A stretch of 63,565 bases of DNA, filler included, from Octopus bimaculoides (lineage: Eukaryota): NCBI RefSeq assembly GCF_001194135.2. It is 7 parts of 4 records of this genome, joined end to end, with 100 filler letters (N's around TTAATTAATTAA, not from the genome) between each part and the next. Parts side by side here need not be neighbours in the genome. Positions count along the whole stretch, not along the records: positions 39,984 to 54,010 come from NC_068981.1; positions 54,111 to 60,124 come from NC_069000.1; 5 more parts are not named here. One strand, given 5' to 3'. Under the pieces are notes generated by a model. That model did no database searches, was not told where the DNA came from, and was given only the letters and a program-made list of their open reading frames with translations. Positions 1-63,565 of the stretch are shown piece after piece. How positions within the stretch are numbered: the stretch's first letter is position 1; each line of letters opens with the position of its first letter. Both the position numbers and the translations under genes were made by a program.

Positions 1-13260: not shown

Positions 13261-14678
13261 CTGTAAATGTATTTCATTAAGTATTTATTTGCGATATTAC
13301 ATATTGTATTTAACTCATTTGTCATTAAATATATAAAACAAACCTTCATTTATACGAATTTTTATATATAATTTTGAACTCTTGTAATATATTAAAATTT
13401 TACGTACCATATATTATAATTTGAAACTTTGACATGTATAGTATTATAATTTTACCCTAGTGTACCAGAAACTGTAACAATCAGAGAGTTATAATTTAGT
13501 GGAAAGTCTCTAGAGATAAAATTGCCGGAAATATTGCAGAATGAAATTCAAAGGTCCTTTGTTCCAAGTATACTAAATAGGCTTGGACTGGTGTGTTACA
13601 TTCTTATATCTTGTTAATCTGCTCAAAATATTTTAATGTCTAATAGTAGAGATCGTGCGCTGCAATATAAATATTTCAGCACAATATTAGCTTGTTGAAA
13701 AGAAATTCTGTTTCAACTATTGTAATCACAATTAATACATGCTCAGTTTTTAAAATTATGCTGAAAATTCTTGGTTCTTTATCTGTACTCATCATATCTA
13801 CTTGTTCTCTTTTTATGGCTATTTCAATGGATTCTATTCTTCAAAACTTCCCAGCTTTAACCTCCACTTTTTATTCATCTTTTGTCGTGTCTCAATTTTG
13901 TCAACCAGGCTCTGAGTTTCTCCTTAAATCTTGCCGGAATGCACGTGCATTTTATTTTTCATTCCAGACTACACCATTCTCTAGAATTGTCTATGCTCCA
14001 TTCGTGTTTTTCAACAATATATTGAATACCAATATTGAATTTCACATTAGACAAGTCACTAATTTAGCTTGTTTGGTTGCTCCAAAACTTTAATAAACTT
14101 TCTTAATCTTCACTAATTTCAGTTATTATATGCTCTAAAGTTGAGCCTTATATTAGTATGATCTTATTCAGATTATAATTAATGTAGCTTCGTTTATATT
14201 TAATTTTATTGAAGTGGACCTCTTTATGTTAAATACATTCGTTTAATTAATTCCCTTCCATTCAGTTCTGACAGGGCAGCTGCAATTTACGCGAAATGCC
14301 CGTATTACTTGAACAAAACAAAAACCATTATACCGTTAATTACTTCAACCTATATAAACAAACAAAATCTAGAAGTAAATATTGTATCCAATTCAGTTAA
14401 AATATAATCTTCATGTCGCAAAATATCGATTTATTTAGTCAAATTATAGGATCGATTTCTACAGAGAAGGGATATATTGTGCAAAAGCAAACCTGTATTT
14501 TACTAGTACTTATTATTTCGATTAAATAAAAATGAAGTTGAAGTCCGGCATCAGAAGGATTTTAAAGTAAAACTATAAGAGTGAAACTCAAAATAGTATC
14601 GACCATCCCGATTACTCTTACTCGTAACAAATTCTAATGAAAGGATTCCTATCGATTACAGATTTCTTAAAACTTTAC

Positions 14679-14778
14679 CTTGACCAAATTCGTTATCAAC
14701 CACTTGATTGTTAATGATAAGTTGAATTGAAGTTCCATCCTTCTTCAAGGTAACCGTGTTCCATATGTTTGAATTGCC
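14679..14778 (-). CDS. Pif-like/LamG gene exon (GNSNIWNTVTLKKDGTSIQLIINNQVVDNEFGQ)
   Basis: aacttttag|GGC..CAAG|gtaaag, phase 0->1; W..V.L..DG..I.L.IN LamG motif. Confidence 0.85.
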
Positions 14779-14973
14779 CTAAAAGTTAAAATTTGTTGAT
14801 AATTAAGATCTTATAAATACATTTTATATAAATGAAAATTTCAAAACTTGTGCTAAATTAGAAAAAAATCATAATAAATATAGAACTAAGAACACCAATG
14901 TTTAGGAAAATGGCATTTTAGTCAATAGAAGGTTATGAGTTCTAGCTTATCCAGACCTTGCTGTCATCTAAAA

Positions 14974-15283
14974 CAGTGGTTCCCAAACTTTTTCGAGCGG
15001 CCGCCCCCTTGACCTCCAGGCCACATTCCTAGCACCCCCACCCCGACTAATTATCACAAACATAGACCTCTTTTTGAAGTAAATTCAAAGTAAATATATT
15101 TCACAAATAAAACTTAACATAATGAACCCATCATTTTGTTGCTTTTACGTTAATGATTACCCCATTATCACCCCATTTTTTACATGAATCGTTATCCCAT
15201 TATCGCCCCACTTTTCTTCAACGCCCCTTGGAACTTTCCACCACCCCCGGGAGGGGGCAATACTGCCCACTTATGAACCACTG
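14974..15283. mobile_element. hAT-type MITE (310 bp) with perfect 8-bp TSD
   Basis: atctaaaa|cagtggttcccaaac ... atgaaccactg|atctaaaa. Confidence 0.9.
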
Positions 15284-15740
15284 ATCTAAAAGATCAAACA
15301 TTCATCCAGGAAAAGACAATATAAATGGTCCTATTTAGATATTGGTAAAAAATAGCAGCACATTTCTATTAGCAAAGGAAGTATTATGAAATATATTGAA
15401 CAGTTTCGTTGGTATATTTCGTTGGTATATTGTGAACACATACAAGTTCATGTAACACATACAAGTTCATGATAACGACATCATTCTTGTATACAGCCCA
15501 TTTGAATCAACATTTATAGTGTTGCATTATTTTTTGTGCATATGCAGATTGATGCCTATTTATATAAGATGGAAAATTAGTCTATACGAAACTCATACAT
15601 TTTTTAGAGCATAAGTGATGGAAACAAGGGAAATTGCTTCTCCTGAGAATTGAAACAGGGCTGCCGATTCAGTGTAGAAGGGTGTTAATTTGTAGTTAAC
15701 AAAGCTAACGTACGAAAAAATAAAAATAAATTTAACTTAC

Positions 15741-16096
15741 CAAACTACCTGACAAGTTATAAGCAGTCTCTTGAAAATTGTAACTTAATACTATTAAAGC
15801 ATAGACAGTCGAATAACCTACAGATATGCTGTATGTTCCATTATTTGAACATTCGTTGTTGCTTACTAAGGCTTTTTTTTCTTGGTTTTGGTTTGCCCCA
15901 ATTTTAAAACTAATCGACAAACGAAAATAGTCACCAATTTCATTATTAGCTAAAGCAGGAACTGTTAAAACTGTAGAGCCGTTGAAAACTACTGCATTAC
16001 CAGCGAAGGATGCATAATCGGCTTTTACATAATAGTTATAGCCAACTGATGATAGGCTCGACGTCAAAGGAAGAGTTACGTTTAAACATGGCGGCA
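15741..16096 (-). CDS. Pif-like gene exon, N-terminal half of the LamG/ConA-like domain
   Basis: Polypyrimidine tract + ttcag|TG..TTG|gtaagt, phase 1->0; AVVFNGSTVLTVPALANNEIGDYFRLSISFK..ALVSNNEC matches the Pif/BMSP LamG pattern FxGxxxLxxP..N..G..F.IS..FK..ALVxNxxC. Confidence 0.88.
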
Positions 16097-16899
16097 CTGA
16101 AGTGTAAACGAAAAAGAAAAGGGAAAAAACAAGTTTAAATAGAATGGAAAATAAAAACGAACTAAATATATTTTGGTTAAATTACACTGAACAAATTTAA
16201 TAACAGCGTAGTAAATTCTTTCATAAAAGACAAAGTAAAAGTATTTTAGTTGAAATTTGAAAACTTTAATGACGTTTTTCACTTGTGATCTGAAACTACA
16301 GACTGTAACCAATATCTTTATAGTGGACTTAATTTGACATATTCCATTAAACCATAATTAGCCAGATCTGGTCGAACCAATTCTGACCGATAAATGAGTA
16401 ATTTACCTGGTTTAGCAATCCTTAGCAAGTAATAACTTTCAAAGAACCAGTCGCTATATATGTATCAATGGATTGCCACCTCAGAGAAGACGTAAATATT
16501 CAGCTATATTCTCTTTAACAAATGTTACGCCTGTCTATCTATGATAGTTTTGATAACGATTAAACAAATGTCATATAACCAAGATTTCATATCAAATAGT
16601 TGGTGTCATCTCACAATCGAAACTAAAAGCTTAACAGACGATATCCAATACTGTAGCACACATTTAAATTACAGTCAGCGTGTTTACAAGATCACGAAAG
16701 TGTCCCGATCTTCTGGTAATCAACTCACTCCCTACTGTCTTCAAAAAGGGATAATGCAATCCAAAATATATTATATTCGAAGATAATAGAGATGTTGTGC
16801 TCATAGCCGAAACATCTTTGATCATTTGTCGTTTCGTTGTCAAGACTAATCTGCGATAAACATATGGAATGTCTTCATTATTAGAGTTTTAGGGTTCAG

Positions 16900-17095
16900 C
16901 AGAATAATTATTTCTGGTTTAGGGACAAGGCCAGAAATTTCGAGAGGAAGGGGTTGCTTTATTGTATTGATCCCTAAAGGATGAAAGGCAAACGTAATCT
17001 CTATGGAATTTGAACTCAGAGTGTAGAGAGCAGGGACAAATAACACAAGGTAATTTTTCTAGCATTCTAACGTCTGCCAGTTCGCGACCCAAGGT
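16900..17095 (-). mobile_element. SINE family C (diverged)
   Basis: gggacaaggccagaaattt..aaaggatgaaaggcaa..atttgaactcaga..ctgccagttcgc. Confidence 0.7.
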
Positions 17096-17210
17096 TTCAA
17101 CATGATAATAAACAACAAAATACAGATGTTGTATTTAGTCGATTAACACCACCAGAAGGTGGCATCCTAGGGCTGTATTCCAATGTAATCATTAAAAGAA
17201 AAACAATAAC

Positions 17211-17360
17211 CTGTTTGAGTTTGGTTGGAACCTGGCACACATGTGCATGAAGACATATTAAATCTTAAGGTGCTTGGGCAAGTACCCTCTATCCATTTTC
17301 GTCCATCTTTCTGAAGATATCGTCCTGGTATTAGACTGGGCATAAAAGTTTCAGTACATG
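17211..17360 (-). CDS. Pif-like gene exon, chitin-binding-like Cys domain
   Basis: ctcatttcag|CA..CAG|gttatt, 150 nt, phase 1->1; CTETFMPSLIPGRYLQKDGRKWIEGTCPSTLRFNMSSCTC. Confidence 0.85.
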
Positions 17361-18071
17361 CTGAAATGAGATAAAAATATACAAATTAAAAATAATGCAG
17401 CAAAAGAAATTTATTGAACAGTAAATTACATGAATATATTTCTTAATCGAATTTCCAAAACTTCTCGAGTAAATAAGTTTTACAAAATTTCCCTCGATTT
17501 AACGATTAAATATCTTTGGTAGAAGAATGAATGCCTGATTTCAGGTTAAGAGAATGATTACCAGCGGAGCAATATATAATAAAGGATGATCCTTAATCCT
17601 CCAGTTTTTGAGGCATTATATAAGATATTAAAGTTACCTAGGAGAGTTCTGGTTTATAGAGTCTGTGGTGTGAGATGATGTACAACCAAGCCAGATATAC
17701 TTAGCACAAGCTTTATACAGTTGTGAACTGTACCTTCACTTGTTACTCATTAAGCGTTAGAAACTCCAGCATAACAGTGGTCCAAAATTAAAGATGCATC
17801 GGAATAAAAGAATGTATAGTGTAAGGATTTTGAGTCATAATCACAAACAAGATTTAGAAACAAGTTTTTAGCATGGTTTAATGGAGAATCGGAAGAGACA
17901 AAAAATATTTAAGATATAGGTCCGAAAAACATAATTGGTCGACATTTTGCAATATTTAACATAAGTTAAAAGAATTTAAGACTCAAATATGTTACAAAAA
18001 CATTTAACATGTTACATGTCGTAAGACTACACGAGGCGACAGAAAAATTCAATTAGTTAAAAAAAACATAC

Positions 18072-18245
18072 AAGCGTTGTTATTTATTAGAGGGCAGCCA
18101 CGATCACTAGCACATAACTGCAAAGTTTCGTTAAAGCTTTGGCCGAGGAGACACTGTTTAACTGGTTCGACTGGACGGTTATTAAGACACTCGAAGTATT
18201 GTCTGCAGTTGTACAAATCTTTCACACGACTCTTTCCACCGCAAT
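18072..18245 (-). CDS. Pif-like gene exon, CBM14 (ChtBD2/peritrophin-A) domain
   Basis: ttttatctttgtag|AT..GCTT|gtatgt, 174 nt, phase 1->1; CGGKSRVKDLYNCRQYFECLNNRPVEPVKQCLLGQSFNETLQLCASDRGC has the 6-Cys CBM14 spacing. Confidence 0.9.
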
Positions 18246-18476
18246 CTACAAAGATAAAAAAATTGATATTTTAAAACAGAATAAAATAAATACAAACTAA
18301 CAGCAAATATGAATACATATATATATATAAATATATATANNNNNNNNNNNNNNNNNNNNNNNNNNNNNNNNNNNNNNNNNNNNTTAATTAATTAANNNNN
18401 NNNNNNNNNNNNNNNNNNNNNNNNNNNNNNNNNNNNNNNAATGTCGGTTATTGTTTTTTTCTCTTCTTCTTTACAG

Positions 18477-18539
18477 CCTCCACCTATAGTAAAGTTATCG
18501 TTCATACTCTGCCTCATGAAAGGCTTTTGATAGTTTCTG
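18477..18539 (+). CDS. Possible stalk exon of the receptor gene ((x)STYSKVIVHTLPHERLLIVS)
   Basis: Strong acceptor ttcttctttacag; phase 1->1 joins the TM exon in frame; donor gtcata is weak. Confidence 0.4.
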
Positions 18540-19470
18540 GTCATACAGTCCCCTATCCATTGCAGTTTTATATCATACCCTTCTCAGCTTTATTTGATCT
18601 TATTTTCACACAGTTTTGTTCTGCTAAACCTTGTCATGCATTGGTTACCCTGCACATAGTTCTCTTCCTAACATATCAATGTGATATTATCCATTTTATA
18701 ATTTGATTTTAGTTTGCAATGGTTTCTGTTGTTGCATCGCCAAGCTTTCCTTTACCGCCTTCGTTTATCACGGCGTTAGTTTCTGTATATTTGGCATCCA
18801 TAAAGATTGAAAGTTAGATTGTTTTTGCTTTTTGCGATCTATGCATCCAAGAATAGTTTACTCTCTATTCTTTCGTGCAAGTTGTTTTGATTAATTATGA
18901 ATGGTTGTTCATCGGAACACCACTGATAATGGCGGGGAAGCCATCAAAATTAACGGTTGAAAAACAATAATATAAGTAAATATAAGACATTGCAATTTAG
19001 AAAGAATTTAATAAAATGATTTCAAAATAATATAAAGAAAATAAAGAATATTACTGGTTTCGATAATGAATCTCATCTTATTACATAGCAGTAAAAAATT
19101 CATAAACATTTGCAGTAAAAACAGTTTGTCTTCTGCCTGGTGGTCAAAAACAGGTTTGGAGATTTTTCGTTGAAATCTTCTTCAAATATAGTTGGATAAA
19201 AAGTTCAGGGTGTTAGAGATAAAGAAAGGGGGTGGAGTTGTCTATTTCTAAAAGCAATAAACAATACTCTGTGGATTCCTCTCAAGGGTGTGGCTTAAAG
19301 GCATTTATTGAATGGGTTTTGTGTCCAATTGTGTGTGTGCGCCCGACGAGCGTGTGCGTTTGTAGTGAATGTTCTTTCAATGTGTTTGGAATGTGACTAG
19401 CTGTGTGTTGATAGGTGTGTATCCTGTGATGAATGTATTGTGAAAGAAAACTTGGGAATTTCGTTTGCGT

Positions 19471-19885
19471 TTACTCTTTTACTCTTTTACTTGTTTCAGT
19501 CTTTTGACTGTGGCCATGCTGGAGCACCGCCTTTTAGTCGAGCAAATCGACCCCAGGACTTATTCTTTAGAAGCCTAGTACTTATTCTATCGATTTTTTT
19601 GCCGAACCGCTAGGTTACGGGGACATAAACACACCAGCATCGGTTGTCAAGCGATGTTGGGGGGACAAACACACACATACAAACATACACACACACATAC
19701 ATATATATATATACATATATACGACGGGCTTCTTTCAGTTTCCGTCTACCAAATCCACTCACAAGGCTTTGGTCGGCCCGAGGCTATAGTAGAAGACACT
19801 TGCCCAAGATGCCGCGCAGTGGGACTGAACCCGGGACCATGTGGTTGGTAAGCTAGCTACTTACCACACAGCCACTCCTACGCCT
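19471..19885 (-). mobile_element. SINE family B, full length (tRNA head, CORE-like ccttgggcaagtgtctt segment, internal microsatellite, (AAAGAGT)n tail)
   Basis: RC aggcgtaggagtggctgtgtggtaagtagc..ggttcagtcccactgcgcggcatcttgggcaagtg..; homologous to 26865-27274. Confidence 0.92.
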
Positions 19886-20130
19886 TTGATGTTTTTTTTT
19901 TAGTGTCTCCACTTGTGTGTATGTGTGTGTGTTTTTGCATTGGTTTCTTTTGTGTGTATGTGTTTGTGAGTTTGTGTATGTGTACAGACGTGTGTGTGTG
20001 TGTTTGTGCTTCAGTGTATGTGCAGAGGTGTATTTTTTTGCGATTTTTCCTTTGTCCGTATGTGTGTGTGCATGTGTGTATGTGTGTATGTGTGTTTGTG
20101 TGTTTGTTTGTACGTGTGTTTGTGATTGTA

Positions 20131-20209
<79 letters not shown>

Positions 20210-20779
20210 AGGTGTGTGAACGCTTTTGTGATGTTTTTTTTTTGCGTGTATGTGTGTGTGAAAAGAAAACACTTAATCTTAGATTTGGCCCCAAGCAGTA
20301 GAAAATACTCCCTCAGAAAAGAATAGAAAATAATTCACAATCTCTTCCCAAATCTAGGATGCATACTATCTCTTTGTCGATTTCCTCCTCCAATTCCACA
20401 CAGATTTCCTTCTGACATTATCAGATACCAGTTTATTCTTAGGGTCTCATGCAACTTCCTGATCTATCAAGGATACGTCTGTCAAGGATACGTCCGATCA
20501 CATTATGTATGTAACTCCTTTAGGTACTGAGAGGCCTAGCCGACGTGGAGTACACGAACTGTTCCTGGTTGGTCACTACTTCTTTTGCCATCCCTTCTAC
20601 ATCCTTGCAACAGTCAATATGGTCGGTATATTAATAAATATTCCTTGATCGTTTACTTCTGATGATGACCATCTGTGCGTGAAATATATCATGTTATTAA
20701 ATTTATTCCTTTTTCCGCATTGTAAAAATCTGCCTTAGTTTGCTCATTTTACTAATATTTATAGTAAAGCCGCTTATAT

Positions 20780-21000
20780 TGGTTTTAAATTTGGGCACAA
20801 AGCCAGTAATTTTGAGGGAAGGGCTGAGTCGATGACATCGACTCTACTAATTAACTGGTATTTATATTGTCGACAGCGAAAGGATGAAAGGTAAAATCTT
20901 CCTCAGTGGAATTTTATCTAAGAACTTAAAGACGGGCGAAATACCACTAAACATTTTGATCGGTGTGGTTAAGATCTTGCTATCTCACCGCCTTATAATT
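20780..21000 (-). mobile_element. SINE family C (diverged)
   Basis: gggcacaaagccagtaattttg..aaaggatgaaagg..ctcaccgcctt. Confidence 0.75.
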
Positions 21001-21480
21001 TCACTAAAATTAAAAGCAACCTACGAATGGTATGAATGGCGTTAAACAATTCAAAGAAAACAACATGAATAGCAGCAGAAAGCATAAAAGTGTACTGTGT
21101 CCTCAAATTTCCTCTTCGATGTACTGAATTTGTAACTGTAGAGGAGACACTCATTGACCACCAGCGACCACGAAGAAAAAATTTGGTTGGCTGTGAGTAT
21201 ATGCTATTGACGATGCCTAAGGAGCTGGAAATGCATCCATCAAACATTCTTTGCAGCAGCTGTTGCGATGATTTTCATCTAACGCCGATATGTATTTTGT
21301 TCCTAAACACAGCACATCCGTAAGACATAACACCGGAACACTACCGTAGTAAATTTGTTTCATTTTGTACCTACACTGCATATGATGCGCAGATGACTAT
21401 GGCTGTTTACGCACACTCACACACACTTAAATATATTAATATATGCGTGTGCATTTCTGTGTAATATATATGCATATATG

Positions 21481-21524
<44 letters not shown>

Positions 21525-21699
21525 NNNNNNNNNNNNNNNNNNNNNNNNNNNNNNNNNNNNNNNNNNNNNNNNNNNNNNNNNNNNNNNNNNNNNNNNNNNN
21601 NNNNNNNNNNNNNNNATATACATATACATATATACATACATATACATATACATATATATATATATATACATATATATACACAAACACGCATATACATAC

Positions 21700-21733
<34 letters not shown>

Positions 21734-21852
21734 ATATATATGCGTGCGTGTGTCTGTGTGTCTGTGTGTGTCTTTTTGTGTGTATTTGGTTGGTTGTGAG
21801 TGTATAAGTAAACAATACATAAGTAAATAATACATTTATTCTCATTTTCCAG

Positions 21853-21946
21853 AGAAACGTGGTAAAATTTTGCTGCTGAGTGCATTAGTTTCATTTCTCC
21901 TACTTGTATTAATAATCGTAGGAATGGTGGTTGCATTTTGGTATTG
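21853..21946 (+). CDS. Transmembrane exon of a receptor-PTP-like protein (KRGKILLLSALVSFLLLVLIIVGMVVAFWYW)
   Basis: cattttccag|AG..TG|gtatgt, phase 1->2; hydrophobic stretch of about 25 aa; splices in frame to the basic stop-transfer exon. Confidence 0.85.
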
Positions 21947-22696
21947 GTATGTGGATATTTTTATATTTCCTTTTTTGTTTTTTACTTTTAAATGTATTTA
22001 GTGGAGTTGAATGACCACTAAGTTTTGGGCTAGTGTCCTTACTATGTGCCATTTTCGGTTATTGAGATATAAGAATAGATCATAATCCATACAATATTAT
22101 CCATATAAATAGACAATATTGTTTCCTAATTACGATCTATACGGATTTATTACTACTTATGAGAATATTAAATGCAGTAACTGTCCTGTTTTATGTTAGA
22201 TTCTGAATTAATATTAGCAGTAAGAACTGCAACATTACTTTAAGCAGTTTGATACTAACGTGATAAAAACAAGCTTTATAATTTTTGTGGGATGAAAGCA
22301 AAAACTGTAAATATTTACACCGAGTCCTCGCTTTTACACCAAATCCCAGCATTTAATATCAGTATTTCGACAGGATGAAGTGAGGAAATATAAAGGGCTG
22401 AATACTAGTGATACAGGCAAACAAATATTGAGTTTATTTTCACAGTGTATCTAAAACAGGACTTTAACAGTAAAGGACATATTTCGTGGTACAGTATGCT
22501 ACAGTGATTATAGTACGACAGTTTGCTGAAAGATTCATAGGCTGATTATGAAGGATTGTTGCTAGAAATATGAGATATTACATGCATATATGTCAACACT
22601 TCTTATTACTAACGATATAGGTTATTTTCATGTCAAATGACATTTGACTATTCAAAGAAGACTTCCTATGTAATTACTAGCGAATTCTCTTGAAAA

Positions 22697-22925
22697 TTGA
22701 GAAAATTTGGCATCGTGATGTTGTCGAATAATTGAAGAAAAAAGCTTTAGGCCCACAAGGACATTCATGCTGACATGGTTGCTACGTCAGGGGATAATGT
22801 TCCAGCGTTATTAACAGTTTAAAAATGGGCAGCTGAATTTAGTGGGGGGGAGTCTTGAGGTTAACTGAAGGTCTGGAAGTCCTGCCATCACCGAGGAAAA
22901 CAAAGTAGAGTCATTGTAGCTTGAC
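22697..22925 (+). mobile_element. Mariner transposase N-terminal fragment
   Basis: EKIWHR..KK(x)LGPQ.DIHADMVAT..DNVPAL..V*KWAAEF..E.LE...RSG.P..TEEN, with frameshifts. Confidence 0.75.
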
Positions 22926-23028
22926 CTTCAGTTTTTCTAAAAAGAACTCGGAACGTTTGGCCTCCAATCATGCCTTTCGCGACACCCTCTAAGCTAGGAA
23001 CTTTTCAGCACCCCACCCTTCCCGTATA

Positions 23029-23062
<34 letters not shown>

Positions 23063-23704
23063 GATAGATAGGTAGGTAGGTAGGTAGGTAGGTAGGTAGG
23101 TAGGTAGGTAGGTAGGTAGGTAGGTAGGTAGGTACTTACCTATACATATTACTAATAATTATGCATTGTTACATTGGCACCGTTTTATAACTGACATGAC
23201 ATCGATGTAGCGAGTTGAAATGGTCTCCAAAACTAAAATGTTATCAGTCTAGCAGCGATGTATGTTGGTAACTGATTTAACTCTGAACCTAAAAGGCAGT
23301 AAGGCCACTCTACGTATTTAATAAAGCTTAAAATAACAGTATTTCACATAAGTGCAGAATTTAATCGTTATAAAAATGGAGAAATAAATATTCTCATGTT
23401 GGCAATAACATTTCACTCGCAAACTTCGTGATATAAATAAAGGAATATTAACCTTATAAGTAAGTATAATGTGTCATACAGGTTACTTATTGTTTCAATT
23501 TTTGCATGAAATTGAAGATCATGGTGTTCGCTTTTTTGATTCTTTTAATTTGTTGCTATAAATTTACGAGCGGTGTATCATTATTAATAGTATTATTTAA
23601 TATTATACTGTAACTGTATAATATTTAGCATTTTTGTCTTAATTAGACGATCACATTGATAATTACACACTTGTAGTTTATGAAATGTTTCTATATTTCA
23701 TTAG

Positions 23705-23799
23705 GAAATTTAGGGGTAAAAGATCAATTGCAAAACGTCACGAGAAAATCCGCAAAATACAGGAAAATAAGCGTGCAGAAGCCGTTCCTGAAGATACAG
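23705..23799 (+). CDS. Juxtamembrane exon 1 (KFRGKRSIAKRHEKIRKIQENKRAEAVPEDT)
   Basis: tttcattag|G..CAG|gtaggt, phase 2->1; completes the TGG codon with the TM exon. Confidence 0.82.
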
Positions 23800-24635
23800 G
23801 TAGGTTTATTACCTCTCACTGTTTCTTTGATTTTTCTTCTCTGTCTTGTGAACGTTCCATCGTCTCGGAAAATCAGTGACTATTTTATTATGATTTAATA
23901 TGTTGTCTTTTGTATATTTAAAACTGTTTCCCTACATATACGTGTCATAGTTGATTAGGTAGGATATCAACCTAGGAAACTCCTGAGGGTTGATGTTGTA
24001 ATGAGGAATGAACGTCGAGTTTAGCACGGGATGGTGGGGGAGGGGCAGAATATCGTAATAATATGAAAGACGGGAAGATCAAATGATTAGGGAGTACCCA
24101 AGGGATAAGTGAGAAGACTAGCTAGCTCTCAAGAGAAAAGTTAGTCTCGTATCGGTTAATAGATCAGAAGCTGATGCACATAGTTTTTATGTATACATAC
24201 ACGCGCACCCACACACACGCACACATACACACGTTATCATCAACTCACACATACCCTAACATAAATGCATACTCATTCATAAATGTATGCATGCATACAG
24301 ACATACACAGAAGTATAAATGAATACTGTGCAAGGCTTCGGTGGGAAATATCTCAATTATTTCCTAACACATAGAACACAATGCAGAAAGCGTAATTAAC
24401 TTGACTGAAAAAAAAAGAAGAAAAATTAATAAAAGAGATTGAAAAAGAAGGAAATTAAAATGTAAAAACAAAATACAATTGTAATCTTATATTTGAAACA
24501 ACCGTTTGATTTTTAAGATGCGATCCAAAATAAAGATATGATTTTCTTCGTACACATTATTTGTTGTCAAATACTCTGAGTTTTTTAAATTCTATAAAAT
24601 GATTGCTTGATTTACCTCTCATACATGAGGATTTA

Positions 24636-25393
24636 GTGGAGGCGCAATGGCCCATTGGTTAGGGCAGCGGACTCGCGGTCGTAGGATCGCGGTTTCGATT
24701 CCCAGACCGGGCGTTGTGGGTGTTTATTGAGCGAAAACGCCTAAAGTTCCACGAGGCTCCGGCAGGGGATGGTGGCGAACCCTGCTGTACTCTTTCACCA
24801 CAACTTTCTCTCACTCTTACTTCCTGTTTCTGTTGTGCCTGTAATTCAAAGGGTCAGCCTTGTCACACTCTGTGTCACGCTGAATCTCCTCGAGAACTAC
24901 GTTAAGGGTACACGTGTCTGTGGAGTGCTCAGCCACTTGCACGTTAATTTCACGAGCAGGCTGTTCCGTTGATCGGATCAACTGGAACCCTAGTCGTCGT
25001 AACCGANNNNNNNNNNCGCAATGGCCCATTGGTTAGGGCAGCGGACTCGCGGTCGTAGGATCGCGGTTTCGATTCCCAGACCGGGCGTTGTGGGTGTTTA
25101 TTGAGCGAAAACGCCTAAAGTTCCACGAGGCTCCGGCAGGGGATGGTGGCGAACCCTGCTGTACTCTTTCACCACAACTTTCTCTCACTCTTACTTCCTG
25201 TTTCTGTTGTGCCTGTAATTCAAAGGGTCAGCCTTGTCACACTCTGTGTCACGCTGAATCTCCTCGAGAACTACGTTAAGGGTACACGTGTCTGTGGAGT
25301 GCTCAGCCACTTGCACGTTAATTTCACGAGCAGGCTGTTCCGTTGATCGGATCAACTGGAACCCTAGTCGTCGTAACCGACGGAGTGCCAACA
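24636..25393 (+). mobile_element. SINE family A with 13-bp TSD; body written twice across a 10-N gap
   Basis: TSD acatgaggattta at 24623-24635 and 25394-25406; copies 24636-25006 and 25017-25393 are identical (probable assembly duplication). Confidence 0.93.
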
Positions 25394-25587
25394 ACATGAG
25401 GATTTACCTGGGAATTTGCATTCTACTTACATTTACTGGTATCTGACTGTAGGAAATTTAATCTTATTCCATAATACTGAGTGCTTAATTGATATCAGTC
25501 CTGATTTTTAATCCCATTTATATATATATATATAAGGTAAATAAGACAAGGAAGAAAATGCTAAAATAATTTTATCATGAAGAACAA

Positions 25588-25627
25588 TTTAGTACCAGTT
25601 TCAGTCTTTGCGACTTCTTCAGAGTAA
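25588..25627 (-). ncRNA. Type I hammerhead motif, core intact, stem I degenerate
   Basis: CTGAAGA-agtc(gcaaa)gact-GAAA-ctgg-TA; tail runs to (TA)n at ~25520. Confidence 0.55.
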
Positions 25628-26319
25628 AGCATGGAACACAATTAAATTGTGGAAAAATTAAATGAAATGTTTTAAAAAATATTTCCATAGTTTTCAAATG
25701 TAAGGGGCATTTTTTTCTGTCTGTCTCTGTCTCTCTTTTTTACTCATGTGAGTTCTAGGTTGTAGGCAGCAGGTAGTAGTAGTCCTAACATTTAGTATGA
25801 ATTCTTTTAGCATTTTCTACATACATGTACACGTATGCAAATATACTCACACGTAAACGCTTGCACGCACTTATACATCCACACAGACACATGTTAGCAC
25901 TAATTTAGAACAGANNNNNNNNNNATATATATGTATGTATGTATGTATGCATGTATGTATGTATGTGCAATCCACATCCAGATTTCGTCGAATATCTTAT
26001 TCCTGAAACAGCTGTGAAGACCTATCTTGAATTTTCTTCTGTTTTTCAAGTATGAAGTCTTTTCATATCTACTTAATGATGTAAAAATACTTCGAACTGC
26101 TATCTTTCTGCTTTCTACTTAATTATATTTATATACATATACCGATACAGGTATGGCTCAGAGTTGAGTGGCAACTTGGACAACTAACTTTTACTATAGC
26201 CTGCGGCTGACCAAGGCCTTGGGAGTGGTTTTGGTAAGCAGAAACTGAAAGAAGCGTTGTATAACTATATGTGCAATTCTTTCTTATTAATCTTTATTAT
26301 TCTTTATCATTCTTTATAG

Positions 26320-26459
26320 CACATCTCTATGAAGAAATCCAGCTGAACGAAAACGAAAGTATATACGTGAACATGGCCAGTACTTCGTTTAAGTTAAATC
26401 TGCAGAAATACGTTTCTGAGAAGAAACAGGAAGTGGAGCCTTTTAATGATGAGTTCTCG
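26320..26459 (+). CDS. Juxtamembrane exon 2 (AHLYEEIQLNENESIYVNMASTSFKLNLQKYVSEKKQEVEPFNDEFS)
   Basis: ttctttatag|CA..TCG|gtcagt, phase 1->0; L..YV..K......F..EF resembles the helix preceding the first phosphatase domain of RPTPs. Confidence 0.8.
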
Positions 26460-26864
26460 GTCAGTGACTGTCTTTTATGAATATGTTAATTTCATTTTCA
26501 TTTGTAAACCACTTCATTGTAATAATGTAGTACTATTCTTATTTGTGTCAGTATAAATTTAATGTATCAATAGAATTGGAAGTTGGTTTGTTAATTCAGC
26601 ATACAAAACTACATCAGTAAACCAAATATGAAAAAACATTGAGCAAAATTTTTAAATAGNNNNNNNNNNNNNNNNNNNNNNNNNNNNNNNNNNNNNNNNN
26701 NNNTTAATTAATTAANNNNNNNNNNNNNNNNNNNNNNNNNNNNNNNNNNNNNNNNNNNNATTTTGTTGTTAAAATTTATTGTAATAAATTGGTTCTAACT
26801 TCTAAAATACACAAAATATTTTAACAATTTTCTTTTACATTTCTTAATAATATTTGATTATATA

Positions 26865-27274
26865 GGCGCAGGAGTGGCTATGTGGTAAGTAGTTTGCCTA
26901 ACAACCACATGATTCCTGGTTCAGTCCCACTGCGTGGCAACTTGGGCAAGTGTCTTCTACTATAGCCTTGGGCCGACCAAAGCCTTGTAAATAGATTTGG
27001 TAGATGGAAACTAAAAGAAGCCTGTCGTATAAATGTATATGTATATATATATGTGTGTGCGTGTGTTTGTGTGTCTGTGTTTGTTCCCCCCCCCCCAGTA
27101 TCGCTTGACAACCGATGCTAGTAGGTTTACATCCCCGTAACTTAGCGGTTCGGTAAAAGAAACCGATAGAATACATATTAGGCTTACAAAGAATAAGTCC
27201 CGGGGTCGATTTGCTCGACTAAAGACGGTGCTCCAGCATGGCCGCAGTCAAATGACTGAGACAAGTAAAAGAGT
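26865..27274 (+). mobile_element. SINE family B, full length
   Basis: ggcgcaggagtggctatgtggtaagtag ... gactgagacaagtaaaagagt. Confidence 0.92.
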
Positions 27275-27654
27275 AATATAAATAGAATAGAATTTTTTAA
27301 ACATCGTATGGCTAGAAGGGTTCATCCGAGTAAAATAGGGATCAAAAAAGTCCATAGGCAAAAAAATGGTTGAGAAACACTGCTTTAAATAGATGCCTGT
27401 CTTATAACAAAATTAGTTAGAAATCAAAGAAAAAGTCACTATTTTGTTCTTTCTGGTGTCATTTACACATCTTTTAAATTCTAAGAAATTCCCGAAGAAG
27501 ACACTTGCTNNNNNNNNNNNNNNNNNNNNNNNNNNNNNNNNNNNNNNNNNNNNNNNNNNNNNNNNNNNNNNNNNNNNNNNNNNNNNNNNNNNNNNNNNNN
27601 NNNNNNNNNNNNNNNNNNNNTATATATATACACATACATACATACATATATATT

Positions 27655-27955
27655 CTTTTATTCTTTTACATTTGCCTGCGGCCATGCTGGAGCACCGCCC
27701 GTAGTCGGACAAATCGACCACCGGACTTATTCTTTGTAAGCTTAGTACTTATTTTATCGGACACTTTTGCCGAACCGTTAGGTGACGGGACGTAAACACA
27801 CCACCATCGGTTGTCAAGTAATCGTGGGGGGACAGACACACAAACACACACATACATATACGACGGGCTTCTTTCAGTTTCCATCTACCAAATCCACTCA
27901 CAAGGCTTTGGTCAGCCCGAGGCTGTAGTAGAAAACACTTTCCCAAGATGCCACA
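27655..27955 (-). mobile_element. SINE family B, 5'-truncated
   Basis: Homology to 19471-19885. Confidence 0.88.
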
Positions 27956-30069
27956 TATACACACATACAATGTAATCTCAAAATAGAACAAAATACGATA
28001 TCAGCATCAGCGTGTTTTTGGTCGCTTTGTTTTTATTTGGAGAGTCCATCAATAACTATTTTATTAATCAGTCTTGATCTTATGTTTGTTAGTTAATCGT
28101 TTAATGCATTCTCTTATTCCAGATTGGCCTGGTTACTATGCCATTTAAGAAGATACGATCACGTGAATATTTTCTCACAGATGGATATAATATGGCTGTG
28201 GTCTTCAGTTTCAATTTTGCGTTTTAAATACATTGCTGATTTAATTTTTATTAATTATTTCATCGACCACTTGCTGGTAGGAGATTACAAAAAAAAAAAA
28301 AAATTATATTAATAAAATAAAAAGCTCCGTTGTTCTGTTCGGTATTCTTTTCGCAGCAATACCACCAAACATACATAATTTGTTGGTAACCCTCTTCAAT
28401 TCTGCAAAGGAAAAAATTTTAATCCTCCACCGAAAAAAAAAAGAAAACATACAATGGTATGCTCGTACGGGTGGATAAACTTGAATTTGTGGTTTGCATG
28501 TCGTGATAAAACATACTGACGCATCTACATACACACAATGGTAATACACACACACACACACACACCCAAAGAACGCATATATAGTACGGTTTAGAAGTTT
28601 ACTTTGTAGTCTCGATATCCCATTACGTGGCGTCCTGAATGAATGTTCAGTGAGTGAAATTGAATTGACGAAAACCGAAAAGAAGCCTTAACACACACTG
28701 TGTCGTACTGACTCTACTGGAGATGGTGTGGACAGTATACGTGTTTCTGGAATGCTCAGACGTGTACAAATTTTACACACGAATTCAATAAGAAGGAAGT
28801 ACAGTTGATCGAAGAACTGAATCCTATTCGTCGAAATCGAAACCCATCCATCAATCCATCCATCCTTCCATTCTCGCACGCAAATATATGCCCACATATA
28901 TAATTGCAGTTTAAAAATCATATTATTATAAAAATCGAAGAAAACCTTAAAGCAAAAATAGCTTATAAAGAAGGAAAAGACCTGAATATCCAGGGTAAAT
29001 AATTAGCTGTAAAATAATCATTAATTAATAAATTAAACGATATATCCGTTTAAAAAATTTTTCACGCTAGATTACATATACATCTAGTAATATATACACA
29101 TACCAAAAAATCTATAATATACGTATATACACTAAACATACGGACGCAGGTACATGGCTACATACATATACAGACATATAGACTAGACATAAATATATAC
29201 AAATGCATATATATATATATGCACGCACACATACGCACGCGCAAAAAATCTCCTGGCGTATGCATATATAAGTTAGTTGCTACAGGCGAAAGAAAGAAAA
29301 AGAAAAATCAGAGAATAATAAGATGGAGGGAGAAGGAAAAAAGGGGAAAAGAAGGAAAAGAAACAAAAGAAAGAGAAACGAGAAATTAGAGAGAGAAAGG
29401 GAAAAACTAATAGAGGTACAGAGAGTGAACTGATGGCGTTCATAAAGACATGAAGCTTATAAAAGACCTATGAAATGTAAACTTTGCCTCTCAGAAAAGT
29501 TCTTCATCCTGTTCCAGGATAAATATGCTTTGAACCAGAGACGCGAGCTCTTAAATTCCTACAGGCAAAAAAAAAAAAAAAAAAAAAAAACATCAAAGCA
29601 AACGCAATAAATTTGAACACGTGATGGTAAGTTACACGGGATCTAGATTTGAAAATGAGGTTTCCCATATAGAGACCTATAGTTGAAAACATTTTCTCTG
29701 AATGGAAATATCGCTTGAATAACACCTTTCCCACTTTAGAGGGCATTAATAACTTCGGTGGAATCCTGGTTTAAGCACCCTATATAACATTTCATAACCT
29801 TTTTTCACTTTTTAGAATTTTCAGAAAGTTTTTATGAATTTGTTTTCTATATGCAGGAATTCCTACGATTATAAAAAAAAAATAAAAATAAATAAAAAAT
29901 AAAAATAAAAAATTAGATGCCTTTCCCCATAAATCCTAAAAGATCTGCTCTTTTTTGACTTTCTTCTTTCAAAATCAAAGTTTAAAATACGGACAGTTTG
30001 AATTTTTTGCTTAAATCCCAGCAATGGACCACCCTTGAGTGCATCATCATTCTATTAAATGGGTTTATG

Positions 30070-30290
30070 GCGAGAAAAGATATTAAAAAACATCATTCCT
30101 TTACGTTCAATTGGTGTCTCAGATCGATGTGTTTACAACATTCAAGGTACCTTGGCTCTGAAGTACATTGATCACCCAAGAAGGTACAACTTAAATTGCG
30201 CAAACTTTAGCAGCGGAGGGGTATCCAAGAGTAATGACCTGGATGCGGCCCGCCACCCTGAGTGTCTAAGAAATTACGTAGAGGTGTGGT
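30070..30290 (+). mobile_element. LINE RT C-terminal fragment (decayed)
   Basis: Frameshifted FKYLGSEV motif. Confidence 0.4.
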
Positions 30291-31067
30291 AGTGGTGGTG
30301 GTGGGTGCTTTTCCTCTGAAGACCTCCTGTTGTTCACCTCTCCCTGTAGCTTCTTACGACCGCAACGAAACAAATATAAGTTGAAGGTTTTATCTTTATT
30401 TTATCAGTTAATTTACTCTGCATGTGTAGTTTGCATTTTACGGAGTTATACACAAAGACGCACACAAATTCACACGCACCCGCACACATACGCGCACACA
30501 TACAACCCACCCACCCCACACACATACGCACAAGTAATCCCTCTTTGTACATATTCCATGCCGTCATTTTGTTTTCACTAAAGGGGTCCTTCTCGTTTTT
30601 ACATTTCAAATTAAATACGTTCAAAATATGTAAACATTTCTTGTTTTCGTTTTTATTTCTCATTGTTTCTTCTTCTTTTAATGCGGAAAACGATTATTTA
30701 TTTTTCAAATCATCGTTATCACTTGGTTACATTTTCATTTCATCTAAATCACCATATTTTTCTATTTTCTGAGATATCAATTCACTTGAGTTTATTTAGT
30801 TGAGACACGTGTGTAAATCTTTTAGACATATCCTTCACGCTGTTTCGTTTTCCTTCTTTTTCCTCTCTACCCCCACCCCACCACCACCTTTTCTCACCAT
30901 CTAAAACTTCCTCAAAATTAATGTGACAGAGTATTTGTTTTAAATCCTTGCTCTTTAACAAAACTATGGCTTTTGAAGTTATGTCGTTTCGTCTTCCTTT
31001 GTTTTTTACTTCTGTTATTTTTGTAGTTAAAGTAAAATGCGCGCGCGTACACAGTACACCCACCTAT

Positions 31068-31454
31068 TGTTGTTGGCACTCCGTCGGTTACGATGACGAG
31101 GGTTCCAGCTGATCCGTTCGATGGAACAGCCTGCTCGTGAAATTAACGTGCAAGTGGCTGAGCAATCCACAGACACGTGTACCCTTAACGTAGTTCTCGG
31201 GGAGATTCAGCGTGACACAGAGTGTGAAAAGGCTGGCCCTTTGAAATACAGGTACAACTGAAACATGAAGAAAGAATGCGAGAAAGTTGTGGTGAAAGAG
31301 TACAGCAGGGTTCGTCACCACCCCCTGCCGGAGCCTCGTGGAACGTTAGGTGTTTTCGCTCAATAAACACTCACAACGCCCGGTCTTGGAATCGAAACTG
31401 CGATCCTACGACTGCGAGTCCGCTGCCATAACCACTGGGCCATTGCACCTCCAC
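31068..31454 (-). mobile_element. SINE family A, full length, with imperfect TSD
   Basis: Flanks cacccacctat / catccacctat. Confidence 0.92.
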
Positions 31455-31833
31455 CACATCCACCTATGCACAAACATATATGTATGTATGTATGTATGTA
31501 TGTGTGTGTATGTGTATGTCTGTGTGTTTGTGTCTTTATGCTAGTCCTCACCACTATTTTAAAACTGGTGTTGGTTTGTTTAAATCCCCGGTACTTTAAC
31601 GGTTCGGAAGGTCTACCGACAGAATAAGTACTGGGCTTGGGGTCGATTCGTTCCGTTAAAACCCCTTAAAGTTGTGCATTTGCATGGCCGCACTCCAATG
31701 ATTGAAACATTCCATGATAAATAATAAACATGTCTGTTAATAATGATCTAGCCATATATGCAATTCAGTTTATCGGTATAGCCATCCATAGAAATTGTTT
31801 CCCCAGAACTTTTCGTAAAAATAATCCTCTGAG

Positions 31834-31917
31834 TAAGAAAAAGAAGAAGAAGAAGAAGAAGAAGAAGAAGAAGAAGAAGAAGAAGAAGAAGAAGAAGAAG
31901 AAGAAGAAGAAGAAGAA
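31834..31917. repeat. (AAG)n microsatellite
   Basis: Direct. Confidence 0.95.
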
Positions 31918-32039
31918 AACAATGATGACGTCAGTGACAGTTACATTCTGGGAGAAATGTAGGGAGAAATGCATAAATACCTAAGAAAGAGAAAAAAAAG
32001 CATAGAATCCTCTTTATACGCGAGTTCTGGTGCTAGCAA

Positions 32040-32160
32040 CACATCGCCGAAAACACTTGTAGCTCTTATTGATCCTTGGATGACTCCATACACCAAACTA
32101 ATGTGATCAATGTAGTTGATGTCTAGTTTAATTTTCTTTTGGACTACAGCAATAGGCACT
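32040..32160 (-). mobile_element. LINE RT fragment
   Basis: YGVIQGSIRATSVF resembles the RT motif SGVPQGSVLGPTLF. Confidence 0.4.
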
Positions 32161-32382
32161 ATCGTATTTTACGTAGTTGTTCAACCTGTTAGATAGATAT
32201 ACACAGGGGCCGGATCTTTTTCAAAGCGTACCCCTTTTATCTTAGAAAAAACGAGAGCACTTTAGATAACATAGCCTTCATTGTAATACATCTTGGAAAA
32301 AGACTGGATAATCACGGCTTGCTCAATAAGGACCGGTCTGGAGATAGCCACGACCAACTACAACAATGACACAACAACAGCA

Positions 32383-32459
<77 letters not shown>

Positions 32460-32507
32460 AATATGTGTTGTAGCTCAGAAGGAAACTATTAATCCAATGA
32501 TGTAGTG

Positions 32508-32675
32508 CAGTGATTCCCAACCTGGGATCCGCGGACCTCCGGTGGTTCGCAAAAGTAGTACTGGGAGTTCGTGAACTAAATTCAAAATTTCATATATATA
32601 TATATATATAAGGACCAACATATTGAAAGGGGTCCGTGAAAAAATTCATTTAAATAAAAGCGTTGGGAACCACTG
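32508..32675. mobile_element. hAT-type MITE (168 bp) with 7/8 TSD
   Basis: atgtagtg|cagtgattcccaac ... gttgggaaccactg|gtgtagtg. Confidence 0.85.
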
Positions 32676-33034
32676 GTGTAGTGTAATATCGACGTGAGGA
32701 AGACATAGGATGATTTGGAGGAGAGGAGAGACATATGTATCCAAAGCACTTGAATGGTTGGACTATAAACATATGCTAGTTCAGACTAGCAGTTACCGTT
32801 ATAGTTACTGCGGGAGATGTATAGCGAGAGAACAGAGAGCGTCTGTGAAGCATTGATTGTTACGCTTCAGTTAGTGAATAGTTTCAGCTTTTCAGATATG
32901 TGAATGATACCTTAATATGGGAAACGGTTCAGTTTGTAGAGTGACAGTAACATATAAACGTTAAGCATTTTCTGGGTCTGAAGACGAAATCTAGCATTTG
33001 GGCTCTACTTTTTTTATATTACAATGTTACATTT

Positions 33035-33395
33035 TGGCGCAGATATAGCTGTGTGGTTAAGAAGGTCGCTTTGCAACCAGGTGGTTTCGGATTCAGTCTT
33101 ACTCCACCGTATCTAGGGCAAGTGTCTTTTACTATAGACTCGAGCTGACCAATGTTTTGTGAGAGAATTCGGTAGACGGAAATTTTGTGAAACACACACA
33201 CGCACAGACTCACAACAGACTTGACAACCGGTGTTGGTTTGTTTACGTCCTCGTAACGTATCGATTTGGCAACAAAAAAAATTATAGAATAAGCATCAGA
33301 CTTAAAAATAAGTACTGGGTTCGCTCTGTTCGACGAAAACCCTTCAAGGAGTTTCTCCAGCATGGTCGCAGTGCAAAGACTGAAACAAGTAAAGG
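33035..33395 (+). mobile_element. SINE family B (diverged, near full length)
   Basis: ggcgcagatatagctgtgtggttaagaag..ctagggcaagtgtctt..gactgaaacaagtaaag. Confidence 0.8.
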
Positions 33396-33619
33396 CTATA
33401 CGACAAGAGATATCAAGTCACCGTGAGAGACAATAAAAGACTGAGGCTGAAGGTTAGGAGGATCAGTCGATGAGTACAACTGACTGTTAACTGCTCAGCC
33501 AATTATAAGCTAACTTAATGATCAAGTAACTCGGTTGATTGAGCACTCGAAATGTCAGCGTTGAAACCAATGGAGATCCATATACTTTACTATTTTATTA
33601 AAAATCTTCTTCCTTGCCT

Positions 33620-33890
33620 TCTTTTTAAGGGTAGGGGTGACACCAGTTACATGTTTCTTAAAGGATAAAGATCTTTTCCGAGTCACAAAGAGTCACGGGG
33701 CATATACTCTGCCCACTAGGAGGGACGACGGTCTGTCGATTGAGTACTCATTTATGGCAGCTGAGTGACCTGGAATAATATGAAATGAAATGTTTTGCTC
33801 AAGAGTACAACTCATTACACGGTCCAGGAATCGAAATCACAACCGTTACGACCATGAGTTCAACACCGTAAAGACTAAACCATACGTTTC
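33620..33890 (-). mobile_element. SINE family D fragment (second copy at ~44130-44340)
   Basis: Shared tactcattt..gagtga.ctgga..aa..tgaaatgaa.tgttt..ctcaa..tacaac..ggaatcgaaa.cac. Confidence 0.65.
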
Positions 33891-34772
33891 CGCTACATGA
33901 TTTTTTTACTAACTGAACATATTAAACAAAGGTGACAAATGGGTAGAATTGTTAGGATGTCGGATAAGAATTTATAGCAGTAATTTTCCGGCACTCTGCG
34001 TCCTGAGTTTAAAACCTACCGACGATTGTTAGAAAGTTGGATAAAGATTTCTTGCGTTATTTGTTCTGGCTCTCTGCACTCTGATTTTAAATCCCAACGT
34101 GTCTGTGTCTATAGAATAGCCAGTCACTAACGCGATCACTTACTTAATTTTCAACTAGTTCAGCTGACCGAACAACTAAATACGCATCGCCGAAATCGAC
34201 GGAGGTTCATTTGTTTTACTTCCTATTTTATCCAGCCCTACATTCATTTTTAAGACAGGAGAGGTTGACAAGGTTTCCGTTTCTAGCAGGTCGAGCACCC
34301 GCATAGAGGATCACCTCTTTGGCTAGAAATAATTAGATTTATAACATGCAACTAAGATGAACAGTGAAACGATATACAGTAGACGAGAGTCCAAACAATA
34401 AATAATTCAGCACAAGAGAAGCACACATGTAGAAAACAACATAAGTACCACCATGACAACCACCACCATAAAATTAGCAAACCCAGCAGCAGTAGAAACA
34501 GCAGCAGCAACATCAGCAACATCAGCATCAATATCTTAACAATGACAGTAAGCAACTTGACAGAGAGGGAAATACTATATGCAACACTAATTATTTTCTT
34601 TTTTTCTTCTTTTATTTCTTTTTTTTTTTTGCTTCATATAGTTTATTGTTTACCAACACAGAAGCTATTGACAACAAATAACTTCCATATGTGTGTAAGA
34701 AAATCACACGCTTGTATATGCACATATGTGACAGTCTGTGAGGGCCTGTTGTGAGTATGATTGTATATATAA

Positions 34773-34839
<67 letters not shown>

Positions 34840-34850
34840 TNNNNNNNNNN

Positions 34851-34924
<74 letters not shown>

Positions 34925-35014
34925 TGAAATACATGCAAGTATATCAATGTGTATGTGTGTGTATATATATATATGTATCCATGTATATATAAATGAGTAT
35001 GTATGCATATCTAT

Positions 35015-35064
<50 letters not shown>

Positions 35065-35122
35065 ATCTATCACTGTGTGCATAGAAACAATCACATGTGT
35101 GCAGAATGTGAAAGTGCTTATG

Positions 35123-35156
<34 letters not shown>

Positions 35157-35294
35157 CATGTGCAGGTGTGTATGTGTGTGTATGTGTCTGAGCCTATGTG
35201 TGTATGAGTGTACGTGTTTGTTTAAAAATTCTAGTATATTTATACATTATTTTGGTTAGTGAGCTTGAAGAACCTCGTATGCACACACACACAT

Positions 35295-35329
<35 letters not shown>

Positions 35330-36549
35330 GATACATATACTGATATACATAATGCATGCACACTCACTCAAACATGTATATCTACATGTATACATGCATG
35401 TATGTAGGTATGTATGCATGTATGTATGTGTGTATGTATATACGTATGTGCGTAAGTACGTGTATATGCATACATACGTGCATNNNNNNNNNNNNNNNNN
35501 NNNNNNNNNNNNNNNNNNNNNNNNNNNNNNNNNNNNNNNNNNNNNNNNNNNNNNNNNNNNNNNNNNNNNNNNNNNNNNNNNNNNNNNNNNNNNNNNNNNN
35601 NNNNNNNNNNNNNNNNNNNNNNNNNNNNNNNNNNNNNNNNNNNNNNNNNNNNNNNNNNNNNNNNNNNNNNNNNNNNNNNNNNNNNNNNNNNNNNNNNNNN
35701 NNNNNNNNNNNNNNNNNNNNNNNNNNNNNNNNNNNNNNNNNNNNNNNNNNNNNNNNNNNNNNNNNNNNNNNNNNNNNNNNNNNNNNNNNNNNNNNNNNNN
35801 NNNNNNNNNNNNNNNNNNNNNNNNNNNNNNNNNNNNNNNNNNNNNNNNNNNNNNNNNNNNNNNNNNNNNNNNNNNNNNNNNNNNNNNNNNNNNNNNNNNN
35901 NNNNNNNNNNNNNNNNNNNNNNNNNNNNNNNNNNNNNNNNNNNNNNNNNNNNNNNNNNNNNNNNNNNNNNNNNNNNNNNNNNNNNNNNNNNNNNNNNNNN
36001 NNNNNNNNNNNNNNNNNNNNNNNNNNNNNNNNNNNNNNNNNNNNNNNNNNNNNNNNNNNNNNNNNNNNNNNNNNNNNNNNNNNNNNNNNNNNNNNNNNNN
36101 NNNNNNNNNNNNNNNNNNNNNNNNNNNNNNNNNNNNNNNNNNNNNNNNNNNNNNNNNNNNNNNNNNNNNNNNNNNNNNNNNNNNNNNNNNNNNNNNNNNN
36201 NNNNNNNNNNNNNNNNNNNNNNNNNNNNNNNNNNNNNNNNNNNNNNNNNNNNNNNNNNNNNNNNNNNNNNNNNNNNNNNNNNNNNNNNNNNNNNNNNNTA
36301 TATATATATATATATATGGTATGTATATGTATAGTGAACAACTGTACGCATTCCACGTAAGTTCAATGGCTTCTTTTATTATATATTATTTTTATTGACA
36401 GCGCACAACTGTCACCATTGTCTTCAGAATATGAAGGCAAGAAGATTTCTAAGTCCGTCCCCAACTAAATATGAAGAATTAATACGGAATTCTTTAATTT
36501 TTTTATACGTTTCAACCCAAAAACTGTGGCCATACTGAGGCACTACATA

Positions 36550-36715
36550 TACGACAGGCTTGTTTCAGTTTCCTTCGACCAAATTCACTCACAAGGCTTT
36601 AGTCGGCCGAGGTTATAGTAGAAGACACTTGCCCAAGATGCTACGCAGTGAGACTGAACTCGGAACCATGTGATAGGGAAGCAAGGTTTTTTTACCACAC
36701 AGCTATGCCTACGCC
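36550..36715 (-). mobile_element. SINE family B, 5' half
   Basis: Homology to 19690-19885. Confidence 0.85.
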
Positions 36716-37599
36716 TAAAATATTTTTTATGAAACGGAGTAAACTAGAAATATGTTTGGTTATATATATATATATATATNNNNNNNNNNNNNNNNNNNNN
36801 NNNNNNNNNNNNNNNNNNNNNNNNNNNNNNNNNNNNNNNNNNNNNNNNNNNNNNNNNNNNNNNNNNNNNNNNNNNNNNNNNNNNNNNNNNNNNNNNNNNN
36901 NNNNNNNNNNNNNNNNNNNNNNNNNNNNNNNNNNNNNNNNNNNNNNNNNNNNNNNNNNNNNNNNNNNNNNNNNNNNNNNNNNNNNNNNNNNNNNNNNNNN
37001 NNNNNNNNNNNNNNNNNNNNNNNNNNNNNNNNNNNNNNNNNNNNNNNNNNNNNNNNNNNNNNNNNNNNNNNNNNNNNNNNNNNNNNNNNNNNNNNNNNNN
37101 NNNNNNNNNNNNNNNNNNNNNNNNNNNNNNNNNNNNNNNNNNNNNNNNNNNNNNNNNNNNNNNNNNNNNNNNNNNNNNNNNNNNNNNNNNNNNNNNNNNN
37201 NNNNNNNNNNNNNNNNNNNNNNNNNNNNNNNNNNNNNNNNNNNNNNNNNNNNNNNNNNNNNNNNNNNNNNNNNNNNNNNNNNNNNNNNNNNNNNNNNNNN
37301 NNNNNNNNNNNNNNNNNNNNNNNNNNNNNNNNNNNNNNNNNNNNNNNNNNNNNNNNNNNNNNNNNNNNNNNNNNNNNNNNNNNNNNNNNNNNNNNNNNNN
37401 NNNNNNNNNNNNNNNNNNNNNNNNNNNNNNNNNNNNNNNNNNNNNNNNNNNNNNNNNNNNNNNNNNNNNNNNNNNNNNNNNNNNNNNNNNNNNNNNNNNN
37501 NNNNNNNATACATAAGTGTATGTGTGTGTGTGCGTCTATCTATCTATCTATCTACATATTTATTGGGTCCGCAAATCCGAATGGAAGACCATCGTCGTG

Positions 37600-37760
37600 A
37601 GACAAGGTGTCTTTGGCATTTAAAACCTGTCGGAACCAATTCCATTCTTTGAACGGACAGCCAATTTCTTCCAGAGAGAAAGACAAGGAGAAAGAAGAAT
37701 TCATTTCAGTACTTGTCTGGCGCTGAAGAAGAGACAGAAAGTCAAGAGCTCAAAGAGTCA
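37600..37760 (+). mobile_element. Probable Penelope endonuclease C-terminus followed by a hammerhead remnant
   Basis: IPFFERTANFFQRE../KEKEEFISVL recalls the PLE GIY-YIG end (IFPFY..R..KE..FI); then CTGAAGAAgagac-agaaa-gtc at ~37724 with GAAA lost. Confidence 0.35.
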
Positions 37761-37869
37761 CAACATATACCACAACGTTCTAATGCTAGCATCAACTTGC
37801 CGCAAATTACACCCCCCCCCCCCACNNNNNNNNNNCCCCCCCCCCCCACACACGTGTATATATCTGGGT

Positions 37870-38070
37870 GGGTGTTTTTGTGTCTGTGTTTATCTCCCAC
37901 CACCGCTTTACAATAGGTGCTGGTGTGTTTACATCCCCGTAACTTAGAAGTTTGGTGAAAGAGACCGATGGAATAATTACAAGGTTTAAAAAAAGTTCGA
38001 CTAAAAATCCTTCAAAGGCGGTGCCCCAGCATAGTCGCAGTCTAATGACTGAAACAAGTAAAAGATAAAC
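37870..38070 (+). mobile_element. SINE family B, 3' half
   Basis: gctggtgtgtttacatccccgtaacttag..aatgactgaaacaagtaaaag. Confidence 0.85.
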
Positions 38071-38554
38071 ACATACATACCTACATACATACACACGCAC
38101 ACACACGCACACATACAAACACACACACACACACACGCAATTGTCGTCCACACCGTTTTTTATACAAAAACCACTCACCACATTGATCGATCTGGGCTAT
38201 TGTAGAAAAGTCCTTCATTTTCAGACTGTAAGATGTAATTTGAATGAAATTTGGCTGCTATTTCTACCAGGTTCGACATATACGTATATAATTGGTTTAA
38301 TGAACGCCATTACATCACAAGTATGTATTTAAACCTGTCCTGTACCAAGTTCATGTAATACGATTTCTACATCTGTTTGTAATGATAGATTGCTGGTTGA
38401 ATTATTAATTATTTGAAATCAATGGTGTTTCCATGTCCAAAACAGAACACTGAAAACAGACCAATCAGTGGTATTAATTTTTAACTTCCTATGCGTCAGT
38501 TACACAATATTGGATTTTTTTCAAGCTGATTTACTCCACATTCACACAAGCCTT

Positions 38555-39020
38555 TCTACTATAGGCACAAGGCCTGAAATTTGGGGGGACAGTGTGCTAA
38601 TCGATTACATCGACTCCTACGCTCAATTGGTTTTATTTCATCGATCCTAGTTCTTAACTGGTTTTGTTTCTTCGACCCGAAAGGATGAAAGGCAAAGTCC
38701 ACCTTGGCAGTCGACCCAGAACGCAAAGCCGGCGGAAATACTGTGAAGCATTTTTCTCGGGGCTGTAACGATACTCTCAGCTTGCTGTCCTCAGCATTCA
38801 CGCAATGGTTTGTAATTGAGATACAAAACCAGAGATCTTGAGTGGAAAACTAGCTGAAACCATCGACTCCAGTATTTGATAGATACTTTATTTTAACAAC
38901 TCCGAACTGATTAGAATCGAAGTTCGCCTCGGCGGGATTTGAACTCAGGATTTAAAGAAACTGAGCAACTACCGCAAGGTACTTTTTTTACGATGTTTTA
39001 ACGATTTTGCCAGCTCACTG
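38555..39020 (-). mobile_element. Two adjacent SINE family C copies
   Basis: aggcacaaggcctgaaatttgggg..cgaaaggatgaaaggcaaagtc; second copy ..ctcggcgggatttgaactcag..gattttgccagctcac. Confidence 0.75.
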
Positions 39021-39983
39021 CTCACAACACTGGTATACTACAAACGAAAATTTCAAGTGCTCCTATAATCAATTCGATAATAAGAACAACACTGACTTAA
39101 AAAAAAAAAGTTACATACTGATATCTCTTTTGTAGTGTTAAAAAGAAAAAAGAAAAGAAGAAAAGGAAAAACTGAAATGTATATATGATACTTGTTACGT
39201 AGCGATGAATCTTTGTTTTGACACCATTTAGAAACATCGAATAAAAATATGATGATGATGATGATGACGATGATGATAAACTAAAAACCTCTTTTTGTGT
39301 TCCTCGTTTTCAGGTGTTGGACGGCCTGATAGGCAGACAAGTAAAGGCTAAGCTCTCGATCTGGTCTATGATAAAGAGAAAGTCACTGTTTAGATAACCA
39401 TGTATGCATCACACCCAGCCCAAGGATTCGAACACGTGCCAACATCCATCAGTTAACTGGCTCCGCTATGTCGACTGATAATATTTCTTTATTTATTTTT
39501 GTTCTCTTATTCCTCAATCGGAATTCAACAGCCACTCCCATCCTTTTTATTCTCTTTTACAATTTTTTCAGTTCTTTCTTTCTTTCTTTCTTTCTTTCTT
39601 GCTCTCCCTTTCTCTCTCTTTCTCTCCCTCACCCTACTAAACTGCTATCATTAGGGCTATCTAGTTCAGTAGAGGGGGCAACATTACGGGCAAACAATAT
39701 CTAGAGAACGCCATCTAGATTCCAGTACGTGAAAAGGCAACTGCCAACATTTCACCACCACCACCACCACCAACACCACCACCGCCAAGAATATCACCAA
39801 TAACAACACTAGCATCTTCACCGCCACTGTCACCGCCATCACCAAGAACATCACCAATAACACTTCCACCACCACCACCACCANNNNNNNNNNNNNNNNN
39901 NNNNNNNNNNNNNNNNNNNNNNNNNNNTTAATTAATTAANNNNNNNNNNNNNNNNNNNNNNNNNNNNNNNNNNNNNNNNNNNN

Positions 39984-40026
<43 letters not shown>

Positions 40027-40052
40027 ACACACATACACACACACGCAGCGAG

Positions 40053-40282
40053 AATGAGCTAATGCTGTAGTTGACGCACATGAAGGAAAGCATACACACT
40101 AACATGGACCATAACTGTCCGAAAAATACCGACCGCGCTGGCGTAACTGATGATGGTAACGGAAACTGCCGAAACTGACGCGTCAGTCTTAAGAATATTC
40201 AGTCGATATTTTTCGGACAGTTATGGTACCTGTTAGAGTATATGTTTTTATTCATGTGCGTCAACTACAGCATTAGATCATT
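40053..40282 (+). mobile_element. Foldback element (81-bp arms) with a type I hammerhead in the loop
   Basis: Arms 40053-40133 and 40202-40282; inner 26 bp match 25/26. Confidence 0.85.
40142..40193 (+). ncRNA. Type I hammerhead ribozyme, canonical core, GUC cleavage triplet
   Basis: taa-CTGATGA-t-ggta(acggaaac)tgcc-GAAA-ctgacgcgtcag-TC^-tta; predicted cut after 40188. Confidence 0.75.
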
Positions 40283-40429
40283 TTAGCTCTTATTTCTATC
40301 AATGTAGGTGGTTTTTAACATCATAGAGACATTTAGTGACATACATATATATATATAATGAGTTTCTATGTATATGCTTGTATTTACTCTTAACACTTTT
40401 TCTTACTAGACAATACTATTAATCAAAAT

Positions 40430-41510
40430 TGCTACCCACAGCTCTTATGACAATGTTGACAACTGAACAATACCGAGTGATTTTCTTGTACGAATACAAG
40501 TTGGGTCATTCTGCCACTGAAGCTCTACGAAACATCGAGCGGGCTTTTGGTAACGATCCTGTTGACATTAGAACTGTTCAGAGATGGTTCCAAAGATTTC
40601 GTTCAGGAAACGAAAGCTTTAAAAACGAACGAAGAGGGAGATCAGAATCAGTTATTCGGCATGATGAACTGAGTGCTTGGGTTAAACGAAATCCGAGAAC
40701 AATGGACGAAAAGTCGGATCAGAGCTCTAGACATCTCCCGCAACCGTTTCTCGACACTTGAAGAAAATTGGAAAAGTCAAAAAGATGGATAGGTTTGTTC
40801 CCCGTCAACTTAATGAAATTCAAAGAAACAGAGGCCTTACAGTGTGTTCCATGTTGATTTCTCGGTTAGAAAGAGAACCATTTTTGTATCGACTCATTAC
40901 GTGTGATGAGAAATGGATACTCTTTGATAACAGCAGAACAGGATAGTGGTTAGATATAGGAGAGTCACCAAAACACTACCCAAAGCCACCATTGCACCCT
41001 AAAATGTTGATGGTTACTGTATGGTAGCCAACAAAGGGGGTTATTCATTATTCATATTTGCAACAAGGAAAAACTGTAACAGCAACATCCTATCGTCAGG
41101 AAATTGATTGTATGCATAAAAAATTAAAAAAGAAGCAACCCAGATTACTGAATAGAGATGATTCAATTTTACTTCATGATAATGCACGGCCTCACACTTC
41201 TCAAGCGACGGTCCACAAGTTGCAAAGCCTGAATTATGAAATTTTGGCACATCCTCCTTATTCTCCTGATATCTCCTACTGATTGTCACATATTTAAACG
41301 TTTCGAGCTTGCTATAAAACACTCTTAAATAAAGAGGTAATTGAAGCATTCGAACAGTTTATTTGTGTAAAAGGTGACAAATTCAGGAACGTTGGATGAA
41401 GGTCATAAATGAACAATGATCATATTTTGATTAAATAAATAAATATTCTAAAACTTAGCAATTTTCATTTTTCCCTTTACAAATGCGACATTTCATGCGA
41501 GACAACTTAA
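40430..41510 (+). mobile_element. Near full-length decayed mariner (5' TIR missing)
   Basis: YRVIFLYEYKLGHSATEA..VQRWFQRFRSG; FVPRQL; TCDEKWILFDN; LHDNARPH; HPPYSPD; 3' TIR-like tgcgacatttcatgcgagacaacttaa|ta; stops and frameshifts. Confidence 0.92.
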
Positions 41511-41559
41511 TACATATACACAATATCTTATCAACATATGGCACCTTCATGGTTTTACT

Positions 41560-42185
41560 TCACTGTGAACTCTATGTTGTTCCTAGCCGAGTTTCTGAAT
41601 CTTGTCCATTGATTGAAGGTAGTTTACCACTGTTCTTTTATTACTATCCATCTACTCCGCCCATTCTCTGGTCATTTGACGTGGATTTTCGTGAAAAAGT
41701 TGATTCAATCGCTCTTCATCGAATTCAATTGGTCGACCGGTGTGTGATCCATCCTTGAGGTCAAAATTCCCATTTTTGAAGCGCAAAAACCAACGGCAGG
41801 TGATACTTTGAGGCATTGCTCTTTCTCCATACGCAGCACAAATCTCACGAGCTGCTTCGGCGGCCTTAACACATCGATTTAATGTAAAAAGCTAATGGTG
41901 TCGACAATGCTCAGTCTTGTCCACTTGACATTCCATTTTAATGATCTGAAAATACACAAAAATCAATAAAATTAAAAAATCAAAACACACTATCTTGTAG
42001 AGCAAAACTTTCTCTTTTAAATACCATAAAACATTTTGCCAATGTGATTTACTTCAGCGTGCATTTTTAAATTAAAAAAAACGCTCATGAATTATTCCTC
42101 AACCCAGTATATAAATATATATGTATACATTCTCTACGCACAGCGCCTTTATTGGTTCCTACGTTCCACTTATTTGTGAGGACAG
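41560..42185 (-). mobile_element. Mariner 5' half (second family)
   Basis: From 41936 (minus): MECQVDKTEHCRHH*LFTLNRCVKAAEAAREICAAYGE..RWFLRFKNGNFDLKD..GRP..FDEERL; TIR-like ctgtcctcacaaataagtggaac. Confidence 0.85.
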
Positions 42186-42229
42186 AAAACAGCTTATTAT
42201 TTTGTGATTTCATGACAATAATAATTCTT

Positions 42230-42430
42230 CTAATTTTAGCACAAGGCCAGTAATTTTAGGGGGAACGGGTGGATCAATGACATTGATCCGGTACTTTATT
42301 TTATCGACCTCAGAAAGATGAAATGCAAAACTGACTTCGGTTGGTTTTGAGCGCAGGACGTAAGGAGCCAGAAAACACGCTGCTAAGCATTTTGTTCGAA
42401 ACGCTAATAATTCTGCTAGCTTGTCATCTT
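42230..42430 (-). mobile_element. SINE family C
   Basis: Homology to 46540-46740. Confidence 0.8.
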
Positions 42431-43203
42431 CCTCATAGCTAAAACAATTGTAATTTAATTGAAGAATCCTATTTAATTCATATAGAAACAAAGAAATCTA
42501 GAAAATGAAGCTAATGATTATCATAGAATTCCAATTACATTTGTATTTCTACCTAAGCTGGTCCTCTTGTTCTGTGCTGTTATATATCATACCAGTGAAG
42601 AGAATCGATGCAAATACAGTCTTTTAAGTAAGGTCGTTGCAGGGAGAGACAAAGAGAGTGAGAGAGAGAGAGAGAGGCGAGATGTTAGACAGACAATCAG
42701 ATAGACAGACAGAAAGACAGACAGACAGAGAAAGTGGAGTATTGCATTGATTCGATGTTTTTTGTGCTTTTTCTCTGCGCCATTGTATTTCTTTTTCTTC
42801 TGGAACCAAGAAAGAAGATTTAAACTGAGAAAATATTCTGTGAAGGTTTGAAATACATACATACATACATACAAACATCCATCCATCCATACATACATAC
42901 ATACATACATACATACATACATACATACATACATACATACATGCATACATACATACATACATATATATTAGTGTCTCAGAACATTTCTCAATATATTGCA
43001 TCGATAGTTTTATCATTCTTATGACAGTTTTTCATTAGATTTTTTTCCACTTTTCTTTCGTATTTCCAATATATTAAGTAATTGCTTGAGGCTTGCTTTT
43101 ATTGTTTACTGTTTGTCGCCACAGGCGGGTGACTTTCTATAAAAATAAAACTACATAGTTTAATAGAGGAGTTAATAATCTAAAGTAGAGTAGAACAGTA
43201 TAA

Positions 43204-43238
<35 letters not shown>

Positions 43239-43693
43239 NNNNNNNNNNNNNNNNNNNNNNNNNNNNNNNNNNNNNNNNNNNNNNNNNNNNNNNNNNNNNN
43301 NNNNNNNNNNNNNNNNNNNNNNNNNNNNNNNNNNNNNNNNNNNNNNNNNNNNNNNNNNNNNNNNNNNNNNNNNNNNNNNNNNNNNNNNNNNNNNNNNNNN
43401 NNNNNNNNNNNNNNNNNNNNNNNNNNNNNNNNNNNNNNNNNNNNNNNNNNNNNNNNNNNNNNNNNNNNNNNNNNNNNNNNNNNNNNNNNNNNNNNNNNNN
43501 NNNNNNNNNNNNNNNNNNNNNNNNNNNNNNNNNNNNNNNNNNNNNNNNNNNNNNNNNNNNNNNNNNNNNNNNNNNNNNNNNNNNNNNNNNNNNNNNNNNN
43601 NNNNNNNNNNNNNNNNNNNNNNNNNNNNNNNNNNNNNNNNNNNNNNNNNNNNNNNNNNNNNNNNNNNNNNNNNNNNNNNNNNNNNNNNNNNNN

Positions 43694-43749
<56 letters not shown>

Positions 43750-43799
43750 TGTGTCTGTGTCTGTCTCTGTGTCTGTCTCTGTGTGTCTCTGTGTGTATT

Positions 43800-44010
43800 C
43801 ATGTGTGTGTGTCTCTGTGTTTGTCCCCTGCCATCGTTTGGCAACCGATGTTGGTGTGTTTATGTCTCCGTAACTTAGTGGTTCGGCAAAAGAGACTGAC
43901 AGAATGAGTACTAGGCTTACAAAGAATACGTCCTAGGCTAGTAAAACCTATAAGGCTGTGCTCCAGCATGGCCGCAGTCAAATGACTGAAACAACTATAA
44001 CAGTAAAAGA
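43800..44010 (+). mobile_element. SINE family B, 3' half
   Basis: Homology to 27060-27274. Confidence 0.85.
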
Positions 44011-45142
44011 AAATAATAAAAGAATACACTAGACCTTACACTGTGTTTCGATTACCAATTCAATCTCATTAGCGTGGGTAATTAGTATTTGCTGAATCTC
44101 ACGTTAAGATGCTTAGAAAATAAGAATGAGTCCTAGGACTCACAGGACCGTTACCCGATTTCTTTCGTTTATAAGTAACCGAAATCACAACACCCCCGTT
44201 GAATGGGATGCCAGTCCATCATAGGAGTACTCATTTACACCTGAGTGAACTGGAGTAACGTGAAATGAAGTGTTTTACTCCAAAATACAACACACCCCCA
44301 GATCTGGAAATCGAAACCACGAATATGCATAGAACCTTGTGTATTATCCATGGATTTGAAATTGTATCCAATGTGATTTTCAGCTCAGTGACCACAGATA
44401 ATAGTTTACTCCTGTGGTTTTATCCGATAATTTTTAATCCCTATTATAATTTGAAACTCGATAATTAGATGATATTTCTAAATAGTCATTAATCCGATAT
44501 TATTAATAGACAGTTGTCAATCTGGTGTTGTCGCACAATTACTGAAGTCATATGTTGTCAAGTTATTCATAGGAAGTTGATTCTCCAATACATCTATATG
44601 AAAAGAGACTATAAAGCGACTGTTACAAAACCACATTACAAATCAATCTTGCCGGAGTTGGTAAAATTGTTGTTGTAAATGTGGCACTTTAATGCTTCTT
44701 GCTCAGAAAAGGAAAATGGCAAAAAGACTGTAAGTAGACTACAGTAGAAGCAACAACATTAGAAATAACAGACTTATTGTTGCTTCTATATCACCAGCAG
44801 CCACATTCCCGGACATGGTAAACAGAAGTGACACAATGGCTCCATCCCCGTTATCGTTAGAACCAATGTGACAGGGGTGGTCCCATTAAGTACAAGCCAT
44901 TCTCCTTCTACCACAAAATCTGCCAGAAATCTTCTGCCAGAAGATTTCAACTTGAATCTTGTAGAATTAAAAGTTAGTGATTAGTCTGTAGTTTTTACGA
45001 CCTTCTGTATCTATTTCTTTGCTTGAATATTGCTTTCTGATTCAGCCACTTTGGTATTTGTAATAGGCGCAATACTTTATAAAATTAGTTCGTCATATTG
45101 ATATAGTACATGTATGTGTTTTATCCAAAAATTTGTTATTTT

Positions 45143-45433
45143 TATTGTTATATTTCGGGATTGTCATTTGTTTTTCTTGACAAATAAACGCAAGCACTAT
45201 ATCTTCGTTCTTCACTATTATCATTGCTCTTATTTTATTTCACATCCATTGCCTGGAAATCTTTCGTCACACATCAGTGACTTCTTCAGCGACTCTTAAG
45301 ATGTGACGAAAGATTTTCGGATAGTGAGCATAAAATAAAATAAGAACAATAATATCGAGTGATGAACGAATATATCGTGCGTGTGTTTTTATTTGGCAAG
45401 AAAAAGAAATGTCCATCCTGAAATATAACAATA
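45143..45433 (-). mobile_element. Diverged foldback (~130-bp arms) with a hammerhead motif spanning loop and arm
   Basis: Arms 45143-45275 and 45300-45433; minus strand CTGAAGA-A-gtcac(tgatgt)gtgac-GAAA-gatt-TC at 45289-45256; stem I not recoverable. Confidence 0.7.
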
Positions 45434-45665
45434 TCTTTTTCAGCACATGATTTCATATCAGGAATCTTGTAAAACAAATTCATTAACTTTTGCTATATTT
45501 CCCATTAAGATAATTTCCAATTGTCTTTTCCCCTCAAGGATTCCATTATATTTTCCACTGTTTATATCTTCCTAGGCTAGCAGTACCATATGATTTAAAT
45601 CGTCTTTAGGACTCCGTATTAGATTTTTCCTTTAGGTGGCTTTCCTACTTTCTATATTTTTTGTA

Positions 45666-46048
45666 GTGGAGGCTCAATGGCCCAGTGGTTAGGGCAGCGG
45701 ACTCGCGGTCATAGGATCGCGGTTTTGATTCCCAGACCGGGCGTTGTGAGTGTTTATTGAGCGAAAACATCTAAAGTTCCACGAGGCTCCAGCAGGGGAT
45801 GGTGGCGAATCCTGCTGTATTCTTCCACCACAACTTTCTCTCACTCTTACTTCCTGTTTCTGTTGTGCCTGTAATTCAAAGGGTCAGCCTTGTCACACTG
45901 TGTCACGCTGAATATCCCCGAGAACTACGTTAAGGGTACACGTGTCTGTGGAGTGCTCAGCCACTTGCACGTTAATTTCACGAGCAGGCTGTTCCGTTGA
46001 TCGGATCAACTGGAACCTTCGACATCGTAAGCGATGGAGTGCCAACAA
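45666..46048 (+). mobile_element. SINE family A, full length, 11-bp TSD
   Basis: TSD atattttttgt on both sides. Confidence 0.93.
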
Positions 46049-46435
46049 CATATTTTTTGTCAAAATATTTTCTTTTACGTATTATTTCTACGTAATGTTT
46101 TTGTAAAGGTTTTGTTTTGTTTTCTCGACACATTTTAGTTTGTTTCAGTTGTTCGATTCGTATTTCAAATCACTGGATTCTCTATGCTTTTGCCTTCACT
46201 ACTTGGATAAATTTTCCTTTTATGATTATAAGATTCTGGTCTTTAATTTCAGGCTTTCTATGTAAATTTTCATTTTAGCACCTTTGCCTTTCATCTTTTC
46301 GGTGTCGATGAAATAAAGTAGCAGCTAAGTACTGGGGTCAATGATATCGACCCTTTCTCTTCAAAATTACTGGCTTTGTGTCTAAATTAGAAGCCATAAT
46401 TAGTTTGTGAACCTTTAGTGGTTAGTAAAGAAATT

Positions 46436-46523
<88 letters not shown>

Positions 46524-46539
46524 ATGTTACTCTTGTTAT

Positions 46540-46740
46540 GGCGGTGCGCCTGCAGAATCGTTAGCACATCGCATAAAATGGTTGGCTGCATTTCCTCCAG
46601 CTCTTTACGTTCTAAGTTCAAATTCCACCGAGGTCAACTTTGTTCTTCATCCTTTCGGAGTCGACAAAAAAAACCCAAAATAGATACTAGGGTCAGTTAA
46701 ATCGATTTACCCTCACCCTCTAAAATTTAAGATATTATGC
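46540..46740 (+). mobile_element. SINE family C, near full length
   Basis: ggcggtgcgcctgcagaatcgttagcacatcg..gttcaaattccaccgaggtcaactttg. Confidence 0.8.
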
Positions 46741-46989
46741 CAAAAGCTGGTCTTTATTTGTGATAGTAGTAGTAGTAGTTCACTCCTTTTTTGCTGCCAT
46801 CATATCTGTTATGCTGCAGGATACGCTGTGTTACAACTATATTGCTTTATTCCGCTTTTGTGTTGTATTCTTTGCAGTGTGTGTTTCGTTGTATTACTTC
46901 ATATTCGCATTTCTATGTTAATGCCTTCATGTACAGAAATTATTGGATTGTTCTTTAAAATGTCTGGTTGTTCGCTTAATTTATACTAA

Positions 46990-47205
46990 TCATTTGTGAC
47001 CAAATGTTGGGATTGATTTTTCGTCTGATTTCATATGTCGATCCCCACTTACAATTCGGTAGAATAAAGAGCGTTTATAACCTGTAAGTATTCGATTCAA
47101 GCCTTTTAAACTCCTAACGAGTTTGTAATTGTTATTTTCCTTTTGGTTTAGCGGTACATGCTGAGATTCTGTCTCGTGATGTGAATCCGTTCGGTTAAGT
47201 AGCAT
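46990..47205 (-). mobile_element. Mariner central fragment
   Basis: HVPLN..LFYRIVSGD resembles WVPHxL..RIVTGDE. Confidence 0.55.
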
Positions 47206-47346
47206 TGCTGAATTGTTTGCGTGTTTATTTTACAATTCTAAATTTTAGGGTAATCATGCTGGTGCAAAATGTTTATAAAACTTTAGTTAATATCTTATTA
47301 CAATTGAAACAACATTCTCTGTCAGTAGCCGCTATCTTTTCTTTTC

Positions 47347-47380
<34 letters not shown>

Positions 47381-47807
47381 CTTTTCTTTTCTTACTCAGT
47401 AGCTTAGAGAGTGTCATAAATGAATGTGGAACAGACAAGCAGGCGATAAAATTAACATTAAAATGAGCAATAAAGCAGAACCTTTAATTATAAGGACAAT
47501 GACACTAACAATCTTATGAAAAGTCATTTCAGCTATTTACATTTTGGAGAAATGCAATTTTCATTACGAACACGTGATGTATTTCAAACTACTCTTTTTT
47601 ATTGACATAGCTTTCTTCGAGGCAGCTATTTCCGTTTCTTTTACTAACATATGTTTCCTCTTTCACAAATTCTGTTGTTTTGCTGTTATCAATCTGTTGT
47701 TTTGGTTTTTATGTTAAATTGCTTTCATTCTGTGTTTTGGCTTTTGAATTTCTTCTTGAGATTTGAAAGCCACGTATGTTCACTCAGACAATTGCATTAT
47801 TGTAAGT

Positions 47808-47821
47808 CACATTATTATTAC

Positions 47822-47899
<78 letters not shown>

Positions 47900-48006
47900 T
47901 ACTACTACTACTACTACTATTATTATTATTATTATTATTACTACTACTACTACTACTATTATTATTATTATTATTATTATTATTATCATCATCATCATCA
48001 TCATCA
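47808..48006. repeat. Compound (TAT)n(TAC)n(CAT)n microsatellite
   Basis: Direct. Confidence 0.95.
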
Positions 48007-48204
48007 ATTTTCAATTCTGCTTCCATTGCTTGCTGAGTGTCTTCCTGACAACTAGGTCAGAGAAACGTACTGTATACGCTTGTAGGCCATTAAAATAAAC
48101 ACACCAGATTGTTCATTTACAAAGTTATATGATAGAGGAAAAGGAAAAAATAAAAAATAAAAAAGTAAACAAAGAAAATAAAGGGAAAAAGGAAGGAAAA
48201 TTCA

Positions 48205-48790
48205 CAGCGACAATGCTCTTCTCAGTACGTGTAACGTACTAGTTAAGAGAATCTTTTGCACTTCTTGCATAGCTGGTATGCCAGGGATCATCCTTAAATA
48301 ATTGTCAGTTCCTTTTTTAATAATTCCAAGTGCTCTATTATTTTTATCTCAGGTATTGTTGGAACTCTTGGATTCTTGTTTGTGTAGCGGGCTTGCTGCC
48401 TGCAGCCTTCAGTACCACACTATTTCTGTTCTTTTCATCTATCTAATCTTTCCTGATATTTCTGTCCGTGCCAAGGAGGCAAACCTACTGGGCACTCTAT
48501 TCCGTTTTCCTTTGTATCCTTCTTGGTGCTTTCTGGTACTGTCCCCATATATCTAACAATAATTGGCACTATCTTCACCTTCATCATTTTGCATAACCGA
48601 GCTATTTCGCACTTAAAAGGGTTGTATTTATCTATTTTTTCGCCTTTTTCTAGACTGCTCGTGGGTCAAAGGGGCACACAACATCAACTATATAGCACAT
48701 GTGGTGCATCTTGTCGACCACCACGAGGTCCGATTTGGGATCTTTATAGCTTTCGTCACTGTTTACAGTTTTGTACCTGTTGTTTTCAAA
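48205..48790 (-). mobile_element. Two abutting 3' ends of RLE-endonuclease non-LTR retrotransposons
   Basis: KSDLVVVDKMHHMCYIVDVVCPFDPR and GTVPE..CLLGTDRNIRK; second element ..ALGIIKKGTDNYLRMIPGIPAMQEVQKILLTSTLHVLRRALSL*. Confidence 0.75.
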
Positions 48791-49680
48791 TTTGGTATAT
48801 GGATTAAATTTTGTATACTAATTAGGAAAATAAAATTCAGTTTCCCTATAAATCCATAATTAAAAAGTTATTAGCCTTTAAAATTTTCAAAATTTGGGTA
48901 TTTTAGCCAATCAGAAGCGAGTATTTTACATATCACCGTGGCGAAAGCTCTGTTTCCATAGTAACCAAAGATACTGCGCATGCGCACAAGGAGGAGAAGG
49001 AGATACGAGTAAATTAATCTCCTACAATGATACTCTTGTGTTTTTCTCCGTCACAACATATGAATGAGAAAGGAAGGGGTGATAGAAAACTGATAGTAGG
49101 AGCGTTTCAACTCTGTGTGAGTATATGTGTGTGTATGTAAAAGGGGGTATGTGAATGTTTGTGTGTGTGTGTGCGTGCTCATGCAATGGAAATGAGATGG
49201 TAAATATTCAACGCTGAAAAGAAAAATCAAAGAGCGTTTCAACTCTGTGTGAGTATATGTGTGTATGTGTGTGTATGTGACAGCACGGGGCCAGCTTGTT
49301 TATTTTATAAAATCCTAGAGTGCATTGAAAACTTTCGTTCTTGAATAACTAATAAATGTCTGTTTTAAATAATGTCTTGACGGTTATTTCTAGTAACTCC
49401 CGTTGGTTTTTTCGTAGCTTTTAAATATTTAATTTGCTCGCGAATGTTTTAATGTTAAATTCATTCGAGTTTATTTTAATGCTTTGACTGTTATTTCTAG
49501 CAATGTTTTGACATGCCGATGCACCCCACCCCCAATGAGGGAAGAGGCAACGAACGCGCTGTTTTCTAATTGGCTGAAAATTCTGAAAATTATCATAAAT
49601 TAATAACAAATTTGGATTCAGCGTCAAAAATTACATCTATATGATACATTAAAAAATTTTTTTTAAGATAATTGTAAGCA
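48790..49680. mobile_element. Possible non-autonomous DNA transposon with opposed CCAAT-containing subterminal blocks
   Basis: aaattttcaaaatt..ttagccaatcagaagcg (~48880-48920) versus cgctgttttctaattggctgaaaattctgaaaatt (~49557-49592); termini and TSD not resolved. Confidence 0.35.
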
Positions 49681-49737
49681 GTGACGAAAACCACAAAGAT
49701 CCCCGGTCTGTTATGCTCTAGCACCTGACCTGTTTGG

Positions 49738-49799
<62 letters not shown>

Positions 49800-49820
49800 C
49801 ATTATTATTATCATTATTAT

Positions 49821-50080
49821 TATAGATAATATTAAGACTGCTACAACTCCTCTGGAAGGAATATGTAAATAAAAAAGAAGAGTGCCATAATAAAATTTGC
49901 TGAACGATATTTCGGTATTCCTTCCATATTCCTTCCAGAGGAGTCATAGTAGTCCTAATATTATCTATAAAAAAAAATGAAGTAGACTGAAATATCGAAT
50001 TTTTGAACCCGTTGAAGGTATGCGAGATACCGAAATATCGTTCAGCAAATTTAATTATGACACTCTTCTTTTTTTTATTT
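49821..50080 (+). mobile_element. Double inverted-repeat structure with a degenerate type I hammerhead
   Basis: IR-A 49821-49865/49925-49969; IR-B 49866-49918/50027-50079; tgaac-CCGTTGA-a-ggtat(gcgag)atacc-GAAA-ta-TC-gttca at 50004-50044. Confidence 0.72.
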
Positions 50081-50085
50081 TATTA

Positions 50086-50156
<71 letters not shown>

Positions 50157-50418
50157 GTTATTATTATGACGATGATGAGAATGATGATGACGACGGTAGT
50201 AATAACAATAGTAATAGTGCTTTATTAACCACTAGGTATTTACAAAATTGTCGAGGACGATATTGGACGGTATAGGACGATAGAATGTTGGGGTAGGTAA
50301 AAGTGTGTAATCAGGAAATAACCGAAAAAACAAACAAAAGTGTCAAGTAAGAAATAATTCCTCCAAACTGGGGAGGCCTCCGATGGCTGCTCATGAAACT
50401 TCACAAAACCACTGTCAC

Positions 50419-50648
50419 CTGACCATCTATTAGCAAATTTGCTGGGACAGCATCTTCACTGGTACTTGTAAAGGTTGATGCGGGCTCGGTCAAAGAGGAA
50501 TCCAAGGTGTGTTTTAATCCAATATCTATACTATAATTTATAGCTTTATCCACTTCGAGTTCCACCGTTATCATACATTCATGCTTCTTTAAACAATTAG
50601 GATCAACATCACATATAGGCATCAAATAAAATAGCAAAATTTTTATCA
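50419..50648 (-). CDS. Putative coding exon of an unidentified secreted or membrane protein
   Basis: 77 open codons in unique sequence ending CAG|gtgaca; ..CDVDPNCLKKHECMITVELEVDKAINYSIDIGLKHTLDSSLTEPASTFTSTSEDAVPANLLIDGQ; acceptor position ambiguous. Confidence 0.38.
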
Positions 50649-50876
50649 CTAGACTTATGCGACAACATAATTAATCAATGTAAAAATTCAAGCAAAAAAA
50701 CTTTGCATTTACGTAAATAAACCATGTAGTCATTCTTAACATATATTACCCGTTGAATTTCCTCATTATCTTCTCACGAACATTTTTTTAATGAATCAAG
50801 TTTATATTATAATGGAACACTTTCAAAGAGTTTGTTACAAACAATATTAAATACAACAAAAAGCACATTTACTTAC

Positions 50877-50939
50877 CGAACGAAAAGGAAACCGAAAAAT
50901 ATAATCATCATAACGCACTTTTCAATCTTCAGTTTCCAT
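50877..50939 (-). CDS. Putative exon with signal-peptide-like start (MMIIFFGFLFV)
   Basis: aacttttcag|A..TCG|gtaagt consensus splice sites; ATG at 50911; phase 2 end is in frame with the next exon only via the taag acceptor at ~50654. Confidence 0.4.
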
Positions 50940-51885
50940 CTGAAAAGTTAAAAACTGTTTTTAAACTCCAAGATAAAGCTTTTACAAATCACGACAAATA
51001 TTACTGATTACACAGCAGAATCACGGTTAACCTCTCTTATTCAACCGCTCACAGTTTTACTGAAACAATTTCCTTTTAAATGCAATCGAACTCAAAAACA
51101 TTCACCATAACAGTACAAATTATGTTAACTTCATGTTTCCGTGCAAAAGATTGGTTTAGATACGAATGTCTCTAAACAAAGATTTTACCAACATAAATTT
51201 CTTTAATCACCAAAAATTAAAAGGTTAGCAGCTCATAAAATATGGCTGCTCAAAGTCTCTATCATAAATTTTAACACTTCGTAGAAGAGTCTATTAAGAG
51301 TTAAGACATATAAGCAAAATAAAAAACGCCATGACAACTTCGCACATTAGCAAAAAAAGAGACACTTTTCTCCAAAGAACAAGTATTGAGCAGAAATTCA
51401 GAACTCATCTCCTCTTGTAGACATTTTAAATATGTGACATTTTAAATACATAGACTTCTCGCACGTGTAAATTCTTATAGTTGAAAATAATTGGTTTAAT
51501 CTTTTGTAGCGCAAAAGACTGACGTTTAATCACATTATATTATTTTTGTTTATATGCTTGTCTCTATAAACAAATATAACATATAGGTACTAACAGTCAG
51601 GTATTTCCTGTTTATCAGAAATATTAGTACAATATGGAAGATATTTACTTCTTGGTTGCAAAGACTGACAGTATTTACTGATCTCACGTTGTTTCCTCCC
51701 TTTTGTTTGTTACCAATATAGCTACCCATTACTGTTCCAAACTCCTCAGTAACAGCTACCTTTGCTATCACCTCCCACACCCAAACTGAGTTACCCCTAT
51801 GCTAAAACCAATTTTGAGATATCAGTTTTTAGCGACAAAATTTCGAAACAGCCACTATTAATATATTGTCTCGTCTGTGTGTGTG

Positions 51886-51962
<77 letters not shown>

Positions 51963-52391
51963 CGAAGAGCATCCGACGATTATAGAAAGCTTTCAGAACC
52001 AGAGGGTCAGGGTCTAAAGACTTCTCGCTGGAAACGAAAGAGAAATCGGCAATCCATTATCTACGGGTTTTAAATCTTTTGTACAGTCATCGGATGTATT
52101 TCATATAATAAATGTTCTATTCTATATTCAAAAATATTGAGCCCTTCTTTGAATGAATTATTAATACCTGTATTTAAAAAAACTTATCACATACACATAT
52201 GCACACATACACACACATATATACATGCCTGCATACATTCATATAAATATATAGCTACAAACACACATATAAATGTTAATTTTTGTTATTTTAGAGGAAT
52301 TTTGCAAATAAAATCAGGAGGTGCAGAAGTGGCTGTGAGGTTAGTAGCTTGCTTACCAATGACATGGTTCCGAGAGATAGAGAAGACTATT

Positions 52392-52765
52392 TAATGTAGC
52401 TTGAGTGTGTTTCGGTTTTCGTAAGGCTTGGATATCGATTGTCTTGGCCAGTTCTATTCCATTGTCAACTAATAATGCTGGTTAGTATCTTTTGAGACGA
52501 ATTGCCTTTAGTTCTTGCAGTCTTTTATTTCGCGTTCTATAATTTGAGACAATTGTACAGGTTCTTCTTGCTAGATTGAAGGGTATGTTTGTCTTCGTGT
52601 GCTTTGGGTGATTGGAGGTGGTTTGTAGTGGATATCAGTTTCAATGTTGGAGCCTTTTTTTATAATAAGAATGTCTAGAAATGGAAGTTGATCTTGACTA
52701 TATTCCATTGTAAATTGGATATAGTTGTTGACACTGTTGATTAAATTTTTGAATTCATGAGGCAG
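52392..52765 (-). mobile_element. Penelope-like retroelement RT C-terminal fragment
   Basis: IQFTMEYSQDQLPFLDILIIK..GSNIETDIHYKP../SNHPKHTKTNIPFNLARRTCTIVS..LQELK: PLE signature FT.E..LPFLD..T..Y.KP..S.HP..K..IP..LARR. Confidence 0.88.
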
Positions 52766-52809
52766 TCATCCAAGTAGCCATCCATATATATATGTATGTA
52801 TGTATATGT

Positions 52810-53015
52810 TTGTGTGTCTGTGTTTGTCCCCCCAACATCACTTAACAACCGATGCTGGTGTGTTTATGTCCTCGTAGCTCAGCGATTCTGCAAAAGAAAC
52901 CGATAGAATAAGAACTAGGCTTACAAAGAATAAGTCCTGGGGTCGATTTGATCGACTAAAGGCGGTGCTCCAGCATGGCCACAGCCAAATGACTGAAACA
53001 AATAAAAGAATAACA
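52810..53015 (+). mobile_element. SINE family B, 3' half
   Basis: Homology to 27060-27274. Confidence 0.9.
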
Positions 53016-53234
53016 GAATATTTACTGAAGTAGGTGTCCAATATTAAAAATTAGCGAGACCTGTGGATATATCACGGAATTAATAGTAAACCTATTGGGT
53101 TATTCCTGAAACCTTTATCCAAAATGCCTGCAAGCGTAATCTGTGTTGTGTCTGTATCAAAAGATAGTCGCTCATCTGCTATTCATTGAAAAGTGCAGGA
53201 AATTGGAATACGATTATTATTTAATGCCTTATAT

Positions 53235-53267
<33 letters not shown>

Positions 53268-54110
53268 TATACTTTATGCACAATTTTATAGATTTAATGC
53301 ACAGCACTCATAAAATAAATATTCACTCTTATTTTCCTATTTTTCCATAAAGAGAAAAAATTACATTTTAAAATTTACATGGTCACAATTTCATATCTAG
53401 AAAACAAAGATTTCATAATAAAAATATTATTTTATATGTAAAATACAGGGATCACAATTTCACAGGAGTTAAAATTTGAGGCAACTTGGCATACTCTGAA
53501 AACCACATCGTTGATAACTTATAATTTTAAGGCGATGGGCCAGAACCAATATGCATTTCAATTTGCATACATCTTTCAATCCAATACATCTTTACAGACT
53601 ATGTTCTTCGTATAAGTTCTCCCTCTTCTTTTCTCTTCTTTGTCAGTGTTGATAACTTAAACTCTCACATCAGATTATTTGCGAGCCCTTGAGAATACAA
53701 CATGGTCGTATTACGTTCCTCTAACCACATGTCCTCTCCCCCCACTCTCTCTCTCTCGCGCGCGCTTTCTGCTTCACTCTTCACTTTATCTTCTTTTTCT
53801 CTTTCCTTTTTCTTTCTCTCTTTCTTTCCCTTCAACTAATCGCGTGAAAGCGTTACCGACGGACTAAGTAACGCAATGACAAGCAGAATTATTTGTAAAA
53901 TTAAGTTTTGTCTAGCAAATCTCGGAAAACAGCTGTGGAATAAGCCCTCTGACGAAGTCTGAAGTCCCAGCCACACACACACACACACACACAGACACAC
54001 ACACACACACNNNNNNNNNNNNNNNNNNNNNNNNNNNNNNNNNNNNNNNNNNNNTTAATTAATTAANNNNNNNNNNNNNNNNNNNNNNNNNNNNNNNNNN
54101 NNNNNNNNNN

Positions 54111-54143
<33 letters not shown>

Positions 54144-54179
54144 CATACATACATACATACATACATACATACATACACC

Positions 54180-54394
54180 TTATTTGTGTATTAAGGCTAG
54201 CATCGGTTTCTTGTTAAGAAAAATATCTTAATATCTTAACAATTTTTCCAGCCGATCACTTGGAAGAATGGTGTTCGTCTCTATTTTGGAACATGGACGA
54301 ACACAATTTTGCCATGTGATCGACATGAAAAATTCTTAAGGTGCTAAAATATTTTCTTAACATGAAATCAATTGTAGCTTTAATACACAAATAA
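54180..54394. repeat. Diverged foldback (~100-bp arms, 16-nt loop) abutting a (TACA)n tract
   Basis: tatttgtgtattaaggctag..tgttcgtc / gacgaacac..tagctttaatacacaaata. Confidence 0.8.
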
Positions 54395-54464
54395 AAATCT
54401 TTATCCGCCAATACGGTGTTGAGCACGCATTCTCATTGTTCGACATTTACGTATATATATATAT

Positions 54465-54570
54465 AAAATAAGCAACAAAGATATCCAGAGGTAATGCAGT
54501 ACGATCGTTTCACGCAACCTCATGAAACGATCGTACTGCATTACCTCTGGATATCCTTGTTGCTTATTTT
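54465..54570. repeat. Near-perfect hairpin (48-bp arms, 47/48) made of the 3' half of a hammerhead plus tail
   Basis: Each arm reads GAAA-cgatcg-TA-ctgcattacctctggatatc..; 10-nt loop cgcaacctca; left arm abuts (TA)n. Confidence 0.85.
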
Positions 54571-55192
54571 ATTCTAATCACATTATTTTGAAATTGTATG
54601 GATAATACCATACTAAATTCTTGTGCCTCAACTTAAGTACCATATTCATCTGAATCTAAATTCTTTGTTGACTTATATATATATATATATATTATATACA
54701 TATTATGAACATATATACGTACACACATTTTTGCACATATACACATATATAAATACGTTTGTGTATGTATTCCTGTATGCCTAGACTTATATGCTTATAC
54801 ATGTAAACGTACATACATTTGACCATTATCTGTCTGTAGGCGGAAAGAACAACGACAACACCACACCAACAGGAACAACAATAACATCCACAATAATAAT
54901 AGTAACAACAACAACAACATCAATGTATCAAAGTGTTTGATTAAAATCTAATGTATTGGCATTTATATAGGAAATTAAAGCACATTATTCGTCGAACGTA
55001 AAACAACAACAACAACACTAGGAACAACAATGATTAATAACGATTCTTGATCGCCCCACTGTAAATTAGCTTGGTAATTATATATGTAATTAAACAAGGA
55101 AACAGAGCCAGAAATCGTACGAACTAATGGAATAACGTCCAATTAGTTATATTGAAAATTTATGTTATTATGCTGTTGTTATTGCTGTTGAT

Positions 55193-55230
<38 letters not shown>

Positions 55231-55667
55231 CGTTGTTTCTCTAACAAAGTTTGATCATTATTTATATAATGACGCACTTTTGTGTAGTTCTCTCCCTTCC
55301 TTTCTTTCTTTCTTTCTTTCTTTCTTTTTGCTTTTCTCCTTTCTCTCTCACTCATTCTTTCTCTCTCTCACATGAACTTTTGCAAAGCTACACTCCCCAC
55401 CTTACACACACGCACGCACACATGTACATATGTGTGAGTATATGTATGTTTGTGTGTGTGTGAGTATGTATATATGTATGTCTGTATGTATATATGTGCA
55501 TGCATGTGTGTGTATATAATATATATACACATATATATGTACATGCATATACATACATATATACATAATATACATACATGCACACAGACATACACAAACA
55601 AACATATATTTATATATCTATGTGCGCGCATATATATATATATGTATATATATAAGTATATATATAT

Positions 55668-55964
55668 AGTGTAGTATATTGCCACTTAAGTGTGGCTGAC
55701 CCCTAGGGGTGGATGTTACTAAGGTTTGCCAGATTTGTCTCTCTCACCAAGGTCATCAGCTGTCGAACGCCGACGAAGGGAAATAACCCTGAAATCCGGA
55801 TACGTTCGTGCTGCTGGTCGAGGTGAGAGGGATAACTCCCTTGGCAAACAGGACACAGTCGTGTGTCGATAAGCCAGCTGGAGGAGATGTCCTCCTGGGG
55901 CTAAAAGCAACAGTAACATCCACCCCTAGGGGTCAGCCACACTTAAGTGGCAATATACTACACT
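55668..55964 (+). mobile_element. 297-bp element with perfect 53-bp terminal inverted repeats and a central type I hammerhead
   Basis: TIR 55668-55720/55912-55964; abuts (TA)n on the left; no TSD seen. Confidence 0.9.
55764..55808 (+). ncRNA. Type I hammerhead ribozyme, U4C variant core
   Basis: cgaacg-CCGACGA-aggg(aaataa)ccct-GAAA-tccgga-TA^-cgttcg; all three stems Watson-Crick paired; predicted cut after 55802. Confidence 0.78.
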
Positions 55965-56006
55965 TTATCGTGCAGTTACTGTTAATACTTCATATAGAGA
56001 ATTAAC

Positions 56007-56040
<34 letters not shown>

Positions 56041-56227
56041 CGTGCATTTATATATATATANNNNNNNNNNNNNNNNNNNNNNNNNNNNNNNNNNNNNNNN
56101 NNNNNNNNNNNNNNNNNNNNNNNNNNNNNNNNNNNNNNNNNNNNNNNNNNNNNNNNNNNNNNNNNNNNNNNNNNNNNNNNNNNNNNNNNNNNNNNNNNNN
56201 NNNNNNNNNNNNTAAGTATATATATAT

Positions 56228-56524
56228 AGTGTAGTATATTGCCACTTAAGTGTGGCTGACCCCTAGGGGTGGATGTTACTAAGGTTTGCCAGATTTGTCT
56301 CTCTCACCAAGGTCATCAGCTGTCGAACGCCGACGAAGGGAAATAACCCTGAAATCCGGATACGTTCGTGCTGCTGGTCGAGGTGAGAGGGATAACTCCC
56401 TTGGCAAACAGGACACAGTCGTGTGTCGATAAGCCAGCTGGAGGAGATGTCCTCCTGGGGCTAAAAGCAACAGTAACATCCACCCCTAGGGGTCAGCCAC
56501 ACTTAAGTGGCAATATACTACACT
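56228..56524 (+). mobile_element. Identical second copy of the TIR-hammerhead element
   Basis: Offset +560, identical including flanks, across an N gap; artefact or true tandem unresolved. Confidence 0.7.
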
Positions 56525-56566
56525 TTATCGTGCAGTTACTGTTAATACTTCATATAGAGAATTAAC

Positions 56567-56600
<34 letters not shown>

Positions 56601-56608
56601 CGTGCATT

Positions 56609-56641
<33 letters not shown>

Positions 56642-57243
56642 ATTGGCATGTACGTGCATATGTGTGAGTCCATGTATGGATATAAATGTACATACACACA
56701 CGCACACACATGCACACTTATACATACATATATATTCACCTATATATATCCATGCATATACACAAATGAAAATTCATTTGTACGGTATATCTTTCCAATA
56801 AACACACAGCACAGTCTTGTTTTGAAAATTATACAAACGATTGCACCGGTTTGTTTATATTTCCGAAAACAGGAACAGAAATCAAACTCACAATTTCCTT
56901 GTCTTCTCAGACTTGCATGATGGATCTAGCAAAACCAGAAACTAGCAAAGACACTCTTACTTGGCCCAGTGACGCATAAACTCTGTAAAATCTGGTGTAG
57001 ATATCTTATTTGATTTTCTACAGCGCGGCTAAATTGTATTCTCGTTTATTATGTCTATTAATAATATGTGTTTTGCATTTAAAATTATTCCCTAAACGAT
57101 GTATATTGCACGATAAATACATTTATAGCTCTGAAGAAGCTATAAGGTGTTGCATAAGCACTCAGCGCTGTGCGTGCTTCATTTTATAGGGCAGAAACAG
57201 CTATAAGCTAATGAAGTTTATTGCATAATTCCCTGTTTCTTTG

Positions 57244-57284
<41 letters not shown>

Positions 57285-57700
57285 AAATTCAATAACTTGC
57301 TCCAGCATGACCGCAGTCAAATGACTGAAACAAGTAAAAGAGTAAAAAAGAGTATATGTGTGTGTATACACGTATATAGTTGCATACAAACATCCGCACA
57401 GACACCTACACACAGAAATACATAAACATACAGAGATATGTGTGTGTAGGCCGCGTGCGTAAACATGTTTGTGCGTGTGTGTGTGTTTTGTGTATGTGTG
57501 TGCATGAGTTAATGTGTATGTATGTGTATCTATTTCTGGATGTGTGTATGTATATATTTATATATATGTTGTGTATTATATATATATATATATACATATA
57601 TATTAATATATACCTATATATAAATCGTGTATTATATATATAATACACAACATACGAATATATATATATATGCATATATATATCGGTGTGTGTATGTGTT

Positions 57701-57754
<54 letters not shown>

Positions 57755-58115
57755 TGTATATTTGTATGTATCTGTATATGTGTGTATGTAAGTGCCATTA
57801 CCATTCCTAATATCCCAGCGATACAAATTAGAGTACCTTTTACATTAATCATTCCTTGAACATAATGACAACTGAATCCCTCGGCTCTTTGCATTGATTT
57901 TCTTGTTGCTTCTTTTTCACAATATATTCACGCTTCACATTGGCTAATAAACTGATTAAAAACGAGCCAATGAGGAGCCTTCTAGAGGGTCGTTCGGCAT
58001 TCTAGACATAACAGCCGTCAAACCGCCCTCAAAATCACCTTTTTACGTTTTAAAAATGTGTAAAAACACATTTGATAAAGTATGCGTAGAAACAATATAT
58101 TAAATATACGCCCTC

Positions 58116-58199
58116 AAGATCTTCCCGCCTAGGGACGCAACTACTGTTTTCCTTCTCTAGATCTTCCGGCCTAGGGACACAACTACTGTTTTCCTTCTC
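58116..58199 (-). repeat. 2x42-bp tandem duplication inside a possible exon (EKENSSCVPRPEDL x2)
   Basis: Units 58158-58199 and 58116-58157, frame-preserving; acceptor ttttgtttcttgtag at 58250; ATG at 58223. Confidence 0.6.
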
Positions 58200-58489
58200 T
58201 TCTCCATCTTCGTCGGTACTCATCTTGAATATCGTCTGCTGTGGTCCTCCTACAAGAAACAAAATATAAAAACTGAAGCTCCCCAGCGATCAATAACAAA
58301 ATAGACAAAATCGCAAGTCTTCATTATTGTGATCGAATTTTGGAGCTCAAACTTTATTACCGCCAACACCACTGAGCGCTACGTCATTTGTGTGACGTAG
58401 AAAATTTTCAAACAACATTGCACAAGATTTGGTCCCACGGCCATCCGTCCGCTAAAAAACTCATGCTGAGACACTAAAACAGAACTATG

Positions 58490-58620
58490 TCACCTCAATT
58501 GGTACTGAGGTCTTTAACATTATGCCAAGACCCATAAGAGAAGAAAAGGATCTCATAACATTAAAACGATTCCAGAATGGATATTACCAAGAACTCCACC
58601 AATACGGAAGTATCTTCGCA
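58490..58620 (+). mobile_element. CR1-clade LINE 3' fragment
   Basis: GTEVFNIMPRPIREEKDLITLKR resembles GPALFNIVPKQIKEEKDPITFKR at 63.0 kb. Confidence 0.6.
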
Positions 58621-60585
58621 TGCAATAACTCTTCACTCGAACGGGTTATGTTGCCCAAAGAATGTTTGTAATAGGAAACATTATTAAATGCCTTTTCCGA
58701 GTGGTACTCTTAGGGCTAGTCATGGCTTGGGCCATCTCTGGCCGAAATTCATCGGGAATAAGCATAATTAATTCTATGATTACATCATTGATATAAAGTA
58801 ATCTAAATCATATTATTTCAAAACAATCCTTATCCGAAATTATCCGGAATGCTTTCCATAAACAATCTGCATCTGTAAACATACGTGTATNNNNNNNNNN
58901 NNNNNNNNNNNNNNNNNNNNNNNNNNNNNNNNNNNNNNNNNNNNNNNNNNNNNNNNNNNNNNNNNNNNNNNNNNNNNNNNNNNNNNNNNNNNNNNNNNNN
59001 NNNNNNNNNNNNNNNNNNNNNNNNNNNNNNNNNNNNNNNNNNNNNNNNNNNNNNNNNNNNNNNNNNNNNNNNNNNNNNNNNNNNNNNNNNNNNNNNNNNN
59101 NNNNNNNNNNNNNNNNNNNNNNNNNNNNNNNNNNNNNNNNNNNNNNNNNNNNNNNNNNNNNNNNNNNNNNNNNNNNNNNNNNNNNNNNATATACACATAC
59201 ATATATTCATACATATATCTACACCGATATATCCATATCTATTTATCAGTCTTCGTATCTATATATATCTCAACACATTTATGCACATACATATATATAT
59301 ATACATACATACATATATACATACATACATATGTACACATACGTACATATATACATACACACATACATATATGCATACACACATACATACCCACACACAC
59401 ATATGCATACACACACACACGCACACGTATGTATGTATGTATATATGTATCTATCTATCTATCGATCTATCTATCTATCTACATATTAAAGTTATTTTGA
59501 TTGAAAAAATGTCGACCATAAACGATATATGTTAGGCAATTTAGCATAACGACTTGTGTACTGAAATATTTTCCCGTTAATACACACACAACATAAGTTT
59601 TTAAAAATATTTCGTCAGACCTCTTGCCACTCTCTTTACATCGCTCTCAAACACGTAATCTCGTTTCACCCTCTCCAATCTCGCATTCTCTCTTTGTCTC
59701 TCCATAGAATATAAATAAACACACATACGCTTATACACATGCACACATATATACAGGCATCAGCATTTACGCATATGTATGTATATATATTTGAAATTTA
59801 TACATATAATATAGTTGTTATACACACACGTATTTATATAAATGGACACACACACACACACACACACACACATATCTGTAAAATCAGTGAAATGAAGAAC
59901 ATATACACATGTTTTTGTATATATACATGCACGCATATATACATCATATATACATCATATATACATCCATATATACATACACACTTGCCTACATATATAA
60001 CAGAAATGAATGCATGAATGTATATATGTATGACTAACATAATCCCAACGAAAACACACGCGCACACATATGGAAAAAGAGAGAGAGATGCGAGTGTCTA
60101 TGTGTGTATGTATGTATATATATANNNNNNNNNNNNNNNNNNNNNNNNNNNNNNNNNNNNNNNNNNNNTTAATTAATTAANNNNNNNNNNNNNNNNNNNN
60201 NNNNNNNNNNNNNNNNNNNNNNNNTATATATATTATATTATATTATACGTGTGTGTGTGTGTATACGCGCGTACTATTCACATTTTCTTAATCATCTCAG
60301 TCCAGATGTTTTTCTAAAATGTCTCTCCCAAATGTTAGGCGCCCTTTTCGTTTCAAGCAACTTAAAATGAGTCTATTGCAGGTTTTGATGTAATGATGAA
60401 CCAGCTTAAAAAAGGAAAAAGATGTGTCATGCCACCTACACTGTCGTGTATATATATATATATATATATAAATGAATATTTATAAATATTTATATATAAA
60501 TATATATATTTATATAAATATATATATCTATATATATAAGTATATATATATAAATATATAAATATATATTAATATATACATATAA

Positions 60586-60618
<33 letters not shown>

Positions 60619-60655
60619 CATATAAATATATATGCATGTGTGTGTNNNNNNNNNN

Positions 60656-60717
<62 letters not shown>

Positions 60718-60754
60718 CGCGCACACACTCAAATGCGTATGTGTGTGTTTATGT

Positions 60755-60945
60755 GCGAAAGTCCTTCAAAGTGAAGGGCGTCCAGGATCCTTGTCACAGC
60801 CTCCGTCGTCTTTAGCTTGGGATACAACCAAAACTGTCAGGGAGCAAAAGCTGAGCTGCAGTGAGGGTGAGAGATAGTTTTGAGACCCATCTCGGTCAGG
60901 ATGGAATTTTGGACTGATACGTTAGCACGTAGGAGGGGTGTACTA
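60755..60945 (-). mobile_element. Mariner C-terminal fragment
   Basis: HPHCSSAFAP../FWLYPKLK..EAVTRILD resembles HPPYSPDLAPCDFWLFPKLK. Confidence 0.6.
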
Positions 60946-60974
60946 TTATTACTATTATCCCCACATTATTACTA

Positions 60975-62480
60975 TTATCTCCCCTTTTAAGTTTTTCTTT
61001 CTTAGGGACTGTCATTTTATTTCTTTTAATAGCAATACTTTTTATATCACCATACCTTCCTTTTTTAGTTTTTTTTAGTTTCATATTTAATATTTTTTCG
61101 TTTGGCATCCACTTTCAAGAACTCCATACATTTTCTTTTTCTTACGCTTGTGCGTCTGGGTTCAATCACCTGTAGTGGTGTTGGTACTTGAAAAGTATCA
61201 TATAACCATTCCATTGGTTCTTGCATTCTCTTGGGATCGTTCTTCCTTTCTCTCGGGTTCGTTTTCAACGAATCTTTTTTTCAGTTGGTTCATGTGTCTC
61301 TTGTATATGCCTTTTCTACTTTTTACCAAGTATAGCATTTTCCCTATGCGTTTGGTAATCACGCCATCTTCCCAAATCTGTTTACCGTTCTTATATGCCC
61401 TTACAAATACCTTTTCACCAATATGGAAAAATCTTGCTGTATTTTCCCTTGCAATTTTTCGTTTCTTTCCTGGCAGCAATTTGTCGAAGACTGATTTTAC
61501 TTTCCTCGCAAATATTAGCTCCGCTGGTGATATACCTGCTGGTGTATTTCGATTTGGTGTCACGGTGTACTTTTGAGAACTGTTGTAGAGCTAACTCACC
61601 CGTGACTTCCTTATTCGACTTTCTTAGGGCTCTCTTGAACGTATCGACAAAGCGTTCTGCTTGTCTGTTAGATTTGGGATTGTATGGCGCAGTAGTTACA
61701 TGTTCTACCGCGAACGTTTTACAGAACTTTCTAAATTCGAAAGATACAAATAGCGTTCCATTGTCAGACACTATCGCGTCTGATATGTCAAATCTTGCAA
61801 ACAGCTCATGTAGAAAATTTGTCACAGTTGTGGAGGTTGGTTTTTTACATTTACAAATTTCCGACTATTTAGAGAAACTAAGTAGTATTAACCGTTTAAA
61901 TGACCAGCGAAATCAATGTATAGTCTCGACCACGGAACATCTACTTTTGGCCATGGTTCCCTTTTTATAGTCGGTTATTTTGCTGCTAGAGCACATCCTC
62001 TACAGCCTTTCACTAAATTTTCGAATTTCTCTATCCATTTTTGGCCAGTAGACGTAGCTACGTATTAAAGCTTTCATCCTCGAAATACCAGGATATCCAA
62101 CATGAAATTCCCTCAACATTGTCTTTTGCAATGTTTCAGGTATTACTACTCTCTGTGCATACATAAGTATGCCATCACAAATTGAGTATAGGTTCACATT
62201 TTGGTTTCATTCCGTACCAATCCTATTCCCATTACTTTTCCTGACCACAGTGTTCTTTTCACTTCTGTCATGAATTTGTCCTTTACCGCATTTCTCTTTA
62301 TGTCTTCTAGGGTTACTGTAATTCGCGTTCCACATTCCAGATTACATTTTTTATTTCTCATTCTGCTCTTAAAGCTGCGATTACCGTGTCTTCGAATGGC
62401 TCGCAGTGTTTCGATATCAGTCTGGATAAACCATCTGCATGCCCTAGTCTTTTTGAGCATTTGATTGTAAATTTTCTAGG
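60975..62480 (-). mobile_element. Ty3/Gypsy LTR retrotransposon pol 3' part (integrase), decayed
   Basis: DGILMYAQRVVIPETLQKTMLREFHVGYPGISRMKALIRSYVYWPKMD; ARFDISDAIVSDNGTLFVSFEFRKFCK..HVTTAPYNPKSNRQAERFVDTFKRAL; TPNRNTPAGISPAELIFARK; polypurine tract aaaaggggagat at ~60977-60988. Confidence 0.93.
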
Positions 62481-62614
62481 TGCAATCCCATGGTCATTTA
62501 TAACCGAAGGGGTGGGGTCTTTCTATATATATATATATATACATACATCGTACGTACATACATACATTTATACATATATATATCTATATATCTCTGTCTT
62601 TATCTATCTTAAGA

Positions 62615-63240
62615 ACCTTCCGGTCCAGAGAACAAGGTGTCATAATTCCTCTCTTCTCCTTTGTACGGCCACACCTCGAATACTGCTGCCCCCTGTGGTC
62701 TCCCCATACAAAACAAAACATCTCGAAAATCGAATCACCCCAGAGGTCATTCACTAAAAGAATTAAGGGCATGACTGATCTCGCTTATTGGGACCGCCTT
62801 AAAGCATTGAAACTCTATTCTCTCCAGCGCTGCCGTGAGCGATACATCATTTGTACGATGTGGAGAATATACCACCAGCATTGCCCAAACGACCTCAACA
62901 TTAGCCTCAAAATTCATCCAAGGCTAGGACCACGGGCCTTACGTCCCCTACCCAATTCAAGATCACAACATATAAACGCACTGCAACACAATTTCTTTTC
63001 CTCAACAGGCCCTGCCCTATTTAACATTGTCCCGAAACAGATCAAAGAGGAAAAGGATCCCATTACCTTTAAACGGAATCTGGACAAATTTCTTCTAGGA
63101 ACACAAGATAAGCCACCTATACCTGGATACAACTCACTCAACAAGAACTCCCTACTCGAATAGACCATGATACCACAAAACTTGACTTAAAAAGGATTTG
63201 GATAATCCTATCAGGTGGTGCTACTAAGTTAGACATGGGT
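62615..63240 (+). mobile_element. CR1-clade LINE ORF2 C-terminus and 3' end
   Basis: PYKTKHLE..TKRIKGMTDLAYWDRLKALKLYSLQRCRERYIIC..GPALFNIVPKQIK..FKRNLDKFL..DKPPIPGY..NSLLE*. Confidence 0.9.
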
Positions 63241-63565
63241 GCGACCAATCTTTGGTGAAAACATATCTAAGTTATATATATGTATTTATATACTAAGGGT
63301 GATATCTAAGTATATATATATTTATATACTTAGGGTGATTACGATTAATTCTTACGGTATACGATTAATTCTTTATTTTGTATATTTTCCATTTGTCTTG
63401 CCCGCTTATGTTCTGGTGTTTGCTGAATTTTTTCTGGAGAACATTATTTTTCTTTGTGGTTGGGTCGTTGATGACCTCTTTCTAGCATATCGGATGTCCA
63501 CTTAGTGGTCATCCCTTCTTATACGTATAAATATATATATATATATATATATACACACATGCACA

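Follow-up and report, generated by a model that had tools for sequence, protein, structure and literature searches.

Insertions of Penelope-like elements (PLEs) have been described as carrying an inverted 5'-truncated copy and a tail of 30-40 bp at one end, with a bias towards microsatellites (PMC8557442), and inverted pLTRs with a tail are likewise reported in PMC3846280; how the tandem and inverted insertions and their tails are formed is named as an open question in PMC8557442. According to the account in PMC11167929, a PLE protein cuts and extends both DNA strands and starts at two internal sites. The minimal hammerhead ribozymes of PLEs, as characterised in PMC4209133, have a base between positions 9 and 10.1 and a palindromic stem III, and also occur as opposite-strand pairs 100-700 bp apart. 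Retrozymes are treated in PMC7229834 and bioRxiv 10.64898/2026.07.22.740005; in the text of the latter, the case for their use of PLE enzymes is built on co-occurrence and phylogeny rather than on the footprints of insertions.

In a stretch of 63,565 nucleotides (filler included) from Octopus bimaculoides, referred to below as the window, a sequence-only reading had pointed to five unrelated sequences with one layout. Inverted-repeat alignment of the window recovered all five foldbacks (E1 to E5), and their long arms showed no mutual similarity at E ≤ 0.05. These elements, together with two further features, are as follows.

40047..40339, + strand: E1, inverted arm 40047-40133, long arm 40134-40339; flanked by (CA)n on the left and a TA-rich run on the right
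45143..45433, - strand: E2, long arm 45301 to 45143 (- strand), inverted arm 45302-45433
49821..50080, + strand: E3, inverted arm 49821-49923, long arm 49921-50080
54463..54660, + strand: E4, inverted arm 54463-54522, long arm 54521 to about 54660
55668..56008, + strand: E5, inverted arm 55668-55720 (53 nt), long arm 55720-56008
54180..54440, + strand: a sixth, older foldback, arms 54180-54279 and 54296-54394 (81/100)
56213..56620, + strand: duplicate of E5 with its flanks, an exact copy of 55653-56060 across an N gap

In each of E1 to E5, two 5'-truncated arms lie head-to-head with their 3' ends outward, and the arms match at 76/87 (E1), 105/134 (E2), 49/50 (E4) and 53/53 (E5) positions, that is, with identities from 78% to 100% across elements; E3 consists of two overlapping inverted pairs, the first matching at 49/56 positions. 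One arm is longer in four of the five elements, by 44 nt in E5 (55965-56008), 47 nt in E3, 51 nt in E1 (40289-40339, if, as we infer, the right end lies at the start of the TA-rich run) and about 90 nt in E4 (family end 54658-54666), each exceeding the 30-40 bp given in print; no extension is defined for E2. Hence the foldbacks of the sequence-only reading stand, but their extents do not, the elements being longer and one arm bearing an extension. The inverted tail copy that it placed upstream of the ribozyme is present in all five, although in E1 and E5 the inverted arm stops short of the ribozyme; that of E2 contains the ribozyme's 3' half. Self-BLAST missed several foldbacks owing to overlapping hits, and the inverted pairs were therefore taken from a dedicated aligner, which gave 15 at score ≥50 in the masked window; the strongest short foldbacks among them are these elements. 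The sixth foldback, absent from the earlier list, has a one-sided extension and adjoins (ATAC)n, and a hammerhead core was looked for there and not found. The duplicate, probably an assembly artefact, was excluded as an independent copy of E5. Both the general layout and this type of ribozyme are known from earlier work, so that no new class of element is at issue.

Four of the five elements were said to abut microsatellites, and this holds: E1, E3 and E5 lie ≤2 nt from a TRF tract, and the left end of E4 carries a short (TA)n, with another tract 1 nt away from its right end when the extension is included, against a background in which 2.7% of positions lie ≤5 nt from a tract. (TA)n flanks both E4 and E5 on both sides, and E2, which has no microsatellite, is at least 675 nt from the nearest tract. 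E3 lies within a (TAT)n tract and has a candidate target duplication of 19 nt, the only target duplication seen at the element ends among E1 to E5.

A complete type I hammerhead topology was found in four elements (E1, E2, E3 and E5) and the 3' half only in E4, in keeping with the earlier description of a whole core or its 3' half.

40147-40188, + strand: E1 type I hammerhead, intact core with one extra base after A9
45289-45256, - strand: E2 type I hammerhead, intact core with an extra base after A9
50009-50039, + strand: E3 type I hammerhead, two core changes (U4C and A6U)
55770-55802, + strand: E5 type I hammerhead, U4C core, predicted cut after 55802
54524-54535, both arms: E4 hammerhead 3' half, GAAA + 6-nt palindrome + UA

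The E1 ribozyme combines a 4-bp stem II, a 14-nt palindromic stem III and a 3-bp stem I (predicted cut after 40188); that of E2 has a 5-bp stem II, a minimal self-complementary stem III and a decayed stem I (1 bp in this copy); and that of E5 (z -5.1) has a 4-bp stem II, an 8-nt palindromic stem III and a 6-bp stem I prolonged by a long imperfect helix. Stem III, for which the sequence-only reading cited a minimal palindromic form in PLEs and metazoan retrozymes, is self-complementary in all five elements, with palindrome dimer energies of -25.1 (E1), -10.0 (E4), -10.9 (E5) and +1.6 (E3) kcal/mol. For E4, no 5' core was seen, the loose ends of its family giving only ATGA about 30 nt upstream; the 3'-half motif occurs 14 times in the window, five times within these elements, and is weak alone.

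The sequence-only reading had proposed comparing such motifs with shuffled sequence and with covariance models, and within the window the first comparison bears it out. Two intact-core hits were found, both inside foldbacks (0.07 per shuffle), and five hits with ≤2 core changes and stem I ≥3, four of them in foldbacks, of which one is the E5 duplicate (0.2 per shuffle), where foldbacks make up 2,594 of the 58,342 non-N bases; these values come from 30 shuffles with a descriptor tuned after the elements were seen. The covariance comparison went the other way, with no Rfam hammerhead in the window at the gathering threshold or E ≤ 10; what Rfam did give was hairpin noise of a microRNA-like kind and a single tRNA-like match. 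Further motif hits, at 6923-6957 (inside (ATG)n), 33758, 23744, 24352, 58372-58407, 62068 and 29786, fall in the chance range and were not retained. Likewise, a metagenome scan with the E5 ribozyme pattern gave six loci, all GC-rich, which were attributed to chance: they have no similarity beyond the 28-nt pattern, and hammerhead context is absent at all six.

In public contigs, the E5 family comprises about 10,000 aligned contigs (run X20, share 0.06, left out). Nine of 11 joint rows connect an inverted arm to a long arm, at nine different places, each in one contig at a depth of 14-78; the visible joints, of a kind that calls for caution, involve inverted arms of up to 53 nt only, with 24-28 letters on the short side. 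At five of the nine sibling joints the long arm starts downstream of the ribozyme, and hence lacks it, and contigs of the family run on upstream of 55720 with other sequence. Summed depth is 75,000-158,000 at the joint of this E5 copy compared to about 2 million in the interior. Microhomology at the nine joints amounts to 1, 4, 4, 1, 2, 2, 3, 1 and 0 letters, i.e. 18 compared to about 6 expected (0.69 per random joint; p = about 6 × 10−4), two of the 11 joint rows, one opposite-strand and one circular, having been left out of this test. In the family of the sixth foldback, 13 different joint rows were present among the 15 shown, all with 0 shared letters, in copies about 80% alike. No positions where many molecules end are listed in the contig alignments of either family.

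These joints bear on the model of the sequence-only reading, in which each foldback, as a short non-autonomous element, would be transcribed, cleave itself and move as a hairpin unit. The whole core in four of five elements agrees with that model, as do the predicted folds of E3 and E5, whose stems I and II stay formed in the full foldback (predicted probability ≥0.98; ≥0.97 for the E3 hammerhead), and the occurrence of E5 sequence in runs guessed to be RNA. However, the inner joint differs in 9/9 E5 siblings, five of them starting downstream of the ribozyme, which gives no support to the foldback as the mobile unit, and the placement of hammerheads at hairpin tips fails across the E5 contigs; depth at the joint of this E5 copy is low, the E4 copy lacks a 5' core, and a single ribozyme cannot release a unit. 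Nor is a working self-cleaving hairpin predicted for E2, where the probability of stem II falls from 0.81 in the ribozyme alone to 0.00 in the foldback, or for E1, predicted to misfold as a monomer. We consider this model very unlikely. As the joints differ from copy to copy, the foldbacks were likely rebuilt at each landing and not moved as hairpin units.

A 339-nt contig (run X17) reads 55822-56008, then 54 other letters, then 55720-55817, which gives a permuted E5 unit of 343 nt; this is a single contig, whose run carries the label of a different organism and is taken for RNA by guess only; a tandem array and a circle fit it equally. The E5 long arm covers 289 nt of that unit. Judged by its sequence, E5 is a fragment, shorter than one unit, of a permuted retrozyme of 343 nt, i.e. 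a head-to-tail unit in the 170-400-nt class with one type I hammerhead, 54 letters of which lie outside the window.

The arms of E3, Z-X in the inverted arm and X-Y-Z in the long arm, are in permuted order, implying a unit of about 157 nt in which the arms end 47 nt apart, the order being read from the two arms of one insertion. E3 thus looks like a retrozyme of about 157 nt.

The order of the E3 segments also weighs on a related explanation, which keeps the PLE/retrozyme origin and lets the inversion arise by self-priming (fold-back) on an antisense template or the first cDNA. Short palindromes occur at the E2 and E4 joints, priming from palindromes at inverted junctions is proposed for rotifer Penelope elements in PMC3846280, and such priming needs few complementary bases and could yield microhomology. 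Yet the inverted arm of E3 is longer and holds the segment that follows the end of the long arm in the unit, a segment that copying of the long arm by fold-back could not have supplied; moreover, in the experiments presented in PMC11167929 both strands are cut and extended. Self-priming seems to us unlikely.

Replication template switches also use microhomology, and the inverted duplicates might have been gained in this way, at the adjoining microsatellite, after insertion of a single arm. The instability of microsatellites and the spread of arm identity would fit, but neither arm reaches into the host flank, abundant SINE-like repeats beside microsatellites have no such mirror stubs, and the inverted arm of E3 contains a junction missing from the long arm; we therefore hold this origin to be highly unlikely. 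An origin as MITEs of DNA transposons bearing chance hammerhead-like motifs would agree with the inverted arms and the TA-rich flanks, and MITEs are annotated in octopus (PMC13282606). The one-sided extensions, the variable inner joints, the permuted 343-nt unit and the motif counts far above shuffles all argue against such an origin, and no short target duplication was found at the arm ends; it appears extremely improbable. The earlier assertion that these are not DNA-transposon MITEs is thus upheld by the asymmetric ends, the variable interior and the lack of a short duplication.

A PLE reverse transcriptase fragment had also been noted, and it is present:

52371-52759, - strand: PLE reverse transcriptase fragment, frameshifted

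With three PLE proteins as tblastn queries, the hits shown fall only here, 1.4 kb from the nearest foldback. A 64-aa piece went unrecognised by Pfam and was recognised by protein search, and a full-length relative carries both a GIY-YIG domain and a CX2-5CxxC linker. Although of PLE type, the fragment has no link to any of the five foldbacks. No ORF with reverse transcriptase and GIY-YIG was found in the window joined to a terminal repeat, the E5 unit closing after 343 nt, and the long arms show no convincing ORF start. Accordingly, of the proposal that these are non-autonomous PLE-dependent units, the PLE-type architecture is borne out, and non-autonomy holds for E5 (343-nt unit) and probably for E3.

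We therefore favour, with a probability of roughly 0.7, the reading that the foldbacks are built afresh at each insertion by a PLE enzyme that uses both strands of the cut DNA to copy a single RNA. A GIY-YIG endonuclease would cut both strands of a simple-repeat target; reverse transcription, primed by each 3' end, would begin at either of two sites located downstream of the hammerhead, and the spacing of these sites would set the length of the tail; both cDNAs would stop early and anneal via 0-4 shared bases; and repair would leave the inverted pair. The hammerhead would lie near the turn because it is about 40-200 nt upstream of the arm ends, not through any need of the hairpin for it. The templates would be retrozyme RNAs for E5 and probably for E3, and PLE or retrozyme ends of either type for E1, E2 and E4. 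Holding at most one whole ribozyme, the stubs would be dead ends, and the role of the ribozyme, dimeric self-cleavage of multimeric transcripts, would belong to the parent repeat. More tentatively, and at somewhat less than even odds, cephalopod retrozymes, including a minimal 157-nt unit, may be pasted by PLE double priming of one small, possibly circular RNA, in which case thousands of microhomology-joined stubs would be a direct footprint both of the dependence of retrozymes on PLEs and of the PLE insertion mechanism.

A retrozyme family with the PLE inverted-plus-tail footprint and measurable joints makes both questions, the formation of PLE insertions and the use of PLE enzymes by retrozymes, testable from existing genome data. 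The stubs are a usable record of how PLE-type enzymes would insert DNA, and annotators should be aware that they can pass as MITEs or microRNA hairpins.

As described, the endonuclease-bearing PLEs (Penelope/Poseidon, Neptune, Naiad) share with the octopus stubs the head-to-head inverted truncated copy, the tail at one end, the microsatellite bias and the hammerhead in the terminal repeat. In contrast, the stubs have no ORF between or beside the arms, measure 200-340 bp as a whole, have tails of 44-51 or about 90 nt compared to 30-40, and derive in at least one case from a non-coding permuted unit.

Metazoan non-LTR retrozymes, in the published accounts, resemble the octopus family in their non-coding type I unit of about 340 nt, head-to-tail closure, a very high number of copies, a long target duplication in the cases that show one, and proposed PLE dependence. 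They are described as tandem arrays or monomers, whereas the octopus copies are sub-unit-length, head-to-head and tailed, and the E3 unit (about 157 nt) would fall below the reported range of 170-400 nt; in the broader reading given above, such a minimal unit would contain little beyond the hammerhead and two reverse-transcription start sites. The word 'inverted' occurs 0 times in the available text of PMC7229834 and once, in a reference title, in that of bioRxiv 10.64898/2026.07.22.740005, and the main text of neither includes cephalopods; no description of retrozymes with an inverted-plus-tail footprint was found in the literature searched. The supplements of PMC4209133, PMC7229834 and the 2026 preprint list ribozyme families and species and may include cephalopod or inverted examples.

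With the minimal hammerheads of PLEs, as reported, E1, E2 and E3 share the extra base between 9 and 10.1 and the G10.1-C11.1 pair, and palindromic stem III, short stem I, dimer-type design and opposite-strand pairs are further likenesses. E5 departs from them with A10.1-U11.1, a long stem I and the lack of the extra base; position 4 is C in E3 and E5, and stem II is 4-5 bp in octopus compared to 7-8.

Poseidon_Ac of the green anole, as studied in vitro (PMC11167929), is similar in its AT-rich target and, as far as we infer for octopus, in the cutting and extension of both strands and in the two internal start sites that set the tail; inverted joints and non-autonomous templates lie outside the model presented there. 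In Poseidon_Ac these sites are about 85-92 nt past the point of ribozyme cleavage on the downstream side, whereas in octopus the distance from predicted cut to arm end varies by family and is about 37-206 nt.

In LINE-1 twin priming, two primed cDNAs are joined by microhomology and yield an inversion; the second primer anneals upstream on the one RNA, so that the two pieces do not overlap. No application of twin priming to PLEs was found in the literature by title or abstract. The octopus arms differ from the LINE-1 case in that both would be copies of a single 3' region, begun at two neighbouring starts.

Inverted-repeat alignment of the whole window, with short tandem repeats masked and a cut-off score of at least 50, returned 15 rows, among which were all five foldbacks of the sequence-only reading, i.e. 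short inverted arms lying head-to-head with a long arm of the same repeat:

E1, 40047-40339 (+), foldback, arm match 76/87
E2, 45143-45433 (-), foldback, arm match 105/134
E3, 49821-50080 (+), foldback, arm match 49/56
E4, 54463-54660 (+), foldback, arm match 49/50
E5, 55668-56008 (+), foldback, arm match 53/53

As that reading had it, the five are unrelated (comparison of the long arms with one another revealed no kinship) and a microsatellite adjoins four of them, against a background of 2.7% of window positions that lie no more than 5 nt from such a tract; overall, its observations are partly confirmed. The 15 rows also include a sixth foldback (54180-54394), the E5 duplicate, a SINE-like nested inverted pair of two families around a gap (26934-27954; arms 81-89% alike) and 3643-3834, where 54-bp inverted arms (48/54) flank a stretch resembling a tRNA, 3702-3774 (-) (38 bits in Rfam; no call by ARAGORN), followed by a 21-bp tandem repeat, with a partial inverted tRNA-like copy at 4074-4102. 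Sequence pairs that are identical, or almost so, across an N gap (55653-56060 and 56213-56620; 24643-25006 and 25017-25380; 5647-5838 and 6505-6696) are probably assembly artefacts.

In ribozyme sense, every element consists of two 5'-truncated copies of one end, with the truncated ends joined and the 3' ends facing out. The arms differ in length, by 51 nt in E1, 44 nt in E5, ~47 nt in E3 (where the longer arm is the inverted one) and ~90 nt in E4, the family contigs of which end at 54658-54666; no extension is definable in E2. E3 lies between two copies of a 19-nt repeat that takes in a break in the (TAT)n tract. The inverted arm reaches as far as the 3' strand of ribozyme stem II, or slightly into it, in E2 (45262-45302), E3 (50025-50039) and E4 (54513-54535), as if reverse transcription often stalled there; joints of the E5 family do not cluster at this strand (4/9 fall within 55761-55808).

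A type I descriptor identified whole hammerheads in E1, E2, E3 and E5, that of E3 with two core changes, and the 3' half in E4, a motif that occurs 14 times in the window; a core or its 3' half is present in each of the five as claimed. An Rfam search found no hammerhead. In E4 family contigs, ATGA and a possible stem lie ~30 nt upstream, and loose ends stop before a full core. With the descriptor tuned after the elements had been seen, the intact core gave two matches, both inside foldbacks, vs. 0.07 per shuffle (30 shuffles); relaxing it to a 3-bp stem I and up to two altered core positions gave five matches vs. 0.2 per shuffle, four of them (one a duplicate) in foldbacks, which make up 4.4% of non-N bases. 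An 8-bp hairpin at 58372-58407 has GAAA behind it and a core with two mismatches upstream; this match, near a 42-bp tandem repeat (58113-58200), is within chance range. Three features that PMC4209133 lists for minimal hammerheads of Penelope-like elements (PLEs) recur in E1, E2 and E3: an additional base following A9, a G10.1-C11.1 pair and a palindromic stem III. Core position 4 is C in both retrozyme-like units, E5 (55770-55776) and E3 (50009-50015), and this appears to be characteristic of the family, not a sign of decay, because no other letter reaches the 5% listing level in E5 family contigs.

The proposal that the foldbacks are self-cleaving hairpins fares unevenly in partition-function folding: stems I and II are predicted to form in E3 and E5 (at least 0.97 with or without the inverted arm), whereas stem II of E2 drops from 0.81 to 0.00 when the inverted arm is added, and stems I and II of E1 (at most 0.03) would stay unformed, the core being predicted to base-pair with the palindrome of stem III. 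By design, stem III of these type I hammerheads requires a partner RNA. According to PMC4209133 and PMC11167929, published minimal hammerheads cleave poorly or need protein.

Family-level evidence came from public contigs aligned with two targets in the window, of which E5 drew 9,940, 7,759, 429 and 14 contigs from four runs. Of 11 E5 joint rows, nine connect the inverted arm with the long arm, at nine different places (one contig each, depth 14-78), visible joints being limited to inverted arms of at most 53 nt with short sides of 24-28 letters. In two of them, the long arm begins upstream of the ribozyme, in two inside it and in five downstream; the view of the foldbacks as mobile units is not supported. 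The sixth foldback gives a similar picture: of the 15 joint rows listed for its target, 13 are its own, and no two of these agree, with 0 shared letters listed. The foldback is therefore likely built anew by each insertion event. Microhomology over the nine E5 joints totals 18 letters vs. 0.69 expected per joint (p = 6 × 10−4, resampling). Summed depth, which is no copy number, is 75,000-158,000 at the window E5 joint vs. ~2 million in the interior, and upstream of 55720 the family contigs carry on with other sequence. One 339-nt contig (from run X17, which is labelled as another organism and only guessed to be RNA) reads 55822-56008, 54 further letters, then 55720-55817, an order from which we derive a 343-nt parent unit closing on itself; a tandem array and a circle would fit alike. 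By sequence definition, E5 is a non-LTR retrozyme. The sixth foldback (54180-54440; 81% arms, one-sided extension, beside (ATAC)n) is older, of the same build and from a high-copy family; its tip has a stem followed by GAAC instead of GAAA, no hammerhead core was found there, and it may represent a PLE end that lacks a ribozyme or has a variant one, for example a remnant of Naiad.

Double priming by a PLE enzyme fits the foldback structure best. As shown in PMC11167929, a PLE protein acting on an AT-rich target cuts and extends both strands, with two internal start sites on the RNA, the spacing of which equals the tail. Each cut strand would prime cDNA from one RNA, and the two cDNAs would stop early and anneal via a few bases, steps that we infer, yielding head-to-head arms, a one-sided tail and variable joints with microhomology. 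The main rival is the self-priming model that PMC3846280 proposes for the inversions; E3 argues against it, since its inverted arm holds sequence past the end of the long arm. The segment order of E3 (inverted arm Z-X, long arm X-Y-Z) would imply a ~157-nt head-to-tail unit or a template jump. The PLE reverse transcriptase fragment reported for the window was recovered:

52371-52759 (-), PLE reverse transcriptase piece, frameshifted, 91% and 77% identity to protein P0001 in two segments

Its best match is an Octopus bimaculoides protein (91% over 48 aa), from which the window, animal DNA rich in microsatellites, probably belongs to an octopus. Its relative P0010 combines reverse transcriptase, a C-terminal GIY-YIG domain and the CX2-5CxxC linker, a motif proposed in PMC8557442 to drive the microsatellite bias of Neptune PLEs. 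The fragment shows that enzymes of this kind existed in this lineage; no link between it and any foldback was found.

Neither retrozyme stubs arranged head-to-head nor microhomology at the inverted joints of PLEs turned up in a search of literature listings and of passages from freely accessible main texts. The available text of the O. vulgaris repeat paper (PMC13282606) nowhere mentions ribozymes, and that of the giant squid genome (PMC6962438) counts 235 hammerhead loci, structure not given. The layout and ribozyme type are already known, ribozyme pairs on opposite strands being described in PMC4209133. The interpretation of the sequence-only reading is partly supported. For E1, E2 and E4, a PLE end and a retrozyme are both possible identities, and MITE identity is rejected. 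The variant worth following is retrozyme templates that bear a PLE footprint, with countable joints. The foldbacks differ from autonomous PLEs, an identity ruled out by the lack of an ORF in E1-E5, whereas the insertion behaves like a PLE insertion, for which PMC8557442 and PMC3846280 report an inverted copy truncated at its 5' end, a tail on one side and a preference for microsatellites.
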